IMG/VR virus record: IMGVR_UViG_3300045961_000282
Location: 142,258 to 206,257 of that record
Reading direction: 5' to 3' (one strand)
Length of the DNA stretch: 64,000 bases
The notes beneath the pieces were generated by a model that was not told the origin of the DNA, did not search any database, and saw only the letters and a program-made list of their open reading frames with translations. Shown in pieces: positions 1 to 64,000 of this stretch; the stretch's first letter is position 1, and each line of letters starts with the position of its first letter. The translations under genes were made by a program, and so were the position numbers.

Positions 1-496
1 CGGTCTGGGTGGCAGGAGAAGGGTTCGACAAATAGGGGGTTGATCGACTGTAGAAGGTAAATGCAGTTCCGGGGTACAGGTATTTCTCTACCAATCTCAC
101 GTCGGCTGACTTCTGCTTGTAGTACACGACGATGTATGGGTAGTAGAACTTTCCGTACTGATCCTTGTACAGAATCGAATTTCTTCCTGCCAATGTCGCA
201 GTGATTCCGTTGTCTGAGGTTTTGAGCATCGGGACGGTGCTGTAGCCACCAGTGGAGGCGTTGTACGCGTAGGCGAGCGCTGATGTGATAACTCCACAGG
301 TCGTTGTCACCGACGCGGTGCTGCTCATGGTGGGAGCACTTGTGCCCGCCCCAGCCACGGACCCGCTGGCTGCAGTCACGGTGAGCGTGGGGCTCTGGGT
401 GGCATCACAGTCCGCCGCCGACGCAGGGGGAACCACCACCACCCCCACCATCACCAGAGCAGCGGACAGGGCAAGGGCAAGGCGGCGGCGGATCAT
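1..496 (-). CDS. Secreted protein with Sec-type signal peptide (runs off the left edge)
   Basis: Hand-translated, absent from the ORF track: MIRRRLALALSAALVMVGVVVVPPASA-ADC..., open to position 1. Confidence 0.7.
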   Translation of the reverse strand, partial: MIRRRLALALSAALVMVGVVVVPPASAADCDATQSPTLTVTAASGSVAGAGTSAPTMSSTASVTTTCGVITSALAYAYNASTGGYSTVPMLKTSDNGITATLAGRNSILYKDQYGKFYYPYIVVYYKQKSADVRLVEKYLYPGTAFTFYSRSTPYLSNPSPATQT

Positions 497-552
497 GGAA
501 CTCACGGTAGCCCACGAAGGGCCGTGAACCATACGGTACCGACGAACTTTCT

Positions 553-981
553 TCAGCAGCCGCCCACGGCTCCATCACCCAAGTACCCACTGCTGTACTG
601 CTGGATGTCCGCGACGTCCACGCGCGTCCAGCCGATGGCCGTCACATCCGGTGGCTCTCCGACGATGGGGTAGATCACGAACTCTGTCCCGTCGGGGAAG
701 ACCTCCTGCGTCCCTGCGGCGCGCGACCCGTCGATGGTCAACCACTGCTGAACCGACTCGGAGAAGATCGTCCCAGTCAGACCATCGACGTTCTTCCCGC
801 GAACGGCCCAGACCATGAAGTCAAACGAATGTTCGACAAACTCTCCGGGATGCTCCACGAGGTTGCTGATCATGTAGATGCACCGCAGATCCTCAACCAC
901 TGGTTCCGATGTCGGCTGCGGTGCTACGGGAACCACGGAGCAGCCGGTCAGCAGCAGCACGGCCACCCATGTCTCACGCAT
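553..981 (-). CDS. Putative lipoprotein
   Basis: MRETWVAVLLLTGC lipobox; start overlaps the end of the upstream gene. Confidence 0.65.
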   Translation of the reverse strand: MRETWVAVLLLTGCSVVPVAPQPTSEPVVEDLRCIYMISNLVEHPGEFVEHSFDFMVWAVRGKNVDGLTGTIFSESVQQWLTIDGSRAAGTQEVFPDGTEFVIYPIVGEPPDVTAIGWTRVDVADIQQYSSGYLGDGAVGGC

Positions 982-1342
982 CGCTGTCCATCCTCGGCAG
1001 GACGTAGAACTCCGTGCGCCGCAGCACCTCTTGGGCACGCAGCACCTCGATGGAGATCCGCTGAGCGGTCTCCCGCTTCTCCCACATGAACAATTGCTTT
1101 CGCGCGACCCGGCACAGATCCATTGCCTTCGCCAGCGATTTCAGTGCTACAGCACGTACCTCATCCTCGACGTAGGTCGGACCAGCAATGAACGCCCCGC
1201 GGGAGATGGTGTCGCTGACTTCGGCCAGCATCATCTCCGCCGCCCACACCTGCGCGTCGGAGTCGGCCGTAGTCAGTTCACCGAAACTCAGCAGCCCAGT
1301 AGCCGTGTCCAACTGCGCCACCAGCGCTGCGCTGTCGTTCAC
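974..1342 (-). CDS. Hypothetical protein
   Basis: GTGA coupling with the 1339 gene; operon context. Confidence 0.65.
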   Translation of the reverse strand: MNDSAALVAQLDTATGLLSFGELTTADSDAQVWAAEMMLAEVSDTISRGAFIAGPTYVEDEVRAVALKSLAKAMDLCRVARKQLFMWEKRETAQRISIEVLRAQEVLRRTEFYVLPRMDSDA

Positions 1343-1836
1343 GCTCCACTCCTGAATGCCCGATGCGCTCCGCCGATCCCTGCACCCTTCCACGCCTGCA
1401 CCACTGCAGCGACGGATTCGGAGTCCACCGTCAGTTGCTGGCCAGAGGAGGAGCGATCAAGGGCAGGCATCGGATGGAACTCCACCGAGGAGCAGCGCTC
1501 CAGAGCCATCTCAGTCCACGACGACAGCATCCGAATTCGACTGAACAACATCTCCCCGTTCCGCGGGTAGGTCGCCGCCGCCCGCGGAAGTTGCTCGATC
1601 TGCTCGATGATGGAGGCCAGCAGTTTGTCCATGTGCACCTCCGTCTCCCGCGGTGCTACGTGGTGTTCGGCCTGCCAGATCTGCTGCGCCTTGGAGGAGT
1701 CCACAGCCAGATGCACGGCGTGACGGGAGACCGCAGCGGCGATGATTTCCTCAGCGGCCTGTGGATCATGGATGGTCGCCGACACCACTGCCAGCCGATC
1801 GCGCATGTCGTTCATCGCTCGATAGAAGGCGCTCAC
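1339..1836 (-). CDS. Hypothetical helical protein
   Basis: GTGA-coupled within a minus-strand operon. Confidence 0.7.
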   Translation of the reverse strand: MSAFYRAMNDMRDRLAVVSATIHDPQAAEEIIAAAVSRHAVHLAVDSSKAQQIWQAEHHVAPRETEVHMDKLLASIIEQIEQLPRAAATYPRNGEMLFSRIRMLSSWTEMALERCSSVEFHPMPALDRSSSGQQLTVDSESVAAVVQAWKGAGIGGAHRAFRSGA

Positions 1837-2429
1837 AGGGCCACCTTGTAGACGTGCCGGGTCCCGTCCGGCTCGGTCAGGATGTAGGTGATCGTCCCCG
1901 TTGCGGAAGAGGTCTGCACGTCACACGTGGTCCCGCGCGGCAACTCCCTGCCGTCGAGGTGGTAGATCGGAACCGACGGCGGCAGGACCACAGCAGCCAT
2001 GCCGTCGACGTCGATGACCCGTTCCTCCTCGTCGGAGAACGACACCATCAGCGACGGCGCAGCAGGCATCGGACGAGGCGCGGACTTCGGCGCCTGAGGC
2101 AGGGGGTAGGAATCCACATTCCTCAACAGGGCTTCAAGGGTGGCGATCTGCGCGACGATCGACCACAGCGACCGCCGGGCCACATCTGCGGGGACCACCG
2201 GCAGTTCGCGTGCGCAGGACAGGATCGAGTGCACCGCTGCATCGATGGAGTCGACCACCTCAGGATCGCCGACCATCACCACCCGAGCGCTGACGACCGG
2301 CGAGAGTCGGGCAACCAACGCATCCACCTCGTGGGTGATCGACTCTCCAGAGATGATCCCCTGCACCATTCGTTGCGCATCCAGCGTTGCGCGATGCAGC
2401 ACTGGTTGCCAGTCGATGGCAGCGGTCAT
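1833..2429 (-). CDS. Hypothetical protein, probably leaderless
   Basis: TAGGCT -10 box 6 nt before ATG; first gene of the operon. Confidence 0.65.
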   Translation of the reverse strand: MTAAIDWQPVLHRATLDAQRMVQGIISGESITHEVDALVARLSPVVSARVVMVGDPEVVDSIDAAVHSILSCARELPVVPADVARRSLWSIVAQIATLEALLRNVDSYPLPQAPKSAPRPMPAAPSLMVSFSDEEERVIDVDGMAAVVLPPSVPIYHLDGRELPRGTTCDVQTSSATGTITYILTEPDGTRHVYKVAL

Positions 2430-3093
2430 CGCCAAAGCCTATCAACCTATCCACCCATGCCCCCTCCGGTGCTACGCAGCGTATCGGTGCGGGCACCCCC
2501 GCTAGGGGGTGGGTGGACCCGAGGGTTCGACAGCGACGAGGCGGCACCGCGGGTCCCGCGGGTTCCGCGGGTTCGACAGGCGGGGCGGGACTCTTCCCGG
2601 GGGCGGATACGTGGCAAAGGCGAAATCGCAGATTTCGGCTGATGGTGGAGCCGTTCCGCAGGAACGGATACGTTACGTAGCAGGACTTGAATTTTTTGAT
2701 AGGTGGGGAGGGGGGACCCCCTAGGTATCCCACCGCCCCCCCAAACGTTTCCTGAAAGTGCCGGGGGGGTTCGGTCCAACGGTGCGTTTCGGTCCAACGG
2801 TGGCAACGGTGCAACGGCCCCCACCGACCCCGGTCGCGCGCACGGGAGGCGGGGGGATCGTTTCGGTTCGAGGGTTTCGGACGGTTCCGGTCCCCATCGG
2901 CCCAACGGGACAACCGGACGTCAATCGTGTTCGTCGAATCACGTCGGGGCCAATGGATGCATGGCCCCCAAGCCAAGGGGCAGGCAAGGGGGGCCTCAGG
3001 GGGGCGAGGGAGCCTAGGGGCAGGCACAGGGGCTGGGCAGGACAAGCAAAAGGCCCCTAGGACCTGTGGGGTCCTAGGGGCCTCTGCTGGGGG

Positions 3094-3249
3094 CTACCAG
3101 TCACTCTGGGGGGCGTTGGGGCTGCCCAGAACCCAGAACGTGGCTTCGCGATCACTCATGCCTGCCCTGCGCGCCCTGCGAATCGCGAACAAGTCGCGCC
3201 AGCGCACGTGGGGCCAGACCTCGCCAGTCGCGCTGTTGATGATCTCCAT
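3094..3249 (-). CDS. 51-aa protein (MEIINSATGEVWPH...)
   Basis: Hand-translated; preceded by TATAGT, a hairpin leader and AAAGGAG RBS; followed by a hairpin. Confidence 0.65.
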   Translation of the reverse strand: MEIINSATGEVWPHVRWRDLFAIRRARRAGMSDREATFWVLGSPNAPQSDW

Positions 3250-3472
3250 GGGGGCTATCTCCTTTGCGTGGGGGGTCAGGGGACTCTCCCCTGCTCACCT
3301 AGATAACTATACATGATTGGACTAGCAAAGGCTACCTTGGCAGGGGGCTGGGAGCCTGCGCCCCCACAGGAGTGGTGCTCACCTGAGGCAGGTTTGACAC
3401 GTAACAATATCTAGTGCTAAGGTTGTACCAACAGCCCGGGGAAAGGCCCCGGGGACCTGAAAGGAAACACTC

Positions 3473-3799
3473 ATGGACTTCCTCGTCACCATCCTCGCGA
3501 TCGTCGTTCTGTTCAAGGTTCTGGCGTGGATGTTCGACAAGGTGCTTGGCCCCTTCCTGCTGGCCATTCCGATTGGCATCGTGATCTACCCGTTCGTGCT
3601 GCTCTGGCAGTTCAGCCCCGTGCTGTTCGTGATCCTCGTTGTGGTCGTGCCCGCGCTGGTCGCCAAGCCCGCGTGGAACGCCTACAAGGAGAACCGCGAG
3701 ATCAAGGCGCAGGCCAAGGCCATCGCATGGCGGCGCATGATGGAGAAGCATCAGGAGACCGTCCGCGAACTGGAGAGCAAGGGCATCCAGTTCAAGTGA
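3473..3799 (+). CDS. Small membrane protein
   Basis: Long hydrophobic N-terminus; own TTGACA/TAAGGT promoter and GAAAGGA RBS. Confidence 0.8.
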   Translation: MDFLVTILAIVVLFKVLAWMFDKVLGPFLLAIPIGIVIYPFVLLWQFSPVLFVILVVVVPALVAKPAWNAYKENREIKAQAKAIAWRRMMEKHQETVRELESKGIQFK

Positions 3800-3877
3800 T
3801 GCACCAACAGAACCCCCACCGTCCACGGTCGACGGTGGGGGTTCTGCCGTCTCCACCGCGCTTGCTATGGTTCCCCC

Positions 3878-4378
3878 ATGAGCGACCTTCCCGTGACCCC
3901 GTACCCCGACCCGACCGGCATCAACACGGCGGGGTGGTCGGGAAGCGAGACCTCGCATGAGGCGGCATTGCATGCCGTGGTTTCCGGCGATGACCGTCGG
4001 GTGCAGGCCCGGGCCCTTCGCATGCTGGCCGCGGCCGGGCCCGATGGGCTGACCTCGAAGGAGTTCGGCATCGCCACGGGCATCCATCACGGTCGCTCGT
4101 CCGGCGCGATGAGCGTGCTGCATCAGGCCGGACTGGTCGCCCGGCTCAGGGATCGCCGTGGCCGCTATGAGATCTACGTGCTGCCCGATGAGGTGCGAGG
4201 CCGCAAGGTGTCGACCCGGCGGCACAACAAACCCAAGAGCGCCGCGGACTACAAGCGGGGATGGGATGAAGGTCGCGCCGAACTGCTGTCGATCCTCGCC
4301 GGGATGTCTCAGGAGGAGCGGGACTTCATCATCGAGCGGGCCGCGGCGCTGCATGACTCCCAGCCGCCGCTGTTCTGA
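3878..4378 (+). CDS. Winged-helix-like DNA-binding protein
   Basis: GLTSKEFGIATGIHHGRSSGAMSVLHQAG HTH-like motif; leaderless TATGGT promoter; paralogue of 4620. Confidence 0.7.
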   Translation: MSDLPVTPYPDPTGINTAGWSGSETSHEAALHAVVSGDDRRVQARALRMLAAAGPDGLTSKEFGIATGIHHGRSSGAMSVLHQAGLVARLRDRRGRYEIYVLPDEVRGRKVSTRRHNKPKSAADYKRGWDEGRAELLSILAGMSQEERDFIIERAAALHDSQPPLF

Positions 4379-4459
4379 GCGTTTTGATTCTGCGCACCGC
4401 TAGTGCTATGCTTGATCCATGAGCGAGGGAGAGTCCCCCGCCTAGCGAAAGGGAACCCG

Positions 4460-4549
4460 ATGAACCCGTACACGATGGACCGAAGCCTGATCCGCTGGCT
4501 GGAAGGCCGCGAGGAGCCCGCCGAAGTGGAGCAGGACTGGGAGGACTGA
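4460..4549 (+). CDS. 29-aa acidic peptide (MNPYTMDRSLIRWLEG...)
   Basis: Own promoter, hairpin leader, RBS and terminator. Confidence 0.6.
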   Translation: MNPYTMDRSLIRWLEGREEPAEVEQDWED

Positions 4550-4558
4550 TTCCCCCGG

Positions 4559-4591
4559 AAAGCCCCGGTTCCCGAAAGGGACCGGGGCTTT
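4559..4591 (+). terminator. Intrinsic terminator
   Basis: AAAGCCCCGGT...ACCGGGGCTTT hairpin. Confidence 0.7.
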
Positions 4592-4619
4592 CGTATGCCC
4601 ACCGCCGTATGATTGCCTG

Positions 4620-5537
4620 ATGACCAACGACACCCCCCGCAAGGCGCCCAAGATTGCCGCGGCGCGCGAGATTCTCTGGAACGCGGGATACAGCGGCCTG
4701 ACGTGGCGCGACTACGCCGATGCGACCGGCGCCCACCATGGTGCGGCCTCCGGGATGCTGTCCCGGCTGCATCGCGATGGCGATGCCCTGCGGCTGGCCG
4801 AGAAGCGGGGCGCGGATTCGGTCTACGTCGCGCCGGAGTTCCGAATCAACCGGGATATTGTTCCGCCGAAGAAGCGCGCCGCGGAGCCGATCGCTCCCCT
4901 CCCCGTGGCTTCCGAGACTCCCCCGGCCATCGACATGGACGCCGTGTGGCGCGATGCCTACGCCGAGGGCGTGGCCGCCGGTCGCGCGCACGAGCGGACG
5001 ATGGCCGAGAACGCCCGGGCTGAGCACGATGAGGCGATCCGGCTGGCCGGGTTCGCCGAGGGCGTGGCGCAGGGGGTGGCCGACCTCGAGGCCGCCCGAA
5101 GCGCGGCGTTCGCCGACGGGGTGGCCAAGGGCCGAGCCGACGCCCCGCCAACCGAGGATGCCGAGGCGGCCCGCCGGGAAGGCTTCGAGGCCGGTCGCGC
5201 GCAGGCCGAGGCCGAGTGGCAGGCCGGGTATGACGAGGGCGTCAAGGTCGGCGGCGACATCGCAATCGCGGAGATGAAGCAGCGGATGGTCGACGCCGGG
5301 GGCGAGCCGTACCTCAAGGGCCGCGCCGTGGGGCGCAAGGAGGGCGAGGAGGCGCTTCGGCGCCATGCGACCAAGGTGGCTGCCGAGATCGCCCGGGCCA
5401 TCCGGGCCAACGGGTCTCCGGTCAAGACGCACCACAGCACGTGCTGGATGCAGCACCCGGAGTGCGCCGTGAAGGCCGTGGTGCAGGGCATCGGGGTGAC
5501 GCCGGATCGGTTCCGCTCCGAGGTCAATGTCGCCTGA
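4620..5537 (+). CDS. Winged-helix-like protein with GxxxG/AxxxG repeat stalk
   Basis: GLTWRDYADATGAHHGAASGMLSRLH matches the 3878 gene; FliH-like EGxxxG repeats; C-terminal HxxC..HxxC. Confidence 0.75.
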   Translation: MTNDTPRKAPKIAAAREILWNAGYSGLTWRDYADATGAHHGAASGMLSRLHRDGDALRLAEKRGADSVYVAPEFRINRDIVPPKKRAAEPIAPLPVASETPPAIDMDAVWRDAYAEGVAAGRAHERTMAENARAEHDEAIRLAGFAEGVAQGVADLEAARSAAFADGVAKGRADAPPTEDAEAARREGFEAGRAQAEAEWQAGYDEGVKVGGDIAIAEMKQRMVDAGGEPYLKGRAVGRKEGEEALRRHATKVAAEIARAIRANGSPVKTHHSTCWMQHPECAVKAVVQGIGVTPDRFRSEVNVA

Positions 5538-5597
5538 CTTGACGCCGTTCCAGGAGTCGTGCTAAGGTTGTACCAACACCACGACGAAGGGAACATC

Positions 5598-5726
5598 ATG
5601 AAGACCTGCTACAACTGCGACGAGGCCCTCACCGGCCCGGTCAAGACGATCGGCGACTACGTGTGGGACGAGGTGGACGGCGAGGTGCACGAGGAGTTCC
5701 TCGTGCACGTCACCTGCCCCGCCTAG
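5598..5726 (+). CDS. 42-aa Zn-finger-like peptide (MKTCYNC...HVTC)
   Basis: Hand-translated; TTGACG/TAAGGT promoter, RBS, terminator. Confidence 0.65.
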   Translation: MKTCYNCDEALTGPVKTIGDYVWDEVDGEVHEEFLVHVTCPA

Positions 5727-5732
5727 CGGGCA

Positions 5733-5776
5733 CGCAAAAGGCCCCGGAACCCGAAAGGGAACCGGGGCCTTTTGCG
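5733..5776. terminator. Bidirectional intrinsic terminator
   Basis: CGCAAAAGGCCCCGG...CCGGGGCCTTTTGCG between convergent genes. Confidence 0.75.
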
Positions 5777-5781
5777 TTGCC

Positions 5782-6132
5782 TCAGGCCTCGACGTGCTCC
5801 GGGGCCGGGGGGTTGTTCACGATGTAGGCATCCATGACGTGCTTCGGGATGCGGCCCCGATCCGGGACCGGCAGGCCGTTGGCCCGTGCCCACTGCCGGA
5901 CCTCGCTGCCACCCTTCGAGCGGCGCTTGCCCGTGCGTGCGCGACCGGCGATCGGGGTGCTGGTGGTCGGGCGGCCCGCGGCGATGAACGGGGCCAGCGC
6001 GTTGGCCAGCATCTCGCGGTTCGCCGCGCCGAGGTCGATCTCGTAAGACTTCCCGTCAAGGGCGAACGTCACGAGACGAACGCCGTCCTCGCTTCCATCG
6101 AGGTCGTCGATCTTCACCTGTCGCATTGCCAT
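5782..6132 (-). CDS. lsr2: Lsr2-like nucleoid-associated protein
   Basis: IDDLDGS, VTFALDGKSYEIDL, VRQWARANG..VPDRGRIP (RGR AT-hook). Confidence 0.95.
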   Translation of the reverse strand: MAMRQVKIDDLDGSEDGVRLVTFALDGKSYEIDLGAANREMLANALAPFIAAGRPTTSTPIAGRARTGKRRSKGGSEVRQWARANGLPVPDRGRIPKHVMDAYIVNNPPAPEHVEA

Positions 6133-6207
6133 CGTCATTCTCCTGTCGCTTTTTGGTGGGTGGTGGAGAAACAATATCGGACCCCACTGACATCGCGCGA
6201 GATGACA

Positions 6208-6303
6208 TCACCACTTCAGCAGGATTCCGAGGAACAGGAACACCCCCCATCCGAGCAGGAACACGGTCAGCAGGGCCATGTCGTCCTCGTGGTCGCGCTT
6301 CAT
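6208..6303 (-). CDS. 31-aa membrane peptide
   Basis: Hand-translated MKRDHEDDMALLTVFLLGWGVFLFLGILLKW; TAGGGT just upstream. Confidence 0.5.
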   Translation of the reverse strand: MKRDHEDDMALLTVFLLGWGVFLFLGILLKW

Positions 6304-6627
6304 GGACCGGAACCCTACACGCGCTGCTATGCTGGTGCCTTAATTTGATTGGTTGGGCGAACCGGGACAGGCTTGGCTCCGCGTGTAGGAAGCCGGAGCG
6401 CTTTGCAAGGTCAGAGCATTTGACGTTTGACCTAGATTCCCGCCGCTCCCCGGGGAGCCAAGGCCCCGGCGCCTCATTCGAACGAGGTTGCCGGGGCCGC
6501 CTCATGCGCGCGACCGGCCCCGGTGGGGCAAACAAGCATTGGACACCGATCCCGAACCCTCCCTAGAGTGAGTGCTGCCCGCGCTGGAACGCGGGCAGCA
6601 CGAGCCCACCTAGGCAGAGGTGAACTG

Positions 6628-7329
6628 ATGACCAGTATGACCTGTTCGATCGACGGGTGCGACAAGCAAGCGCAGAAGCGCGGGTGGTGTATGGCGCACT
6701 ACTCTCGATGGCACCGTCACGGGGACCCGCTCAAAGGCGGTCCCTCTAGGCAGTCGAGCGATGCTGTGACCTGTTCGGTCGATGGATGCGAGAAGAAGGT
6801 CCAGAGGCGCGGGTGGTGCGCGGCGCACTACACGCGATGGCGTCGCCATGGTGACCCGCTCAAAGGTGGCCCGACGATGCGTCCCAAGGACGTGCTCATC
6901 GAGGAGTGGTTTTGGACGCAGACCAAACCAAACGGCGACTGCCTTGACTGGACGCTGGAGACGAACAATCAAGGCTACGGACACTTCACATGGGACGGCG
7001 AAAACTGGCGCACCCATGTGTTCTCATGGCTCGTCACCAACGGATCTACCAACGGCCTACAGGTTCTCCATCGCTGTGACCGACCGATGTGCGTGAACCC
7101 CGATCACCTGTGGCTTGGCACCATCTCCGACAACATGCGGGACAAGGTGGAAAAGGGGCTTCAAGCACGAGGTTTCGCCCTGCCTCACACCAAACTATCC
7201 GATGATGATGTGCGCGAACTTCGCCTGCTGTGGGCGACCGGAACGCTGTCGCAACAAGAAATAGCCTCCCAGTTCAGGATAACCGCGCCCTACGTATCTT
7301 TGATCGTGAACATGAAGCGGCGCCGGTAA
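6628..7329 (+). CDS. HNH homing endonuclease with duplicated Cys-rich N-terminal repeat
   Basis: VLHRCDRPMCVNPDHL..GT..DN; two copies of C..DGC.K...RGWC..HY.RW.RHGDPLKGGP. Confidence 0.9.
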   Translation: MTSMTCSIDGCDKQAQKRGWCMAHYSRWHRHGDPLKGGPSRQSSDAVTCSVDGCEKKVQRRGWCAAHYTRWRRHGDPLKGGPTMRPKDVLIEEWFWTQTKPNGDCLDWTLETNNQGYGHFTWDGENWRTHVFSWLVTNGSTNGLQVLHRCDRPMCVNPDHLWLGTISDNMRDKVEKGLQARGFALPHTKLSDDDVRELRLLWATGTLSQQEIASQFRITAPYVSLIVNMKRRR

Positions 7330-7330
7330 G

Positions 7331-9175
7331 TTACCGCCTGCCCTTGTACGGAGAACGTTTTCCGAGGTTCGCTGCCCCTAGTGGCGGCAACCGATAGGCA
7401 GACATTGAGCGGGCACGCAGATTAGAATTGACGGCAAATGAAGCGCCCTTGACCTTGGTGGTGAGGGCCAGCGACGCCCAGACCATCGCGTCGAGACGTC
7501 CCGGAGATACCTTGGATTCCGCGGGGACCCATGAGGTGATCTCGGATTCCAACAGCGGGTGGTAGTTCAGCATATGCAGGCGGCCCTGCTCAGCAAGGGC
7601 CGCCACCGGCTCGGCGCGGGTTGCCTTGCCTGCTCGGGCGTGCACGATGTAGACCGGCACGTTGGCATTCACCTGTCCGATGGCCATGCGGACCAGTTCG
7701 CCGCCCTGATTCCCCTCGGCCACCACTGGGCCGCCCCACTTGATCGCCATGTCCACGACCCGCTTGGCCCAGACCGCCGGGCTGCCCAGCACGGTCGCAT
7801 CCTCCACGACGTAGAGTTGGCGGCGGTAGAAGTCCCGCTCGGCGGTTCCCTTCACCACCACGATGCCCGCCTCGTCCTTGGGGCGCTCAGCAACACTGGG
7901 ATCGACCCCGATCACCGTGTGCATCTTGATCCCGCCCGGCAGTTCGGTCACCCGTGCCGCATCGAGGTCGGACTGCATGAACAGCGCGCCCTCGATGTCG
8001 TGCAGCATCTCGCCCATCAGTTCCTGCTGGCCGATCCGGGTCCCTTCGTACAGGCCGAGGATCGTGGCGCGGAAGGACTGCGCAAGGTTGGCGAGGTTGT
8101 CATATGTCGTTCCACGGGTGATGACGATGCCGAACTCAGGATTCTCGGATTCCTCCAGCAGTTGGAACATCGAGGGAACGCGTCGCGGCGTGGTCGTGGC
8201 AACCATACGCGGCATGTCGCCATCAACCGGAAGTCGTAGACCCAGCCGCAAGTTGGCGAACGCCGTCAGACCATCGGCGCCGGAGACCTGCGGGTAGGAA
8301 GCAAACTCGTCGCAGTTGTGAATCAAGACTCCGGCGGCATAGAACTCCGGCGCTCCGTTGATCGTGAGGTCATAGACATTGGCTCGACCCGCCGGGCGCA
8401 CGGAAGCAACAGGAAACAGGGTGGTGCTCGAGTCTGTGCTGAGGCGGACGTGAACCATATCCCCGGCCTCGAGGTCGGCGGCCTGAACCCACGTGTCCCG
8501 CCTCGATTCGCTCGCCACCAACACGAGGTGATCGGGGGTGCAGCGCAATGTCGTCGGCCCGGCCTCGATCTCCACCACCTCGCGGTCGGTTCCCGTGCGC
8601 TGTGCGCGCGCGACCGGCCAGAAGCCGGAACGGGTGAGCACTTTCATCCCCGGCTGGATCTGTTCGATGGGCAGCGGCCCCAGCGAGGTGAGTACCGGCT
8701 CCCCTTCGGCTACGCACCACGCGGTGTCGAACTGGGGACCACGCAACTGGTCCGGCTCGTCGGCGGAGAAGGCCAATGCATACGCGCCGTTCGGCCACGA
8801 CACCCGGCGCTTGGATGGCTCCCAGACGGGTACCTCGCCGGGTCGGGAGGACTCGATGATCCCCGACGGGCCGTTGACCATGACATCGCGGACGTCAGCA
8901 GCGGTGCGGCCCAGCAGCGCGATTCGCCTGCCGTGGCCATCGCGGACCCGTTCATTGATCCACTCAGCGGCGGTTCTCGTTTTCCCCCAACCCCGCCCTG
9001 CCATCGCCAGCCAAAGCACCCAGTCTCCGGACGGAGGGGTCTGGGAGGGCCTCCTCCAGAAGGCCCAATCGTGTATCAGCGACTCGGCATCAACCCCTTC
9101 AAGGGTCGCCTCGCGCTCCTCAGGGGGAAGCAGGGCGATGCGTTGGGCCATCGAGAGTTCGTGGCCGTAGGTCAT
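7331..9175 (-). CDS. Terminase large subunit containing a mini-intein
   Basis: Walker A AGRGWGKT, LRGPQF..AW[intein]CDE Walker B, ATTTP, nuclease GVDPS and C-terminal SPGRLDA. Confidence 0.93.
   Translation of the reverse strand: MTYGHELSMAQRIALLPPEEREATLEGVDAESLIHDWAFWRRPSQTPPSGDWVLWLAMAGRGWGKTRTAAEWINERVRDGHGRRIALLGRTAADVRDVMVNGPSGIIESSRPGEVPVWEPSKRRVSWPNGAYALAFSADEPDQLRGPQFDTAWCVAEGEPVLTSLGPLPIEQIQPGMKVLTRSGFWPVARAQRTGTDREVVEIEAGPTTLRCTPDHLVLVASESRRDTWVQAADLEAGDMVHVRLSTDSSTTLFPVASVRPAGRANVYDLTINGAPEFYAAGVLIHNCDEFASYPQVSGADGLTAFANLRLGLRLPVDGDMPRMVATTTPRRVPSMFQLLEESENPEFGIVITRGTTYDNLANLAQSFRATILGLYEGTRIGQQELMGEMLHDIEGALFMQSDLDAARVTELPGGIKMHTVIGVDPSVAERPKDEAGIVVVKGTAERDFYRRQLYVVEDATVLGSPAVWAKRVVDMAIKWGGPVVAEGNQGGELVRMAIGQVNANVPVYIVHARAGKATRAEPVAALAEQGRLHMLNYHPLLESEITSWVPAESKVSPGRLDAMVWASLALTTKVKGASFAVNSNLRARSMSAYRLPPLGAANLGKRSPYKGRR
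8315..8716 (-). mobile_element. 134-aa mini-intein (Hint domain only) in the terminase Walker B motif
   Basis: Starts CVAEG, block B TPDH, block F VYDLTI, ends IHN followed by Cys+1; removal restores AW-CDE. Confidence 0.93.
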
Positions 9176-9247
9176 GGGGCGAACCATATCCCGCCGTCTC
9201 GGGTGTCAACCGCGGTTCATGCTCGATTCACGCGCGATGAATCCCGC

Positions 9248-10207
9248 TCACCAGTCCCGCACCGGCACCATCGCTCGCCCGATCAAGTAGGTCCCCGCCT
9301 CGGTGTGGATGTCGACGTACTCCTTGGGTTCGATGTCGGCGCTGGCATGGACGTAGTAGGCCGGGCGCACCTCGTTCGGGCGCTTGTTCGGCGCCGCCGC
9401 GCGGGCCACGGCGAGGTCGATGTCCCGCAGGTACATCCGCACCGGGTCGATCAGCACGCGGGTCAACGACTGGGTTGAGTTGTGCACCGCCGAGGACCGC
9501 CAGCCCAGTGAGGTCGCCACCTCGGCCAGTGCGTTGACGATCTCAGGGCGCCGGGAGCGGATCACGACGTGGCGGCGCAGGCCGCGGTTGAACACACCCT
9601 TGCCATCGAGCGCCCCGGCCATCAAGTCACGGCGCACCTCCACAGGCGCCCGCCGGTACGCGAGCGCGACCGGCTCGGAGAAGGCGTCGATGCGATGCAG
9701 CCGCTCCAGCAGCCCATCGACGTAGAGGTAGGCGTGCTTGCCGTGGGCAGTGCGGCGGCGAACCTTCAGGCCGCGGGCCTCGATCATCTCGGCGGCCCGG
9801 TCGGCGAGATTGGCCGGAACCGACACCGCATCCTCGATGCCGGTGGTCCGCCACAAACCATACGTCCACGGATCGAGCGGCGGCCCGGCCTCGAGCCAGT
9901 CCTCGGGGATCTCCCCGATGAGCGCGATCCGCTCGGTCACCACCGGGTCGCGGCGCTCGGCCTCGCCGGGCCACGCCTTCATCGACACCCACGCAGTTCC
10001 CAGCACGAGGTCGTGGTCGGTCGAGCAGCGGATCGGCGGGCCGGAGATCCGCAGTTCGGTGGCTCGGGGCGGGGTCTCGCGGGCTACGCGCGCGACCGGG
10101 GTCGGCTTGCCGGAGGAGTCATAGAGCAGGTCGCCGGGAGCCGCGCGCCACGCCTCGATCCATCCGGTCGGGGAGACCAGCGGGGTCTCGGGATGGATGC
10201 TCGGCAT
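9248..10207 (-). CDS. Free-standing degenerate intein (Hint + LAGLIDADG-like) without exteins
   Basis: SIHPETPLVSPTGW (block A), STDH (B), LDPWTYGLW (C), LMAGALDGKG (E), YVDI...YLIG..MVPVRD (F/G, no terminal HN). Confidence 0.7.
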   Translation of the reverse strand: MPSIHPETPLVSPTGWIEAWRAAPGDLLYDSSGKPTPVARVARETPPRATELRISGPPIRCSTDHDLVLGTAWVSMKAWPGEAERRDPVVTERIALIGEIPEDWLEAGPPLDPWTYGLWRTTGIEDAVSVPANLADRAAEMIEARGLKVRRRTAHGKHAYLYVDGLLERLHRIDAFSEPVALAYRRAPVEVRRDLMAGALDGKGVFNRGLRRHVVIRSRRPEIVNALAEVATSLGWRSSAVHNSTQSLTRVLIDPVRMYLRDIDLAVARAAAPNKRPNEVRPAYYVHASADIEPKEYVDIHTEAGTYLIGRAMVPVRDW

Positions 10208-10486
10208 GAGCGAACCATAGCAATGTCAGCCCAGCACGGCGTGGATGGTGTGCCTGTCTCCAACTGTCATTCGGCTGATCTTCACCACCTCGATGTCGCG
10301 GCGCGCGTTGAGGGACTCAAGGATGTCGCCCAGCGCGATCTCGGCCTGCGCCTCGGTCCCAGTGATGTCCACGTTGATCTGCATGAGGAAGGAGGCTACC
10401 TGCTCGTGTTGATTCTGTCAGCCCCCTTGTGCTATGCTTATTCCTGTGAGCGAGGGAAAGTCCCTCCCCAACGAAAGGAAACCCCC

Positions 10487-10666
10487 ATGCAGGTGAACGT
10501 CCCGGTCCCCTTCCCCGGCACTGCCGAGGAACGCGCCGCCAACCGCGCGACCCACTTCTTCGGCGGGATCGACGGGCGGTGCTTCGACTGCGACAGCCGC
10601 CCCACTCACGTGGCCGCCGACTACCCGTGCTGTGTCGAGCCGCCACGGATGTGGATCACCCGCTGA
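10487..10666 (+). CDS. 59-aa Cys-containing protein
   Basis: Own promoter, hairpin leader, GAAAGGA RBS and terminator. Confidence 0.7.
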   Translation: MQVNVPVPFPGTAEERAANRATHFFGGIDGRCFDCDSRPTHVAADYPCCVEPPRMWITR

Positions 10667-10741
10667 CCCGATAGAGAACCCCCTCGACCAGATACCGGTC
10701 GGGGGGGTTTTCTGTGCTCGCCTCCGTGAGCCGCCGCCAGC

Positions 10742-11659
10742 CTACCGCCAGAACTCGGGCACGGAGTGGTCGTGGTCCGTGCGGCGACACCACGGCGACG
10801 CCTCGCGCCACTTGTGGGCGTAGGACAGCGGCTCGTCGGTGTAGTCGTCGTAGTCCATCCCTTGGTGCTCGCACCACGCTCGATGCGCCGCCCGCGTGCA
10901 CTCGGGGCGGGTCCACTGGCCCAGCCCCCGCAGCAGCGCCCGCACCTCACGTGCGCGCGACCGGTGGGCTGGGGTGAACGTGCACGCCTCGACCACCAGT
11001 TCGTGGTGCATCGACCCCGGGATGGGCCGGGTGTCGGATTCCTCCCAGTTATAGCAGTCCGGCGGCAGGGCGCCCTTGCGCCACATCGTCACCGCCGTCA
11101 TCCGGCTCGGCCCCCACTCGTGGTGCAGCCGCATGAACAGGGCGTCCACCGCGTCGAACGTGTTGCGGTTGACCCACTTGTTCTCCTTGCGCGGGATGGT
11201 CATGCCCGCCCGCTCCTCGAGGATGTCCTCGGTCCAGCCCAGCGCCATCAGTGCGCGGACCTGCCACAGCGTCCACTCCGCCGGGAACCGCTTGGCGTCG
11301 CGAACCATAAGGGCCGGGTTGGACTTCACCTTCTCGACCGTCAGCAGCAGCGTGCGTTCCGTGCTGCGCGCGACGTTGACCCGGCCCGGCGTGAGCACGC
11401 GGTCCAGCGCCCGGCGCTCCATCCCGGAGATGGCCTCGATCTGGGTCCACCGCAGGCCCTGCCCCCGCAGCCACGTCAGGGCCTCGACCGACGTCGCTGC
11501 CGGAACCCGGTCGTAGTCGCTGGGTATCCCCGCCTTCAGGCGCGCCCGACGCGCTCGCCACGTTTCCGCGTGGGCGTCCTTGCAGGGGCGACAGCGGCAG
11601 CCAAGTGAGTAAGAACTCTGTGACGGTGCGCTACATGTAAAGTCTTCATCTGTGCTCAA
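10742..11659 (-). CDS. Zn-finger (GCRC..C) and HTH-like protein
   Basis: YSLGCRCRPC motif, followed by HTH-like GLRWTQIEAISG; start uncertain. Confidence 0.7.
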   Translation of the reverse strand: MSTDEDFTCSAPSQSSYSLGCRCRPCKDAHAETWRARRARLKAGIPSDYDRVPAATSVEALTWLRGQGLRWTQIEAISGMERRALDRVLTPGRVNVARSTERTLLLTVEKVKSNPALMVRDAKRFPAEWTLWQVRALMALGWTEDILEERAGMTIPRKENKWVNRNTFDAVDALFMRLHHEWGPSRMTAVTMWRKGALPPDCYNWEESDTRPIPGSMHHELVVEACTFTPAHRSRAREVRALLRGLGQWTRPECTRAAHRAWCEHQGMDYDDYTDEPLSYAHKWREASPWCRRTDHDHSVPEFWR

Positions 11660-11739
11660 AGTTCCCCAACCTACTTTCTCTGGTCTGAACTTGTGTACGC
11701 TATCGTTGCCGCTGTTCACAGTGAAACAGGAGGTCGGCC

Positions 11740-12555
11740 ATGAGTTATCCATGCGAGGTCGAAGGTTGCCATCGGGGAGATGCATCCCGCCTCAGGGGAA
11801 CGGAGGGCCCCCGCTTGTGCACCACCCACAAGCGGCAAATCAAGACGCGGGGCGAGGTGTGGCTGGTGGAAAAGTGGGTGAAGCCGCCCACCTGCGAAGG
11901 ACCGGAATGCGACCGGGAGCCGAGGTTGCGCATCAAGGAAAGCGGGATCTGGCTGTGCAACTCCCACCGAATGCAACTGGCGAACGGGAAGCCGCTGACT
12001 CCGATCGGATCGACAGTTCATCGCGCCCCTGCGCGACCGGAACGCCTCGCCCGAGAGTCCGACAAGGATCTGGCCCTGCGGCAGATGGTGGTCACCCCCG
12101 AACTGATCGGGAGGTTCTGGAGCAAGGTGGACGTTCGGGGAAGGGATGAGTGCTGGGAATGGAAGGCGTCGTTGACGGCGAGCGGATATGGGCAGTTCAG
12201 CCTTCGCTTCAAAGGCAAGTCCGTTCCTGTACCCGCCCACCGCGTGGCCAGAAGGTTCACCGAGGACGTGTCGGGGAAATGGGTGCTCCACTCCTGCGAC
12301 AACCCCCCGTGCGTGAATCCTCAACACCTGCGGGTGGGGACGTCGAGCGACAACAACTCGGACATGGTCAAACGTGATCGTCATGTCTACGGCTCACGCA
12401 ATCCCGTGGCCAAGGTGTCCGAAGAGCAGGTCAGCGAGATCAAGGCGCGCATCCGTGCCGGAGAACAGTTCACGGTGATCGCCGAGGACTACCCGATCTC
12501 TGCAGCGGGAATCGGGCACATCGCCGCTGGTCGCTCGTGGCGCCACGTCGAGTGA
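11740..12555 (+). CDS. HNH homing endonuclease
   Basis: FWSKV..CWEW, VLHSCDNPPCVNPQHL..GT..DN, C-terminal HTH. Confidence 0.92.
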   Translation: MSYPCEVEGCHRGDASRLRGTEGPRLCTTHKRQIKTRGEVWLVEKWVKPPTCEGPECDREPRLRIKESGIWLCNSHRMQLANGKPLTPIGSTVHRAPARPERLARESDKDLALRQMVVTPELIGRFWSKVDVRGRDECWEWKASLTASGYGQFSLRFKGKSVPVPAHRVARRFTEDVSGKWVLHSCDNPPCVNPQHLRVGTSSDNNSDMVKRDRHVYGSRNPVAKVSEEQVSEIKARIRAGEQFTVIAEDYPISAAGIGHIAAGRSWRHVE

Positions 12556-12586
12556 CTGGGTTCCACACGCGGGCAACGGCGGCCTC

Positions 12587-13012
12587 CTACTGGGCGAAGG
12601 GCATGAAGTAGACCTCGATGAGTTCGTGCTCCAACAGGTGGAGGACCTGATCGAGAACCGAGAGCGTAGTGGACAGGTGAGCCCGGGCGCGCGACACGTC
12701 CATCGGGTTCGGGTTGCTTCCGTCGCGCATCAGCCGACCGATGGCGTCGTCGGCCTTGATCACCCGGATGCGCGCACGCGAGAAGGTGTCGGCGACGAAC
12801 TGGGGATGGTGGCCCGCGGCGATCTCGAGGCTGTCGTCGCCCGCCTCCTCGAGTTTGGTCATCAGGGTCACCACCCCGGCCAGTCGGTACCCGGCGTCGG
12901 CGAGGATGCGCTCGTTGGCCAGCGCGGCGTAGGTGTCCAGATGCAGCAGGGCGCTGGTGATCCCCTCCACCGCCTCGCGGATCAACGGGAGGAGGATGCG
13001 GTTGTCGGTCAC
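12587..13012 (-). CDS. Hypothetical protein
   Basis: Last gene of a coupled minus-strand operon. Confidence 0.7.
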   Translation of the reverse strand: MTDNRILLPLIREAVEGITSALLHLDTYAALANERILADAGYRLAGVVTLMTKLEEAGDDSLEIAAGHHPQFVADTFSRARIRVIKADDAIGRLMRDGSNPNPMDVSRARAHLSTTLSVLDQVLHLLEHELIEVYFMPFAQ

Positions 13013-13398
13013 CGCAGGGCAGTCCTCGGAAGTGCGTACACCTCGGATCCAGCGAGGAGCGTCCCGGCGTAGGCAACCGAGCGGGCGAGGATGTCGACCT
13101 CGTCGCGCAGCGATCCGACCGGGACGATGCGGTCGGTCAGGTGCCGATGCGCCATGTACGCGCGCGACCGGAGATCGGTGAGCAGCGAGGTCGGGTCGAA
13201 CGGGCTGACCACGACCGCCCCGCCAAGGAGCACCACGACGTTCGACAGGGACTCATGGGCGATCTGTACCTGCTTGTGCGCTTCGGTCCAATCGGCCTCG
13301 TCACCGCGACGGGTGTAGGCGTTCAGCAGCGCTCCTGCCCCGCTCAGCCTGATCTCGGCGCGGGCCACCAGTTGCTCGATCTCGTCGCCGAGCCTCAT
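13009..13398 (-). CDS. Hypothetical protein
   Basis: ATGA/GTGA coupling on both sides. Confidence 0.7.
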   Translation of the reverse strand: MRLGDEIEQLVARAEIRLSGAGALLNAYTRRGDEADWTEAHKQVQIAHESLSNVVVLLGGAVVVSPFDPTSLLTDLRSRAYMAHRHLTDRIVPVGSLRDEVDILARSVAYAGTLLAGSEVYALPRTALR

Positions 13399-13880
13399 CG
13401 CATCGGCCCCCAGACCTCGCGGACCGACCCGTCGGGCAACTCGATGCGCTCGTGGGACATCCAGCGCACCGGGCAGCGCAGCGGGTAGTGCGGGATGGGG
13501 CGCCCCATGCTGTGCACGGCTCCTCGTGCGGTGTCGACGGAGATCCACTCGGTGAACATCCCGTCGGGCATCAAGTGGACCTCGATCCGCTCGGCGGCGT
13601 GGATCGTGCCGTTCAGGTAGTGGCGCATGTCCCCGACGGTGATCCTCCCGTGGATCACCGCGTCGATCTCGATCTTGGCCTGGGACAGGCCGAACCGGAA
13701 AAGCATCAGGTCGTTCGGGTAGCCGATGTAGGTCACACCCTGCGGATCACGCAGCACATCGAGGTCGTCGGCCAGTTGGACAAACTCCTCGTGGCGAGCC
13801 GGTCCGTTGGGCATCCGGAAGATCATGTCCATCCGCTCCAACAGCGGGACTGTGAAGTCCGCGGCGTTCAGCGCGCCCAT
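13395..13880 (-). CDS. Hypothetical protein
   Basis: Operon context, high GC3. Confidence 0.7.
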   Translation of the reverse strand: MGALNAADFTVPLLERMDMIFRMPNGPARHEEFVQLADDLDVLRDPQGVTYIGYPNDLMLFRFGLSQAKIEIDAVIHGRITVGDMRHYLNGTIHAAERIEVHLMPDGMFTEWISVDTARGAVHSMGRPIPHYPLRCPVRWMSHERIELPDGSVREVWGPMR

Positions 13881-14239
13881 ACGGGTCCCCCATCACTCAG
13901 CGTCGGGAACCGCGAATCCGGCGGCATGGCATGACCCTCGACCCGGCGCGCGAGGTTGAGGGCGGCTTGGACGAAGGTGAGCGCCCACACCCCGGTGGTG
14001 GGGTCGAAGCGGTTCTCGAGGATCGCGCGGATCTCCTCCTCGGCCCGGTACAGGTGCGCGCACATCTCCTCCAGCACCTCAGCCGGGGCGACGTAGTGCA
14101 CCCGCCTCCCCTCGCGGACGCGCCGCAGGTCGTCGGCGATGGCGCGAAGTCGAACCGGGTCGTTGGGCAGGGTGTTCAGCGCCGCCTGCAGGTCGTCGGC
14201 CAGCGGCTCGATCTGCCGGTAGACGCTCGTCATGCCCAC
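13868..14239 (-). CDS. Hypothetical protein
   Basis: Operon context. Confidence 0.7.
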   Translation of the reverse strand: MGMTSVYRQIEPLADDLQAALNTLPNDPVRLRAIADDLRRVREGRRVHYVAPAEVLEEMCAHLYRAEEEIRAILENRFDPTTGVWALTFVQAALNLARRVEGHAMPPDSRFPTLSDGGPVWAR

Positions 14240-14613
14240 TCCCGGCCCTTCTGGTCCACGGCGATGATCCAGTTCGTCCTCGGCAGGACATGGACCTCGA
14301 TCTCGGTCGCGGCGGCGTACGCCTCGGTGAGGAAGTGCATCGCCCAGTGCTGGGCCTCCTCGACCTCAGTGCCGTTGCGGGCGGTCATCAGCAGGGAGAT
14401 CTCTCTCTTGGTCCGATCGAGGTTGATCCGCAGGGTCCGCTCCCGACCGAGCGGCCCGACGTAGACGAAGGACGATCCCTGAGCCAGCCGGTAGAGGGTG
14501 TCAACAATGGCATACAGCGGAGTCTTATCGTTGTGGCACACCTTGAAGGCCGAGCGCAGGTCCTCGATGATCGGACCCACCATCGAGTCGGCAGTGGTAG
14601 TAGTGGTGATCAT
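14230..14613 (-). CDS. Hypothetical protein, leaderless
   Basis: TGCTATGCT 6 nt before ATG. Confidence 0.7.
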   Translation of the reverse strand: MITTTTTADSMVGPIIEDLRSAFKVCHNDKTPLYAIVDTLYRLAQGSSFVYVGPLGRERTLRINLDRTKREISLLMTARNGTEVEEAQHWAMHFLTEAYAAATEIEVHVLPRTNWIIAVDQKGREWA

Positions 14614-14724
14614 CCCCAAAGCATAGCAGGCCGGTCGCGCGCACCCGGGGGGCTCGAATCCACGACCCGACATGACAGAGGCCCCGAACCGCTTGACACG
14701 GGTCGGGGCCTCTGAAAAGGTTTG

Positions 14725-15243
14725 GTCCGTCTACGACAACCTCTGGGTCCCATGGTAATCCCGAACCGTGGCGCACGTCAAGCGTATTGACGCCCTGAGC
14801 GCGATGATCTGGGGCAGACCGTGGATATGCAGAGAGACCCTCCTGCATACAGGGAGCCGGGGATAGCAAGGGACCTCCGTCTTTGATCGGGAGGCCCCCC
14901 TACGAAATAGGGGGAGAAGGCCGTCAGAGGGCTAGTCAAGTTGAGCGTCCACCCGAGCGGGTTTCAGGAGCACCATCCCGCCACAGGCACAGAGGTGGGC
15001 GCATTGTTATGGCCCCGCAGGGATGCGGGATCCCAGCAGACCGTGCTGGCAGGGAGTAATCGCCCTGTCTATGGGCGCACCCGAGAGGTGCGTGCGGAAC
15101 ATCCGCCCTTGAGAATCCTCAGTTGCCGTACCCAGTTCAACGATTGCTAATCCGCGAACTGGGTCGGCTCCTTGAGGATCGACCAGAACCCGCAGATCAA
15201 GGCCTCCCATGGGTTCCACAGATACAGGGAACTGCGGGACCCG
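14725..15243 (+). ncRNA. Candidate large structured non-coding RNA (~520 nt)
   Basis: Ten or more hairpins or nested stems, several GNRA-type loops on +, hairpin-type TTGACA promoter upstream, no convincing CDS. Confidence 0.5.
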
Positions 15244-15480
15244 CTAGATCTGCAGGTGCTTCCTGATATTGCTTTCCGTAACAGCCTTCCCACTCATCTC
15301 AAGTTCCATCGCCGCCATCAGCACGGCTCGATCAAGTGGGTCCATGGCGAGGAGCGCGTCCAAGGTTGGTCCTCCGCCCGCTTGAATGTCGGCTAGTAGC
15401 GCTCTGTTCCGCTCCTTGTTCGTCTCCATCCGAACCTCTCGGCTGGGTGGACGCTTGCGCTTCTTGCTCTTTGGACTCAC
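15244..15480 (-). CDS. Small basic hypothetical protein
   Basis: TAAGAT just upstream of GTG (leaderless). Confidence 0.55.
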   Translation of the reverse strand: MSPKSKKRKRPPSREVRMETNKERNRALLADIQAGGGPTLDALLAMDPLDRAVLMAAMELEMSGKAVTESNIRKHLQI

Positions 15481-15726
15481 GTGGAAATCTTATCAACCGA
15501 CCCACCTCGCGTAGGGGCGCGCGACCGGAAAGCGATCGCTCGAGGTCCTCCGTCTTCACTGAACATCGGGATATGGTTCGCCCATGTCTTCTCCGCCGCG
15601 CCTGTCCATCCAGCGCCCCGGCCAGCAGCCGACCTACTGTGCTGGCTGCGGGAAGTGGCCAGCCGATCACAACGGCCCTGATGGCGCCCGCTACTGCGGC
15701 GACTGCCATAAGCGACTGTTCGGGTC

Positions 15727-16380
15727 CTAGGAGGAGAACAACTGCCCCTGCGCCACAGCCTCGCGGGCGGCGGCGTTGACCTGCTTGGCCAGTTTCCGCG
15801 CCTCAGCAGCCGTCAGGTGCAGCGGGCCGTTGGAGGTGTGCACCAGAACCTCACCATCGACAGCAGCGGCGTGGAAGTGCGCCCGCCCCGGCAGCACCTC
15901 GAAGCAGGTGTCGGGGCCGTCGGGCACCACCACCCGCAGGCCGGTCGCGCGCAGGGCGGCGGCGATCTCCTCGGGGTCGCCGATCCAGTGCAGGAACAGC
16001 GAATCCACCAAGTCGTTGTAGACCGTCAGTCGGGCGGTGATGGAGTCGGCAGCAGCCTCCTCGGCGTGGGCCTCCATCCACTCCAGCGCCGCCTCATCGT
16101 CCTCGGGAAGGCGGTCCCAGAAGTCGTCGGTCTGCGGCATCGCATCGGCGTCGCCCAAGAAGGCTCGGGAGTCCGTCTGCTCGTGCCACCAGATCGTCTT
16201 GAGGTCCTCGGGGAACTCGCCGTCGGCGCCGACCTGCCGGGCGATCTCAGTCCATCCGCACGTCGCGCAGCACATCTCCCACGCGGCGGGCATGATCAGG
16301 TAGTCCCGAAGGGCCAGTTCCGCCAGCGCCGCGGCGAGACGCTCGCGGTCGTTCGCATGTTCGCGCGACCGGTTGCTCAT
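15727..16380 (-). CDS. Hypothetical protein with CCxxCG motif (DUF6891-like)
   Basis: EMCCATCGWTEI...WWHEQ...LFLHWIG; family recalled, not searched. Confidence 0.7.
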   Translation of the reverse strand: MSNRSREHANDRERLAAALAELALRDYLIMPAAWEMCCATCGWTEIARQVGADGEFPEDLKTIWWHEQTDSRAFLGDADAMPQTDDFWDRLPEDDEAALEWMEAHAEEAAADSITARLTVYNDLVDSLFLHWIGDPEEIAAALRATGLRVVVPDGPDTCFEVLPGRAHFHAAAVDGEVLVHTSNGPLHLTAAEARKLAKQVNAAAREAVAQGQLFSS

Positions 16381-16497
16381 GGGCAGCACGGTAACCCAGC
16401 GTCGTGACCCAAGGGTTTGCTTTCTTGCAACCAGATTCCGTTGACACGGGCGCGGCGAACTTGCAGTGCTGCACCAATTGGTCCAATCTGGTGTCCC

Positions 16498-16899
16498 ATG
16501 ACGGTGACGGTTATGGTTGTTCAGCAGGATCTGACCCTCTGGCACCTGCACAGTGCGTGCGCCGACCCGGACATCTCCGCCGACATATGGTTTGACGACG
16601 CCGACACCGCGCGCCGGATCTGTGGTCGCTGCCCCGTGCGCAACGCCTGCCTGCAATATGCGATGGACGTCGAGGCTGACGGCGAACGGCTGCATGGAGT
16701 GTGGGGCGGATTGAGTCCCATCCAACGGCAGCGACTGCGCGAGAATCCCGAATCGCTGGATCGAATGCGCCGCGTGAGGTCCAAGACCCGGCTGCGCTCC
16801 CTGCCCTCACCGCGGATCAAAGCCGAGCAGCCACAACCGAAGCACGAACTCCACCCCGTCCAACTGACCCTGATTGATTTGACTCAGCACACCGCCTAG
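16498..16899 (+). CDS. whiB: WhiB-family transcription factor
   Basis: Four Cys (SAC, ICGRC, AC) and GVWGGLS turn; exact start uncertain. Confidence 0.92.
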   Translation: MTVTVMVVQQDLTLWHLHSACADPDISADIWFDDADTARRICGRCPVRNACLQYAMDVEADGERLHGVWGGLSPIQRQRLRENPESLDRMRRVRSKTRLRSLPSPRIKAEQPQPKHELHPVQLTLIDLTQHTA

Positions 16900-16960
16900 C
16901 GTATAGTTGTTCCTGTGAGCGAGGGAAGGACCCTCGCCCGAATGAAAGGGAACAACCACC

Positions 16961-17107
16961 ATGAGCAACAACAACCGCCGCCCGCAGGCCTCCAAGCGCA
17001 ACCGCGACGAGGCCTACCACAAGGCCTACGACCTCTGGGCCGCCGAGCAGGCCTACCAGCAGATGCTGGAGGAGTGGGAGCAGGACCTGCTCTACACCGA
17101 GCACTGA
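16961..17107 (+). CDS. 48-aa protein (MSNNNRRPQ...)
   Basis: Hand-translated; hairpin-leader cassette with terminator. Confidence 0.65.
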   Translation: MSNNNRRPQASKRNRDEAYHKAYDLWAAEQAYQQMLEEWEQDLLYTEH

Positions 17108-17156
17108 GGCAAAAAGCGAACCCCCCGTACCGAACTGGTACGGGGGGTTCGTCGTC

Positions 17157-17552
17157 TCAGCGGTTCGGCGAGAAGTGCGGGTCCTCCGTGAGCAGCACGC
17201 CCGCCATCCACGCGGCCATCGCGCCGGGCTGGGGTTCGATGTATCCCCGCCACGGCCTGTCGAAGATCATGGCATCTCCTTCATCGCGATAGCGGCTTGC
17301 CCCCATCAGCACTTCGCGCCGCCCGTCCGGCAGGCCGGTGCCCACCTTGTCGAGCACGGCCACGACGTAGAAGCGCCCCGACCCCCGCATCGGCGAGCGA
17401 GCGCGCACGCCCACGTGGCCGTCGGAGAAGGTCTCGACCTTGGTGACCTCGGCGCCGGGGACCAGCAGCGGGATCAATCGCTTGAGCAGCCAGTAGGGCG
17501 GCTCCTCAGCATCCACCGGAGCAGCGGCGCGAAGATCGGCGAGAAGGCTCAT
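17157..17552 (-). CDS. Hypothetical protein
   Basis: GAGGA RBS, high GC3. Confidence 0.7.
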   Translation of the reverse strand: MSLLADLRAAAPVDAEEPPYWLLKRLIPLLVPGAEVTKVETFSDGHVGVRARSPMRGSGRFYVVAVLDKVGTGLPDGRREVLMGASRYRDEGDAMIFDRPWRGYIEPQPGAMAAWMAGVLLTEDPHFSPNR

Positions 17553-17713
17553 GGGTCCTCACGGGAAAAGGGGAGAGCCCCAGTCTACGGGGGGGTCGAC
17601 TGGGGCTCTCAGGCCGGACGAACGAAGTGTCCCTGATCGACGGGGGAGCAGATCTGGGTCCTTCATGAGTTCGTGCCGAACAAAAGGAATGCTAACCGAA
17701 CCCCGCGCTGGGG

Positions 17714-17959
17714 TCAAGCCAGCACGTCGCCGGGCAGCACGGGGCCAGCGATCCGCTCGCCGTTGACGTCGAGGATCACGATGGGGTTGGGCGCCTCGGA
17801 GAACATCGCCGGGCGCACAACGGTGACCAGCGTTCCCTCGATGGCGAAGTCGCCGCTGTTCAGCCGGATGTACGAACCGACCATCGTCTGGAGCAGGGCG
17901 AAGCGCGTCGCTGGGTCATGGGGAAGGACCAGCGGAGCCCGGCAAGCCGTGGTGCTCAT
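17714..17959 (-). CDS. Hypothetical protein
   Basis: GAGG RBS before MSTTAC. Confidence 0.6.
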   Translation of the reverse strand: MSTTACRAPLVLPHDPATRFALLQTMVGSYIRLNSGDFAIEGTLVTVVRPAMFSEAPNPIVILDVNGERIAGPVLPGDVLA

Positions 17960-18063
17960 GGTTCCCACCTCTCTCCTTCTCGAGGCTCGAGTCTGATCTC
18001 GTGCCCGACAAACCATACTGTCACACAAGAAAAGACCCATGTCAAGAACAGGCGCGCCAACTT

Positions 18064-18270
18064 TCAACAATCCGATTCCGGCTCCTCGAGCCCCTTCTCA
18101 GGCGCGCGCGACCGGCGCCGATTCCACCAGAGACGGATCGGGACGATGGCGAAAACGCCGATGGCTAGGGCGATCTCGGCCAGCAGCGACCACACAAGGG
18201 TTGCAAACTGATCTGGAGTCAGGGCCAAAGGAAAAGCCCCCTCGACCAGCAGGTCGAGGGGGCTTTCCAT
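18064..18270 (-). CDS. Small membrane protein
   Basis: GGAG RBS, one TM segment. Confidence 0.55.
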   Translation of the reverse strand: MESPLDLLVEGAFPLALTPDQFATLVWSLLAEIALAIGVFAIVPIRLWWNRRRSRAPEKGLEEPESDC

Positions 18271-18282
18271 GCTTGCTCCGGG

Positions 18283-18432
18283 TTATCGCTCTTTCAGGCC
18301 GACGATTGCGAGGACTCCGGCGAACCCAAGGGTGAGCGCGGCGTCCATGTCGTCAATGACATCGAGGATGCCCAGAACGGATGCTCCAACGCCCATCACC
18401 ACCGCGGAGATGGTGACGTAGGCAGGTCTCAC
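18283..18432 (-). CDS. Small membrane protein
   Basis: GTGA-coupled to 18429; two hydrophobic segments. Confidence 0.55.
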   Translation of the reverse strand: MRPAYVTISAVVMGVGASVLGILDVIDDMDAALTLGFAGVLAIVGLKER

Positions 18433-18611
18433 AGTTCTTCGTCCAGCGTCACCGAGACGACGCGCTGGATCGGGACGGCCAGAACGACGACCCCGACCTC
18501 GGGGTCGATGATCTTGGCCCACGCCGGATCAAGGCTGACCTTGCCCGGTGCGGACTCGGCGAGGATCTTTCCATCACCCTGCTCGTACTCGATGGTCCAT
18601 GACTGATTCAT
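18429..18611 (-). CDS. Hypothetical protein
   Basis: A/C-rich leader and GAAGGAG RBS. Confidence 0.7.
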   Translation of the reverse strand: MNQSWTIEYEQGDGKILAESAPGKVSLDPAWAKIIDPEVGVVVLAVPIQRVVSVTLDEEL

Positions 18612-19271
18612 TGGGGTGCTCCTTCGTTGGTAGTGGTTGTTGTTTCACGCAATAGTAGCACCCCGCGCGAGGTCAGGACGAGGAGGCCCTCGCCGCCAAC
18701 CGTGCCGCGCGCTCAGCCAACTGCGCCTCTCGAGCCGCCCGGCGCGTCTCGCGCTCCTTCTGCTCGCGCAGTGCGGCGGACATCGATGGGGACTTGGGAT
18801 CCCACGAACGGACATTGGGAGAGGTGCTGACGGCCATGTTCGACTCCGATGCGTGGAAGGTGGGGCGTCCCTGCGTCAGGTCAAGGATACGGATGTCGGG
18901 GACGCTGCACCCGGCGATTCCCTACCCTGCCGTGCATGAAGCCACAGGATCTGGCCGCCGATGTCCTGTACCTGTCCCTTGCCGTCCCGGTCGCGCTCGC
19001 GATGCACGTGGCCATCGGCGCAGTGGAGGGGATCGAGTGGCTCAAGAGCCTGCGTCCCTGACTGCCGCCGGGGTCGGCGCGCTGGCCGGAGTGATCGCCG
19101 CCGCCCTCGCTGGGTACGTCGTGGCCGAGCGGGTGACGACGTGGATGAGTTCTGTCATGTCCCCGTCGCAGACTGGTTCCAGCACGGATTAGGTGATCCG
19201 CACTAGTTCGTGTAGTCTTATTCCTGTGAGCGAGGGAAGTGCCCCGCTCCTGATCCCTGAGGAGGGACCCC

Positions 19272-19544
19272 ATGTACGAGACCTACGAGGCCGCGATCGA
19301 CGCGATTCAGGCGCTCATCGACGAGCCGTCCGTCCGTGACGACGAGGTTGCCCAGTGCGAGGACTGCCTCCGCTACGGCGACGCTGAGAGCGACGACATG
19401 CGCTACGAGGACGAGCCGGGCGTCTGGCAGTGCGAGGAGTGCGCCGAGGCGTGGCACCGCCAGTGCATCGCGGACGCGCTCTACGACGTGCGCGGTCGCC
19501 TCGACTGGCAGGAGCGCACGGGGCGGCTGACTCTCTCCGTCTGA
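19272..19544 (+). CDS. Acidic Zn-finger protein
   Basis: CEDC...CEEC...H..C; hairpin-leader cassette. Confidence 0.75.
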   Translation: MYETYEAAIDAIQALIDEPSVRDDEVAQCEDCLRYGDAESDDMRYEDEPGVWQCEECAEAWHRQCIADALYDVRGRLDWQERTGRLTLSV

Positions 19545-19629
19545 CCCCCCACGGCCCCCCGCTTCGGCGGGGGGCTTTCCCGTGCCCGCCTCGCGTGTGT
19601 GCGCGACCGGCGTTGCTAGGCTGCCGAGC

Positions 19630-19860
19630 ATGGCGCACCTCGAATACTCCGAGCACTGGGCACGGCTGACTGAGCAGCGGCACGACGCCTACATGGACGC
19701 CCTGTACCAAGCGGCGCAGGACGGCGAGGACATGGAAACCCTGAGCGGCATCCCGTTCTGCGGCGAATGCTCAGAGTGCGAGCGCAGGGAGTCATGGGTG
19801 TTCCTGATGATGGAAGCCGTGAAGGCGCACCGCTGCGGGATATTGAATCTCGTCGAATAG
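19630..19860 (+). CDS. Small Cys-containing protein, leaderless
   Basis: TGCTAGGCT upstream; FCGECSEC. Confidence 0.65.
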   Translation: MAHLEYSEHWARLTEQRHDAYMDALYQAAQDGEDMETLSGIPFCGECSECERRESWVFLMMEAVKAHRCGILNLVE

Positions 19861-19879
19861 GCGTGCTAATATTGTTCCC

Positions 19880-20341
19880 ATGACCACCACCACCATCACC
19901 CTCGTCGACGCACCCGAGGTCACCTTCATCTCCGTCGGGGCGCCCGACGAGGACCTCGTGCAGCCGCTGAAGAACGCCTACTGGCACAAGCCTGAGGGCG
20001 GGATCTGGACCTGCCCCGCTGGCGCCGAGGAGAACTGGGCCAACTGGTGCGCCACCGAGATGCCCGAGTGGATCGAGGGCACGGACACCTACCGCCTGAC
20101 GCCGCGCGCCGGGACGCAGGTGGCGGTCATCGACTCGTTCGATGACCTGCGCGCCCTGATCGAGGCCTACCCGCTGCGCGACGCGCTGAGCGGGACTGGC
20201 CTGAACTTCGAGGCCATGGCCCGCGACTTCGATGGGATCTGGCTGACCGCCCGTGGCCAGTGGGCCACCCGGTTCACGACCCCCGGCCTGTACGGGTGGG
20301 ACGTCGAGACCGTGCTTTTCTTCCGGTGGAGTTTCCAGTGA
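19880..20341 (+). CDS. Hypothetical phage protein (KPxGGIWT / DGIWLT / LYGWDV)
   Basis: Leaderless TAATAT promoter; high GC3. Confidence 0.8.
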   Translation: MTTTTITLVDAPEVTFISVGAPDEDLVQPLKNAYWHKPEGGIWTCPAGAEENWANWCATEMPEWIEGTDTYRLTPRAGTQVAVIDSFDDLRALIEAYPLRDALSGTGLNFEAMARDFDGIWLTARGQWATRFTTPGLYGWDVETVLFFRWSFQ

Positions 20342-20553
20342 TCCGCCCTGAGCAGCCCGAGCCCATCGAGGGGCTCTACGACGCCTTCTACGCCGTTGCC
20401 CTGCGCGGCAGGGAACTGGGCTCCGGCCCCTTCGATGGCGCGCTGTCCACCCTGCCCGATGGAGTGGTGGAGTACCTCGTTGCCATGAACATCCCCGTCG
20501 AGAACGCCAAGGGGATCGCCATGGGCATCGCCATCGGGCGGCTGCTTCCATAG
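20338..20553 (+). CDS. Hypothetical protein
   Basis: GTGA coupling. Confidence 0.6.
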   Translation: MIRPEQPEPIEGLYDAFYAVALRGRELGSGPFDGALSTLPDGVVEYLVAMNIPVENAKGIAMGIAIGRLLP

Positions 20554-20736
20554 GCGCACACACGCGCGCACCACCGTCAAGAGCGCCCGCACCGTCAAGG
20601 TGAAGTGACCCTGAACCTTCCCAAGAAGGCCCCCGCTTCGGCGGGGGCCTTCGTCGTCTCCGAGAGTTGCTGTTCCTGAGGTTCCTGTGCTATGGTTTAC
20701 CTACCAACACAACCACCACCACGAAAGGAGGCCCTC

Positions 20737-21186
20737 ATGAGGGACGCAGTGATCATCGACGTTGATGGCACCCTTGCGAACGTCTCCGGCATTCGACATC
20801 ACGTTCGTAAAACTGCGGATCATCCCTTCAAGGACTTCTCGAAGTTCCATGCCGAGAGCGTCGATTGCCCGCCGAACGAGCAGGCCGTGGCCATCGCCCG
20901 CGAGGCGCACGAGGCCGGGCTGGCCGTGCTGATCGTCACCGCCCGCCGAGCGATGTGGCGCCACCACACCGCGTGGTTCCTCGCCCTGCACGACATCCCC
21001 AGCGACGCGCTGTTCATGCGCGGCAACGACGACCACCGCCGCGATGTCGAGGTCAAACGCGACATCCTCGCCCAGATCCGCACCCGGTGGAACCCGGTGC
21101 ACGCCGTGGACGACAATCCAAGCATTTTGGCGCTCTGGGCCTCCGAGGGGATTCCGACCACCGTGATCCCCGGCTGGGAGGACTGA
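20737..21186 (+). CDS. HAD-family polynucleotide 3'-phosphatase (T4 PNK phosphatase-domain-like)
   Basis: IIDVDGTLA, IVTAR, LFMR..DDHRRD..VK, AVDDN. Confidence 0.88.
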   Translation: MRDAVIIDVDGTLANVSGIRHHVRKTADHPFKDFSKFHAESVDCPPNEQAVAIAREAHEAGLAVLIVTARRAMWRHHTAWFLALHDIPSDALFMRGNDDHRRDVEVKRDILAQIRTRWNPVHAVDDNPSILALWASEGIPTTVIPGWED

Positions 21187-21214
21187 GTACCATATCTTTA
21201 TGGACCGAGTCGTT

Positions 21215-21772
21215 ATGTGTTCCTACTGTGGCGAAAAGCCAATAAAGGCTAATGGTCTGTGCTCTGGACATGCAGAGCAAATGCGATTAGGCAAGGAACT
21301 TAGGCCACTAGGCCGCAGGCGGCTCTGGTGGAATCCTGAATCCGTTCTGATCGACTACTCCAAACGCGATGCAGAAACAGGTTGTCTCATCTGGACCGCT
21401 GTCAAGAATCAGGCTGGATATGGCCTCTGCACCCTCGGCCTCGCTCACCGCGTCTCCTACAGAACATGGGTTGGCCCGATCCCCGAGGGCCTCTACGTCC
21501 TTCATCACTGCGACAACCCGCCATGCATCGAGCCGACTCACCTCTACGCCGGAACGCAGGCCGACAACATGCGGGACATGTACGCGCGCGACCGGCAACG
21601 ACACTCTCCCCGACCCGGCGAAGCGAACCCCGCCGCGAAACTGACCGAGGCGCAGGTGCTTGCCATCCGTGCCGACACCCGACCACAGCGCGCCATCGCG
21701 AAGGACTACAGGATCACGCAAGCGATGGTCAGTCTCATCAAGCGTCGAGAGAAGTGGACACACCTGCCATAG
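21215..21772 (+). CDS. HNH homing endonuclease
   Basis: AHRVSY, VLHHCDNPPCIEPTHL..GT..DN, AKLTE HTH. Confidence 0.9.
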   Translation: MCSYCGEKPIKANGLCSGHAEQMRLGKELRPLGRRRLWWNPESVLIDYSKRDAETGCLIWTAVKNQAGYGLCTLGLAHRVSYRTWVGPIPEGLYVLHHCDNPPCIEPTHLYAGTQADNMRDMYARDRQRHSPRPGEANPAAKLTEAQVLAIRADTRPQRAIAKDYRITQAMVSLIKRREKWTHLP

Positions 21773-21825
21773 ACGTGCTATGGTTTACCTACCAACACAA
21801 CAACCACCAGAAAGAAGGAACTTCA

Positions 21826-21960
21826 ATGAAGTGGACTGGGGCAGATGATGTCCTTGCCGAGATACGCCGCGTCAACATCGCCTACCTCGAACACGAACTG
21901 CTCGACCCCCCGTACCTGCACACGGACCTGTGCAGGATCTGCTTCCCGCGCATCCGCTGA
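21826..21960 (+). CDS. 44-aa protein
   Basis: Promoter/leader TGCTATGGTTTACCTACCAACACAAC identical to the one at ~20688. Confidence 0.6.
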   Translation: MKWTGADDVLAEIRRVNIAYLEHELLDPPYLHTDLCRICFPRIR

Positions 21961-21979
21961 CTCGACTGAGAGGAGTGAC

Positions 21980-22174
21980 ATGAAAACCGGCTTCGAGAAC
22001 TACCACACCGATGCCCTCGCGTGGTGGGTGTGGCACATGGACAACGACGGCTGCGAACGCTGCCCGGACGGCACCTCCCCCGAGGTCGCCGAGCGGGTCC
22101 GCGCCGAGTGGGCCACCCGCTCACAGGTCCTGCCCCGGCACCTGCGGGACGGGCGGTTCGACCGCATCCGCTGA
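21980..22174 (+). CDS. Hypothetical protein
   Basis: GAGGAG RBS. Confidence 0.6.
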   Translation: MKTGFENYHTDALAWWVWHMDNDGCERCPDGTSPEVAERVRAEWATRSQVLPRHLRDGRFDRIR

Positions 22175-22355
22175 CCAGCGCCCCGGCTTCCTCACGGAGG
22201 TCGGGGCGCTCTCGTGTGTACGTGCGCGCGACCGGCTCGTCGATCGCTCGAGCCCCACCTCGACGACTTCGGGGGTCGTATGGTTCGGTTTGCATTAGGG
22301 CACCGCGGTCTGTATAGTTGTAGCCATCACCACCACCACGACGAAAGGAACTGAC

Positions 22356-22586
22356 ATGGTGAAGATTGAGTTCGAGACGAACAACGAGGCGTTCGCCGAC
22401 GCCCCCGGCATCGAGATCGCCCGCATCCTGCGGCGGCTCGCCGACACGCTGGAGCCTGCCATGGGCGGCGACTGGGGACCCCTGCTCATCAAGGACACCC
22501 TCGGCAACACGGTGGGCGCCGCGCGGGTGCAGGTGTGCCGCTCCGACTGCCTGCTGGCCGACGGTCACCCCGGCGAGTGCGTCTGA
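22356..22586 (+). CDS. Small phage protein (N.AF.D...EIARILR...D..GN.VG)
   Basis: Canonical leader and RBS. Confidence 0.75.
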   Translation: MVKIEFETNNEAFADAPGIEIARILRRLADTLEPAMGGDWGPLLIKDTLGNTVGAARVQVCRSDCLLADGHPGECV

Positions 22587-22661
22587 GTTTGACATGGGCA
22601 GGCGATAGGCGTAATGTTAGTCATGTAAGAACAACAACACCACAGAGAGAGCGAGAATGAG

Positions 22662-22889
22662 ATGACGTTCACGATGGACCTGCGCGGTTCGGGGGTCTAC
22701 TCCTACGACGAGGAAGTCGCCATCGAGTGTGAGTGCGGCTCCACGGAGGGCACCCGGTTCGTTGACGACTGGAAGGTCGCAGTAGTCACCTGCGACAACT
22801 GCCAGATGGAGCAGCCCGAGGAGGACGACGAGGACCCCGACTACGCGCGGGACCTTTGGTTGGAGCAGGAGTACGAGGACCGCTACTGA
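22662..22889 (+). CDS. Acidic Zn-ribbon protein
   Basis: CECG...CDNC; own TTGACA/TAATGT promoter. Confidence 0.7.
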   Translation: MTFTMDLRGSGVYSYDEEVAIECECGSTEGTRFVDDWKVAVVTCDNCQMEQPEEDDEDPDYARDLWLEQEYEDRY

Positions 22890-22999
22890 CCCCGAAGGCC
22901 CCCGGGAAACCGGGGGCCTTCGTCATTGCCGCGTTTGACGTTTGACACAACGGGCATACTGGAATGAGCACGACCACCAACAACACGAAAGGACCACCT

Positions 23000-23965
23000 A
23001 TGAGCATCCGCACTGACACCTATGCGCTGGCCACGTCGGCTGGCCGCAAGCCCGGCACGCCGGGCCACGACGACGCGGTGGCCTACCTGCGCTGCCGCTT
23101 CGCCGACCTCGACCTGCTTCCCTACAGGGACACCGACGACTGGGAGCACTCCTACACCGCCAAGGCGCGCGGCAGGCGCGTCACCATGACCAACCTGATC
23201 GGCGTGATCCCCGGCACCGACCGCACGCTGGCGCCCATCGTGATCGGCGCGCACTATGACTCGGTGATCGAGTCCTACTGCGCCGACGACAACGCCTCGT
23301 CCGTGGCAGTCGTCCTCAACGTGGCCGAGCGCCTGAGCGCCGCGCCCCTGCGCCGCGACGTGGTGATCGCCGCGTTCGATGGTGAGGAACCGCCGTTCTT
23401 CCACTCTCCCGCGATGGGATCGACCCGTCTGGTGGAGGACGTGCTGGGCGAGGTCCACCTTGCCATCGTCATGGACCTGATCGGCCACCCGACCACACTA
23501 CCCGGCACCGACCCGCACCTGTCCGTGGTGACCGGCGTCGAGTCGCACCCGAACCTGCGCAGCGCGCTGATCGGGGTTGACCTGCCGCTGCTGGTCGTGG
23601 ACAACAAGCGGGTCGGCGACATGAGCGACCACCACGCCTTCCGGCTGGCGGGCAAGCCGTTCCTGTTCCTGTCCTCCGGCGAGTGGGAGCACTACCACAC
23701 CGAGGACGACCTGCCCGAGTACCTCGACTACACGAAGTTGCAGCGGGTCGCCGATGCTGTCGAGCGGTTCGCCCGCAACGCCGACGTGGTGGAACTGGGC
23801 GCTGCGCAGCCGCACGACATTGAGGACTTGGAGGCGGCGCGCTTCGACACCCACCTGCCCGCCGACCTCATCGAGCCGCTGCGCCACGGGGTGTCCACCC
23901 GCGAGGCCCTGCCGTACATCATCGGCGGACTGCGGGCGTCGATGTGGGGCGAGCGGTTCGCCTAA
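23000..23965 (+). CDS. M28-family zinc peptidase (no signal peptide)
   Basis: GAHYDS, ADDNASSVA, FDGEE, MDLIG, SDH, YHT..D. Confidence 0.92.
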   Translation: MSIRTDTYALATSAGRKPGTPGHDDAVAYLRCRFADLDLLPYRDTDDWEHSYTAKARGRRVTMTNLIGVIPGTDRTLAPIVIGAHYDSVIESYCADDNASSVAVVLNVAERLSAAPLRRDVVIAAFDGEEPPFFHSPAMGSTRLVEDVLGEVHLAIVMDLIGHPTTLPGTDPHLSVVTGVESHPNLRSALIGVDLPLLVVDNKRVGDMSDHHAFRLAGKPFLFLSSGEWEHYHTEDDLPEYLDYTKLQRVADAVERFARNADVVELGAAQPHDIEDLEAARFDTHLPADLIEPLRHGVSTREALPYIIGGLRASMWGERFA

Positions 23966-24044
23966 CTTGCTCTCTGCCACTGGCAGCGGTATAGTTGTCG
24001 GTGTGAGCGAGGGAGAGTCCCCCGCCGAACCGGAAGGAAACCTC

Positions 24045-24209
24045 ATGGCGAAGAACAGGGTGCCCGCGGGCGCCACGGCCAAGACGCCCGCGCAGGTGCA
24101 GGCCACTCTGGCCCTGCGCACCAGCGGAGCCAGCGGGCGGCACGACTCGCGCCCGAAGCGGGCCAGAACCCGCGCCGCCAGCAAGCGTGCGGCCCTGCGG
24201 GAGTTCTAG
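24045..24209 (+). CDS. 54-aa basic peptide
   Basis: Hairpin-leader cassette; LRTSGASGRHDSRPKRARTR. Confidence 0.7.
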   Translation: MAKNRVPAGATAKTPAQVQATLALRTSGASGRHDSRPKRARTRAASKRAALREF

Positions 24210-24322
24210 TCCCCCCAGCCAGAAGCCCCAGCGAAACCCGCTGGGGCTTCTTGACTTTTGGGGCCAGAATCGGTATCGTAGATACGCGATAGAGAACACG
24301 ACCAACACGAAAGGACAACGAC

Positions 24323-25069
24323 ATGACGACGACTGAACGCAACGAGCGGATCGTTCAACTGGCCGCTGACGGCTGGACCCTAGCAGCGATCGGCACCGAG
24401 GTCGGGCTGACTCGCGAACGAGTGCGCCAGATCCTCAACGACCACGGCACGCGCACCCTGCGCCACGACGACCTGCTGGCCAAGGCAGCCGCCGACTGGC
24501 GGGCGAGCGGGCAGGTCAGGCACGCGCACGACGTGCTGCGCGAGCACCGCCTCGCAGCCAACAGCCGCAACATCGCGATGCTGCGCCGGGCCGTGCCGGA
24601 ACTGTGCCTGCCCGCCAGCCGCGAGCAGGCCACGACATGGACCGAGGGCGCCATCGTCTCCGCGGTGCGTGACCTCGCCCGCCAGCACGGGTTCGACTTC
24701 GCGGGCGGCTGGATGCGGCTGAAGGACTACACCCGCCTGCGCGGCCCGCACGACCCCGCCCCGGCGACCATCGGTGCGAACTTCCTGTGGAGCGATATCG
24801 CGGTGAAGGCGGGCTTCAACCCGGCCAACGCCCCGCGGCGCGGGCGGCGCGGCGGCACGCGGCCCCGGCAGATCGCGCAGGCCGACCTCGACAACGCCGT
24901 GCTGGACTACATCGGCAGCGGCGAGCGGCTGAGCGCGGCGGGCTTTGAGCAGTACCTGAAGGACCGCCCCCACCTGCCGTCGATGGCCACGATCCGCAAC
25001 CGCTTCCGCGCGGAGGGGATCAACACCATCGCCGGAATCTTCACCGACGTGCAGGAACGGCTCGGCTGA
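24323..25069 (+). CDS. Sigma70 region-4-like HTH protein
   Basis: TLAAIGTEVGLTRERVRQI; no region 2 seen. Confidence 0.75.
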   Translation: MTTTERNERIVQLAADGWTLAAIGTEVGLTRERVRQILNDHGTRTLRHDDLLAKAAADWRASGQVRHAHDVLREHRLAANSRNIAMLRRAVPELCLPASREQATTWTEGAIVSAVRDLARQHGFDFAGGWMRLKDYTRLRGPHDPAPATIGANFLWSDIAVKAGFNPANAPRRGRRGGTRPRQIAQADLDNAVLDYIGSGERLSAAGFEQYLKDRPHLPSMATIRNRFRAEGINTIAGIFTDVQERLG

Positions 25070-25308
25070 TCCGAACCGAACGCCCCCGACTCCGGTGAGA
25101 AGTCGGGGGCGTTCGCGTATACGCGCGCGACCGGCGCTCGAGGACGTCCGGCCGCCGAAGTCGACGAGTTCGGCGGCCGTATGGTTTGCGGACCCTTCGG
25201 CCCTTCAGGGCCCTTCGGTCCTTTGGGACCCTTTTTGACAGGGCCAGCCGCATCCCGTATTGTTGTAGTCACAACAGCACGACCAACAACACCACAGAGG
25301 AGAACGAC

Positions 25309-25551
25309 ATGGCACGCATCACGTGCGCCCACTGCAAGCAGACCCACGCCACGGTGGCCGAGGTTCGCGAATGCGCCTACGAGCAGTACGAGGGCGAGGC
25401 ACAGGCCCGCGCCGAGCACGAGGCCGAGATGGCCATCGAGCGGTACTTCGAGGATCGCGGGTGGTACGAGGCGGCGTTGCAGGAGGAGATGGAGGCCCGC
25501 ATGGGCGTCATCGGATTCGCCGAAGCAATGGCCTTGGCCGAAGGCCGCTGA
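25309..25551 (+). CDS. Zn-finger protein
   Basis: CAHCKQTH..VAEVREC; own promoter and terminator. Confidence 0.75.
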   Translation: MARITCAHCKQTHATVAEVRECAYEQYEGEAQARAEHEAEMAIERYFEDRGWYEAALQEEMEARMGVIGFAEAMALAEGR

Positions 25552-25646
25552 ACAGCACGGAGCCCCGGTTCCCCATCAAGGGAACCGGGGCTTCGTCGTT
25601 GGTGCAGGAGCCCGGCACTGTCGCTTCAATGCCGGGCTCCTGCGGC

Positions 25647-25973
25647 CTACTTGGCGAACAGCCGCAGGATGTTGGTGCGGCGCATCAGCGCCTTGTCGTC
25701 GCGGTCCATCCGCCCCAAGCCGGTGAAGGTGTAACCCTTCTCGTAGGCGTAGGTGCCAGTCACGATGTAGCCATTGCGATCCAGAATCTGCTTGCGCCGC
25801 GACTCGCACACGGTGCAGACCAGCACGCGCTCAACGTCGCCGCCCGGCAGCCATGCCGCCGAGTCAGGCTTCCAGTTGTGGCCCATGTCCCGACAGGCGA
25901 GGAATGGATCGGGGTAGCGCTTGAGAATGTCAGCGACCTTCTGCGAATGCAGGTTCTTCTTCGGGGAAGCCAT
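25647..25973 (-). CDS. Zn-binding hypothetical protein
   Basis: CRDMGHNW...CTVC; leaderless TAGCAT. Confidence 0.75.
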   Translation of the reverse strand: MASPKKNLHSQKVADILKRYPDPFLACRDMGHNWKPDSAAWLPGGDVERVLVCTVCESRRKQILDRNGYIVTGTYAYEKGYTFTGLGRMDRDDKALMRRTNILRLFAK

Positions 25974-25997
25974 GAGCGTGATGCTATCACAGGCCTA

Positions 25998-26780
25998 TCA
26001 AGGCTCCACGCTGGTCAGCCACGCCCACGACTTGCCGTTCTTGATGTTGCTAACCGTCGCCTGAGATACCTCGAAGTTCCTTGCGATGACGGGTTGTAGG
26101 TCCGTCGAACGATAGATCGCCAGAACCACATCTTCAGTCAGTTTTGCCCGACTGCGCTTCGGCTTCGGTGCACCGGTCGGTCTGGTCAAGTGTGCCCACG
26201 TGTTTCCGTAACGGATGTTTTTGACCGTTGATAATCCAATCCCGTAGGACTGCGCGATGTTTGCATGAGAGTCGGGCGAGTGATAAATCGCCAGCACGAT
26301 CTCATCGGTGAGTTTGGCCCGAGGGCTGCGTCCGCCTCTCAGGATGTTTCCATCAGCCTCTCGGTCCGCCATGTTCTCAAGGACTGTCCCCCACGCGAGA
26401 TGGTTCGGATTGACGCACCAGCGGGTCTCGGACCCGCACTTGTGTAACGCCTGCTTGCCTTCCGGGCAGGGCCCATTGAGGAGAGTGCATGCATACCGGT
26501 GGGCGCGATGCTTCTCGTTCTTATAGGAGAAGGACGAGTACCCATCCTGATCCACCTTGCCGGTCCAAACCCAATGGTCCTCGGGCTCATCACCGGGCTG
26601 CGCGTAGAACCAGAATGCCTCCTCGATGGAGGTAAACGCGGGATGGAGCCGCTCGAAACCATCTCCCTCATGCCATCGCCACCGCTGGTAGTGCTTCTTG
26701 CACATCCCCCGAGCCTCGTGCGGCAGCGCGCAGGGCCGTCCATCTGTAACAACCTCACATGCACGGGATGCTCTCGCCAT
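25998..26780 (-). CDS. HNH homing endonuclease with two C-terminal HTH repeats
   Basis: ALHKCG....CVNPNHL.WGT..EN; AKLT..VLAIY twice; lower GC. Confidence 0.9.
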   Translation of the reverse strand: MARASRACEVVTDGRPCALPHEARGMCKKHYQRWRWHEGDGFERLHPAFTSIEEAFWFYAQPGDEPEDHWVWTGKVDQDGYSSFSYKNEKHRAHRYACTLLNGPCPEGKQALHKCGSETRWCVNPNHLAWGTVLENMADREADGNILRGGRSPRAKLTDEIVLAIYHSPDSHANIAQSYGIGLSTVKNIRYGNTWAHLTRPTGAPKPKRSRAKLTEDVVLAIYRSTDLQPVIARNFEVSQATVSNIKNGKSWAWLTSVEP

Positions 26781-26822
26781 GGGCTCTACCGTACATTACA
26801 GTCCGATGGATCGCCAGAACCA

Positions 26823-27104
26823 CTAAAGCCCAATGATGCCTCCTGCTCCCCGCAGTTCCACTGTCGCGACTCCGACTGCGACTCCTTGGAAGCCCATCTC
26901 ATTCACCACGTCTGCAAGCGATTGGACGACTTGATACGGGTCCACGTCATTGCCGTGGGCCACCGTCATGGTGATGGTGGTGACATACGCCTCGACGTTC
27001 GGGTCGGCAACGAACTCCCCGCCCTCGTACCCGCGCGCGACCGGCTCGTGCTCGTGCGGCTCGCCGCTGTCGTGACTGTGCTCGTGCTGCCAGTTCTTCG
27101 TCAT
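26823..27104 (-). CDS. Hypothetical protein
   Basis: ORF downstream of the 27114 gene. Confidence 0.55.
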   Translation of the reverse strand: MTKNWQHEHSHDSGEPHEHEPVARGYEGGEFVADPNVEAYVTTITMTVAHGNDVDPYQVVQSLADVVNEMGFQGVAVGVATVELRGAGGIIGL

Positions 27105-27113
27105 GGTCGCAGC

Positions 27114-27602
27114 CTAGAACTTCGTGCCCGGCGCCCACGCCGCCGACAGGCGCAAACAGAACTCGACGGCGGGCGACATCGGCCAGACTTCGGAGGGGGC
27201 GAACCATATGTCGGTCGCCAACGGGCTGCGAACGTGGTCGACCGGCACCTCGGGCAGCGCAGGCCCCGGCCCCTCGGGCGCGAAGGCGTGCGGGCGGCCC
27301 CACATGTCGAGCACCGCCTCGACGTTGCGCGGGTCGCCCGTCTGGAAGGTCACGCCGCTCGGCTTGGCGTAGAGCCACGCATAGCGCTCGCCCGGCACCG
27401 CGCAGGTGACGTAGTGCGTCTTGAAGCCCGGCTGGACGTTGAACTTCAGGTCCGGCTCGTACTCGGGCAGCCAGCACAGGAAGTCCCGCACCTCACTGGG
27501 CAGGGACTCGACCCCCTCGACGCGGTTGGCCTCGAAGAACTCGATGGCTTCCTCGGGGGTGTCGAACAGGTGGGGGGTGCGGAACAAACGTGGCTTGCTC
27601 AT
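27114..27602 (-). CDS. Hypothetical protein
   Basis: GAAAGGA RBS, high GC3. Confidence 0.7.
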   Translation of the reverse strand: MSKPRLFRTPHLFDTPEEAIEFFEANRVEGVESLPSEVRDFLCWLPEYEPDLKFNVQPGFKTHYVTCAVPGERYAWLYAKPSGVTFQTGDPRNVEAVLDMWGRPHAFAPEGPGPALPEVPVDHVRSPLATDIWFAPSEVWPMSPAVEFCLRLSAAWAPGTKF

Positions 27603-27709
27603 GGGAAACATCCTTTCTGTCGATGGCAGGACCCCTTTGGTCCCGTCCGTGTGTGAAGGGTACGCGAAAGGCCCGACCCCCCATAGGGAGCCGGGCCGTG
27701 ACGAGGCCG

Positions 27710-28222
27710 TCAGGCGGCTGCGTGCACGCGGCGCAGACGCGCCTCGCACACCGGGCCGATCCCCCGCGCCGCGCTCTGCGTCGCAGTCAGGGACCGCCCG
27801 CAGACCACGCAGAAGCCGTAGCCGTTGGACAGCCGCCCAGCCTCCTCGACCGTCAGGGGCGTGAGGCCCTCGGCGGCGAGGTTGCGCCCGGCACCCGGGG
27901 CGTAGACCCACCGGCCCCGGCGAGCGCCGGACTCGGTGACGTGGGCCTCCAGCCGCTTGGCGTAGGTGGCCGTGCCCGCCTTGTTGGGCACGACGACGAA
28001 CACCTCCTCGCCGCGGACGTAGTAGCCCTCGGTCGCGGCCTGCGCCGGGGCGGCAGCCACGCGCGGCGCGGCCATCAGGCGGTCGATGAACCGGCTCGCG
28101 TTGCGAGCAGTCATGTCGGCACGGGCGTCGAACAGCACCTGAGCCTCGGCGTCGAGCACGCGCTCGGTGGCGAGGCGCTCAAGAAAAGCGAGTTGGCGGG
28201 GGGTGATCATCTTGACGGGCAT
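27710..28222 (-). CDS. DUF6011-like Zn-finger protein
   Basis: C-terminal CVVCGRSLT..S..RGIGPVC; canonical leader. Confidence 0.8.
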   Translation of the reverse strand: MPVKMITPRQLAFLERLATERVLDAEAQVLFDARADMTARNASRFIDRLMAAPRVAAAPAQAATEGYYVRGEEVFVVVPNKAGTATYAKRLEAHVTESGARRGRWVYAPGAGRNLAAEGLTPLTVEEAGRLSNGYGFCVVCGRSLTATQSAARGIGPVCEARLRRVHAAA

Positions 28223-28483
28223 TGTCAGTTCCTTTCGGTTGGTGGTGGTGGTGGCTGACAGACCTAAGCATAGCACCAGAATCAGGGGGAGTTCAAATCG
28301 ACAGACTCGGCGGAGCGGGGTCCCGGGCGGCCCTCGAGGTCGTCGACCGAACCATACGGACCCCCGGCGGCCCTCGAGGGCGGGCCTACGACTTTCCTCG
28401 GCGAGCACTTCGAGCCCGGCCCGCCGGTCGCGCGCACACACGAGAAGGCCCCGACCCCCGAAGGGGCCGGGGCCTCCCCCCGA

Positions 28484-28831
28484 TCAGAACGAGAAGTCGA
28501 AGAACTTGTCCCGGTAACCGATGGCCAGCGTGCCGCCGTTGCCCTCGAAGCGCCCGCTCTTGCGCAGCGCGAAACGCTCGACCGAACGGTTCGGGTTCGG
28601 CAGGAACACGTACTCCTGCGACTCCGACATGCCGTTGCGGTCCACCCGCTGGGTGTCGTCGCGCTGGGCGAGCACGGCCTTGACCTGCCCGGCGCAGGCA
28701 CCGGACTTGAACCGCTCGACCCCGACGATCGTGTACGGGAGACGGTCGGACCACATCAGCAGCGTGGCGCCCATGCCCACCTCGGGCTCGGGGGCGCCGA
28801 TGGTGCTGGCGGCGAGAATGTTGTTGATCAC
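28484..28831 (-). CDS. Small phage protein (VGMGAT..WSDR..YT...DFSF)
   Basis: AGGAGG RBS, own promoter and terminator. Confidence 0.75.
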   Translation of the reverse strand: MINNILAASTIGAPEPEVGMGATLLMWSDRLPYTIVGVERFKSGACAGQVKAVLAQRDDTQRVDRNGMSESQEYVFLPNPNRSVERFALRKSGRFEGNGGTLAIGYRDKFFDFSF

Positions 28832-29110
28832 TTGCTTCCTCCTTGGTGGTCGTCGTTGTGGTACAACCATACCACCGCATTAGTAGTGATGTCCAACTGG
28901 CTGGGTGATCGCAGACCCTCGCGCCTCACGTGTGCGCGCGACCGGCGGGCCGGGCTACGGACTAGCCCGCCGAGTTTGTGTCAGACCCCCGTCGCATGAT
29001 GGAGGCACAACAGAACAGGGAGCACGGATTATGCGATCCGCACTAGGTTGTGTATTGTTATCCATGTGAACAGGGACAGGCCCTGATCCGCTCAGTAGGA
29101 AGGACTCGCC

Positions 29111-29344
29111 ATGAGGCCCCGTCGCACGATCACCTTCTCCACCCACACGCCGATCCGCGTGAACGCCTTGGAGGCGTACATGCCCTTCGTCGTCGAGACC
29201 TCGCCCATCGGCCCGGCCTACGCCGTGACCATGGCGCCGACCGCGACCCTCAACGGACTCGACGATGAGGACACCCGTCGCGGGATCGTCTGCCCGCTCT
29301 GCTTCGTGGAGCAGGGACTCACGGGAGTCTGCGACTCCCACTAG
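29111..29344 (+). CDS. Small Zn-binding protein
   Basis: CPLCF..GVCD; hairpin leader. Confidence 0.7.
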   Translation: MRPRRTITFSTHTPIRVNALEAYMPFVVETSPIGPAYAVTMAPTATLNGLDDEDTRRGIVCPLCFVEQGLTGVCDSH

Positions 29345-29428
29345 GGGGGAGGGGCCGGTTTGACAAAGGCCGGCCCCAACCCTCATACTTGAACTACTAC
29401 CGAACACCACCACTAGGAGGAACCCAGA

Positions 29429-29956
29429 ATGACCGAGAACACCACCACCACCCCCGCCGTCGCTGACGCCCTTGTCGCCGCGGCCACCGCCCCCACGACC
29501 CCCGTGGTCGTCCCCACCGCCCTGTCGCCCGAGGCGCAGGCGTACCTCGACGCGATCAACGCGCCGGGCGTGAACGTCCTGCACGTCGCGTGGGTGTCGC
29601 CCGAGAAGAAGGTCGCTGCCGCGTTCCGTGGGCACGTCCTGACCAAGGAGTCCACCGCGACGGTCATGACCGGCGTGGAGTACCAGAGCCTGTCGGTCAA
29701 CAACGACCGCGAAACGGGGGAACTCCCGTGGGGCGAGTGGGTGCCCGAGCACTACCCGTACCTGATCCAGCACAAGGGATCGTTCTACGCCCGGCTCTAC
29801 ACGGTGGACGGCACGATCCGCACCACCTACAAGATCGACGGGCGGATCGTGAAGCGCGAGGACTACCTCGCCATGCTGGTGCCCAGCGCCCGCGAGCCCA
29901 AGCGCCCGAACGGCGGGTGCATCACGGTTCACGTTGAGGGCTTGACCGTTTTGTAG
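29429..29956 (+). CDS. Hypothetical protein (LPWGEW motif)
   Basis: Own promoter, AGGAGG RBS. Confidence 0.8.
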   Translation: MTENTTTTPAVADALVAAATAPTTPVVVPTALSPEAQAYLDAINAPGVNVLHVAWVSPEKKVAAAFRGHVLTKESTATVMTGVEYQSLSVNNDRETGELPWGEWVPEHYPYLIQHKGSFYARLYTVDGTIRTTYKIDGRIVKREDYLAMLVPSAREPKRPNGGCITVHVEGLTVL

Positions 29957-30042
29957 CGGGATGGCACGGGGGGCCGATTGCCACGGCGTCGGCCCCCCGT
30001 GCTATGATTCACCCATCACCACCACCACGAAGGAGAATGACC

Positions 30043-30390
30043 ATGGGAAACACAACCACGCAAGGACTGGCCGAGGCTGTGGCCGAGGGCATCGCGTCGC
30101 GGCGACAGGCCCTGACGGCCCACGTCACGACCGGCTTCTTTCCACCGCTTCCCCGCGAGTACGTCGCCGTGGCCGAGGCCGTGCTCGACGCGCTGGAGGA
30201 CGCCGGGGTCGTTGAGGACGACGACTTGGGATGGGACGTGATCGACCCGAGCGTCTGGCAGCGCGATATCGACCTGCCCGCGCTGAACCCGATGCCGCGC
30301 GAGGCGCGCGTCTACGACGACGGCACGGGCACCGCCACGGTCGCCGCCCTGTTCCGCGCCCTGCGGCTGGAGTACCTCGTCGGCGTCTGA
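30043..30390 (+). CDS. Hypothetical protein
   Basis: Canonical leader. Confidence 0.75.
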   Translation: MGNTTTQGLAEAVAEGIASRRQALTAHVTTGFFPPLPREYVAVAEAVLDALEDAGVVEDDDLGWDVIDPSVWQRDIDLPALNPMPREARVYDDGTGTATVAALFRALRLEYLVGV

Positions 30391-30444
30391 CCGGCCCAAG
30401 GAACGCCCTCACCACGGTGGGGGCGTTTCTGCATGTCTGGACCC

Positions 30445-30735
30445 ATGACGGCCACTAGCCTGCCGCCTATGGACACCCCCAACGTCGTCAAAACCGTTGT
30501 CGCCGCCGTCATGGCCGCGGGCGGCGCCTTCCTGCTGGCATGGGAGGACGGCGTGATTGAGCCGTCCGAGTGGAGCACGATCCTGCTGGCGGGCTTCTCT
30601 GTGCTCACGGGCGGCGCCGCGCTAGCCGAACGATCCCGCGCCGAGAACGCCGAGGGCGAGGTGCTGCGCCTACGGATGCGCGAGGTGGCAGACTCGCCCA
30701 TGCCCGAGGACACCGAGACGAAGGAAGCCCAATGA
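30445..30735 (+). CDS. Two-TM membrane protein, holin-like
   Basis: KTVVAAV...DGVIEPSEW..ILLA resembles actinophage holin N-termini. Confidence 0.5.
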   Translation: MTATSLPPMDTPNVVKTVVAAVMAAGGAFLLAWEDGVIEPSEWSTILLAGFSVLTGGAALAERSRAENAEGEVLRLRMREVADSPMPEDTETKEAQ

Positions 30736-31079
30736 CCGACGACACGACGACCACTGAGGCCCCCGAGGCCCCCGCAGGCGACTCCTTCGAGGTGTCCATG
30801 CGCGCCGGAGACGACACGCGCACCGTCGCCTTCGCGGGGCGTGCGCTGTTCCGCGACGTGCGCCTGACGTGGGTGGCCGAGGTGCGTTCCGATGGCATCG
30901 CCATCCACCCGACCTATGACGGCGAGGCCCCCGAGGGCGCCGAGGCGCTGCTCGACGGCATGGCCGACATTCTGGGCCGCACCGTGGCGCAGGCCAACGC
31001 AAGCGCCGCCAACGCCTACCGGGCCGCCATCACCGAGTCGCTGGGCGAACTCACGGTGCAGCGGGCGCTGTTCCTGTGA
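30732..31079 (+). CDS. Hypothetical protein
   Basis: ATGA coupling. Confidence 0.65.
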   Translation: MTDDTTTTEAPEAPAGDSFEVSMRAGDDTRTVAFAGRALFRDVRLTWVAEVRSDGIAIHPTYDGEAPEGAEALLDGMADILGRTVAQANASAANAYRAAITESLGELTVQRALFL

Positions 31080-31375
31080 GCCGCTCCATGCTGCTTGCCA
31101 TGCTGATCGGCGCGCTTCTGGCCGTCACGGTCTCCATCGTGCTGGTGCGCGTCCTCGCGTAACGCGCGCGCGACCGGCGGCCCTCGAGGGTCCCGAGGAT
31201 TTGGGGATCCCTAAACTCGACGAGTTCGAGGCTTCGTATGGTTCGCGCCGAGTTGTGTCATGCCCTCGATGCACACTGGTGGAACAACAGAACAGCGGGA
31301 CGGTCGATTGGACTTGCATCACCCCATCCCGTAAACTAGTTGCTACAACAACCACCACAACAGAAAGGCGCTGAC

Positions 31376-31663
31376 ATGAACGAGCCGACCATCACCGGAG
31401 TCATCTCCGAGGGCACCCTGCGCAACTCCGACCTGATCCCGGCGTTCGCCCGTGTGCTGGCCACACTGGACCCCAACCACCCGAGCGGGCCGGAGTTCGT
31501 GGTCCAGATCGAGAAGATCGCCCGCACGGCGGCGTGGGACTCCGAGGAGGCTGACTTCCTCCTCGCTGACCTGCAGGACGGAATCGCCGAGGCGATGCCC
31601 GAGGGCTGGCACTTCGGTACCCACGAGGGCGACGGGGCGTGCTTCGGGATCTTTCAGGACTGA
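31376..31663 (+). CDS. Small phage protein (SEGTLR..DL...FG.HEGDGACFG)
   Basis: Canonical leader. Confidence 0.8.
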   Translation: MNEPTITGVISEGTLRNSDLIPAFARVLATLDPNHPSGPEFVVQIEKIARTAAWDSEEADFLLADLQDGIAEAMPEGWHFGTHEGDGACFGIFQD

Positions 31664-31752
31664 TCCCCACCACAGCGGGCCGATCTGACAAGGGTCGGCC
31701 CGCTGTGGTATGCTTGATCCACAACAACCACCACTACCGAAAGGAATCACTC

Positions 31753-32013
31753 ATGCAGTTCACTGACACCTACTTCGAGGGGCGCATCGGCACCACGCTC
31801 GTCATCTTCGACTCGATCTACGAGGTCGAGTTCGACATCTCCACGGGTGACGTGGAAGGCCTGCGCTTGCAGGGGGAGTCCGTCGACTTCGACCACGCCC
31901 TGCTCGCCATCCTGTCCGAGACGGTCGACTTCGAGCGGATCGGCGACCGGCTGATCGACGCACTGGAAGCAGCCAAGGCCGATATCGAGGCCGCGCTCAA
32001 CGAGGGCGACTGA
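31753..32013 (+). CDS. Acidic hypothetical protein
   Basis: Canonical leader. Confidence 0.75.
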   Translation: MQFTDTYFEGRIGTTLVIFDSIYEVEFDISTGDVEGLRLQGESVDFDHALLAILSETVDFERIGDRLIDALEAAKADIEAALNEGD

Positions 32014-32015
32014 CC

Positions 32016-32378
32016 ATGCTCAACACTCCGAGCGACCGCGCCATCGCGGCCAACGCGATGCTGCACTGCGCCCTGTGGTCATCCACGGACGAGGACAGTG
32101 AGCCGCTGGATGCGTCCTACGACCCGCGCGACATCGCGCCCGCCACGGTGGCGGCGCTGACGGGCGACCTGTTCGACTTCATCGACGCCGAGATTGCCGA
32201 CCTGATCGACCTTGACGCCAGTCAGGTCGGCCATGACTTCTGGCTCACGCGGAACCACCACGGAGCCGGATTCTGGGACCGTGGACTGGGCGAGGTCGGC
32301 AAGCGCCTGACCACGGCCGCGCAGGCGTTCGGCGAGGTCACCCTCTACATCGGCGACGACGGCTGGATCTACGCCTGA
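32016..32378 (+). CDS. Small phage protein (GHDFWLTRNHHGAGFWDR)
   Basis: Conserved-looking motif; operonic. Confidence 0.8.
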   Translation: MLNTPSDRAIAANAMLHCALWSSTDEDSEPLDASYDPRDIAPATVAALTGDLFDFIDAEIADLIDLDASQVGHDFWLTRNHHGAGFWDRGLGEVGKRLTTAAQAFGEVTLYIGDDGWIYA

Positions 32379-32443
32379 CTTGACGAAACTCGGGCTGACA
32401 AGGTAAGGTTGTACCAACACCACAACGACGAAAGGAAACAACA

Positions 32444-32776
32444 GTGATTCTTCCCGAGATCAACAAGAGGCGCCGCGGCCATCGGTTCTACCCGATCTGG
32501 ACCGACGAGGTGCCCGCCCTACGCAGCACCGAGGGTCAGGATGACCCGATGGTCCGCGCCCACTACTTCGTGGGCTCGTGGGACTGGTACGTCGTCGAGT
32601 GGGACCCCGAGACGGGCGAGGCGTTCGGCTTCGTCAAGGGCCTCGATGAGGAACTGGGCTACTTCTCGCTGGTCGAGATGGAGGCCACCCTCGCCCGCGG
32701 CCTGTTCCCCATCGAGCGTGACCTCTACTGGGACCCGGTGCCGCTGAGCACCATCACCCGAACGGTGCGTGCCTGA
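32444..32776 (+). CDS. DUF2958-family protein
   Basis: HYF..SWDWY..E......FG.V...ELGYFSL.E...IERDLY. Confidence 0.85.
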   Translation: MILPEINKRRRGHRFYPIWTDEVPALRSTEGQDDPMVRAHYFVGSWDWYVVEWDPETGEAFGFVKGLDEELGYFSLVEMEATLARGLFPIERDLYWDPVPLSTITRTVRA

Positions 32777-32833
32777 CCCCACGCGCAAAGGCCCCCCGCA
32801 TCCGACATGGGATGCGGGGGGCCTTTGCCGTGC

Positions 32834-33001
32834 CTAACCCTTGGGCAGGATGCGGGTCATCTTCGTGCCGCACGCCGGACAGGTCCCCTTGGCCAAGCGA
32901 GTGGTCCGGTTGCCCTTCACCGACAACTCGATGGCACCCGTGAACTCCCGCTTCGCCTTGCACTTCACGCAGTAGGCCTCGCCTGTGTAGGTGTCGCTCA
33001 T
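32834..33001 (-). CDS. DUF5679-family Zn-ribbon protein
   Basis: EAYCVKCKAKRE...KGTCPACGTKMTRIL. Confidence 0.85.
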   Translation of the reverse strand: MSDTYTGEAYCVKCKAKREFTGAIELSVKGNRTTRLAKGTCPACGTKMTRILPKG

Positions 33002-33156
33002 CAGCATCTCCTTCGTGTGTGCGTGCACACTACACGCGCGCGCGACCGGCTCGAGCCGCCGCCGGAGCCTCACCAGACCTCGATTGGGTGGGTGTCCTAG
33101 CGGCGTGCTATGCTTTGCAGGCAACAACCACCAACACAACCTGAAAGGAGAACAAC

Positions 33157-33348
33157 ATGACTCGACTTCCCGCAGGAGGAGAAACTCCCGCAGAGCGCAT
33201 CGCCGTCCTTGAGGAGTTCATGGCGCTGGAGGAGCAGATTGCTCCCGCCGCGGACCCTGCCGCTCGCATGGAGGCGCTGCTGCTACTCGATGCCATGTCC
33301 GGGGGACTACCCCGGCACCCCAATGCCGCTGGCCCCCTGAACGTCTGA
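33157..33348 (+). CDS. Hypothetical protein
   Basis: Canonical leader GAAAGGAG. Confidence 0.65.
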   Translation: MTRLPAGGETPAERIAVLEEFMALEEQIAPAADPAARMEALLLLDAMSGGLPRHPNAAGPLNV

Positions 33349-33446
33349 GAGCACGACGCAGCGGATTTGCAAGATTTCGCTGCGTCGTGCTAGTGTTATT
33401 CCATAACCACCTAGCAACACCACCACCACCTGAAAGGATCACCACC

Positions 33447-35969
33447 ATGACCACTGCTGCTGACCGCGCCAAGGCGCTCGCCGCGAAGTACGCCGCCACC
33501 ACGAGTGAGCGCCAGCATGACCAGAACTTCATCCGCGACTTCGTGGGCGTGTTCACCGACCGCGACCCCGCGGACATCTTCCGGTTCCAGTACCCCGTCG
33601 AGACCCCGCGCGGCACGACTGGCGCGATCGACGCCCTGTGGGAGAGCCACATCCTGTTCGAGATGAAGTCGGCGGGCAAGGACCTGCACGCAACCCTCAA
33701 GGATCAGGTGCGCCCCTACGTCGCCCATCTGGCCCCGGCGAAGCACCCGCAGATGTACATCATCAGCGACTTCCAGAACTTCCTCGTCGTGGACCCCGAC
33801 GGCACCAAGCACGAGTTCCCACTGGCGGACCTGCACGCCCACGTGTCCCTGTTCACCCCGATCTTCGACGGCCTCCCGGCCTACCTGCGCAGCCACGGCA
33901 CCGTGAACGAGCAGGCGGCATCGCTGCTGAGCGCGGTCCTCAAGGGCCTGCGGAAGAACGGCTACTCCGAGACGGACCTGCCCGCGCTGGCCACCCGGTT
34001 GCTGTTCGCCCTGTACGCCGACGACAACTACGTCTGGAAGAACGGCACGTTCCACGGCGACGTGCTGGGCACCCCGGCTGACGGGGCCACCCTTGGCCGT
34101 GTGATCGACGGCATCTTCCGACTGCTCGACAGCCCGAACGCCGACGCAACAGACTACTGCTACATCAACGGCAGCATGTTCGCCGGGGACATCGCGGTGC
34201 CCGTGTTCGACGCGGATACCCGTGAGGCGCTGCTGGAGGCCTGCGAGTACGACTGGCGCGGCTTGGACCCGATGATCTTCGGGACGATCTACCAGTCAGC
34301 GATGGACGCCGACGAGCGCCACGCGGAGGGCGCGCACTACACCCACGAGCAGGACATCCTCGACGTGCTGGGTCCGGCGTTCCTCGACAACCTGAAGGCG
34401 CAGTATGCCGCCGCACAGGGGAGCGCGACCAAGTTGCGCAACTTCCTCAAGCGCCTGTCGGAGATCGAGGTCCTCGACCCGTCGTGTGGATCGGGCAACT
34501 TCCTCATGGTGGCCTACCGCGAGTTGCGCGCGCTGGAGACCGCCGCGTCGCTCGACCTCGCGGCGGGCGGCGCCAAGACGATCCCGGCGCAGCGCGTGTC
34601 ACTGGCGCAGTTCCACGGCATCGAGTACAACGCCCTGTCGGCATCGGTGGCCCGCACGAGCCTGTGGCTCACGCTGCACGCCGCCGATCAGCGGCACACC
34701 GAGGCAATGGGCGAGTTGATGTGGGACACGTTCCCGCTCAAGGACGTGGCCGACATCCGGCACGCGAACGCGGTCACGACCGACTGGAACGCCGAGTTCC
34801 CGAACCTGACGGCCATCGTCGGCAACCCGCCGTACATCAGCGCGAAGAAGGAGCGCGACGGCGGACAGAATGCCCAGCAGGTCGCGGAACGCAAGGCGCT
34901 GGGCATCAAGGGCGGGATGATGGACTACGCCCACATCTGGATGGTCAAGTCTGCGCAGTACATCGCCGAGTTCCCCGATACCCGGTCAGGTCTCGTGGTG
35001 ACGGATTCCGTCGCACAGGGCACGCAGGCATCGGGCCTGTGGTCACACCCGGCCATGCAGGACGTGTACCCGATCTTCGGGCGGCAGTCCTACGTCTGGC
35101 CCGGCGATGCATCGGTGCGCGTGGTGAACTACGGCCTTGGCTCCAAGCCTGAGGCAGTCGAGTTGCGCGCCGAGGATCGCAGCATGATCCCGGCTGCCTA
35201 CCTGACCCCCTACCTCACGCCGACCGACATCCCCTCGCGGGCCACGGCCAACGTGTCGCGCACGGCCCCGGCGTGGATGGTGAACCTGAAGAACGGTACT
35301 TCGTATGCCGACTTCGGCCACTACGCCAAGTTGGGCGACGACCTCGCGGTCATCCAGCGCGACCATCCCGAGATGCTGGTGAACAAGGTGTCATCCTCGA
35401 ACCTGCTGTCAGGCAAGGATGATCCGGTGCTGTGGTTCGGAAACCGAACCTCGAAGGCTGTGGCTCACAAGGCCATCGCGCCACGGCGCGAGGCTGTGCG
35501 GATCAAGCGTGGCGCCGGGCACCCGAAGGGACCGGAGTGGGTTCCGTCGTCCGTGGTCACCGGGACGTTCATGGTGGTGCCCGCGACGTTCAGCAAGAGT
35601 TACGAGCGCACGCCCGTCGTGATCCTGTCGGGCACGAACTACATGACCCAGAAGGTCTACTACGCCCCGGTGGATTGGTTCATGGCCGGGCTGGTCATGT
35701 CCAAGCGCGCGATGGACGCCCAGATCGCAGGCGGCAGCAAGATGGGCAAGGGCGGCGACGTTCAGTACGGCACCGGCTACCTGTACGGGATGCCTGCCCC
35801 GACCAACGACACCCCCGAGTTGCGGGCCAAGATCGCGGCCAAGGCACAGGAGTGCATCGCCGCCCGGCCCGGCCCGGCAGCCGAGTGCATGAAGGTCACC
35901 AACATGCCCGAGTCGCTGGCGAAGTTGCACCGCGAGTTGGACGCGCTGGTCGATGAGTGGTGGGGCTGA
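33447..35969 (+). CDS. MmeI-like type IIL restriction-modification enzyme (REase-MTase-TRD fusion)
   Basis: IDALW...FEMKS (PD-ExK), RLLF..ADD, GAHYT, LDPSCGSGNFL (motif I), VGNPPY (motif IV). Confidence 0.9.
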   Translation: MTTAADRAKALAAKYAATTSERQHDQNFIRDFVGVFTDRDPADIFRFQYPVETPRGTTGAIDALWESHILFEMKSAGKDLHATLKDQVRPYVAHLAPAKHPQMYIISDFQNFLVVDPDGTKHEFPLADLHAHVSLFTPIFDGLPAYLRSHGTVNEQAASLLSAVLKGLRKNGYSETDLPALATRLLFALYADDNYVWKNGTFHGDVLGTPADGATLGRVIDGIFRLLDSPNADATDYCYINGSMFAGDIAVPVFDADTREALLEACEYDWRGLDPMIFGTIYQSAMDADERHAEGAHYTHEQDILDVLGPAFLDNLKAQYAAAQGSATKLRNFLKRLSEIEVLDPSCGSGNFLMVAYRELRALETAASLDLAAGGAKTIPAQRVSLAQFHGIEYNALSASVARTSLWLTLHAADQRHTEAMGELMWDTFPLKDVADIRHANAVTTDWNAEFPNLTAIVGNPPYISAKKERDGGQNAQQVAERKALGIKGGMMDYAHIWMVKSAQYIAEFPDTRSGLVVTDSVAQGTQASGLWSHPAMQDVYPIFGRQSYVWPGDASVRVVNYGLGSKPEAVELRAEDRSMIPAAYLTPYLTPTDIPSRATANVSRTAPAWMVNLKNGTSYADFGHYAKLGDDLAVIQRDHPEMLVNKVSSSNLLSGKDDPVLWFGNRTSKAVAHKAIAPRREAVRIKRGAGHPKGPEWVPSSVVTGTFMVVPATFSKSYERTPVVILSGTNYMTQKVYYAPVDWFMAGLVMSKRAMDAQIAGGSKMGKGGDVQYGTGYLYGMPAPTNDTPELRAKIAAKAQECIAARPGPAAECMKVTNMPESLAKLHRELDALVDEWWG

Positions 35970-36240
35970 CCTACCCCACGCCCCCGAAACCCCCCGGTTC
36001 CCCTGTGGAGCCGGGGGGTTTTGCGTGCTCGCCTCACGCGTACGCGCGCGCGACCGGCAACCCTCGAGCGTTGATCGAGACTCCTCGAGACTCCTCCGGG
36101 AGGCCGTATGGTTCGCCGCCGGTGTTTGTGTCAGACCCCTGCCGCACACTGCCTGCACCAAACAGGATTTGGCGCAGGCAGGAAACTGCTGCTATGCTTG
36201 ACCCACAACAGCACGACCACCACTACCGAAAGGACACACC

Positions 36241-36636
36241 ATGACCACACATGCCGTTGCCCTCCCCGATGCGACCCTCGACCGGATCGCCGACGACCGC
36301 TCGATTGCCTACCGCTGGGAGCGCCCCGACGTTGACGTGCCCGACAAGATGGACGACCACGGCGTCCGGTACGCGGAGTTGTACGTCTACCACTCCAAGC
36401 ACAGCAAGGAGTACGTCGCGATGCTGCACATCATCGACGTGTTCCCGGGGTGGATCCAGTCGCACATCTCCCCGCGCCACGGCATCACGATCCTCAAGCG
36501 CCCCGTTGCGCGTCACAGCGCCAAGGCGCTGCAGCAGCACGCCAACGAGGCCATGCAGGTGATGATCGACCACATGGACGACAGCCGCGTGGCGACCCTG
36601 TTCAGCGGCCACCCGCTGCCGGACTCCCGCGCCTGA
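36241..36636 (+). CDS. Hypothetical protein
   Basis: Canonical leader. Confidence 0.75.
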   Translation: MTTHAVALPDATLDRIADDRSIAYRWERPDVDVPDKMDDHGVRYAELYVYHSKHSKEYVAMLHIIDVFPGWIQSHISPRHGITILKRPVARHSAKALQQHANEAMQVMIDHMDDSRVATLFSGHPLPDSRA

Positions 36637-36720
36637 TCCCACCACGGAGGGCCGATTCGACAAGGGTCGGCTCCCCGTGGTAAGGTTCTACCAACACCAC
36701 AACGACGAAAGGACACCGAC

Positions 36721-37047
36721 ATGAGCACGACGATCATCACGTTCGGCCCCGACCAGCGCCCCGAGCCCGGCGCCTACTTCGTGATTCGCGGCTGCGACCA
36801 CGAGGCCGCCCGTGCCATCGCGTTCGCCCTGTTCGGCCCCGAGTTCTGCACGTCCTACGACGGCGACTCCGAGCGCGGGGCGAACATCCTCGACAACCCC
36901 GAGCGCACCATGATCGGCGGCGTCGAGGTTCACCTGCCCCCGACCGGCGACCTGCCCGGCGAGTCCTCGCCGCTCATCGACGCCATGCGCCGCGGCGAGG
37001 CCCTGTTCATCGACGAGGCTGTCCTGACTGACGGGGACGACCAGTGA
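36721..37047 (+). CDS. Hypothetical protein
   Basis: Canonical leader. Confidence 0.75.
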   Translation: MSTTIITFGPDQRPEPGAYFVIRGCDHEAARAIAFALFGPEFCTSYDGDSERGANILDNPERTMIGGVEVHLPPTGDLPGESSPLIDAMRRGEALFIDEAVLTDGDDQ

Positions 37048-37610
37048 CCCGCCGCCTGAGCGAGTTCGCCAGCAACGGCGCCAACCGCTCGTGGAAGGTC
37101 GAGGACGACGGGCGGACCACGACGGTCACCCTGTGGACCATCGCGCTGCACGAGCCGACGTGTCGGTTCGCCAAGACCAACAGCCGCGGCGGGCCGTATC
37201 AGGTCCACGACTACCTGCCCAACTACGGGCAGGACAACCTGAACTGGCTCAAGGTGCGCGGCGTGGACGGCCCGGCAGCCAGCGACCGCACCGTCGCGTG
37301 GACCGGCTGCAAGGTGTGCGGCACCGCCTCCATTCCCCGCGCTGAGTGGGGGGCGATGGTCGACGTCATGCGCGACGAGTGGGCCGAGGCCGACCGCCGC
37401 GAGCGGCTCGAGTACGCGGCCAAGCGAGCCGTCGAGGATGCCCGCGACGCCCGCAACCGCTACATCGCTGAGGCCGAGGCCGATGCCTACGACGCGGAGT
37501 TCCGCGACACAGTGGAGGCCCGCATGGCCGTGGTCCGTGCTGCCGCCCGCGCCAAGTGGGAGGCCGACAACGCCGAACTGGCGATGCTGCTGGGGGGCGA
37601 CCATGCGTGA
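37044..37610 (+). CDS. Hypothetical protein (HxxxC...CxxC plus coiled coil)
   Basis: GTGA coupling. Confidence 0.75.
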   Translation: MTRRLSEFASNGANRSWKVEDDGRTTTVTLWTIALHEPTCRFAKTNSRGGPYQVHDYLPNYGQDNLNWLKVRGVDGPAASDRTVAWTGCKVCGTASIPRAEWGAMVDVMRDEWAEADRRERLEYAAKRAVEDARDARNRYIAEAEADAYDAEFRDTVEARMAVVRAAARAKWEADNAELAMLLGGDHA

Positions 37611-37803
37611 GCGCCCCGGCCCGTCGTGGCCGTCGTTCTCCTTCGGCCTGCTGGTGCTGGTCGCCCTGCTCGTCACGGCGATGTACCGCGCTGAGCAGCG
37701 GCACCTGACCGAGACCCGCGACATGTGTCTGGCCGCAGCGGACACCGAGTACCAGAAGGACTCGTGCATCCGCGAGTACGAGATCAACTCCGGCTGGTTC
37801 TGA
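37603..37803 (+). CDS. Small membrane protein
   Basis: One TM segment, overlap coupling. Confidence 0.6.
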   Translation: MRERPGPSWPSFSFGLLVLVALLVTAMYRAEQRHLTETRDMCLAAADTEYQKDSCIREYEINSGWF

Positions 37804-37861
37804 GTCCCGACGGGGATTTGACAGAACCGACGGGGAGCGCATATGCTTTTACTAGAAGCGG

Positions 37862-37933
37862 ATCCGAGAGCGCAGGTTGAGCCGGACGGTCTCCAAAACC
37901 GTCTTCGTGAGAGTTCGAATCTCTCCTCGGGTG
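37862..37933 (+). tRNA. tRNA-Trp(CCA), CCA end not encoded
   Basis: Acceptor ATCCGAG/CTCGGGT, anticodon arm ACGGT-CTCCAAA-ACCGT, T arm GAGAG-TTCGAAT-CTCTC; atypical D arm; TTGACA/TATGCT promoter upstream. Confidence 0.85.
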
Positions 37934-37942
37934 CTGGCGCGA

Positions 37943-38036
37943 GTCAGGCGCGGAATCGGCAGCGAATGAGTCTGCAACGGCGCTGAAAGCCGAGAAAAGG
38001 GTCCCCTCGACCGCAGACCGGGGGGACCTGCCTGAC
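37943..38036 (+). ncRNA. Candidate three-way-junction RNA with loop-loop pseudoknot
   Basis: P1 37943-50/38029-36; P2 37956-64/37981-93; P3 38000-09/38019-28; loops GTCTGC and GCAGAC are complementary. Confidence 0.55.
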
Positions 38037-38068
38037 ACCACCATCACCATCACGACGAAAGGAGCGAC

Positions 38069-38272
38069 ATGATGAAGGTCACGCACGGGATCCCCGTGCT
38101 CAACGGCAGGATCGAACTGAGCATCGACGAGTTCGACGGCACGCCGATCATCAAGATCCGCAGCGATGAGGACTGCTGCGACGACCAGACCATCCTGCAC
38201 CTGAACGACAGTCAGGCTCGAATCCTGCTGGCGAGCCTGCGGATGGCGCTGCGCGACCTGAAGGAGGGCTGA
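38069..38272 (+). CDS. Hypothetical protein
   Basis: Canonical leader. Confidence 0.7.
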   Translation: MMKVTHGIPVLNGRIELSIDEFDGTPIIKIRSDEDCCDDQTILHLNDSQARILLASLRMALRDLKEG

Positions 38273-38275
38273 GCA

Positions 38276-38884
38276 GTGGGTCAGTATTGGACCCCTGTGC
38301 TGAGTTCCGCCGCGTCCGCCGCCGACTTCACCGAGCGCATCGACGGCTGGGCCTACTCCCACGACTGGAAGAACGGCCTCAAACTCATGGAGCACTCATG
38401 GGTCGGCAACAAGTTCGTGGACGCCATCGTGCGCGATCTGGTGTCCCGCCCGCGGCGCCTCGTGTGGGCGGGCGACTACGCAGACCCTGAGCCGGGCGTG
38501 CTCGTCAACGGAGATCTCGCGACCCTGTACCACTACGTCTACGAGACGGTGCACCTCGCGCCGTACCAGATCAAGCCCGCCGACCACGACAGGGTCTACC
38601 CGGCGCGCTATCTGGTCAATCACGACCTGAAGGTGTTCGTGGACATGAAGAACCTGCCCGAGGACCGCGAGGGCTGGCAGATCCACCCGCTGCCGCTGCT
38701 GACCGCCGAAGGCAACGGGCGCGGCGGCGGCGACTTCGGCGGTCATGGCGGGCGGCACTCCAAGGATGCGGTCGGCTCATGGGCGCGCCACGAGATCAGC
38801 GTGCTCCCTGCGTCATCGTGGAAGCGCTTCGAGAGCCTGAAGCGCATGGGGTACGCCGAGGTCGTCCCCGAGTTCATGGAGTAA
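38276..38884 (+). CDS. Phage protein (GLKLMEHSW...HPLPLLT..GNGRGGGD)
   Basis: Conserved-looking motifs, RBS. Confidence 0.8.
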   Translation: MGQYWTPVLSSAASAADFTERIDGWAYSHDWKNGLKLMEHSWVGNKFVDAIVRDLVSRPRRLVWAGDYADPEPGVLVNGDLATLYHYVYETVHLAPYQIKPADHDRVYPARYLVNHDLKVFVDMKNLPEDREGWQIHPLPLLTAEGNGRGGGDFGGHGGRHSKDAVGSWARHEISVLPASSWKRFESLKRMGYAEVVPEFME

Positions 38885-39100
38885 TCCCCCGAACAAGAAC
38901 CCCCGGCGTGCCCCTCGCGTCGGGGGTTCTTCGTGTGTACGCGCGCGCGACCGGCGGCTCGAGGTGAGGCTATGACTTTCTCGAGCCTCCTCCGGTGGGC
39001 CGTATGGTTCGCCCCGTTCCCTCGATTTGTTACGTTCCGAATCCACGTGCTATGCTTGGGGCAACACCGCACCACCACCACTACGACGAAAGGACTTCTC

Positions 39101-39409
39101 ATGGCACTCACCACCCTGCACACCGAGTACGGTCGGATGGACCAGTCGCTCGTGATGACCACCGTGGCCCGCCGCTCGGACGACAAGCGCTTCCGCGTGC
39201 GGATCAGGCGCAACGCCTACGACCACCAGAGCCACGCCATCGCTGAGGTCTGGACGGCCAACGGCTGGACCGAGGTCACCCGGCGGCTGGACTTCGCCTC
39301 CCTGAAGGTGGCGGAGTTCTCCTACGTCCACAAGGGCGAGACGTGGCACTACGCCGCAGACACCGACGCCCGCGCCCTCATGAAACTCGCGATGGAGTTG
39401 GTCCCGTGA
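39101..39409 (+). CDS. Hypothetical protein
   Basis: Canonical leader. Confidence 0.75.
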   Translation: MALTTLHTEYGRMDQSLVMTTVARRSDDKRFRVRIRRNAYDHQSHAIAEVWTANGWTEVTRRLDFASLKVAEFSYVHKGETWHYAADTDARALMKLAMELVP

Positions 39410-39633
39410 CGCCCGATGAACTGTTGCAGCGGATCAACTACCCCCTGCTGCGCCAGCAGCGGGCCACCCTGAGCCAGATCATCGACGTCCTCGACGAGGC
39501 CGACCAGAACCCCGCAGCGATGGAGGCGGCGGTCAACCTGACCGGCCTGCGCTCCCTGATCTACGCGATCATGGACGTGGCCGACGACGCGGGCTACATG
39601 CCCGAGGACGACGATTTGGCGGACTCCGCATAG
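39406..39633 (+). CDS. Hypothetical protein
   Basis: GTGA coupling. Confidence 0.7.
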   Translation: MTPDELLQRINYPLLRQQRATLSQIIDVLDEADQNPAAMEAAVNLTGLRSLIYAIMDVADDAGYMPEDDDLADSA

Positions 39634-39682
39634 CCGTGCTATGCTTCTGCTACCACCACAACAACGACGAAAGGAAGCGACT

Positions 39683-40126
39683 ATGACCTTCACGATCAAG
39701 AATGTCCGCGACACGGCGGGCGGGGCGTACTCGTTCTCGCTCTACGAGGACGGCGAGCGCGTCGCCGTCATCACCAACGACGGGCGCGGCGGGCCTGACA
39801 ACATCGAGCCCGTCCTGACCGAGGGCAAGGTCTGGCGCGATGAGGTCGCCCGCTTGGAGGCCACGCTGACCGCGTGGGCCGAGGCCGTCGTGCCCGAGTG
39901 GTACCTGACCGACCACGGCAACTACCCGCGCCTGACCCCCAGTTGGGAGTTGGCTCTGGGCTACCTGAGCGAGTCGGCGGAGTACGACCGCATGGCCCGC
40001 ACCGCCGGGCCGGGGCGCTACCTGCTCCGCCTGCCCGACGGGCGCATGGGCTACGGCCTGCCCAACCACCCCAGCAACCGCGCTGCGCTGCGCTGGGAGG
40101 CAGGGGATTGGATTCCCGCCGCCTGA
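39683..40126 (+). CDS. Phage protein (NDGRGG motif)
   Basis: Canonical leader. Confidence 0.75.
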   Translation: MTFTIKNVRDTAGGAYSFSLYEDGERVAVITNDGRGGPDNIEPVLTEGKVWRDEVARLEATLTAWAEAVVPEWYLTDHGNYPRLTPSWELALGYLSESAEYDRMARTAGPGRYLLRLPDGRMGYGLPNHPSNRAALRWEAGDWIPAA

Positions 40127-40218
40127 CCATCGTGACCCCCGTCGGGTTGATTTGACAGATTGATCCGACGGGGATTGTGATTCCATCACCACCACAACAA
40201 CGACAGAAAGGAACCGAC

Positions 40219-40683
40219 ATGCTGAACCCCATCGTGCTCGACGAGGCCGCGCTGCGTGCCCGCTTCGAGCAGACCGACGACTACGACGGCTTCTCGGAGT
40301 TCGACCCGATCAACTCGGGGGAGTTCGACTCCATGCTGGTCGCCATCATGACCGCGGTCAACGAGGCGCTGCCGGTGACCAACGCCGACCGGGCAGGCAC
40401 CCGCCAGCACCCGTGGAGCAACTCGCTCGACCCGGTGCTGCCCACCGAGAGCATCGACGTGTGCCTGATCGCTGACCTCGACGGCACGGTCGCTGGGTAC
40501 ATGTGGACCTACGACCTGTACGGCGCGCGACGCCTGTCGCTGGCCACCGGCTTCACGGAGTGGAAGAACATGCAACCCGAGGGCGAGGGCATCGACGCCT
40601 GCGTCGAGATCGCGAAGATCGTGATCGGCCACGTCAACCGCGCCATCGCCGACTTCACCGAGTTCGTCGGGGGTGCCAAGTGA
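40219..40683 (+). CDS. Hypothetical protein
   Basis: Canonical leader. Confidence 0.75.
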   Translation: MLNPIVLDEAALRARFEQTDDYDGFSEFDPINSGEFDSMLVAIMTAVNEALPVTNADRAGTRQHPWSNSLDPVLPTESIDVCLIADLDGTVAGYMWTYDLYGARRLSLATGFTEWKNMQPEGEGIDACVEIAKIVIGHVNRAIADFTEFVGGAK

Positions 40684-41240
40684 CCGAGATCATCGAGCGC
40701 GTGCTCGTGTCCGAGGGCTCGACGCTGACCGTGTGCGACCCCTGCTACCTGATCGACAGGTCCGATCCGAACGACCGGCTGGTCTACGGCCACACCGAGG
40801 CCCTGCCCGACCACGGACCGTTCGCCCTGTCGGCGATCACCGAGGCGCCGCTGCACCCCGGAACGTGGGAGGTCTACGCCCACGAGGCCGTGGAGGGTGG
40901 ATGGGGACCGCGCATCTGGCACGCCGGGCTGCGTATGGTTCGCCCCCCGGCGGCGGACGACGCGACGACCACCGAGCAGGGCGTCGATGCGGGGATGGTT
41001 GGCTTCTTCGTCAACCGCCCCCGCATGACGTACAACGACACGTGGACCACCGACGACGGGGCGACCACGCTGGAACTGACCCGTCTGTTCCAGAAGGGTC
41101 ACACCTTCGCGTGGATCACCGACTCGGGCTACGGCGACGGCGCCTACCCGGTCACGGCCATCTGGTCGCAGGGCCGGATCATTCAGGTCGAAGCCACCTA
41201 CATCGGCTTCGACGGGGATGACGATAACGACGGGATTTGA
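40680..41240 (+). CDS. DUF4241-like protein
   Basis: VCDPCY, GVDAGMVGFF, SGYGDGAYPV. Confidence 0.75.
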   Translation: MTEIIERVLVSEGSTLTVCDPCYLIDRSDPNDRLVYGHTEALPDHGPFALSAITEAPLHPGTWEVYAHEAVEGGWGPRIWHAGLRMVRPPAADDATTTEQGVDAGMVGFFVNRPRMTYNDTWTTDDGATTLELTRLFQKGHTFAWITDSGYGDGAYPVTAIWSQGRIIQVEATYIGFDGDDDNDGI

Positions 41241-41300
41241 CCTAGATCCGACGGGGATGCTAGGCTTCTACCAACACCACCACAACAGGAAGGAACAGCC

Positions 41301-41570
41301 ATGCAGAAGATCATCTACGGGACCGACACGGGTTCCATCGAGGCATACGACCAATGCGTCGTGCTGCTCGTCTCCGACGACGCCGCGATGGACGACCTCA
41401 TGGAGGGGGCCGATCCCGACATGCTGGAGGGCGTCACCGAGCAGAGCCTCGTGACGTGGGAGGACGTGCGCGACGCGCTCGTCCTCGCCATGCGGGCCGA
41501 GGGCATCGACCCCGTGACGCAGGCCAAGGTCGTGCTCACAGTTCTCGACGCAATCGACAACAACGACTGA
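41301..41570 (+). CDS. Acidic hypothetical protein
   Basis: Canonical leader. Confidence 0.7.
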   Translation: MQKIIYGTDTGSIEAYDQCVVLLVSDDAAMDDLMEGADPDMLEGVTEQSLVTWEDVRDALVLAMRAEGIDPVTQAKVVLTVLDAIDNND

Positions 41571-41880
41571 GGGGGAACCATGGCGACATACCTTCGTGAG
41601 GACGACGGCTCGCTGAGCCTGCTGTCGAGGACCTTCCCCATGGGCAAGTCCGAGTTCGTCTGCTGCGTCCGCGAGGACGGCACGGTCATCATCGCCGCGC
41701 CCGAGGATGTGTTGGAGAAGGAGGACGTGGCATGAGCGACAAGATCAAGGTCGAGTACGCGGATGGCACCACGGGCGAGTTGTCCGTGCCGTCCGGTCCG
41801 CCGGACCGCAGCGCGTTCGATGCGGTCATGAGCATGTTCGGCGCGCTCGGCGCGTTCGATGTCATCCGCGAGGAGGAGGA

Positions 41881-42069
41881 GTGAGCGAGTACCGAACCCT
41901 TGGGTTCTACCTGCGGCTCGACTTCGCGCCCGACGGCGTGCTGGCGCGGCTGTTCGACATTGACGACGTGAGCGAGTCCGACCCGCTGGCCGAGGCCACC
42001 GGACCCACCGCTGACGCGGCGGTCGCCGAACTGGTCAGCACCATCACCTTCGACACCACCGACTTGTAG
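41881..42069 (+). CDS. Hypothetical protein
   Basis: GGAGG RBS; follows coupled small ORFs 41580-41735 and 41732-41884. Confidence 0.6.
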   Translation: MSEYRTLGFYLRLDFAPDGVLARLFDIDDVSESDPLAEATGPTADAAVAELVSTITFDTTDL

Positions 42070-42080
42070 AGAGGAACGAC

Positions 42081-42344
42081 ATGACCACCAACGACGACAA
42101 GGGGCCGATCAACCTCGTGTGTCCCCGCTGCTCGAGGTTTGTCCCCAACAACGAGACGCCCGGCGCCTACCCCGGCGCGATGACCCGGTGGGGTGGCCGT
42201 CAGATCGAGATCTGCTCGCAGTGCGGGCAGGACGAGGCGATGGCCCAGTTCACCGTCATCGGCACGAACACCGACCCCATGCTGGTCGTCCACCCGACCA
42301 AGGGCGTGCGCCCGTGGGACAACCCGCCCAAGGGGCTGACGTGA
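42081..42344 (+). CDS. Zn-finger protein
   Basis: CPRC...ICSQCG.DEA. Confidence 0.75.
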   Translation: MTTNDDKGPINLVCPRCSRFVPNNETPGAYPGAMTRWGGRQIEICSQCGQDEAMAQFTVIGTNTDPMLVVHPTKGVRPWDNPPKGLT

Positions 42345-42577
42345 TGCCGTGGACCGTCATCTCCTATGACGACGACACCGGGCAGGTGATGGGCGACTGG
42401 GTGATGGCGCAGGACCAGTGGGAGGCGTTCGCCGTCGCGCGAGGCATGCGCAGCGACGTTCTCACCTTCATCACCTTCGTCGCTGCCGTGCCGGGCCACG
42501 TCACGGTCGACCCGCCCACGGAGACGGGCGTCGTCTGCGCCGCCGTGGACTACCCGGATTGGACAGTACCCGCCTAG
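42344..42577 (+). CDS. Hypothetical protein
   Basis: TGATG coupling. Confidence 0.65.
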   Translation: MPWTVISYDDDTGQVMGDWVMAQDQWEAFAVARGMRSDVLTFITFVAAVPGHVTVDPPTETGVVCAAVDYPDWTVPA

Positions 42578-42627
42578 GTGTTATACACTTGGGCTACCAA
42601 CATCACCACTACGAAAGGAGAACGACG

Positions 42628-43020
42628 ATGCAAGCACGACTCATCGACCACGACGTTCGCGCCCTCGCCGAGTTCGAGGGGGTGCGCGTCGAGACGGTGC
42701 GTACCTCGCGCGGCTACGACAACGGGTTCGAGGTTGATCGCGTCGAGGTGCACGCCTTCTGGTGCGCAGCCAACCCGCAGTGGGACGAGCCCGAGGGCTG
42801 GTCCGTTCGGGTCAACGTCAAGGGCTGGCCCCTGACGGCCAAGGGAACCCGCGACAAGCGGGTCAGCGATCGCACGCTCGTCCACGACGTGCCCTCGTGG
42901 CCCGAGGTCGTCCACGAGGCCGCCCGCGCTGCCTACGATCTGGCGCTGAGCCGGGGCATCGCGTGGCGGGAGGTCCTCGGCGACGACGGCCAGCCCGGCA
43001 CCACCCTGACCCTGCTCTGA
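42628..43020 (+). CDS. Hypothetical protein
   Basis: Canonical leader. Confidence 0.75.
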   Translation: MQARLIDHDVRALAEFEGVRVETVRTSRGYDNGFEVDRVEVHAFWCAANPQWDEPEGWSVRVNVKGWPLTAKGTRDKRVSDRTLVHDVPSWPEVVHEAARAAYDLALSRGIAWREVLGDDGQPGTTLTLL

Positions 43021-43129
43021 CAGCGCAGGGGGCGGATTCGACACGGGTCCGCTCCCTGTGCTAGGCTTCTACCAACACAACCACCACCTCTGCTAGAAAA
43101 ACTGGCAGACCCAAGAAAGGAGCAAGATC

Positions 43130-43861
43130 ATCGGACTCGACATCTACCTGCACAGCCGCGGCTACGCCGCCGCCTCCCGCAAGGAGGCTGCGCTCTGGGA
43201 GGACTGGAAGGAGGGTGACCCCCATCCGGAGGTCGCCTACCCCGAGGAGCCCGCCTCCCGCGCCAGCGCGCTGCACCCGGGCAACATCTGCACGCCGACC
43301 TACCTGCGCTCGTCCTACAACGAGGGCGGGTTCAATCGGGCGGTGCCGCGGTTCCTCAAGGACAACGGCACGTCGCTGTACGGCATCTTCGAGCCGCTGA
43401 TCGGCGGCGAGGATGGCGAGTACCTGTTCGAGGTCACCGACCCCGGCAAGGTGCTCATGGTCCGCGACCGTGCCCGCGACGTGGCCAAGCGACTGCGTGC
43501 GCTGGAAGCGCCGCTGACCACGATGAAGTTCCGCAACTGGCACAACCCGTCCATGTCGGAGTTCGATGCCATCGAGTGGACCGAGAAGAACCTCGACAAG
43601 GCGAAGAAGGGGACCACCGAGTTCGACAAGATGGCCTTCACGGCCAAGGAGGGCTTCTTCGACCCCACCGGGGTCAGGGTCCACGGTGTGACGTTCGACC
43701 CGAGCGGCGAGGTCATCCTCGTGATCCGCGCGGAGACGGACGGAAAGCCGTGGTCCACGTCCTACGCCGACTCCGCAGAGATCCTCGCTGAGGAGTTCTG
43801 CCAGACCATGCTCGACCTCATCGAGTCCGAGGGCGGCGCAACGCTCGTCTGGAGCGCCTAG
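43130..43861 (+). CDS. Hypothetical protein with apparent ATC start ([M]GLDIYL...)
   Basis: AAAGGAG 7 nt before ATC; frame open into ORF 43343..43861. Confidence 0.65.
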   Translation: MGLDIYLHSRGYAAASRKEAALWEDWKEGDPHPEVAYPEEPASRASALHPGNICTPTYLRSSYNEGGFNRAVPRFLKDNGTSLYGIFEPLIGGEDGEYLFEVTDPGKVLMVRDRARDVAKRLRALEAPLTTMKFRNWHNPSMSEFDAIEWTEKNLDKAKKGTTEFDKMAFTAKEGFFDPTGVRVHGVTFDPSGEVILVIRAETDGKPWSTSYADSAEILAEEFCQTMLDLIESEGGATLVWSA

Positions 43862-43864
43862 GTC

Positions 43865-44060
43865 GTCGTGGTCCGCACGGGGCGCGCCTGACCCGGCGTC
43901 CGAGTACGGGAACTTCCATGCCTCGTCATGCCGCGCATGACGTGACGAGGTATCCCGTGCTCAACCTATCCGCCGGGCGAACGACGCCCTCGACGCCTCC
44001 CGTTGGACATGCGGGGCACGGCGGGGAAAGGGTGCATCCGGCCCCCGTGCGGACCACGAC
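43865..44060 (+). other. 196-nt structured element closed by a perfect 18-bp inverted repeat
   Basis: GTCGTGGTCCGCACGGGG / CCCCGTGCGGACCACGAC, nested inner stems, TTTTCTT tail. Confidence 0.6.
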
Positions 44061-44128
44061 TTTTCTTGCACAGGATTCCTGTGCTAGGATTTGAATACAA
44101 CCACCACAACGACACGAAAGGAATCACA

Positions 44129-44335
44129 ATGACCACCATGAATGTGACCCGCGAGCCCCTGCTCACGAAGGCGGACCGCTGCGAGGCCTGTGCTGCCGCT
44201 GCGATGGTGCGCGTGCGCACCGAGAACCTCGGCGTCTGGCTGTTCTGCGGCTCGCACTGGGACCGCAGCAAGGACGCCCTGCCCGGCGTGGTGCACGTCC
44301 ACGACGAGCGCAACCCCTTGGGGGTGCGGTCATGA
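44129..44335 (+). CDS. Small actinobacterial-type Zn-finger protein
   Basis: LTKADRCEAC.A.A.VRV...LFCGSH. Confidence 0.75.
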   Translation: MTTMNVTREPLLTKADRCEACAAAAMVRVRTENLGVWLFCGSHWDRSKDALPGVVHVHDERNPLGVRS

Positions 44336-44685
44336 TCCCGTTCTCGGTCGCCCGCGGGGCGGCCCAGTTCGTCATCGACCTCGTTGTCGTGGCCAACGAA
44401 CTGCGCAAGCAGGACAACGAGCCTGAGCACGTCCACAAGTCCCTGACCCGCCACGAGGCCGGGCGCATCGGGCTGGAGATGGTCATGGTCATGCGGCAGT
44501 CCCGCGAGAACCCGGGCACCTTCCAGCCCATGATGCAGGCCATCATGGACGACCTCGACTGCACCGAGCAGATCGTGGACGTGGCCATGTCGCTGGCGGG
44601 CATGGTCGCGGTTCTGGCCAAGGATGAGGACATGACCCGGTTCGGCGAGTTCATCCTTCGCCACGAAGTGCAGGAGATGCCATGA
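44332..44685 (+). CDS. Hypothetical protein
   Basis: ATGA coupling. Confidence 0.7.
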   Translation: MIPFSVARGAAQFVIDLVVVANELRKQDNEPEHVHKSLTRHEAGRIGLEMVMVMRQSRENPGTFQPMMQAIMDDLDCTEQIVDVAMSLAGMVAVLAKDEDMTRFGEFILRHEVQEMP

Positions 44686-45152
44686 GCGAGCGGCCCACGG
44701 CGGTGCAGATGCTGGAGCCCGCGCGCATCACGCGCGAGCGGGTGGAGCACTTCGTGCCCCAGATCCTGTACGTCCCGCGCAACGGCAGGCCACAGTTCGT
44801 CGCCGCCGATGGTGAGGGCTCTGCGCCCGAGGCTGTCGGCGCGGTGCTGGCCCAAGTGCGTGCGGCGCACGGCCCCGCCGAGTGGATCGCGGTGACTGTC
44901 GATGCCTACGCCAAGAACTTCGCTGAGGACCCCGGCTTCATCGCGCGCGGCGAACTCAGCGAGGCGTTCGCCGAAGGTGACCCCGCGGTGGTCGAGCAGA
45001 TGATCGTCATTCTGGTCGACCGCTATAAGGGGGTCGAGGTCGCCTCGCAGAACTACCGCTACCTGCCCTCCGAGGGCTGGGAGTGGAGTGAGCCGGACAC
45101 GCGGGGCGAGTTCGATGGCGACCTCATGAAGACCATCAAGTTCTACATGTAG
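44682..45152 (+). CDS. Hypothetical protein
   Basis: ATGA coupling. Confidence 0.75.
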   Translation: MSERPTAVQMLEPARITRERVEHFVPQILYVPRNGRPQFVAADGEGSAPEAVGAVLAQVRAAHGPAEWIAVTVDAYAKNFAEDPGFIARGELSEAFAEGDPAVVEQMIVILVDRYKGVEVASQNYRYLPSEGWEWSEPDTRGEFDGDLMKTIKFYM

Positions 45153-45294
45153 ATATCCCGAAACGTCCGCGCCTCGCGCGGAGCGCGCTTGTGGTGGGCG
45201 CGCGAAGGCCCCGAGCCGGGTTGAGTTTTCCTTTCCTCCCCGGCCTCGGGGCCTTCCCATGTCTCACGCGCCTACGCGCGCGCGACCGGTGTAG

Positions 45295-45366
45295 AGGCGG
45301 AAAAGAGAGTCGAACTCTTGTATGCAGATTTGCAGTCTGCCGCCTGTGCCGCTCGGCCATTCCGCC
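45295..45366 (-). tRNA. tRNA-Cys(GCA), CCA end not encoded
   Basis: Acceptor GGCGGAA/TTCCGCC with U73, anticodon arm GCAGA-CTGCAAA-TCTGC, T arm AAGAG-TTCGACT-CTCTT. Confidence 0.93.
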
Positions 45367-45677
45367 GCTGATCATGATAATGCTGCGCTACCACCACGCC
45401 CAAGCCGGTGAACGGTGATTCGTATCACGGAAGGAAAGCCTCGCCTGCGCGCGCGACCGGCCCCGGCGCGCGCGCTATCTCCCGAACCTTTGGCGAACCA
45501 TACGAGATATGGTTTATGACCCTGACACCGGCGAGGCCCCCCCTGCTTCGCCGGACAGACCCCCACCTCGTCAGCGGAGAGACCCCCCTTCGTAACCATA
45601 GATTTGACATGTGTCAGGGCTTGGGCTTACTCTTGTGTCAACAACGCAACACCACCACCAACCGAAAGGGGAACGAC

Positions 45678-46031
45678 ATGAGCACGATGAGCATCGAGTC
45701 CGAGGGCCGCATGTGGGTCCACGCCGAACTGCCCGAGGGCGTCGCGGGACGACCGGGCTACCAACTCGGCTGCCGCTGCGGCGACTGCGTGGAGGCCAAC
45801 CGGGCCTACATGCGGGAGTACCGCGCTCGGATGCAGCACACCAAGCAGCGCTCCGATGGCACGGCTGAGTACCACTCGCACAAGGGCCAGCCCTCCAAGC
45901 GCACGGCCCGCAGGTGGGGCTGCACGCACTCGCAGTGCCTCGCCAAGGCGGGCCTGCGCCTGAACGACGAGGGCGTCGTGGTCGATGCCGTGACCGGCGT
46001 GGTCGATGCCCACTTCGGTGAGGCGGCGTGA
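45678..46031 (+). CDS. Zn-finger protein (GCRCGDC)
   Basis: Motif shared with the 10742 gene; own promoter. Confidence 0.75.
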   Translation: MSTMSIESEGRMWVHAELPEGVAGRPGYQLGCRCGDCVEANRAYMREYRARMQHTKQRSDGTAEYHSHKGQPSKRTARRWGCTHSQCLAKAGLRLNDEGVVVDAVTGVVDAHFGEAA

Positions 46032-46375
46032 TCACGGCGGTCGCGTGGCGGCAGGTGCGCATGGCGCTGGTGGATGACCACATCCTGTTCGGCACGCGGG
46101 TGATCCGTGCGCACTACAAGGGCGGCTCCGCAGTCTGGCGCTTCCTCGTCCACGACTTCGGCACCCCCGAGGAAGCGCGGCGGTACGCAGTCGAGTGCAC
46201 GGCCACCCTCGAACGGGAGGGCGCGACTCTGGTCCCCCCGGTCGCGTTCGGCCTACGCCGCGCAGACGAGGAACGACTGAGCGCCTTGGCCACGGAGGTC
46301 TGGGTCCCTTGCGCGGACGACAGCCCCGAGGTCGCGGCGATCACCCGCGTGCTGAGCAAGGGCAAGAAACTCTGA
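46028..46375 (+). CDS. Divergent WGR-like paralogue 1
   Basis: EEARRYAVECTATLEREG..L.PP aligns with the 46445 gene. Confidence 0.6.
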   Translation: MITAVAWRQVRMALVDDHILFGTRVIRAHYKGGSAVWRFLVHDFGTPEEARRYAVECTATLEREGATLVPPVAFGLRRADEERLSALATEVWVPCADDSPEVAAITRVLSKGKKL

Positions 46376-46444
46376 TTTGACCTGAGCCACGTCTAGGGCT
46401 TATGGTTCTACCAACACCACAACTACGAACGAAGGGAGCACGAC

Positions 46445-46801
46445 ATGAGCACCATCGCTTACGGATGGGAACTGACCGCCCCGAGCACATCGGGTGGCAA
46501 GGTCTACCAGATCACGGTGATCGACAACATCATCGTCACGGGCTGGGGATCGACCAGCACCACCACGCGCCAGTTCATGGTCGAGGCGCACGTCGATTCC
46601 CAGTGGGCCAGCCGCTGGGCTGTGGAGCGCACCGCCGAGAAGGAGTCGCGCGGCTACTCGCTGACCACCCCGCCGCACGCCCATGAGATCGACCCGGCGA
46701 TGCTGGGCGAACTGCGGCGTATGGTTGGCCACCGCGGCGCCAGCGCCCGGCTCCAACAGGCGTTCAACCTGCTGATCCAGCACGGACGCACGGCAGCCTG
46801 A
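46445..46801 (+). CDS. WGR-domain-like protein
   Basis: KVYQI....IVTGWGS...Q......A......EKESRGY. Confidence 0.7.
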   Translation: MSTIAYGWELTAPSTSGGKVYQITVIDNIIVTGWGSTSTTTRQFMVEAHVDSQWASRWAVERTAEKESRGYSLTTPPHAHEIDPAMLGELRRMVGHRGASARLQQAFNLLIQHGRTAA

Positions 46802-46904
46802 GCACGAACCAAACGGATTTGACCCGTGTCAGAGCGGGATGCTATGCTTCTGGCACAACGAACAACCGAACACAATGACCACCACTACGGAAAGGATCAC
46901 CACC

Positions 46905-47861
46905 ATGCCCACCACCACCCCCACCACCCCCGGCGCGCAGACCGTTGCCGATGCCCTGTCCCGCTTCACGGCGGGCACCATGACCCCCCCGGCTGCTGCG
47001 GCTGCCGCGACCCCCACGACCCCCCCGGTCGCCACTGGCTCGCGCATCTCGTTCCCCCGCCCGAACGGCGAGGCGTACTACCCGCGCATCGTGGACGGCT
47101 CCACGCACGACGTGGCGCTGCTGCGCTCGGCGCGCGGCTCGGTGCTGACCGACAACCTGTACGTCCTGCTCTACGGCGAGCCGGGCACGGGCAAGACGGC
47201 TGCCTTTGAGGCGGCGTTCCCCGATGGCCTCACGCTGTCCGGTGACGGCGACACGACCACCGACGACTTCGTGGGGTCGTGGGTCCAGAACCCTGACGGC
47301 ACCTACGAGTGGGTCGACGGCCCGCTCATCATCGCGATGGAGAACGGCCTGCCGTTCCTCATTGACGAGGTTGCCCTGATCGACACGAAGGTCATGGCCC
47401 TCGTCTACTCCGCGATGGACGGGCGCGGCGAGATTCGCATCAAGGCCAACCCGGCGCGCGGCATCATCAAGGCGCAGCCCGGCTTCTACGTCGTCGGTGC
47501 CTGCAACCCGAACGCCCCCGGCGCTCGCATGTCCGAGGCGCTCACGTCGCGGTTCAGCCTGCACATCGAAGCCACCACGGACTACGACCTTGCCAAGGCA
47601 ATCGGCGTCCCGGCCAAGGCGATCACGGTCGCGAAGAACCTCGACTCCAAGCGGTCGTCGGGCGAGGTCGCGTGGGCGCCCCAGATGCGCGAGTTGCTCG
47701 CCTTCAAGCGCACGTCCGAGCGGTTCAGCGTCGGCATGGCCGTGGCGAACCTGATCGGCATTGCCCCCGAGGACGACCGGGCAATCGTGGCCGACGTGGT
47801 GAGCCGTGCCTTCGGCGCGGCAGTCGCTAACCTGCGGCAGGGCGCAGCGGCCACGGCCTGA
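46905..47861 (+). CDS. MoxR/CbbQ-type AAA+ ATPase
   Basis: GEPGTGKT, WVDGPL..AM..G..FLIDE, ACNP, SEALTSRF, MRELL. Confidence 0.92.
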   Translation: MPTTTPTTPGAQTVADALSRFTAGTMTPPAAAAAATPTTPPVATGSRISFPRPNGEAYYPRIVDGSTHDVALLRSARGSVLTDNLYVLLYGEPGTGKTAAFEAAFPDGLTLSGDGDTTTDDFVGSWVQNPDGTYEWVDGPLIIAMENGLPFLIDEVALIDTKVMALVYSAMDGRGEIRIKANPARGIIKAQPGFYVVGACNPNAPGARMSEALTSRFSLHIEATTDYDLAKAIGVPAKAITVAKNLDSKRSSGEVAWAPQMRELLAFKRTSERFSVGMAVANLIGIAPEDDRAIVADVVSRAFGAAVANLRQGAAATA

Positions 47862-47961
47862 CCCTCCCGTGGCCGGGAGCAGATTTGACTCCCGGCCACG
47901 GTGGGGCGTATGCTTTTGACACGAACCAAACACCACTACTACGAACACGAAAGGACACCCC

Positions 47962-48321
47962 ATGACAGACAAGGCAGTGTGCTGGGAACTCCAGTCCAGC
48001 AGCGACTCCATCCACGGCCTGCGCGTGCTGCTCGTCGGCACGTTCGTCGGCACGCAGTTGCTCAGTAGCGAGAACGAGCGGCCCCGCTGGTCGTTCCGCG
48101 AGTACGCAACCGTGACCGGCGCAGGCGAAGCCGCCGTCGAGTTCACGCAGAACTTTGAGCGCGACCACGGGGGCCGACTGGTGATCCCGCCCGGCGAGAT
48201 TCTGGTCCACCCCTCCGAGGTCGCCAACCTGCACAGCCACGGGCCGATCCCGCCCTCGCTGCGCGCTCGGGTGTTCACGTCCTTGCAGCGGCGCGACCCC
48301 CGGGAAGGGGGTGCGTCGTGA
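47962..48321 (+). CDS. Divergent WGR-like paralogue 3
   Basis: AGEAAVEFTQNFER..G.LVIPP. Confidence 0.6.
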   Translation: MTDKAVCWELQSSSDSIHGLRVLLVGTFVGTQLLSSENERPRWSFREYATVTGAGEAAVEFTQNFERDHGGRLVIPPGEILVHPSEVANLHSHGPIPPSLRARVFTSLQRRDPREGGAS

Positions 48322-48668
48322 GCAAGCCCAAGCCCAATCAGGGCCTCGCGTGGAGCATCGCCTGCGACAACGACCTTGAGGTTGTGATCGTCGTGGCGGG
48401 CAAGTGCATCCTGCTCAACTCCAAGGAGTCCTCGGGCACCGCCCCGTGGCGACTCGGGTACTACCCCGACTCCGACGAGGCGCACCTGCGGGCGGTCGAG
48501 ATGACCGGCTCGTATGAGCGCCTTCGGGCGGGCAAGGTGAGCCAGCCCGTCATGGTGACCCTGCCCGAGAAGAAGTGGGTCGCCACCGTCGAGTCGGGCA
48601 CCGTGGACGATCAGGTGATCGAAGCCGTCCTGCGGGCTCTGACCCGTGTGGATTTGACGGACGACTGA
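48318..48668 (+). CDS. Divergent WGR-like paralogue 4
   Basis: EAHLRAVEMTGSYER..G....P. Confidence 0.6.
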   Translation: MSKPKPNQGLAWSIACDNDLEVVIVVAGKCILLNSKESSGTAPWRLGYYPDSDEAHLRAVEMTGSYERLRAGKVSQPVMVTLPEKKWVATVESGTVDDQVIEAVLRALTRVDLTDD

Positions 48669-48803
48669 CACCGTGCCTATACTTGAGGCACAGAACGACG
48701 CAGCAACCTGACTGGGGTCCGATCCCCCGATTTGACCCCAGTCGGGTTCTGTGCCTAAGATAGTCACCACAAGCACCACCACCACCACGAAAGGAGAACG
48801 ACA

Positions 48804-50648
48804 ATGACCTACAACCCCCGCAACCTCGCCTCATGGTGGGCGTCGATGCAGAAGGCCGATGCCCGCGAGTGGGTTCGCGTGTCGGCTGAGACTGGCGACT
48901 TCCTGCGCACCCTGTCGGGCCGCGAGGACCTGCTCGCCGTGGTCGAGCCGGGCATCTGTGCCGACAAGGGCGCGCCCGCCGTCTACCTGCCCGAGAAGGC
49001 CCACGTCGAGGTCAACCCCGACAAGTGCGCCACTGGGATCGCCCCCGCCGATATCTCCATGACCACTGAGGTCGCTCGGCTGCGGCACCCCGCCCTGACC
49101 GGCGCGTCGGTGCATGAGGGCGCTCACGCGATGGTGTCCCAGTGGGAACTCGACCAGACCCCCGCGCGCCGCCGCGTGGTGCAGGCTGCCCTGCTGTTGG
49201 AGGAATCCCGCGCCGAGAAGCACATGGTCGAGTCCAACCCCGAGACTCGGGTGTTCCTGCGGGCCGCGTTCACCGATCTGGTCAACGCTTCGGGCGAGAT
49301 GCCCGAGGACGTGCACGGCGCGGCGCACCTTGCCGCCCTGTCGCTGGGCCGGGCCGACGCAGGCGTGCTCGACCACGCCGAGGTCGCAGACCTTCGGGCC
49401 GACCTTGTGGCCATTCTGGGCGAGGACCTGCTCGACTCCCTGCGGGCCGTGTGGCTCGACGCGCACGCCCTGCGTGACCACCGCGACAAGGAGGCGATGG
49501 AGGCGCTGGGCCAGCGCTGGATCGACCTGCTGCCCGAGCCTGAGGCCGAGAGCGCCGAGGGCGGGATCACCGTGATCGTCTGCGGAATGCCTTCCTCCGG
49601 TGGCTCTGGCGGCGGCGAGGGTTCCGAGGACGAGTCCGAGGGCTCTGGCTCTGGCGACTCCGAGGGTTCCGAGGGGTCCGAGGGCAAGGGGTCCGGTTCG
49701 CTGGGCCGCTTGGCCGAGGCCGTGGCCGCTGCCGCCGAGGCCGAGGCTGAGGCGCAGGTGGACGGGGCCAAGGTCCGCGACGAGGCCGAGCGCCGCGCCG
49801 TGGCTGCCAAGTCCGACCGCGAGGCGTCCAAGGCCGCTGAGAAGGTGTTCAGCGACGAGATTGGCCACGGCCACGGCTACGGCTACGGGGAGGGCGTCAA
49901 GGGGTCCGAGGCTCCGTCTGTCAAGGTTCGCGCGACGGCCAACCGGCTCGCCCGCGCGATCCAGAAGGCGCAGTTCCGCGACCGCTCCAAGACCGTGCTC
50001 TCTGCGTCCGTCCCGCCCGGTCGGCTCAAGTCGTCGGCGGCAGTGAGGCGCAGCGCGCAGCAGTCGCAGGGCATCCCCGTCACGGCTGAGCCGTGGCGCC
50101 AGACCGTGCGCAAGCACGTCGATCAGCCCCCGGTGACGGTCGGCATCATGGTCGATATCAGCGGGTCGATGCGCTGGGCCGAGCAGCCCGTCGCGGAACT
50201 CGCGTGGTCCATCGCCCACGCCGTGAACCGGAACGAGGGCACCACGGCGACGGTGGCCTACGGCGAGCGCGTGCACGCCGTGACCAAGCCGGGCGAGTCC
50301 CCGAAGGCGATGCGCACGTTCGATGCGTCGGGCGGCACCGAGGAAGTCGCCGGGGCGCTCAAGGCCCTCGACGGCGGGCTGCACCTGACCAACGGGCGCG
50401 GCGTGCGGATGCTGGTCAACGTCAGCGACGGCCAGTACACGCACTCGCAGCGCGAGAAGGCAACGGCGATCCTGCGGCGCATGACGGCCAACGGCGTCAA
50501 GGTGCTCTGGATCGACGCTGACGGCGGCGGCTGGGCGGGGACCACCCCCATCACGATGCCCGGCGTGACGACCGTCAAGGTCAAGCGCGGGGCCGATCTG
50601 GCCGACGTGCTCGCCCCCGCGATCACCAAGGCGCTGTCCGAGGCGTGA
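48804..50648 (+). CDS. VWA-domain protein with N-terminal HExxH metallopeptidase-like domain (MoxR partner)
   Basis: HEGAH...LLEESR, G/S/E-rich linker, MIDAS VDISGSM, GGT, VSDG. Confidence 0.88.
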   Translation: MTYNPRNLASWWASMQKADAREWVRVSAETGDFLRTLSGREDLLAVVEPGICADKGAPAVYLPEKAHVEVNPDKCATGIAPADISMTTEVARLRHPALTGASVHEGAHAMVSQWELDQTPARRRVVQAALLLEESRAEKHMVESNPETRVFLRAAFTDLVNASGEMPEDVHGAAHLAALSLGRADAGVLDHAEVADLRADLVAILGEDLLDSLRAVWLDAHALRDHRDKEAMEALGQRWIDLLPEPEAESAEGGITVIVCGMPSSGGSGGGEGSEDESEGSGSGDSEGSEGSEGKGSGSLGRLAEAVAAAAEAEAEAQVDGAKVRDEAERRAVAAKSDREASKAAEKVFSDEIGHGHGYGYGEGVKGSEAPSVKVRATANRLARAIQKAQFRDRSKTVLSASVPPGRLKSSAAVRRSAQQSQGIPVTAEPWRQTVRKHVDQPPVTVGIMVDISGSMRWAEQPVAELAWSIAHAVNRNEGTTATVAYGERVHAVTKPGESPKAMRTFDASGGTEEVAGALKALDGGLHLTNGRGVRMLVNVSDGQYTHSQREKATAILRRMTANGVKVLWIDADGGGWAGTTPITMPGVTTVKVKRGADLADVLAPAITKALSEA

Positions 50649-50732
50649 CCCGCACGGGGGCCGGATTCGACAAGAGTCCGGCCCCCGTGCTAACCTTCTA
50701 CTACCACCAACACCAACGAAGGGAGAACCACC

Positions 50733-51140
50733 ATGGGCGTCTATGCCACCAACACCTACAACCTGACCATCCCCATGACCGAGGTCGGCAAGATCACCAG
50801 CGAGTTCCGCGACAAGGTGCGCGGCACGTGGTACGAACTGCCCGCCGAGTGGGAGGCCGACACCCCCGAGGCGCTGGTCGACATCATCACGCAGACCTTC
50901 GGGTGCGACGACAAGGCCGAGGGGCCGCGCATCGAAGGCGACAGCCTGATCCTGTGCGACTCCACCTTCGGCAAGGTCGGCGACACCGAGGCCCTGTGCG
51001 CGACCCTCGCCGAGCACGGCGTGACCGGCACCATCGAGTCCGAGGTCGATGGTGAGTTCTGGCTGACCTCCATCAGGGACGGCGGCTGGAACGACCACAA
51101 GGGCGTCGTGACCTACCCCACCTACGAGGCGTCGTCATGA
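50733..51140 (+). CDS. Hypothetical protein
   Basis: Canonical leader. Confidence 0.75.
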   Translation: MGVYATNTYNLTIPMTEVGKITSEFRDKVRGTWYELPAEWEADTPEALVDIITQTFGCDDKAEGPRIEGDSLILCDSTFGKVGDTEALCATLAEHGVTGTIESEVDGEFWLTSIRDGGWNDHKGVVTYPTYEASS

Positions 51141-51301
51141 TCTTGGTTGGTTTTTGCCAGACATGTCAGAAGGTCAAGAACGTTCGGGTCTCCAACGCCG
51201 GTATGGTTTCACTGGCCCGAGGCGGCGTCGCCGTCGGCCAGTGTCCTGCCTGTGCGGACGCCGAGCAACAGGCGCGCCGAGGGGGCCGACGTGCCCGCTG
51301 A
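51137..51301 (+). CDS. 54-aa Zn-ribbon protein
   Basis: Hand-translated MILVGFCQTC...QCPAC; ATGA coupling. Confidence 0.55.
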   Translation: MILVGFCQTCQKVKNVRVSNAGMVSLARGGVAVGQCPACADAEQQARRGGRRAR

Positions 51302-51509
51302 CAACCTGCGGGGCATCAACCCCAAGTCCAAGCGCGACATCCTCCGTAGGGCGCGCAGGGCAGGCGCCGAGGTCGTCCTGCGGCCCGGTGGCCACGTCAA
51401 GATCACCGGCCCCAACGGCATCGTCTTCACGGGCGGCACCAGTAGTTCGTGGGGCAAGGCCGAGCGGAATCTGGAGAACCAGATCCGAGCGGCTGGCATC
51501 GAGATTTGA
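51291..51509 (+). CDS. HicA-like small protein
   Basis: G..V.....GGHVKI..P.G......T.S....RN....IR.AG pattern. Confidence 0.6.
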   Translation: MPADNLRGINPKSKRDILRRARRAGAEVVLRPGGHVKITGPNGIVFTGGTSSSWGKAERNLENQIRAAGIEI

Positions 51510-51539
51510 CCGTTGCCCAGAGGCCTGATACGCTGAGCA

Positions 51540-51767
51540 CAGCACGACAACAACTGACATCTCGACAGCGCGGTCGGCGGGCGGAGAAAGTCTGTTACGC
51601 TGCGTGGCACGGATCAGATCTGTGCACTAGTGGGGCGCGAGTCCCATAGGAAGACCAAGGGCAGTACACCTTAGAGGGAGCCAAGTCTCCGCTCCGAAAG
51701 GCCTGCGGAAATCCGAAATCAGTCAGAGACACCCGTTTCTGATAGAGACCGAAAGGTTTACATCATC
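51540..51767 (+). promoter_or_regulatory. Long structured 5' leader of the GHKL-like gene
   Basis: TTGACC(51506)-17-TACGCT promoter; several hairpins with GCGA/GAAA loops; SD lies in the last hairpin. Confidence 0.5.
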
Positions 51768-54044
51768 ATGAGCATTTCCGCAGCACTCCGCGATGCGGAG
51801 CCCTTCCTCTCTCCTAGCGAGGAAGACGACCTTGACGGCGGCGCCACTGCGACGTCATTCGCCCTGAACCGCACCTATGTGGACGGCGGCACCTTCCAGT
51901 GGGCCTATGAGTTGCTCCGCAACGTCGAGCAGTTGTTCGACCGCATGGTCGCTGCTGGCGAGGACACCTCCAAGGTCGGAATGTGGTTTGACCACGTGCA
52001 GATCGAGGTGCTGAACACCGAGGGCGACGTCATCGCCAAGCCGCTCCTGCGTCGCGTCTGGAACATCGGAACTCCGATGGACCCTGAGACAGAGTTGCTG
52101 AGGTACTACACGCGACTCAACCTCGGCGGCGGAACCAAACGCTGGAGCCCCGTCAACCTGAATGCCCCCTATGGCATGGGTTCCCGCGCGGCACTTCTGG
52201 GCTGGACCGACACCATGTTCGTCACCAGCGTGCCGGGCAAGGGATCCTTCGGCATCACCCTGCGTGGCGTGACCGACGAGAATGGCAACATCACCTACTC
52301 CCAGACTCGTCCCGTTCTCTACGACGAGGACGGCGGCTTCACCGTCTCGCTCTCTCCGATGGTCAAGTTGGCCCACGAGGATGATGACGTGTACTACCTG
52401 CGCTCCCATGGCGGTACGTCCATCGCCCTGACTGAGGACCTTCTCGACGAGCAAGTCCGGGAGCACGGTGGATTCACGCAGATCATGTTGGGCCGCGGGG
52501 ACTACACCAAGGACGTGTTTGTCGACACGACCCCTGCCAAGAAAGAGACCTCGGCGGGCATCATCCCTGCTATCTCTGACCGCTTCAGGATGGGCAAGTT
52601 CCCCGTCGTGGCGGAGACCATCTTTGAGCCTAAGGAGGGCCACAAGGGCGTCGCTCGCGAGTGGACCCTGTCCGACGGCACGAAGGTCCGCGGCAACCGC
52701 CGGGCGCTCAAGAAGTTTTCCGACTGGACTGACCGTGCGGAGCGGCTCAAGGATGTCCCGGTCGATGGCTACGGGACCAAGGTGACTCCGTACCTGCTGC
52801 CTGAGGACTATTGGCACACGGGTTCCTACACCAAGGAAGAGCGCGACGCGGAGGCGGCCAAGGACCCGAAGGCGGTGTTCGAGTACCGCTCGGACGGCAC
52901 CTACGGCAAGTTGAACGTGAAGGACATCGACACGATGCATCCGTTCAAGGGGCAGGGTCAGGTCGTTGTTGCCTTCAACTCCGAGTTGTACGCTGTCAAA
53001 GAGCCCGGCCTGCGTGGCCGTGCGAGCATCCTTTCTGCGTGGGGCATCCCGCAGGAGCGTGTCGCCCGCAGTGTGCTGCTGGTCATCACTCCGCCCGTGC
53101 TGGACAGCATCGAATCCGAGGATTGGGGCATCACTCAAAACGGGGCGCGGTCCAACATCACAGCGAAGAATGGCGAGAGCCTGCCGTTCAACTCATGGCA
53201 GGCTGAGTTCATCGAGTACTTCCCGAAGGAGATCGGCGATCGGCTGGCCGTGCGCCCACCATCGACGTCCAAGTTGATCGCCGAGGAGGACATCGCGAAG
53301 ATGGAGCAGCGCGTCTTTGGTGAGTCGACGTCCACGCCAAAGACCCCTGCTCGGATTGTCATCGACGAGAAGGGCAAGGTCGACGGGGAGCCCACCGATG
53401 GCACCATCGCGACCTCACAGGGCCACGGCAAGGGCAAGGGCAACGGGGGTGGGCCGTCCAGCGGTCCGAGCCAGACGGCAGTCGAGAAGACTGGTGGCGG
53501 GTTCAAGACGGCGCGCCGCCGCCCCAAGCGCCCCACCCCCCCGCAACCCGAGTTCCTGACTGGGCAGCAGTGGCGGGATGCGGGTTATGACGCCGACCTG
53601 TTCTGCGTGGTTTCCGAGGCGGGCCAGATGTTCACCATCGAGTTGAACGGCGCCCACCGCGTCATGGAGCGTCAGGTGAAGTACTTCTGGGACGACACTG
53701 TCCACGGACACTGGTCTGACGCGAAGCGCGCCAAGACCCGCGCGAAGATTCTTGTCGCTGCTGGCGGGAAGAGCACTCCCGGTGCGGACGAGAAGGCCAA
53801 GTTGGCGGCCATCGAGGAGATCGAGTACGTGTACCGCTTCGACGCTCTGGCCACCTTCATCGGCGCTCAGAGCGGCTACCTGAACGCAGATGGATCGGTC
53901 GATACGGTCGGGTTCATGAAGTTGTTCAGGGACGAGGAGGGTGACCCGACCAAGACCATGACGGTCAGCCTCGCCGCTATCCACCCGCAGGAAGAGGCCA
54001 TCAAGTCGCGCCTCAACTCGCTGGCCGGACGGTCCAGCATCTAG
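51768..54044 (+). CDS. Large protein with a divergent GHKL (HATPase/MORC-like) N-terminal domain
   Basis: ELLRN (motif I), NIGTPM (degenerate DxGxGM), YGMGSRAA (motif III); 758 aa. Confidence 0.6.
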   Translation: MSISAALRDAEPFLSPSEEDDLDGGATATSFALNRTYVDGGTFQWAYELLRNVEQLFDRMVAAGEDTSKVGMWFDHVQIEVLNTEGDVIAKPLLRRVWNIGTPMDPETELLRYYTRLNLGGGTKRWSPVNLNAPYGMGSRAALLGWTDTMFVTSVPGKGSFGITLRGVTDENGNITYSQTRPVLYDEDGGFTVSLSPMVKLAHEDDDVYYLRSHGGTSIALTEDLLDEQVREHGGFTQIMLGRGDYTKDVFVDTTPAKKETSAGIIPAISDRFRMGKFPVVAETIFEPKEGHKGVAREWTLSDGTKVRGNRRALKKFSDWTDRAERLKDVPVDGYGTKVTPYLLPEDYWHTGSYTKEERDAEAAKDPKAVFEYRSDGTYGKLNVKDIDTMHPFKGQGQVVVAFNSELYAVKEPGLRGRASILSAWGIPQERVARSVLLVITPPVLDSIESEDWGITQNGARSNITAKNGESLPFNSWQAEFIEYFPKEIGDRLAVRPPSTSKLIAEEDIAKMEQRVFGESTSTPKTPARIVIDEKGKVDGEPTDGTIATSQGHGKGKGNGGGPSSGPSQTAVEKTGGGFKTARRRPKRPTPPQPEFLTGQQWRDAGYDADLFCVVSEAGQMFTIELNGAHRVMERQVKYFWDDTVHGHWSDAKRAKTRAKILVAAGGKSTPGADEKAKLAAIEEIEYVYRFDALATFIGAQSGYLNADGSVDTVGFMKLFRDEEGDPTKTMTVSLAAIHPQEEAIKSRLNSLAGRSSI

Positions 54045-54060
54045 CAGTAGATGAGACAAT

Positions 54061-54088
54061 AGCCCCAGCCCTGTGATGGGCTGGGGCT
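54061..54088 (+). terminator. Intrinsic terminator-like hairpin
   Basis: AGCCCCAGCCC-TGTGAT-GGGCTGGGGCT. Confidence 0.6.
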
Positions 54089-54111
54089 ATTGTCCTTCCC
54101 GAGGAGCCACG

Positions 54112-55032
54112 TTGACAGGCGAGATCACTGCACCGTTCCCATATACCGGCGGAAAGAGACGCATTGCAGCGACAGTGTGGGAGGCTCTCGGAAATCCATA
54201 CTCCTACATCGAACCATTTGGCGGATCACTGGCAGTTCTTCTTGCGGCACCACGACCTGCTGGGTTCGAGGTCGTCAACGATTCCAATCACTTCGTCACC
54301 AACTTCTGGCGCGCAATCCGAGACGACTGGAGAGATGTTCTAGACGTAGCACAGGATCCTGTGACCGAGGCGGATTTCAAGGCTCGACACCTGTGGCTGA
54401 TGACCGAAGGAACTGCTCGTCTTCAGGAACTGGATATGGTTCGCAACCCATTTGCTTACGATCCCCTCGTTGCGGGATGGTGGGCATGGGGACAGAGTCT
54501 GGCGATCTGGCAATGGTGCCTTCCGGGGGCTGATGGAACTCCGGGAGCCATGGGTGGATTGAATCAACGCCCCGATGTACGAATCGGAAAGGGAATCCTC
54601 ACTTCGACCCCTCAGGAAATCCAGCGTCTAGCGGCTCGGCTTCGCCACGTTCGAGTCCTCTGCGGAGACTGGAAAAGGGCGCTGGGCAACGGCGTTCTCC
54701 TGCTCGAACAAAGGCGGGAAGACAAGGTCACTGCTGTCTTCTTGGATCCCCCGTATCGACCTCACATGCGTGATCCGAACGCATACGGAGCCGTGGACGA
54801 GACGAAGGCTCCGCTTGTCGACAACGACACCGTAGAAGCATGGTGCCGGGGAAATGGATCAGATCCCCGACTGCGCATCGTTCTCGCCGGGCTAGAGGGG
54901 GAGTATGAACTTCCAGGCTGGCGACAGGTGGCGTGGAAAGCCCCTCAGGCAAATCCAGAGAACCGCGACGCTGAGCGACTTTGGCTGTCGCCGCACTGTC
55001 TCACATCAACCACGCAAGAAGCCTTGTTCTAA
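54112..55032 (+). CDS. D12-class DNA adenine methyltransferase
   Basis: PFPYTGGK, YIEPFGGS, EVVND, FLDPPY; GAGGAG RBS before TTG; lower GC. Confidence 0.88.
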   Translation: MTGEITAPFPYTGGKRRIAATVWEALGNPYSYIEPFGGSLAVLLAAPRPAGFEVVNDSNHFVTNFWRAIRDDWRDVLDVAQDPVTEADFKARHLWLMTEGTARLQELDMVRNPFAYDPLVAGWWAWGQSLAIWQWCLPGADGTPGAMGGLNQRPDVRIGKGILTSTPQEIQRLAARLRHVRVLCGDWKRALGNGVLLLEQRREDKVTAVFLDPPYRPHMRDPNAYGAVDETKAPLVDNDTVEAWCRGNGSDPRLRIVLAGLEGEYELPGWRQVAWKAPQANPENRDAERLWLSPHCLTSTTQEALF

Positions 55033-55412
55033 ATCCTAGGCGCACGCTCGAGCGCGTGTACGACGAGAGCGAACCATATCTCCCCACCCTCGAGGAGACC
55101 GTCTCCCGGCCGCCGCGGCCGTGTCTGAAACTGCAGGAACTCTGCAGTTTCGCCGCCGCCATCAACACGGGTCCCTCACGACGCAGGTCCGCGGAGCGTG
55201 CTGAAACTGCATCGACCCTGCAGTTTCAGCACAGTTCGAGGAGATGATCGAGACGGTCTCCTCGAGATCTCGCGAACCATATCTCTGCCGATGTCGTCGA
55301 CTCCGCCGGGGCCCGGGCACCTCGGGCCGCCTGCACCCGGATTTGACCCATGTCATGACGAGGGTGTACGATTCATACATCGCACAACCACTACCACCAG
55401 AGAGGAAGACCG

Positions 55413-55991
55413 ATGACCACCTACATCCAGACCGTCCCCACCGGCGGCGTCTCCGTGCTGCATGTCGAGGGCTGCCGCAAGATCCACCACAAGGTCACGC
55501 TGGCCTCCATGGAGTCCTTCACGGGCCCGTGGGACCGCGTGTGCGACGTCTGCATCTCCGACCCCGTGCTCGCTGAGTCCGATGCCAACAACGCCCGCGA
55601 GTTCTGGAAGGCCGCCCAGTTCGCCGAGGCCGACCGCCGCAAGGCGGAGATCGACGAGATGATGCTGCGGGATCAGGCCGATCGCTACGAGATCATGCAC
55701 GGCTGGCTGCCCATCCGCGACTGGCTGGCCGCCCGCTTCGACACCGCCTCCGTGCGCCTGTACCGCGACGCCAGCACGAACTGGGGCTACGCCCCCATCT
55801 TCGAGTTCTACTCGAACTGGCCCGTGAAGACCGCGGGCGCCGACGTGAGGCTGACCTTCACCGACGGGCGCTGGACCATCGGTCGGGTCTCGAACACCTA
55901 CGTCGCGTCGTCTGCCGACGCCCGGCTGCTCGCCGAGGCGCTGCTCATGCTGGAGGCCCCTGAGGCCGTCCTGAAGGGAGCCGCCCGATGA
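55413..55991 (+). CDS. Hypothetical protein (HxxxC...CxxC)
   Basis: Canonical leader. Confidence 0.75.
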   Translation: MTTYIQTVPTGGVSVLHVEGCRKIHHKVTLASMESFTGPWDRVCDVCISDPVLAESDANNAREFWKAAQFAEADRRKAEIDEMMLRDQADRYEIMHGWLPIRDWLAARFDTASVRLYRDASTNWGYAPIFEFYSNWPVKTAGADVRLTFTDGRWTIGRVSNTYVASSADARLLAEALLMLEAPEAVLKGAAR

Positions 55992-56419
55992 GCGCCTACG
56001 CCCTGCCCTGCCTCGTCTGTGGGGCCGTCCTGCGCAACGTCCTCGACGAGGTCGACAACCAGCCCGACGGCGGCACCGCGTGCACCACCGAGGGCCACTA
56101 CGGCTCGACGGTGTGGGACCCCATGAACGGGGAGTTCCTCGAGTTCAACGTCTGCGACGAGTGCCTCACGCGCGCCGGGGAGCAGGGCCGCGTGTACGCC
56201 GCCCGGACCAAGCGCCCCGTGTACGTGGTCGACGACAAGGGCCGCGAGTTCATGGTCGGCTGGGAGAAGGCCGCCTACCGCCCCGTGCGCTGGCAGGTGG
56301 GCATGGCCAACTACGACGACGACGGCCTGCGCCTCGACATGGAGGAACTCGACGAGCCCCCCGCCGGAGTGCATCTGGAGGCCGAGGCCGTGGCCATGGT
56401 CAAGCAGGTGAACCGATGA
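55988..56419 (+). CDS. Zn-binding hypothetical protein
   Basis: CLVC...GHYGST..D...VCDEC. Confidence 0.75.
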   Translation: MSAYALPCLVCGAVLRNVLDEVDNQPDGGTACTTEGHYGSTVWDPMNGEFLEFNVCDECLTRAGEQGRVYAARTKRPVYVVDDKGREFMVGWEKAAYRPVRWQVGMANYDDDGLRLDMEELDEPPAGVHLEAEAVAMVKQVNR

Positions 56420-56946
56420 GGCCCATCACCCTGAACTCGATGGCGCTAGCCGACTCCTACACGCTGCGGCGGCTGTCGGCCAACGCCGTGCGCTACCGGT
56501 TGGGCCAGCAACTGGACTGGCGGCTGGACCTCATGCTCGATGCCACCGGCCTGCACATCCTCAGCCTGCGTGGGCTGTACATGCTGGGCCCCGACCGGCA
56601 GATCGAGGAACTGTTCACCATCACCTTCGACGAGCAGGGCAACAAGCACCCCTCGGAGATGAAGGCCCCCACGATCGACGGGGAGATGGTCGTGCGCACC
56701 GAGGCGCTGCTGAAGTTGCCCGGCACCGACAAGCCTCTGGAGGTCGGGCTCGACCTGCGCATGCGCGACTTCGTGGCGCTGCCCGCGCCTGACATCACTC
56801 GCCGCGGGGAGACCTCGAAGGTCTTCGAGATGGATATCCGCGGCGGCCAGTTCATCCCCGACGGGGACACCCCCCGCCCCACCAGCACGACGATGGAGCG
56901 GCTGTCCGCCCGCACCAACGACATCATCGAGAGGAGCCTGCTGTGA
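56416..56946 (+). CDS. Hypothetical protein
   Basis: ATGA coupling. Confidence 0.7.
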   Translation: MRPITLNSMALADSYTLRRLSANAVRYRLGQQLDWRLDLMLDATGLHILSLRGLYMLGPDRQIEELFTITFDEQGNKHPSEMKAPTIDGEMVVRTEALLKLPGTDKPLEVGLDLRMRDFVALPAPDITRRGETSKVFEMDIRGGQFIPDGDTPRPTSTTMERLSARTNDIIERSLL

Positions 56947-57926
56947 GCGCCATGGATGTTTTGCATGGAAAAATCAGGCTCAAGGAGTTCTACACGACCG
57001 ACGCCGGGGCCATGCTGTGCCTCGCGATGGCCGACGTGGCCACGCTGCGCCTCGACCCCCACCGCGTCGACCGGACGTGGCAGCAGGTCATCGACCGAGC
57101 CGACCCGGAGAACACCGACCCCGACCACGACCTCAAGATCGCCGCCGGGTTCCGGGACAACTTCGTGCGGCACATCGACTTCGCGACGCCCTTCTGGGTC
57201 TCCGAGCAGATGGCCAACCTCACGATGCACGCTGCGTCGAGCCGGGAGTCGGGGATCGTCTCGATCGAAGACTTCCCCACCCAGCACGGGTTCGTATGGT
57301 TCGACAAGCCCCTCGTGCTGGAACTGCTCGATCCCGACGGGAAGACCGAGACGCTGAGCATCAAGATCTTCACGTGGCGGCTGGGCACCAACGTCTACGG
57401 ACAGCCCGGGATGGCACTGACCTACTGGAGCCAGACCGGCCAGCACATCGACACCCTCGGGCAGTACCTGCGCGCGACCGGGCAGCGCCCGTTCGTCAAG
57501 GCCGGTCCGTACGTCGTGGCCCAGCAGGGGTTCCTCACCTTCGGCACCGAGCAGGAGAACCCCACGTGGTGGGAGCAGTTCGCCGCGACGTTCGTGCACC
57601 TGATCGATCAGGAGATCCCCAACCTGTCCGAGGCGAAGCCCGACAAGAAGATGACCCGGTTGGTCAACCGTTCCAAGATCAACCTCAACCCCGTCATCGT
57701 CGTGACGCTGCGGCACCAGAAGGCGGACCCGACGCGGATCGGGACGGGGACATCCCCCGGCGTCCGGGTACTAGTGGGTGCCACTACCGGCGGCTTCTGG
57801 CGGAGCCAGCCCTGCGGACCCGGCGGAACCCAGCGGAAGAAGATCTGGATCATGCCCTTTTGGAGGGGTGCGGAGGATGCTCCCATCGTCTGGCGGCATG
57901 ACGTGATCTACCGGTGGGCACGCTGA
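56943..57926 (+). CDS. Phage protein with C-terminal G(F/H)WRxQxxG..RK.IWI.P..RG motif
   Basis: Motif recalled from phage proteins; GTGA coupling. Confidence 0.75.
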   Translation: MSAMDVLHGKIRLKEFYTTDAGAMLCLAMADVATLRLDPHRVDRTWQQVIDRADPENTDPDHDLKIAAGFRDNFVRHIDFATPFWVSEQMANLTMHAASSRESGIVSIEDFPTQHGFVWFDKPLVLELLDPDGKTETLSIKIFTWRLGTNVYGQPGMALTYWSQTGQHIDTLGQYLRATGQRPFVKAGPYVVAQQGFLTFGTEQENPTWWEQFAATFVHLIDQEIPNLSEAKPDKKMTRLVNRSKINLNPVIVVTLRHQKADPTRIGTGTSPGVRVLVGATTGGFWRSQPCGPGGTQRKKIWIMPFWRGAEDAPIVWRHDVIYRWAR

Positions 57927-58032
57927 TGAAACTAACCTTCGACGCTTACAGGAAGACGCTCGGAACCTCGCGGTACACAGCCGAACGCATCATCGACGAG
58001 CACCTCGCTAGGCTCGGTAGGATAGGCCTATC

Positions 58033-60012
58033 ATGACCATCTACCCAGACCCCCCAGTGTGGTGGTCCGACGCGGAGAGTCTCGTCGCCGCGTCGGACCC
58101 CTCATTCGCCTCCCGCGCCCCGCAGGCCGAGGCCGCCCGGCTGATCGGTGAGGCCTTCACGACGAAGACGCACGCCGCCATCGACGCGCCCGTCGGGCTC
58201 GGAAAGTCGATGGCCTGCCTCGTTGCCGCGGAGAACGCCAAGGGCCGGACCGTGATCTCCACGGCCACCCGTGCCCTGCAGGAGCAGTTGCGCAGCATCG
58301 ACATCCCGGCGCTGCAGGACGCGGGCGTGCTGACCCGCAGCGTCGTCGTGCTCGATGGCCGCAGCCGGTGGGCCTGCCAAGCCCGCGCCGTCCATGAGTT
58401 GGACCGGATCAGCAAGCCCGGGCAGAAGGTCATCCGTGAGGTGCTCAAGCACCTGCGGGCCAACCCGGAGGAGGCCCGACGGGAAGACATCCCGGTGGCC
58501 ATCCCGGACTGGGTATGGTCACGGATCTGCTCGGACACCGACGCCTGTGGCGTGTTGGGCTGCAAGGACGGCGGCACCGCATGTGCGTACACCCGCCAGC
58601 GCAACGCCGCCCGCGCGGCGGACATCGTCATCGTCAACCACCACGTGCTGCTGGCCGACGCGGCGATCAAGGCGGGGGACCCCGTGTCGTGGGGCCTGCG
58701 CCCGGCGGAAGAGGACGACCGGCCGCGCGCGGGTGTGCTGGGCGCGTTCGCCAACCTCATCATCGACGAGGCCCACGCACTGGAGTCCGCCTGTGAGTCC
58801 TTCGGCGAGCACCGGGTGACCATCCGAGGAATCCAAGCACTGGCCACCCGAGTCTCGCGGTTGGAGATGTCCGGGGCAGCGACGCGGAGTCTCGGTGAGT
58901 GCCTCGACGAACTGCGGATCGGCATGATGGGCCTGCCGCAGAACTGCCTGATCATGCCCGCCGGGGACACGAAGCCGATCTTCGCCCAAGCCGCCGAGGC
59001 CGCCAAGCGCGCCGGGGAGCAACTGCGCCACAGCGGAGCGGCGTCCTTCGAGAGCAACGTCAGCGTGGAGATCGTGGTCAAGGCCTGCTTCTCACTGGCC
59101 CGCAAGTTGGAGGCCATCGACGAGGCGGTGCGCACCGGCAAGGACGAGTTCGGCCCGCGGGCGCCGTCCGCCGACGACACGGGGATCATCTCCCAGTTGG
59201 TCGACGCCTCCGGGTGGTTGCAGCGCAACCTGTTCTCCTGCGTCACCACCGTCGCGATGAGCGGGACGCTGGCCGTGCCGAGCAACCGGGACTGGGTGAC
59301 CCACCGGATCGGACTGTCGGCGCCGGTCGCCATGCTGCCCACCGTCTTCGACCTCGAGAACCAGCGGCTGGTGTACGTCACCCCGCGGGTCGAGGTCCCC
59401 GCGGCGGCCTCGGCGCGCAGCACCGACGCGGATGTCGCCGAGATCAAGGACCTCATCGACGCCTCCTCCGGGCGGGCGCTCGTATTGTTCCCGGCGATGA
59501 CCGACCTGAAGTACGTCCACGAGCGGCTGAAGATCGAGCACACCCTGCTGGCGCAGGGGATCACGATGGACCCGCACGCCGACACCAAGTCCGGCGACCC
59601 GGTGCGGATGAGCAACGCCGAACTGGCCCGCCGGTTCCGTGAAGACACCTCCTCCGTGCTGCTGGCGACGCGGAGTTTCTTCGAGGGGGTCGACTTCCCC
59701 GGCGACACCTGCTCGATGGTGATCGTCGTTCGGTTCCCCAACCTGCGACCCGATGAGCCGCTGACCCTCGCGCGACGCAAGCACATCGAGGCCAAGGGCG
59801 GCAACGCATGGCGGGACTATCAGGAGCCCGCCATGCAGTTGGTGTTCCGACAGGCCTGTGGCCGCGCCATCCGACGCACCACCGACCGCGGCGTGGTGGC
59901 CGTGCTGGACCCCCGCTGCAAGACCAAGGGCTATGCCGTCACCGCACTGCGGGCACTGCAGCCCTCCGACTTCACCCACGACATGGATCGGGTGCGGGCT
60001 TTCCTGTCCTGA
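58033..60012 (+). CDS. dinG: DinG/YoaA-family Fe-S ATP-dependent helicase
   Basis: Q motif RAPQ, APVGLGKS, TRALQEQL, Cys cluster, IIDEAH, SGT, FEGVDFPG, QACGRAIR. Confidence 0.92.
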   Translation: MTIYPDPPVWWSDAESLVAASDPSFASRAPQAEAARLIGEAFTTKTHAAIDAPVGLGKSMACLVAAENAKGRTVISTATRALQEQLRSIDIPALQDAGVLTRSVVVLDGRSRWACQARAVHELDRISKPGQKVIREVLKHLRANPEEARREDIPVAIPDWVWSRICSDTDACGVLGCKDGGTACAYTRQRNAARAADIVIVNHHVLLADAAIKAGDPVSWGLRPAEEDDRPRAGVLGAFANLIIDEAHALESACESFGEHRVTIRGIQALATRVSRLEMSGAATRSLGECLDELRIGMMGLPQNCLIMPAGDTKPIFAQAAEAAKRAGEQLRHSGAASFESNVSVEIVVKACFSLARKLEAIDEAVRTGKDEFGPRAPSADDTGIISQLVDASGWLQRNLFSCVTTVAMSGTLAVPSNRDWVTHRIGLSAPVAMLPTVFDLENQRLVYVTPRVEVPAAASARSTDADVAEIKDLIDASSGRALVLFPAMTDLKYVHERLKIEHTLLAQGITMDPHADTKSGDPVRMSNAELARRFREDTSSVLLATRSFFEGVDFPGDTCSMVIVVRFPNLRPDEPLTLARRKHIEAKGGNAWRDYQEPAMQLVFRQACGRAIRRTTDRGVVAVLDPRCKTKGYAVTALRALQPSDFTHDMDRVRAFLS

Positions 60013-60188
60013 TCCCCCTATCCTCATAGCCGCAGCCCCGACGGGAACTCGACCCCCCGTCGGGGCTGTTTGCTGTGCACCGACGGGGAGCCCGGAGCCC
60101 CGGGAGCCTCAGGAAGTTTATTTATAAGCCGATCCCCAAAAGCATACTAATATGCTTTTGGAGGGAGATCAGGATCCTGATATCCATC

Positions 60189-60237
60189 CATGTCACCGCA
60201 TGTCCGTCCCATGTCACCTCCATGTCACTGCCATGTC
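60189..60237. repeat. Five phased CATGTC direct repeats
   Basis: Starts at 60189, 60199, 60210, 60221, 60232. Confidence 0.8.
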
Positions 60238-60413
60238 AGCGGCACTGCTGAGCACAAGACCCGGACAACTCGGACATCTGATGTAAGAGAAGTTATGGAG
60301 TACGTATGTGTATGCCCGGGCTGGGACGTCCTGTGTCCCCCAAAACCATACGAACCCGTGAGGAGACCCGAGAAGTTTTAGAAGTTTTTAGATCCGGCCC
60401 GGCACAGCCAGTC

Positions 60414-60803
60414 CTATGTAGCCGACTCGTCGAAACGGGTCGCAGAACTTTCCCGGTACACCACCGAGGCGTTGCGGGCCCGGGACTGCTCGGCCAGATG
60501 CCGAGGATTGACGCAGCGCCGATGGGCGCAGCCGGGCCCGCCGGAACAGGTGCCGCGGGCAAGGGCCGCCTCGTGGCACAGGTGCCCGACGGTCATCCCC
60601 TCGGCGAGGTCGCGGCCCAGCCACGCCACCAGTGCGACGCGGTGCGCAGGAACGGGGCGGCCGTGGGCGGTGACCGAACCATATCCGTCCGAGTCCCGGC
60701 GGCCCATCCACCAGTGGCACCCACCTGCTGAGTCCGGCAGAACCCGAACATTCCATCGGTTCGCCACCACCCATTGGGCCTCGAGCAAGAGGAGGGATGG
60801 CAT
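60414..60803 (-). CDS. HNH-like (His-Cys) endonuclease
   Basis: GCHWW.G..DGYG, AHRVA, VGHLC...CVNPRHL....N. Confidence 0.8.
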   Translation of the reverse strand: MPSLLLLEAQWVVANRWNVRVLPDSAGGCHWWMGRRDSDGYGSVTAHGRPVPAHRVALVAWLGRDLAEGMTVGHLCHEAALARGTCSGGPGCAHRRCVNPRHLAEQSRARNASVVYRESSATRFDESAT

Positions 60804-60993
60804 GCGAACCATACTATCAGATGTCTGGGATGTCTGTCAGATCTGATGACCTGCTCGGGCCCGGGAGAACCAAACCGAACCCTCAACGAAACTCTAAACG
60901 TCTAGTTGACAGTTAGACTTTTTCCACATACAATTTCATGTAACAAGGACACACTTGTCCAATGACCATCAACACGAAAGAAGGAACGATGTC

Positions 60994-61596
60994 ATGAAGC
61001 CGACACCGACCCTGTCTGCCGCCACGACCGCGCGCCTGAAGGCCGCCCACGAGGCACGACGGGAGTACGAGCCGGGCCTGCTGGCCATCGTGGTCGCCCT
61101 GCGCGAGGCCGGGTGGCCCCTGCAGTCCATCGCCGAGCCGCTGGGCGTCAGCCGCGAGATCGTGCGCGTCTGGCAGCGCAAGGCCGCCGACCTCACCGAC
61201 CTGCCGCGGGTCTCCGTGGAGTCCCCGCCGGACTACGTGACCAAGGAGGAGATCTACTCCGAAGAGGTCGAGATGCGCCGCCGGGCCCGCGACGAGCGGG
61301 AGCGCCGGGCCCTCGAGGCCGCCCTGCCCAAACTGAAGGCACTGAAAGCCGATGCCGAGGCCCTGCGCGGCCCCAGCCGCCACGACCCGGTGAAGTCCTC
61401 CGCCAGCCGCGAGTACACCGACCTGCTCAACGCCACGCTGGCCAAGGGCGTACGAACCCGGGTGCTCGCCGAGGCACTGGGCATCAAGGAGATCACCATC
61501 CACGCCCGCCTGCGCCGCGGCGGCTACCGCAAGATGGCGCCCTCCGAGAGCCGCCCGGCATGGGCCCACCACGTGTATGTCAAGGAATCTGCGTGA
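60994..61596 (+). CDS. Double-HTH DNA-binding protein
   Basis: GWPLQSIAEPLGVSREIVR and LAEALGIKEITIHARL. Confidence 0.75.
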   Translation: MKPTPTLSAATTARLKAAHEARREYEPGLLAIVVALREAGWPLQSIAEPLGVSREIVRVWQRKAADLTDLPRVSVESPPDYVTKEEIYSEEVEMRRRARDERERRALEAALPKLKALKADAEALRGPSRHDPVKSSASREYTDLLNATLAKGVRTRVLAEALGIKEITIHARLRRGGYRKMAPSESRPAWAHHVYVKESA

Positions 61597-61747
61597 GCAC
61601 CGAACCTGAGGTGCTCGAATGCAACATCTGCTTCACGCTCATCCAGCGCGAGAGCATCGAGAAGCACCGGTACTGGCACCGGATGAGCGGCTCACCGATG
61701 GGGCTGCAGTTGTACCTGTCCCAGTTCAACATCGACGGGGAGCCGTG

Positions 61748-62023
61748 ATGACCCCGGACGAAGCCCGACGGGAACTGGGCCTCGCCCTCACCCGCGCCCG
61801 CCGCGCCCGGACGAAGACCACGGGCGGGTTCGGCGATCAGTTCGACCCGGGGCTGGTGGTGATGATCACCGAAGAGGTGGCCCTCGCCCTACTGGCCGAC
61901 GGGAAGCACCGCGCCATACCGATGCCGGTGGACACCTACAAGCCCGGCCCGGTGGGGGTCTGCGCCAAGTGCGGCGCGGCGCTGAAGGACTGGACGGTCC
62001 ATCTGCGGTGGTGGCAGCGGTGA
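61748..62023 (+). CDS. Hypothetical protein with C-terminal C2H-type motif
   Basis: Coupled to small ORF 61593-61748. Confidence 0.6.
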   Translation: MTPDEARRELGLALTRARRARTKTTGGFGDQFDPGLVVMITEEVALALLADGKHRAIPMPVDTYKPGPVGVCAKCGAALKDWTVHLRWWQR

Positions 62024-62337
62024 GCCGGTTCACGATGACCGATGCCGACGGGGAGATCATCGCGCTGGTCACCGTCACCGACTCCGGCTGGCCGCGGCGC
62101 TGGTACGCCACCGACGGGGATTCCGAGTGGGCCGGACGGGCGCCGACGAGGATGGTCGGGCTCGTCGTCGCGCTGCGCCATCTACGGCACCGGTCGCGCA
62201 CGTGGGCATTCGGGCAATACCTGCGCACCATAGGAATAGTGCTCGGTGTCGGAGTCAGGCAGTGGCACCGGGAGAACCAGCGGATGTTCACCCTTGAGCC
62301 CGGATCAGCCACCGACGGGGATAGGTTGATCCGGTGA
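62020..62337 (+). CDS. Hypothetical protein
   Basis: GTGA coupling. Confidence 0.6.
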   Translation: MSRFTMTDADGEIIALVTVTDSGWPRRWYATDGDSEWAGRAPTRMVGLVVALRHLRHRSRTWAFGQYLRTIGIVLGVGVRQWHRENQRMFTLEPGSATDGDRLIR

Positions 62338-63395
62338 GCATCGACCGAGACCGCATCGAGCGGATCTGCGCCGCGCGCTTCCCGATGTGGGCGACGATGG
62401 GGGAGAAGACCAAGGATCAGTACCGACGGCAGGCGGAGTTCTGGACCGAAGCCGTCGATCAGGCCGACGCGGATACCGCAGACCAGTGACCCCCCAGCCC
62501 GCCCCGGTGTACGTCCGCTGCCCGGCATGTGCCGTCATCGCCGTGTGTCCTGTCACCTTCACCGGCAAGGGCCCCCAGATCACCGTCACCGTCGACACCG
62601 AACCGTGGCGCACCCACGCCGAGGCATGCCGCGGGCTCGCCAACGGGCTCCCTGACACCCCCTGAACACCTCCAAACAACGAAATACCCGTTACCCGCCC
62701 GTGGCCGTATGCCACTTTTCGTCGTTTGCCCCCGGCTGGAACAACGGAAACTGTAGCCCCAGCAACGGAAACCGTAGGCCCTCCCACCACTCCACCACCC
62801 CCATCACCGCCCCCATCCGACGCGGATTGACCCCCGATCTGTGCTCCACAGCCCCTGTTCTGCGGGTTCCGCTTGACATTTGACAAGTGGCCGATAGGCT
62901 CGGCACCAACGCCCCCGGGTGCCGAGGGGATCGGGAAGTAATAGGATTGCCGCTCCCTCTACATCTGAGCCCCCACTGCACCGGCTGCACCCACTGGTGC
63001 TAGGAACCCATAGCCCCTAGGACCAACTGCACCCATTGAACCAACAGCCCCTCAGATCTTAGATCTGGGGGGCTTAGATCTATGGGTGCAGTTGGTGCAG
63101 TAGGTCCTACGGTGCAGTTGGTGCTGTTGTTCCTGTTGGTCCCGTGGGTACTAGGTACCTAGATCCTATGGGGGGTGTCAAGCGATGTCAACCAACCGAC
63201 GCGGATTGAGTTTCCGCGGTACCCAAGTACCTGAGTGGCGGGGATGTCCCGGGAGATCTCCGGGTGTGCATCTCGACCGAACCATACGGGATATGGTTCA
63301 CATTACGGGCCCCAGTAAATACCCACCCGCCCCGGCCGACGCCGACATTTCCCGGCACCCCCGCACCCGGGGTCCAGCATTTCTGGGATCGGCCG

Positions 63396-63668
63396 TCAGC
63401 CGGGATTCTGGATTCCCGCTTCCAATACGGCCATCAACACTTCCTCCACCGGCACATTCAGGGCATCGGCTGCTATTTCCGCCAGCGCTGCGGCGACAAA
63501 TGCCTGCGTCACCACGAATTCCGCCGCACTGTTGCCCACGATGGCCTCCCCCGCCTTGGTCCCCAGTGCCCGCAGGCGCTCCAGCGGGGCCCCCTCCTTG
63601 TGGTCGATCACCCCCGCCACCAGCGCCACCGCAGGGCCCACCAGCGGCAGATTGGGCATCTGAGCCAC
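63396..63668 (-). CDS. Hypothetical protein
   Basis: Plausible ORF downstream of the HNH gene. Confidence 0.55.
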   Translation of the reverse strand: MAQMPNLPLVGPAVALVAGVIDHKEGAPLERLRALGTKAGEAIVGNSAAEFVVTQAFVAAALAEIAADALNVPVEEVLMAVLEAGIQNPG

Positions 63669-63746
63669 GTTTCCCGCCTCTCAGGCCCCCACAGGGCCCC
63701 TCACGGCCCCTCTGGGCCCCTTCCGTCCCCCTCCTGCCCCCCGTTC

Positions 63747-64000
63747 CTACTGCCCCAGCCGCTGCGCCCTGCCCCGTCCCTGCTCCTCCTTCTGGGTGGC
63801 CCGGATCACCATCCCCCCCGCCGTCAGCCAGCACCACTGCCCCCGATACGCCACCATCACGCTTTCCGGTTCCTCGCTTTGTTTCACCAGCCACCCCATT
63901 TCCATGGCCTTCCCCCTATTCCCCTCGATCCACCCATGGCACCCCGTCGTCCCACTGCCGCACAGCATCAACAGATTCTCCGGCACATCCTCCTTCTCCG
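63747..64000 (-). CDS. HNH-like endonuclease (5' end outside the window)
   Basis: PENLLMLCGSGTTGCHGWIE...GWLV. Confidence 0.75.
   Translation of the reverse strand, partial: EKEDVPENLLMLCGSGTTGCHGWIEGNRGKAMEMGWLVKQSEEPESVMVAYRGQWCWLTAGGMVIRATQKEEQGRGRAQRLGQ

What the first reader, a model, noticed from the sequence alone, without database searches (positions are those of the whole stretch)
33350..35969. Phage-encoded, apparently complete MmeI-like restriction-modification enzyme wired as an early cassette
Seen: PD-ExK nuclease motif retained, MTase motifs intact, divergent TRD, native hairpin promoter, canonical leader and phage-like codon usage, so it looks assimilated. Phages usually carry orphan MTases. 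An active type IIL enzyme could attack host or competitor DNA, or mimic host methylation (inference).
Basis: partly seen in the sequence, partly recalled or inferred. Interest (0 to 1): 0.6.

Follow-up and report, generated by a model that had tools for sequence, protein, structure and literature searches.

The report
Phage-borne intact MmeI-type restriction-modification enzyme
A 206-kb virus of a probable actinobacterial host carries a complete, selectively maintained single-protein "cut-and-methylate" enzyme of the MmeI family as a stand-alone gene with the phage's own promoter, leader and terminator; this is a real but not unprecedented case of a phage owning a weapon normally used by bacteria against phages.

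Summary
Window 33447-35969 (+) encodes an 840-aa protein. The GTG at 33387 is only the ORF's first possible start. It matches MmeI end to end (Pfam MmeI_N/hel/Mtase; PDB 5HR4 E 2.5e-78; PADLOC type IIG model E 2.4e-136; AF2 model pLDDT 87, Foldseek top hit MmeI). The nuclease triad D62/E72/K74, motif I and NPPY are all present. The TRD is divergent (19% identity to canonical enzymes; the Pfam TRD model misses it). It still shows the residue pairings published for base recognition in this family, which predicts ..CAG at positions 4-6. The C-terminal bundle is about 40 aa shorter than usual. The gene has a sigma70-like promoter wrapped in a hairpin, a design found at six other genes, plus a CA-rich leader, a GAAAGGA ribosome site, its own terminator and phage-typical codon usage. 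It belongs to a rare six-member clade found only on phage-like metagenome contigs. Within the clade the nuclease domain is as constrained as the MTase domain. However, at least 63 IMG/VR viral contigs already carry MmeI-family genes with the triad intact, so this is a new member of a known kind. Activity, recognition site, early timing and biological role remain inferences.

The parts
33350..33391 (+). Hairpin starting 2 nt after the stop codon of the upstream 63-aa ORF (33157-33348). Arms are 33350-33363 and 33378-33391, with a 14-nt loop. It probably ends or stabilises the upstream transcript, and it encloses the promoter's -35 element.
   Evidence: RNA fold -32.1 kcal/mol, z -5.56, 0 of 200 shuffles as good. 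Sequence read directly. Same design at six other promoters.
33367..33396 (+). Sigma70/sigmaA-type promoter: -35 TTGCAA (33367-33372), 18-nt spacer, extended -10 TGC-TAGTGT (33388-33396).
   Evidence: Matches the phage's own recurring promoter consensus GATTTGAC-N18-TGCTATGCT, found about 25 times, mostly on the + strand. Not called by the generic scan.
33403..33446 (+). Predicted CA-rich 5' leader with ribosome-binding site GAAAGGA at 33432-33438. The transcription start near 33403 is inferred from the -10 position.
   Evidence: Leader repeat families D1-D7 are shared with neighbouring genes. Sequence read directly.
33447..35969 (+). Coding sequence of the MmeI-family type IIL (IIG) restriction-modification enzyme, 840 aa (P0002), stop codon included.
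   Evidence: Pfam MmeI_N 7.9e-19, MmeI_hel 2.2e-7, MmeI_Mtase 1.4e-52. PDB 5HR4 MmeI E 2.5e-78. PADLOC REase_MTase_IIG E 2.4e-136, covering residues 2-839. AF2 pLDDT 87.4; Foldseek top hit 5HR4, E 2.5e-49, TM 0.75.
33447..33896 (+). N-terminal PD-(D/E)XK endonuclease domain (residues 1-150). Catalytic codons: D62 33630-33632, E72 33660-33662, K74 33666-33668.
   Evidence: Aligned with MmeI D70/E80/K82. Invariant in 36 sequences. dN/dS 0.35 against the closest homologue, similar to the MTase domain.
34347..35126 (+). [quoted passage not shown] Motif I is at 34476-34502 and NPPY at 34824-34835.
   Evidence: Pfam MmeI_Mtase, Eco57I and N6_Mtase hits. Invariant D344, P345, G348, G350, N351, F352 and N460, P461, P462.
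35127..35792 (+). Divergent target-recognition domain (residues 561-782), ending in MPAP in place of the family's FPFP motif. Residues at the published specificity positions: A713 and Q735 (position 3), K736 and Q773 (position 4), a G/K..D771 pair with a 2-aa insertion (position 6).
   Evidence: Alignment and mapping. Recognition rules from PMC2731914. 19% identity to canonical TRDs. No Pfam TRD hit for this protein, but hits for clade members P0005 and P0007.
35793..35966 (+). Shortened C-terminal helical region (residues 783-840). It ends in EWWG, where canonical enzymes continue for about 35-45 more residues.
   Evidence: Alignment tails. The PADLOC profile is matched only to position 885 of 912. 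MmeI's C-terminal bundle spans residues 826-919 (PMC4833311).
35986..36022 (+). Intrinsic-terminator-like hairpin with a T run at 36019-36022, 17 nt after the stop codon.
   Evidence: Terminator scan hit at 35999-36018 plus TTTT. Fold -41.2 kcal/mol, z -4.9.

Best explanation
The gene encodes a catalytically competent, single-polypeptide type IIL restriction-modification enzyme of the MmeI family. It is carried as an autonomous one-gene cassette by a large, apparently non-integrating actinobacteriophage.

Shown:
- The full five-domain architecture is present, with the nuclease triad and the SAM and NPPY motifs intact.
- Its TRD follows the family's known recognition rules.
- The nuclease and methylase domains are under equal purifying selection.
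- The gene has the phage's own promoter, leader, terminator and codon usage.

Inferred mechanism:
- The host RNA polymerase transcribes the gene from the TTGCAA-N18-TGCTAGTGT promoter soon after infection.
- The enzyme binds an asymmetric 6-7 bp site. The family code predicts C-A-G at positions 4-6.
- It methylates the adenine on one strand, so phage DNA is marked as self.
- When two or more unmodified sites are bound, it cuts about 20 bp downstream.
- Unmethylated DNA in the cell is therefore cut. That means the host chromosome and/or co-infecting phages, so the enzyme works as a weapon in conflict between genomes rather than as an orphan methylase.
For: Family membership over the full length:
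- Pfam MmeI_N, MmeI_hel and MmeI_Mtase.
- PDB 5HR4 MmeI, E 2.5e-78.
- PADLOC type IIG model, E 2.4e-136, residues 2-839.
- AF2 model pLDDT 87.4; Foldseek top hit 5HR4, E 2.5e-49, TM 0.75 over 743 columns.

Catalytic residues:
- D62, E72 and K74 are invariant in 36 aligned sequences, as are the motif I residues D344, P345, G348, G350, N351, F352 and N460-P461-P462 of motif IV; position 463 is Y in the clade and F in canonical enzymes.

Selection:
- Within the six-member clade the nuclease domain is 54% identical and the MTase domain 61%.
- dN/dS against the closest homologue is 0.35 for the nuclease and 0.40 for the MTase domain.

Functional TRD. Across the six clade members the residues at the published specificity positions fall into the published combinations (rules from PMC2731914):
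- K736 with Q773 in three members, G736 with R773 in the other three.
- A713 with Q735 in two members, R713 with D/E735 in the other four.
- D771 in three members, N771 in the other three.

Phage ownership:
- Hairpin promoter, leader and terminator.
- Codon fit better than the median gene.

Stand-alone gene:
- No methylase, helicase or BREX partner hit in the ten flanking genes scanned (Pfam; PHROGs; PADLOC; no single library saw all ten).
- No conserved neighbour in the relatives' contigs.

Conflict context:
- The homologue in L004 follows an Ltp-type superinfection-exclusion gene (3.6e-28).
- The homologue in L003 follows a weak 'immunity to superinfection' hit.

Lifestyle:
- No tyrosine or serine recombinase was found in the 99%-complete record.
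Against: - No activity, methylation or expression data exist. The only run found to hold the sequence is a DNA run that may be its own source.
- The C-terminal helical bundle is about 35-45 aa shorter than in every characterised family member, and the FPFP motif reads MPAP. The effect on cleavage is unknown.
- The -10 element (TAGTGT) departs from the phage consensus, so expression may be weak.
- No asymmetric hexamer is strongly depleted in the genome. The best candidate fitting the prediction is CTACAG (19 observed, 45 expected, z -5.7). It ranks third of 1994 words in a distribution with sd 1.74. So the genome does not corroborate the predicted site.
- MmeI-type enzymes turn over poorly and need two sites, which limits their use for bulk degradation of host DNA (established knowledge; PMC4833311).
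- 'Lytic' rests only on the absence of two recombinase families.
Confidence: 0.6

Rival explanations
1. In practice it works as a methylase only. The enzyme mainly methylates phage DNA to protect it from a host MmeI-like, BREX-like or other system that reads m6A at the same site. Its nuclease would be silent, attenuated or held in check.
For: - Phage methylases are usually protective (established knowledge).
- The shortened C-terminal bundle and the changed FPFP motif could impair assembly of a cleavage complex.
- The deviant -10 suggests low expression.
- The phage clearly faces host restriction. CCWGG (5 observed, 645 expected), GCCGGC (2 vs 302) and AGTACT (4 vs 47) are almost eliminated from the genome.
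Against: - The D/E/K triad is invariant across the clade.
- The nuclease domain is as constrained as the methylase domain.
- Family members that lost nuclease function (the YeeA/DnmA group) also lost the motif and sit beside a helicase (PMC2731913). Neither is true here.
- No close host homologue shares the TRD. The best bacterial hit is 31% identical, and the clade motifs are absent from 185,579 species genomes.
Confidence: 0.2
2. It is a selfish passenger (a moron or addiction-type element). The cassette persists and moves between phage early regions because losing it exposes newly made, unmethylated DNA to residual enzyme. It would bring no net benefit to the phage.
For: - The neighbours of the five homologues are not homologous to this phage's genes, so the gene sits in variable regions of different genomes.
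- It is a self-contained unit with its own promoter and terminator.
- R-M systems are known to behave selfishly (established knowledge).
Against: - Codon usage is fully ameliorated and the gene uses the phage's own promoter and leader style, which argues for long residence.
- The clade has diverged to 51% identity while staying intact, with specificity changes at the code positions. That pattern is typical of function under diversifying pressure.
- Post-segregational killing has little meaning in a phage without a stable carrier state.
Confidence: 0.12
3. It is not a phage gene. It would be a host or other bacterial fragment joined to the phage contig by misassembly, or part of a BREX, MADS or type ISP system.
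For: There are weak hits to PglX/BrxX, MAD2 and DrmMI models. The record comes from a metagenome.
Against: - Those hits are far below cut-off: 25 bits against 400 for PglX, and 11.5 against 720 for MAD2.
- The gene is embedded 33 kb inside the window, between genes that share the same promoter, leader and hairpin design.
- GC3 and codon usage match the neighbours.
- No partner genes of those systems lie nearby.
Confidence: 0.03

Closest known systems
MmeI (Methylophilus methylotrophus), type IIL/IIG R-M enzyme, PDB 5HR4, and its characterised family (NmeAIII, PspPRI, PlaDI and others; Morgan et al. 2009, PMC2731913 and PMC2731914; Callahan et al. 2016, PMC4833311)
   Same: - Same domain order: PD-(D/E)XK nuclease, helical spacer, gamma-class m6A methylase, TRD, C-terminal helices.
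- Same D-x9-E-x-K triad, motif I and NPP(Y/F).
- No separate methylase next door.
- TRD residues at the positions equivalent to MmeI 751/773, 774/810 and 806/808 pair up as in the published code.
   Different: - Only 25-31% identical overall, and 19% in the TRD.
- 840 aa against 915-940 aa.
- C-terminal bundle about 35-45 aa shorter.
- FPFP motif reads MPAP.
- The Pfam TRD and C models do not hit.
- Encoded in a 206-kb phage rather than a bacterial chromosome.
- Activity, site and cleavage distance are untested.
MmeI-family genes on other viral contigs (69 IMG/VR contigs; Leptospira phage LE1; Ralstonia phage YO199)
   Same: They are viral or proviral carriers of a full-length family member. 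63 of the 69 keep the D/E/K triad, and 68 of the 69 keep the motif I residues and NPP(F/Y).
   Different: - All are 35% identical or less to this protein and belong to the canonical long form.
- Many sit on 30-60 kb contigs from isolate genomes, which are likely prophages where R-M defends the lysogen.
- None belongs to the six-member short clade.
Single-subunit restriction system of the cluster N mycobacteriophage Panchino (prophage-mediated defence; cited in PMC7542560)
   Same: It is an actinobacteriophage-encoded single-polypeptide restriction enzyme used against competing phages, located in a variable region of the genome.
   Different: - It is expressed from a prophage in lysogens. The present phage shows no integrase.
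- Panchino was not among the tblastn hits of this protein in the phage collection, so it is not a detectable homologue.
YeeA/DnmA group (Bacillus subtilis), MmeI-like methylases without a nuclease
   Same: Homologous spacer, methylase and TRD; one-strand m6A at an asymmetric site (PMC2731913; PMC9973331).
   Different: That group lacks the PD-ExK motif, shows no endonuclease activity and is flanked by the YeeB helicase and YeeC. Here the motif is intact and the scanned flanking genes gave no helicase hit.
BREX PglX/BrxX methyltransferases
   Same: Related methylase-TRD core with an asymmetric 6-bp m6A site. Foldseek hits 9EWZ and 8Q56 at about E 1e-12.
   Different: Scores are far below the family cut-offs (25 bits against 400). 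PglX has no nuclease domain and needs the BrxC and PglZ partners, none of which was detected among the flanking genes.

Membership tests
MmeI family (type IIL R-M enzymes; criteria of Morgan et al. 2009, PMC2731913) | N-terminal PD-(D/E)XK motif aligned with MmeI D70, E80 and K82 | tested here: met
   D62, E72 and K74 align with the MmeI triad in the phmmer alignment to 5HR4. They are invariant in the 36-sequence alignment. Pfam MmeI_N E 7.9e-19.
MmeI family (type IIL R-M enzymes) | Similarity along the entire length of MmeI, not only the methylase core | tested here: met
   The PADLOC IIG profile is matched over residues 2-839, profile positions 6-885 of 912, E 2.4e-136. Foldseek aligns 743 columns to 5HR4 with TM 0.75. 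In alignment A1 conserved columns run to residue 835. Sequence-only phmmer stops at residue 604.
MmeI family (type IIL R-M enzymes) | Gamma-class N6-adenine methylase motifs (motif I FxGxG-like; motif IV NPPF/Y) | tested here: met
   DPSCGSGNF at residues 344-352 and NPPY at 460-463. Pfam MmeI_Mtase 1.4e-52, Eco57I 6.4e-6, N6_Mtase 1e-5.
MmeI family (type IIL R-M enzymes) | Homologous TRD that uses the family's residue pairs for base recognition and ends in the FPFP motif | tested here: inconclusive
   The Pfam MmeI_TRD model does not hit this protein, though it hits clade members P0005 and P0007. The fold and the alignment support homology. The code positions pair up as published: K/Q against G/R, A/Q against R/D-E, and D against N. 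The FPFP motif is MPAP, with only the two prolines kept.
MmeI family (type IIL R-M enzymes) | C-terminal conserved helical bundle (MmeI residues 826-919) | tested here: inconclusive
   The first helices are present and conserved (L824, H828, L831, D832, V835 are nearly invariant). The protein ends at EWWG and lacks the last 35-45 residues found in all 30 canonical sequences. Pfam MmeI_C does not hit.
MmeI family (type IIL R-M enzymes) | No second DNA methyltransferase gene beside it (one-strand modification is enough) | tested here: met
   Flanking genes between 30004 and 39409 gave no methylase hit in Pfam, PHROGs or PADLOC. The only other methylase found is about 31 kb away around the presumed circular map (about 174 kb on the linear record), at genome 526-1653.
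MmeI family (type IIL R-M enzymes) | Cleavage about 20/18 nt 3' of an asymmetric 6-7 bp site; m6A on one strand only; SAM-dependent | not testable with these tools
   This needs purified protein or methylome data. The only run found is a DNA run that may be the source itself.
BREX PglX/BrxX | Score above the NCBIfam cut-off and presence of BREX partner genes (BrxC, PglZ) | tested here: not met
   Best score is 25.1 bits against a cut-off of 400. No partner families among the flanking genes.
YeeA/DnmA-type nuclease-less MmeI homologues | PD-ExK motif absent and a YeeB-like helicase gene adjacent | tested here: not met
   The motif is present. The scanned flanking genes gave no helicase hit; the only helicase identified in the window is at 58033-60012, 22 kb away.

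The most novel reading that the evidence does not exclude
A phage-restricted, shortened lineage of MmeI-type enzymes has evolved as an offensive weapon of large lytic actinobacteriophages. The enzyme would be transcribed by the host polymerase at the start of infection. It would mark the phage's own DNA on one strand and cut the host chromosome and rival phages. Its specificity would diversify between phages through the same few TRD residue pairs that bacteria use. The hairpin-wrapped promoter would couple termination of the upstream gene to controlled, low-level expression of a dangerous enzyme.
Probability: 0.3. Interest if true: 0.6.

Novelty: new member of a known kind. Interest (0 to 1): 0.42.

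Why it matters
- If active, the enzyme would probably add a new recognition specificity to a family valued for being programmable. The six-member clade offers natural swaps at the known code positions in a shorter scaffold.
- Complete R-M enzymes in apparently lytic phages are little studied. This one would allow a direct test of whether such phages use restriction offensively, against host DNA or competing phages, rather than only for protection by methylation.
- The hairpin-embedded promoters are a compact terminator-promoter design that may interest people working on actinobacteriophage transcription.
- It does not change current understanding. Viral carriage of intact MmeI-family genes is already visible in public collections.

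Tried and rejected
- Nucleotide searches of the gene and of a 5-kb neighbouring block against 50,697 phage records gave nothing. The phage has no close sequenced relative at DNA level, so no annotated counterpart could be used.
- PHROGs has no family for this protein beyond marginal hits near 1e-5.
- Site depletion and strand bias gave no convincing signal. No asymmetric 6- or 7-mer is depleted to anything like the degree of the palindromes CCWGG and GCCGGC. The best word fitting the predicted NNNCAG is CTACAG (19 observed, 45 expected). Getting such a word among the top three by chance has a probability of about 0.1. I treat it as a weak lead, not evidence.
- A conserved partner gene was ruled out. 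Neighbours on the five homologous contigs have no homologues beside the gene here.
- Searches for more clade members found none. I scanned species genomes, IMG/VR and JGI metagenomes with clade-specific peptide patterns. These scans depend on the patterns used and can miss divergent members.
- The search for expression evidence returned one DNA run and no RNA run.
- The large representative protein search was not run.
- N4-type single-stranded hairpin promoters were considered for the 'hairpin promoter' and set aside. The element has canonical -35 and extended -10 boxes with 18-nt spacing, which points to the host holoenzyme.
- No complex prediction was attempted. No binding claim is made.
Full report
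**Where the window lies**

The window is the last 64 kb of a 206,257-bp IMG/VR virus record rated 99% complete. GC content is about 65%.

- It is a phage. A large terminase subunit lies at 7331-9187 (-), a DNA helicase at 58033-60012 and an ATPase at 46839-47861.
- The terminase is closest to that of Actinomycetia phage DSL-LC01 (52%) and to those of Microbacterium phages of about 192 kb (about 42%). An actinobacterial host is therefore likely. This is an inference.
- Two sequence features fit such a host: extended -10 promoters of the form TGnTAnnnT, and several leaderless genes.
- No tyrosine or serine recombinase was found, so a lytic lifestyle is plausible but unproven.
- The only public run holding the sequence is a freshwater-sediment DNA metagenome that may be its own source.

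**The observation**

The ORF at 33387-35969 (+) is real.
- The GTG at 33387 is only the first possible start. The ATG at 33447 follows a GAAAGGA site (33432-33438). It gives an 840-aa product, which matches the gene called in the source record and the lengths of the homologues.
- Pfam finds MmeI_N (7.9e-19), MmeI_hel (2.2e-7) and MmeI_Mtase (1.4e-52), but not MmeI_TRD or MmeI_C.
- The solved MmeI structure 5HR4 matches at E 2.5e-78 over residues 35-604 of the 860-aa frame. In that alignment MmeI's D70/E80/K82 pair with D-x9-E-x-K of this protein.
- PADLOC's type IIG model covers residues 2-839 at E 2.4e-136.
- An AlphaFold2 model built on a 36-sequence alignment has pLDDT 87.4 and pTM 0.71. 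Its best PDB match is MmeI (E 2.5e-49, TM 0.75, 743 columns). DrdV, BpuSI, CamA and BrxX follow far behind.
- In the alignment, D62, E72 and K74 are invariant. So are the motif I residues D344, P345, G348, G350, N351 and F352, and N460-P461-P462 of motif IV.

**How it differs from canonical enzymes**

- The word search found five close relatives: 72, 62, 60, 53 and 51% identical, 836-850 aa long, all on short metagenome contigs. Identity then drops to 31% for the usual 915-940-aa family.
- The six-member clade ends at EWWG, so it lacks the last 35-45 residues of the C-terminal bundle. It reads MPAP where the family has FPFP. For comparison, the MmeI domain limits are in PMC4833311.
- By domain, identity to canonical enzymes is 32-36%, except in the TRD, where it is 19%. 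'Divergent TRD' is accurate.

**Is the TRD functional?**

Morgan and Luyten identified residue pairs that set positions 3, 4 and 6 of the recognition site (PMC2731914). I mapped those positions through a Kingella homologue that carries NmeAIII numbering. The equivalents in this protein are:

| Site position | MmeI residues | This protein |
|---|---|---|
| 3 | E751 / N773 | A713 / Q735 |
| 4 | A774 / R810 | K736 / Q773 |
| 6 | E806 / R808 | G or K, after a 2-aa insertion / D771 |

Across the six clade members these positions vary in the published combinations, while the residues around them stay fixed:
- K736 with Q773 in three members, and G736 with R773 in the other three.
- A713 with Q735 in two members, and R713 with D/E735 in the other four.
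- D771 in three members, and N771 in the other three.

By the published rules, K plus Q or S means C at position 4, and an aspartate at the 808 position means G (or R) at position 6. The methylated A is position 5. My inferred prediction for this enzyme is therefore NN?CAG, with position 3 unresolved.

**Is the nuclease decaying?**

No.
- Within the clade the nuclease domain is 54% identical and the methylase domain 61%.
- Against the closest homologue (L076), dN/dS is 0.35 for the nuclease and 0.40 for the methylase.
- The family's known nuclease-less branch (YeeA/DnmA) lacks the motif and sits beside a helicase (PMC2731913). Neither applies here.

**The cassette**

- A 14-bp-arm hairpin (33350-33391; -32.1 kcal/mol, z -5.6) begins 2 nt after the stop codon of the upstream 63-aa ORF.
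- Its loop carries TTGCAA (33367-33372). Its 3' arm runs into the extended -10, TGC-TAGTGT (33388-33396), with an 18-nt spacer.
- This matches the phage's own promoter consensus, GATTTGAC-N18-TGCTATGCT, seen about 25 times, mostly on the + strand between window positions 3.4 and 51.5 kb.
- Six other promoters share the hairpin design, with the TG of the extended -10 at 30000, 31706, 36190, 36678, 43059 and 50688. Five of them start just after an upstream stop codon; no upstream gene end was identified for the one at 36190.
- The arms differ in sequence between copies but keep their pairing.
- The simplest reading is a compact terminator-promoter module read by the host polymerase, not an N4-type single-strand promoter.
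- A CA-rich leader with GAAAGGA is shared with the neighbours.
- A terminator-like hairpin with a T run follows the stop codon at 35986-36022.
- GC3 is 0.90, and synonymous codon choice fits the phage better than the median gene does.
- The flanking genes are small and mostly unknown. One is a DUF2958 protein at 32444-32776. None is a methylase, helicase or BREX component.
- 'Early' is a reasonable inference from the host-type promoter and the array of small genes. No expression data exist.

**How unusual is it?**

- An alignment-based scan of IMG/VR found 69 viral contigs with MmeI-family genes. 63 of them keep the D/E/K triad. Some are large, at 117, 125, 168 and 497 kb.
- GenBank phages LE1 (Leptospira) and YO199 (Ralstonia) carry distant homologues.
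[quoted passage not shown] It is not a detectable homologue.
- The short clade itself is rare. Its signature peptides were not found in 185,579 species genomes, IMG/VR or JGI metagenomes.
- The five relatives sit among unrelated small genes. In L004 the homologue follows an Ltp-type superinfection-exclusion gene (3.6e-28). In L003 it follows a weak 'immunity to superinfection' hit. This hints at a role in competition between phages.

**Genome tests for the site**

- The genome almost eliminates CCWGG (5 observed, 645 expected), GCCGGC (2 vs 302) and AGTACT (4 vs 47). So it is exposed to restriction and responds by avoiding sites.
- No asymmetric hexamer is treated that way. Among NNNCAG words the lowest is CTACAG (19 vs 45, z -5.7). 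It ranks third of 1994 asymmetric words in a distribution with sd 1.74.
- This is compatible with self-methylation removing any need for avoidance. It neither confirms the predicted site nor shows activity.

**Verdict**

This is a real, intact and well-assimilated MmeI-family gene in a large phage. It belongs to a rare short subclade that follows the family's recognition code. I rate it a new member of a known kind and moderately interesting. Activity, recognition site, timing and biological role remain to be tested.

Noticed in passing
window 29956-30008, 31657-31714, 33350-33396, 36144-36198, 36645-36686, 43013-43067, 50643-50696: Seven sigma70-like promoters are each wrapped in a strong hairpin (-21 to -34 kcal/mol). 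Six of the hairpins start just after the upstream stop codon (none identified for 36144-36198); each holds the -35 in its loop and ends at the TG of the extended -10. The arms differ between copies but keep their pairing. This looks like a compact terminator-promoter module.
   Followed up: partly
window-wide; e.g. 36048-36058, 33040-33050, 31168-31178, 38945-38955; also 36084-36117 and 38980-39013: GCGCGACCGGC occurs 21 times exactly, and 35 times with up to one mismatch, against 9.6 expected. Some copies abut an extended -10 and a leaderless ATG (19601, 14630). About 48 nt downstream of two copies lies a 34-nt repeat (91% identical) containing CCGTATGGTTCGCC. This may be a second promoter class or a regulator site. 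Unexplained.
   Followed up: partly
whole 206-kb genome (G000): The palindromes CCWGG (5 observed, 645 expected), GCCGGC (2 vs 302) and AGTACT (4 vs 47) are almost eliminated. CGGCCG and CTCGAG are partly depleted. This points to host type II restriction systems with those sites. AACCATA/TATGGTT is over-represented (85 vs 27), which reflects the -10 box.
   Followed up: partly
G000:C1:526-1653 (-), loci L005/L006 (outside the window): The phage carries a second DNA methyltransferase of the N6_N4_Mtase family (PF01555, E 6.5e-15) in a 479-aa open frame at the far end of the record. No C5-methylase was found.
   Followed up: no
window 3863, 4404, 19614, 19864 (+); 10222, 14628 (-): Several genes appear leaderless, with an ATG 6-8 nt after the -10 box. 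This fits an actinobacterial host.
   Followed up: no
window 37862-37934 (+) and 45294-45366 (-): Two tRNA genes, tRNA-Trp (CCA) and tRNA-Cys (GCA), lie within the array of small genes.
   Followed up: no
L004:582-866 (+); L003:1182-1679 (+): On two contigs carrying close homologues, the gene just upstream is an Ltp-type superinfection-exclusion lipoprotein (phrog_4980, 3.6e-28) or weakly resembles an 'immunity to superinfection' protein (5.6e-5). This suggests these enzymes sit in competition or defence regions of phages.
   Followed up: partly
window 32444-32776 (+): A DUF2958 protein (E 1.6e-6) is encoded two genes upstream of the enzyme. Its function is unknown.
   Followed up: no
L076:2563-2677: On the contig of the closest homologue (72% identity), the sequence downstream of the gene looks by eye like the 3' end of a tRNA gene on the opposite strand (GGATTCGAACCC). 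No tRNA scan was run on it.
   Followed up: no

What the first reader, a model, noticed from the sequence alone, without database searches (positions are those of the whole stretch)
46028..50648. MoxR AAA+ / metallopeptidase-VWA module interleaved with four divergent WGR-like paralogues
Seen: four 115-119 aa ORFs (46028, 46445, 47962, 48318) share an early Trp, beta-rich segments and A...AVExT...E....g..l..P (AVECT, AVERT, AVEFT, AVEMT). Only 46445 keeps a recognisable WGR pattern. They flank the ATPase and separate it from the HExxH-VWA gene. Known: MoxR ATPases work with VWA adaptors, and WGR domains bind nucleic acids. Inference: an undescribed remodelling or proteolysis system with a diversified set of targeting subunits or substrates, possibly anti-defence.
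Basis: partly seen in the sequence, partly recalled or inferred. Interest (0 to 1): 0.75.

Follow-up and report, generated by a model that had tools for sequence, protein, structure and literature searches.

The report
Phage AAA-VWA motor with WGR-fold partners
A large phage of high-GC bacteria carries the widespread but unexplained viral "CobS/CobT-like" ATPase-adaptor pair together with four fast-diverging small proteins of the WGR fold, a conserved arrangement that gives the first candidate partners for this enigmatic viral motor.

Summary
Four ORFs of 115-119 aa (46028, 46445, 47962, 48318) are real genes and true paralogues. Subfamily profile-profile comparisons give 95.6-98.7% probability. 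An AlphaFold model of the 47962 protein (pLDDT 94) matches WGR domains best. Only the 46445 type links to Pfam WGR by sequence, through relatives.

They flank a MoxR-class AAA+ ATPase and separate it from a protein with three parts: a CobT-like N-domain with an invariant HExxH...E motif, an acidic linker, and a NorD/Rea1-like VWA domain with a complete MIDAS site.

The order [s1/s2-like x1-4]-AAA-s3-s4-VWA recurs in all 13 metagenomic contigs fetched through small-ORF homologues. Their ATPases form one clade. A Streptomyces linear plasmid carries a simpler WGR-AAA-VWA triad, and E. coli yehF...yehL-yehP is a cellular precedent.

The AAA/HExxH-VWA pair itself is the known viral "cobST" cluster, so it is not new. 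The dedicated WGR-fold subunits appear undescribed.

Most likely this is a remodelling motor whose small proteins are adaptors or clients. s3 and s4 are the conserved core, and s1 and s2 are fast-evolving, copy-variable specificity subunits. An anti-defence role and proteolysis are untested.

Verdict: new variant of a known kind, moderate interest.

The parts
45678..46031 (+). Upstream 117-aa Cys-rich ORF. It is not WGR-like. Its stop overlaps the s1 start by 4 nt, so it is probably co-transcribed with s1.
   Evidence: ORF list. The start at 45678 follows a Shine-Dalgarno sequence. A 117-aa gene sits at the same position in L004 (243-596). There is only a weak PHROG 8936 hit and no Pfam hit.
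46028..46375 (+). s1: 115-aa WGR-fold paralogue. It is the most divergent and fastest evolving of the four.
   Evidence: Alignments. s1 subfamily hhalign against s2, s3 and s4 gives 98.7%, 97.2% and 98.2%. It is 32% identical to its L004 orthologue, dN/dS 0.71.
46374..46444 (+). Promoter-like cassette (GATTTGAC, 18-nt spacer, TATGGT) followed by a CA-rich leader and a Shine-Dalgarno sequence, in front of s2.
46445..46801 (+). s2: 118-aa paralogue that keeps a W-G-S remnant of the WGR motif. It is the member linked to Pfam WGR through its relatives.
   Evidence: phmmer matches to L016 and L014 ORFs at 5.5e-7 and 2e-4; two members of alignment A3, presumably these two, match Pfam WGR. All 21 WGR-positive proteins among 80 family members fall in this subfamily. 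A family profile aligns to the E. coli YehF WGR at E 1.3e-5.
46816..46904 (+). Promoter-like cassette plus leader in front of the ATPase gene.
46905..47861 (+). MoxR-class AAA+ ATPase (AAA_5). The mechanical ORF starts at 46839; 46905 is the probable real start.
   Evidence: Pfam AAA_5 at 58.4 bits against a cut-off of 22. PHROG 16448 'ATPase' at 6e-54 and PHROG 249 (phage CobS-like) at 7.7e-23. Walker A GEPGTGKT and Walker B DE are invariant. The nearest solved relatives are midasin, CbbQ and NorQ.
47882..47961 (+). Promoter-like cassette plus leader in front of s3.
47962..48321 (+). s3: 119-aa WGR-fold protein with a conserved C-terminal IPPSLRAR helix. It is a fixed core partner located between the AAA and VWA genes.
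   Evidence: AF2 model with pLDDT 94.2 and pTM 0.87. The best structural matches are WGR domains. It has 21 subfamily representatives. It is 69% identical to its L004 orthologue, dN/dS 0.32.
48318..48668 (+). s4: 116-aa acidic WGR-fold paralogue. Its start overlaps the s3 stop, which suggests translational coupling.
48651..48803 (+). Two promoter-like cassettes (48651 and 48729) plus leader and Shine-Dalgarno sequence in front of the VWA gene.
48804..50648 (+). 614-aa CobT/NorD-like adaptor. It has an N-domain (aa 20-245), a disordered acidic linker (aa 248-297), a long helix (aa 299-349) and a VWA domain (aa 364-614).
   Evidence: AF2 model. The VWA domain is nearest to NorD and Rea1/MDN1 MIDAS domains. 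The N-domain has TM 0.9 to actinobacterial VWA_CoxE proteins and about 0.65 to CobT. Pfam VWA_CoxE matches 14 of 21 homologues.
49113..49127 (+). HEGAH (H104, E105, H108), a zincin-type motif. A downstream LEESRAE segment holds E133, E134 and E138.
   Evidence: H104, E105, H108 and E133 are invariant in 28 sequences, including viral cobT-like proteins only 9-16% identical.
50154..50168 (+). MIDAS motif D451-I-S453-G-S455. T512 and D542 complete the site.
   Evidence: D451, S453, G454, S455 and D542 are invariant in 21 homologues; T512 is nearly invariant.

Best explanation
This is a phage version of a MoxR-AAA+/VWA remodelling motor, of the viral 'CobS/CobT-like' kind, that has acquired its own small WGR-fold subunits.

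Motor, by analogy with solved relatives. In CobST and NorQD the ATPase forms a hexamer. The N-domain of the adaptor docks on its rim, and the VWA domain sits over the pore on a flexible acidic linker. The MIDAS metal site grips an acidic residue of a partner, so ATP-driven movement is passed on to that partner. I propose the same layout here.

Small proteins (inferred):
- s3 and s4 are always encoded between the motor genes and evolve at the same pace as the VWA protein. I propose they are fixed core partners that dock on the motor. A likely contact surface is the conserved face of their long helix (A54, A58, T62, E66 in s3 numbering). The near-invariant Glu is a candidate MIDAS ligand, as in the Rea1-MIDAS/UBL pairing.
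- s1 and s2, upstream, are copy-variable and fast evolving. I propose they are exchangeable specificity or sensor subunits that select the target. s2 keeps part of the WGR signature.

The target is more likely a host protein or nucleoprotein complex handled in one temporal class of infection than cobalamin synthesis.

Shown: gene reality, paralogy, the WGR fold of s3, an intact ATPase, MIDAS and HExxH motifs, and conserved synteny in one clade.
Inferred: physical association, the Glu-MIDAS contact, adaptor versus client roles, and the target.
For: Paralogy and fold.

Synteny. The order [s1/s2-like x1-4]-AAA-s3-s4-VWA, or the part of it that fits on the contig, appears in L004, L005, L059/L060, L062-L070 and L082. 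That is every contig reached through small-ORF homologues that had context.

One origin. The ATPases of these loci form one clade (UFBoot 94, SH-aLRT 88; one change in 92% of bootstrap trees), nested among phage AAA-VWA pairs without interleaved genes.

Simpler triads elsewhere. A Streptomyces linear plasmid has an annotated 'WGR domain-containing protein' directly upstream of AAA and an HExxH-VWA gene. In E. coli, yehF (WGR) lies near yehL (MoxR), yehP (VWA) and yehQ.

Motor competence. Walker A and B motifs are conserved. The MIDAS residues D451, S453, S455 and D542 are invariant and T512 nearly so. The architecture is CobT/NorD-like. The mechanism of these motors is described in PMC13036017 and bioRxiv 10.64898/2026.10.09.757910.

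Rate asymmetry between the window and L004. Amino-acid identities are AAA 88%, VWA 81%, s3 69%, s4 66%, s2 59% and s1 32%. dN/dS values are 0.17, 0.31, 0.32, 0.38, 0.58 and 0.71.

Co-regulation. One promoter-leader cassette type precedes each unit. There are 5 sigma-70-like sites in 7 kb against 0.4 expected, and 12 GATTTGAC sites in the window, all on the + strand, against 1.1 expected.

Against a cobalamin role: the phage has no CobN or B12-dependent RNR, and there is no match to curated CobS or CobT models.
Against: - No physical interaction was tested, and no multimer model could be run.
- Each small gene has its own promoter-like site. Co-location could therefore reflect a shared temporal class rather than a complex.
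- In the sister clade, s2-like WGR genes lie 1-12 kb from the AAA-VWA pair or are not found. One short WGR homologue sits in a phage contig with no ATPase within 8 kb on the side that could be read. WGR proteins can therefore exist apart from the motor.
- The Glu proposed as MIDAS ligand is conserved in the s1, s3 and s4 types but not across the whole s2 subfamily.
- The s1/s3/s4 profile has no direct sequence match to a canonical WGR, E. coli YehF. Their WGR assignment rests on one model and on transitive homology.
- The dN/dS values are rough. They use the Nei-Gojobori method on a high-GC genome, with dS near 1 for s1.
Confidence: 0.45

Rival explanations
1. ATP-driven protease. The HExxH...E N-domain is an active zincin. 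The motor and VWA domain unfold or present substrates to it. The WGR-fold proteins are either targeting adaptors or are themselves processed.
For: H104, E105, H108 and E133 are invariant even between viral proteins only 9-16% identical. This argues for a functional metal site. There is weak structural resemblance to Peptidase_M78, DUF2201_N and MPTase-PolyVal clusters (TM 0.40; feature score 0.80-0.81).
Against: No peptidase family or solved peptidase matched the N-domain profile. Its best structural relatives are CobT and CoxE-type N-domains. In CobST that domain is a scaffold that binds the small AAA domain. The metal site could be structural. The geometry of the motif in the model was not inspected.
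Confidence: 0.2
2. Cobalamin booster. The pair is a true viral CobS/CobT that hijacks host CobN to raise B12 synthesis. The small ORFs are unrelated neighbours.
For: This is the published hypothesis for viral cobST clusters (PMC8651126). PHROG 249 'porphyrin biosynthesis' matches at 7.7e-23. The N-domain resembles CobT (TM about 0.65), and one related viral cluster carries Pfam CobT in 15% of its members.
Against: There is no hit to NCBIfam or Pfam CobS, CobT or CobT_C models. The phage has no CobN or NrdJ. It does not explain why four paralogous genes are kept in fixed positions inside the pair in 13 contigs. The same triad occurs on a Streptomyces plasmid next to a methylase and a ribonuclease, not cob genes.
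Confidence: 0.12
3. Independent small nucleic-acid-binding proteins. The WGR-fold proteins bind DNA ends or nicks, as PARP WGR domains do. They act on their own, for example to protect phage DNA or block host repair, and are merely co-located with the motor in one early-gene block.
For: The WGR domains of PARP1 and PARP2 recognise DNA breaks (titles and abstracts listed). Each unit has its own promoter-like site. s2-like genes occur away from the motor in sister phages. s1 and s2 are mildly basic (pI 7.8 and 8.2).
Against: The W-G-R motif is absent in s1, s3 and s4 and incomplete in s2. s3 and s4 are acidic. s3 and s4 always lie between the two motor genes, and s2 lies directly upstream of AAA on phage contigs and on a plasmid.
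Confidence: 0.13
4. Virion or other phage-complex assembly chaperone. As reported for the MoxR/VWA pair of Acidianus two-tailed virus, the motor matures a phage structure and the small proteins are assembly factors or clients.
For: A MoxR-VWA role in archaeal virus tail development is cited in PMC7159879 and PMC9964418. MoxR motors generally mature dedicated complexes (abstracts).
Against: The module lies among small ORFan genes with a shared early-type promoter cassette and a DNA methylase. It is not among recognisable structural genes. The Streptomyces plasmid triad has no virion context.
Confidence: 0.08

Closest known systems
Viral cobS/cobT ('cobST') gene pair of tailed phages and archaeal viruses
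   Same: A MoxR-class AAA+ gene is followed by a gene for an N-domain with HExxH, a linker and a VWA-MIDAS domain. PHROG 249 matches the ATPase. Distant viral loci L025-L051 keep HExxH near aa 60 plus a MIDAS site. The literature notes that cobT is often annotated as a peptidase.
   Different: Here, and in one clade only, the pair is split by two WGR-fold genes and preceded by one to four more. The proteins do not reach curated CobS or CobT models. The function of the viral pair is itself unproven.
Bacterial MoxR/VWA motors with solved complexes: NorQ-NorD, CobS-CobT, CbbQ-CbbO, and Rea1/midasin MIDAS with UBL partners
   Same: The ATPase profile is nearest to midasin, CbbQ and NorQ. The VWA domain is nearest to NorD and Rea1/MDN1 MIDAS domains (Foldseek E about 1e-6; VIA Z 17-18). 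The N-domain, flexible linker and VWA layout is as in CobT.
   Different: The clients of those motors are large enzymes or ribosome assembly factors encoded elsewhere. Here the candidate partners are four small paralogues encoded inside the module. The invariant HExxH is not mentioned for CobT (0 occurrences). Whether bacterial CobT has it was not tested.
E. coli yehF-yehH-yehI-yehK-yehL-yehM-yehP-yehQ neighbourhood (YehL subfamily of MoxR ATPases)
   Same: A WGR protein (YehF, annotated as a PF05406 family protein) lies in one gene cluster with a MoxR ATPase and a VWA protein. The small-protein family profile aligns to the YehF WGR at E 1.3e-5.
   Different: YehL is only about 25% identical to the phage ATPase over 223 aligned residues. 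That cluster also has DUF4132, YehM and SWIM proteins, which are absent here. YehF is 274 aa. The s1/s3/s4 profile does not match YehF. The function of the yeh cluster is unknown.
WGR-AAA-VWA triad on Streptomyces sp. NBC_00239 linear plasmid (NZ_CP108096.1)
   Same: An annotated 'WGR domain-containing protein' of 132 aa (s2-type, 3e-16) lies directly upstream of an AAA ATPase and a 597-aa HExxH-VWA protein. The ATPase DNA is about 69% identical over 380 nt.
   Different: It has only one WGR gene, and the AAA and VWA genes overlap with nothing between them. The replicon is a plasmid, not a phage.
WGR domain of PARP1, PARP2 and PARP3 and of bacterial protein 2RA8
   Same: The s3 model superposes best on 2ra8_A residues 1-76 (Z 7.5), then on PARP1 and PARP3 WGR domains (Z 5.4-5.7). 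2ra8 residues 3-71 are a WGR by sequence. 10 of the top 25 AFDB fold clusters are named WGR.
   Different: There is no Pfam WGR match for any of the four. The W-G-R motif is lost in three. A two-helix C-terminal extension is added. The Z-scores are modest. The proteins are stand-alone rather than modules of a larger enzyme.

Membership tests
WGR domain (Pfam PF05406) | Significant match to the Pfam WGR model | tested here: not met
   None of the four matches at E<=1. The six-frame genome search gives no match at E<=10. 21 of 80 family members match (best 5.2e-13), all of the s2 type. 0 of 35 s1/s3/s4-type proteins match.
WGR domain (Pfam PF05406) | WGR fold: antiparallel beta-sheet packed against one long helix, about 75-80 aa | tested here: met
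   This was tested for s3 only. The AF2 model has pLDDT 94 and four strands, a helix, then a fifth strand. The top PDB matches are 2ra8 residues 1-76 (Z 7.5) and PARP1 and PARP3 WGR domains (Z 5.4-5.7). The AFDB top hits are named WGR. For s1, s2 and s4 the fold is inferred from profile homology; they were not folded.
WGR domain (Pfam PF05406) | Conserved Trp-Gly-Arg motif | tested here: not met
   s2 has W-G-S. s1, s3 and s4 have no W-G at the aligned position.
WGR domain (Pfam PF05406) | Nucleic-acid (DNA break) binding | not testable with these tools
   This needs gel-shift or a similar assay. s3 and s4 are acidic (pI 6.2 and 5.0) and s1 and s2 are near neutral to basic.
MoxR-class AAA+ ATPase (Pfam AAA_5) | AAA_5 match above the gathering score, with intact Walker A and B motifs | tested here: met
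   58.4 bits against a cut-off of 22. GEPGTGKT and the DE of Walker B are invariant in six homologues. The nearest solved chains are midasin, CbbQ and NorQ.
MoxR-class AAA+ ATPase (Pfam AAA_5) | Genomic pairing with a VWA-MIDAS protein | tested here: met
   A VWA gene follows the ATPase in the window and in every related locus long enough to show it.
Aerobic cobaltochelatase CobS/CobT | Match to curated CobS (NCBIfam, Pfam CobS_N) and CobT (Pfam CobT, CobT_C) models | tested here: not met
   No such family is listed for the ATPase or the VWA protein. None is listed among the 21 homologues. The only links are a structural N-domain similarity of TM about 0.65 and a viral cluster with Pfam CobT in 15% of its members.
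Aerobic cobaltochelatase CobS/CobT | Works with the catalytic subunit CobN | tested here: inconclusive
   There is no CobN in the 99%-complete phage genome. The host genome is unknown, so hijacking of a host CobN cannot be excluded.
Viral cobST-like pair (PMC8651126) | Phage-encoded AAA+ gene followed by an HExxH-bearing VWA/MIDAS gene | tested here: met
   PHROG 249 matches at 7.7e-23. The same HExxH-plus-MIDAS layout is found in 22 more distant viral loci. H104, E105, H108 and E133 are invariant across both groups.
CobT/NorD-type VWA adaptor | N-terminal helical domain, long flexible linker, and C-terminal VWA domain with a complete MIDAS (DxSxS...T...D) | tested here: met
   Model domains and the disordered stretch at aa 248-297. 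D451, S453, S455 and D542 are invariant and T512 is nearly invariant. NorD and Rea1-MIDAS are the best VWA matches. CobT, NorD and CoxE-type clusters match over the full length.
Zincin metallopeptidase | HExxH plus a downstream third ligand | tested here: met
   HEGAH at aa 104-108 and E133, E134 and E138, conserved across 28 sequences.
Zincin metallopeptidase | Similarity in sequence or fold to a known peptidase family | tested here: not met
   The N-domain profile finds nothing in the PDB (best E 0.52, spurious). There is no significant Pfam family. There is only TM 0.40 to a Peptidase_M78/MPTase cluster. The domain was not folded and searched on its own, so this is a weak negative.
Known anti-phage defence or candidate systems (PADLOC-DB 2.0) | Match to any PADLOC protein model | tested here: not met
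   The only hits are P-loop-level matches to IetA at E 0.04-0.05. The other five proteins have none.

The most novel reading that the evidence does not exclude
The module is a phage counter-defence or host-takeover machine. A MoxR-VWA motor with a zincin-like domain uses interchangeable, rapidly diversifying WGR-fold adaptors to capture specific host proteins or nucleoprotein complexes, such as DNA-end or repair and defence factors, and then remodels or cleaves them. If so, the function long assigned to viral 'cobST' genes, cobalamin synthesis, would be wrong for at least this lineage.
Probability: 0.15. Interest if true: 0.8.

Novelty: new variant of a known kind. Interest (0 to 1): 0.55.

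Why it matters
Viral cobS/cobT-like genes are core genes of cyanophages and occur in phages of many hosts, yet their role is only guessed at. This clade encodes what look like dedicated partner proteins inside the pair. That turns an open question into an experiment: express six proteins, see what binds what, and find the target.

It also does three other things:
- It extends the WGR fold to a family of about 76 sequence clusters of small, stand-alone proteins, mostly from metagenomes. Three of its four subfamilies escape Pfam and PHROGs.
- It links phage modules to uncharacterised cellular WGR-MoxR-VWA neighbourhoods, namely the E. coli yeh cluster and a Streptomyces plasmid.
- The Streptomyces plasmid triad offers a culturable system in which to test the simplest form of the module.

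Tried and rejected
- Direct family searches of the four small proteins gave nothing useful: Pfam, PHROGs and PADLOC, tblastn of s2 against 50,697 phage records, and the ESM Atlas for s4 (scores at most 0.80, uninformative).
- An early 12-sequence profile against PDB sequences gave only chance hits.
- The search for related loci with the single ATPase found nothing. The broad small-protein alignments had no searchable stretch. The s3 alignment found nothing in IMG/VR beyond the window's own record and five loci in JGI metagenomes.
- Megablast of 24 kb of the window found no close cultured phage.
- I asked whether GodonK gp106 (227 aa, between AAA and VWA) is a fused s3-s4. There was no similarity, so this was rejected.
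- Pumpernickel gp226, upstream of its ATPase, gave only a weak, non-significant resemblance to the s3 C-terminal half (hmmscan 4e-6; hhalign 18% probability). I did not count it.
- The s1/s3/s4 profile against the E. coli YehF WGR gave no match.
- A search for RNA evidence found only the source DNA run, from a freshwater sediment metagenome.
It was rerun with permitted rows only.
- Whole-model fold searches of the 614-aa protein were dominated by the VWA domain, so the N-domain fold could not be compared with peptidases.
- Literature searches for WGR with MoxR/VWA, WGR with phage, and phage AAA+/VWA with anti-defence found no description of this arrangement.

Full report
**Setting.** The window is the last 64 kb of a 206,257-bp virus record that CheckV rates 99% complete. 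It has about 65% G+C. Its only DNA-level relatives are the ATPase genes of Gordonia, Microbacterium and 'Actinomycetia' phages and of Streptomyces plasmids. The only sequencing run that holds the region is a freshwater sediment metagenome. All genes discussed here are on the + strand. The 648-aa ORF on the opposite strand (46842-48788) lies across four genes that have homologues and ribosome-binding sites. I take it to be a shadow ORF of a G+C-rich sequence.

**Observation.** The four small ones are called s1 (46028), s2 (46445), s3 (47962) and s4 (48318) here. They align in register and share an early Trp and the A...AVExT...E...P motif. Pairwise BLAST between them is weak, so I looked for relatives.
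- A contig 59-88% identical at the protein level (L004) keeps all six genes in the same order. A shorter contig (L005) keeps three.
- phmmer from s3 hits the L004 s4 orthologue, and s4 hits the L004 s1 orthologue.
- A profile search of 1.84 billion representative proteins returned 76 clusters, all but one of 80-137 aa.
- These clusters fall into four subfamilies, one per window gene, joined in a single BLAST component by intermediates such as P0009, P0041, P0017 and P0012.
- Profile-profile comparison of separately aligned subfamilies gives 95.6-98.7% probability for all six pairs, over nearly the full length.

The four genes are therefore paralogues. There are exactly four copies in the genome.

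**Are they WGR?** By sequence, only s2 is linked, and only indirectly.
- None of the four matches Pfam WGR.
- 21 of 80 family members do match (best 5.2e-13). WGR is the only Pfam family found, and all the matches are in the s2 subfamily.
- The whole-family profile aligns to the WGR of E. coli YehF (E 1.3e-5). The s1/s3/s4 profile does not.

By structure, the link extends to s3.
- The AlphaFold model built on 35 homologues is very confident (pLDDT 94.2, pTM 0.87). It has four strands, a long helix, a fifth strand and two extra C-terminal helices.
- An independent scan of 48,161 solved chains ranks 2ra8_A residues 1-76 first (Z 7.5). Next come the WGR domains of PARP1 (2cr9, 4dqy, 7s68) and PARP3 (2eoc) at Z 5.4-5.7.
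- 2ra8 residues 3-71 are a WGR by sequence to YehF (1.7e-15).
- 10 of the 25 best AlphaFold-DB fold clusters are named WGR.
- The Z-scores are modest, and Foldseek E-values are 5e-3 at best. I treat the fold as WGR-like and membership of the Pfam family as not met.

The W-G-R motif survives only as W-G-S in s2.

**The motor.** The ATPase is a MoxR-class AAA_5 protein with intact Walker motifs. Its nearest solved relatives are midasin, CbbQ and NorQ. Its start is probably 46905.

The 614-aa protein has four modelled parts:
- A well-modelled helical N-domain (aa 20-245).
- A disordered Gly/Ser/Glu/Asp linker (aa 248-297).
- A long helix (aa 299-349).
- A VWA domain (aa 364-614).

The VWA domain is closest to NorD and to Rea1/MDN1 MIDAS domains and has a complete MIDAS site. 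The N-domain superposes at TM about 0.9 on actinobacterial VWA_CoxE-type proteins and at about 0.65 on CobT.

H104, E105, H108 and E133 are invariant in 28 sequences. These include viral proteins only 9-16% identical that follow a more distant CobS-like ATPase. This is the viral 'cobST' pair described in PMC8651126, where cobT is said to be often mis-annotated as a peptidase. It does not reach the curated CobS or CobT models. The phage has neither CobN nor a B12-dependent reductase. No peptidase family or fold matched the N-domain. 'Metallopeptidase' therefore remains a motif-level statement.

**Conservation of the arrangement.** Every contig reached through homologues of the small proteins that had any context shows the same order, or the part of it that fits on the contig:
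- one to four s1/s2-like genes;
- the ATPase;
- s3, then s4;
- the VWA gene.

One contig (L059) has four upstream copies, six paralogues in all. The ATPases of these loci form one clade. It is nested among about 20 phage loci in which the VWA gene follows the ATPase directly, and it is sister to Gordonia phage GodonK. The interleaving therefore arose once.

In the sister group, s2-like WGR genes occur in about half of the (mostly incomplete) records, 1-12 kb from the pair. A Streptomyces linear plasmid has an annotated WGR gene directly upstream of an overlapping AAA/HExxH-VWA pair. E. coli K-12 has yehF (WGR) in the yehL (MoxR)-yehP (VWA) cluster. The association of a WGR protein with a MoxR-VWA pair is thus wider than this phage. 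The multiplied, interleaved form is specific to the clade.

**Evolutionary rates and regulation.** Between the window and L004, amino-acid identity falls from 88% (AAA) and 81% (VWA) to 69%, 66%, 59% and 32% for s3, s4, s2 and s1. Rough dN/dS values are 0.17, 0.31, 0.32, 0.38, 0.58 and 0.71. s3 and s4 behave like the adaptor, while s1 and s2 are much freer.

Each intergenic gap carries the same roughly 75-nt cassette: GATTTGAC, 17-18 nt, TAnnnT, a CA-rich leader and a strong Shine-Dalgarno sequence.
- There are five promoter-like sites in 7 kb against 0.4 expected.
- There are 12 GATTTGAC sites in the window, all on the + strand, against 1.1 expected.
- 13 of 14 extended cassettes in the whole genome lie within 19 kb around the module.

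The likely transcription units are [upstream ORF-s1], [s2], [AAA], [s3-s4] and [VWA], all of one promoter class.

**Interpretation.** I commit to this reading at about 45%. The module is a MoxR-VWA remodelling motor whose partners are the WGR-fold proteins. s3 and s4 are fixed subunits. s1 and s2 are exchangeable specificity subunits. The conserved helix face (A54, A58, T62, E66 in s3), with its near-invariant Glu, is a candidate MIDAS ligand, by analogy with Rea1-MIDAS/UBL and with the CobST and NorQD mechanism.

The steps that are shown and those that are inferred are listed under the best explanation. The rivals are an active protease, a true cobaltochelatase helper, independent DNA-binding proteins, and an assembly chaperone. 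None of them is excluded.

**Verdict.** The pair is known. The dedicated WGR-fold paralogue set appears undescribed in the searched literature. I rate it a new variant of a known kind, with moderate interest.

Noticed in passing
window 45601, 46374, 46816, 47882, 48651, 48729 (also 16876, 37815, 40149, 41234, 51503, 55340): A repeated promoter-leader cassette, always on the + strand: GATTTGAC, 17-18 nt, TAnnnT, a CA-rich ACCACCACC leader, then CGAAAGGAG about 6 nt before the ATG. There are 12 GATTTGAC sites against 1.1 expected. 13 of 14 extended cassettes in the 206-kb genome lie in one 19-kb block. It probably marks one temporal class of phage promoters.
   Followed up: partly
window 46842-48788, minus strand: A 648-aa ORF runs antisense across the AAA, s3 and s4 genes. 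The + strand genes have homologues and ribosome-binding sites, so this looks like a shadow ORF of G+C-rich DNA.
   Followed up: partly
window 45678-46031: A 117-aa Cys-rich ORF (CRCGDC...) whose stop overlaps the s1 start. A gene of the same size holds the same position in L004. There is only a weak PHROG 8936 hit. It may belong to the module.
   Followed up: partly
window 51768-54044 and 54073-55032: A 758-aa ORF with no Pfam, PHROG or NCBIfam match is followed by a 319-aa protein of which only the N-terminal 70 residues match Dam/D12-class DNA methyltransferases. The Streptomyces plasmid triad also has a DNA methylase nearby.
   Followed up: no
L083 (NZ_CP108096.1 41841-45041): A Streptomyces sp. 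NBC_00239 linear plasmid carries a compact WGR-AAA-VWA (HExxH) triad, preceded by a divergently oriented HTH regulator gene and followed, after one hypothetical gene, by an RNB-domain ribonuclease gene. It is a culturable system for testing the simplest form of the module.
   Followed up: partly
L002 (Microbacterium phage Pumpernickel, genes 226-228): The gene after the ATPase aligns poorly with the HExxH-VWA family and lacks both motifs in the alignment. One protein of that alignment matched HATPase_c_3. The gene before the ATPase weakly resembles the s3 C-terminal half. This lineage may have swapped partners.
   Followed up: partly
L059 5252-6857 (JGI 3300009146 contig): Four consecutive s1/s2-like genes lie upstream of the ATPase, against two in the window. 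This shows copy-number expansion of the fast-evolving paralogues.
   Followed up: partly
window 48651-48761: The gap between s4 and the VWA gene holds two promoter-like cassettes 78 nt apart, where the other gaps hold one.
   Followed up: no
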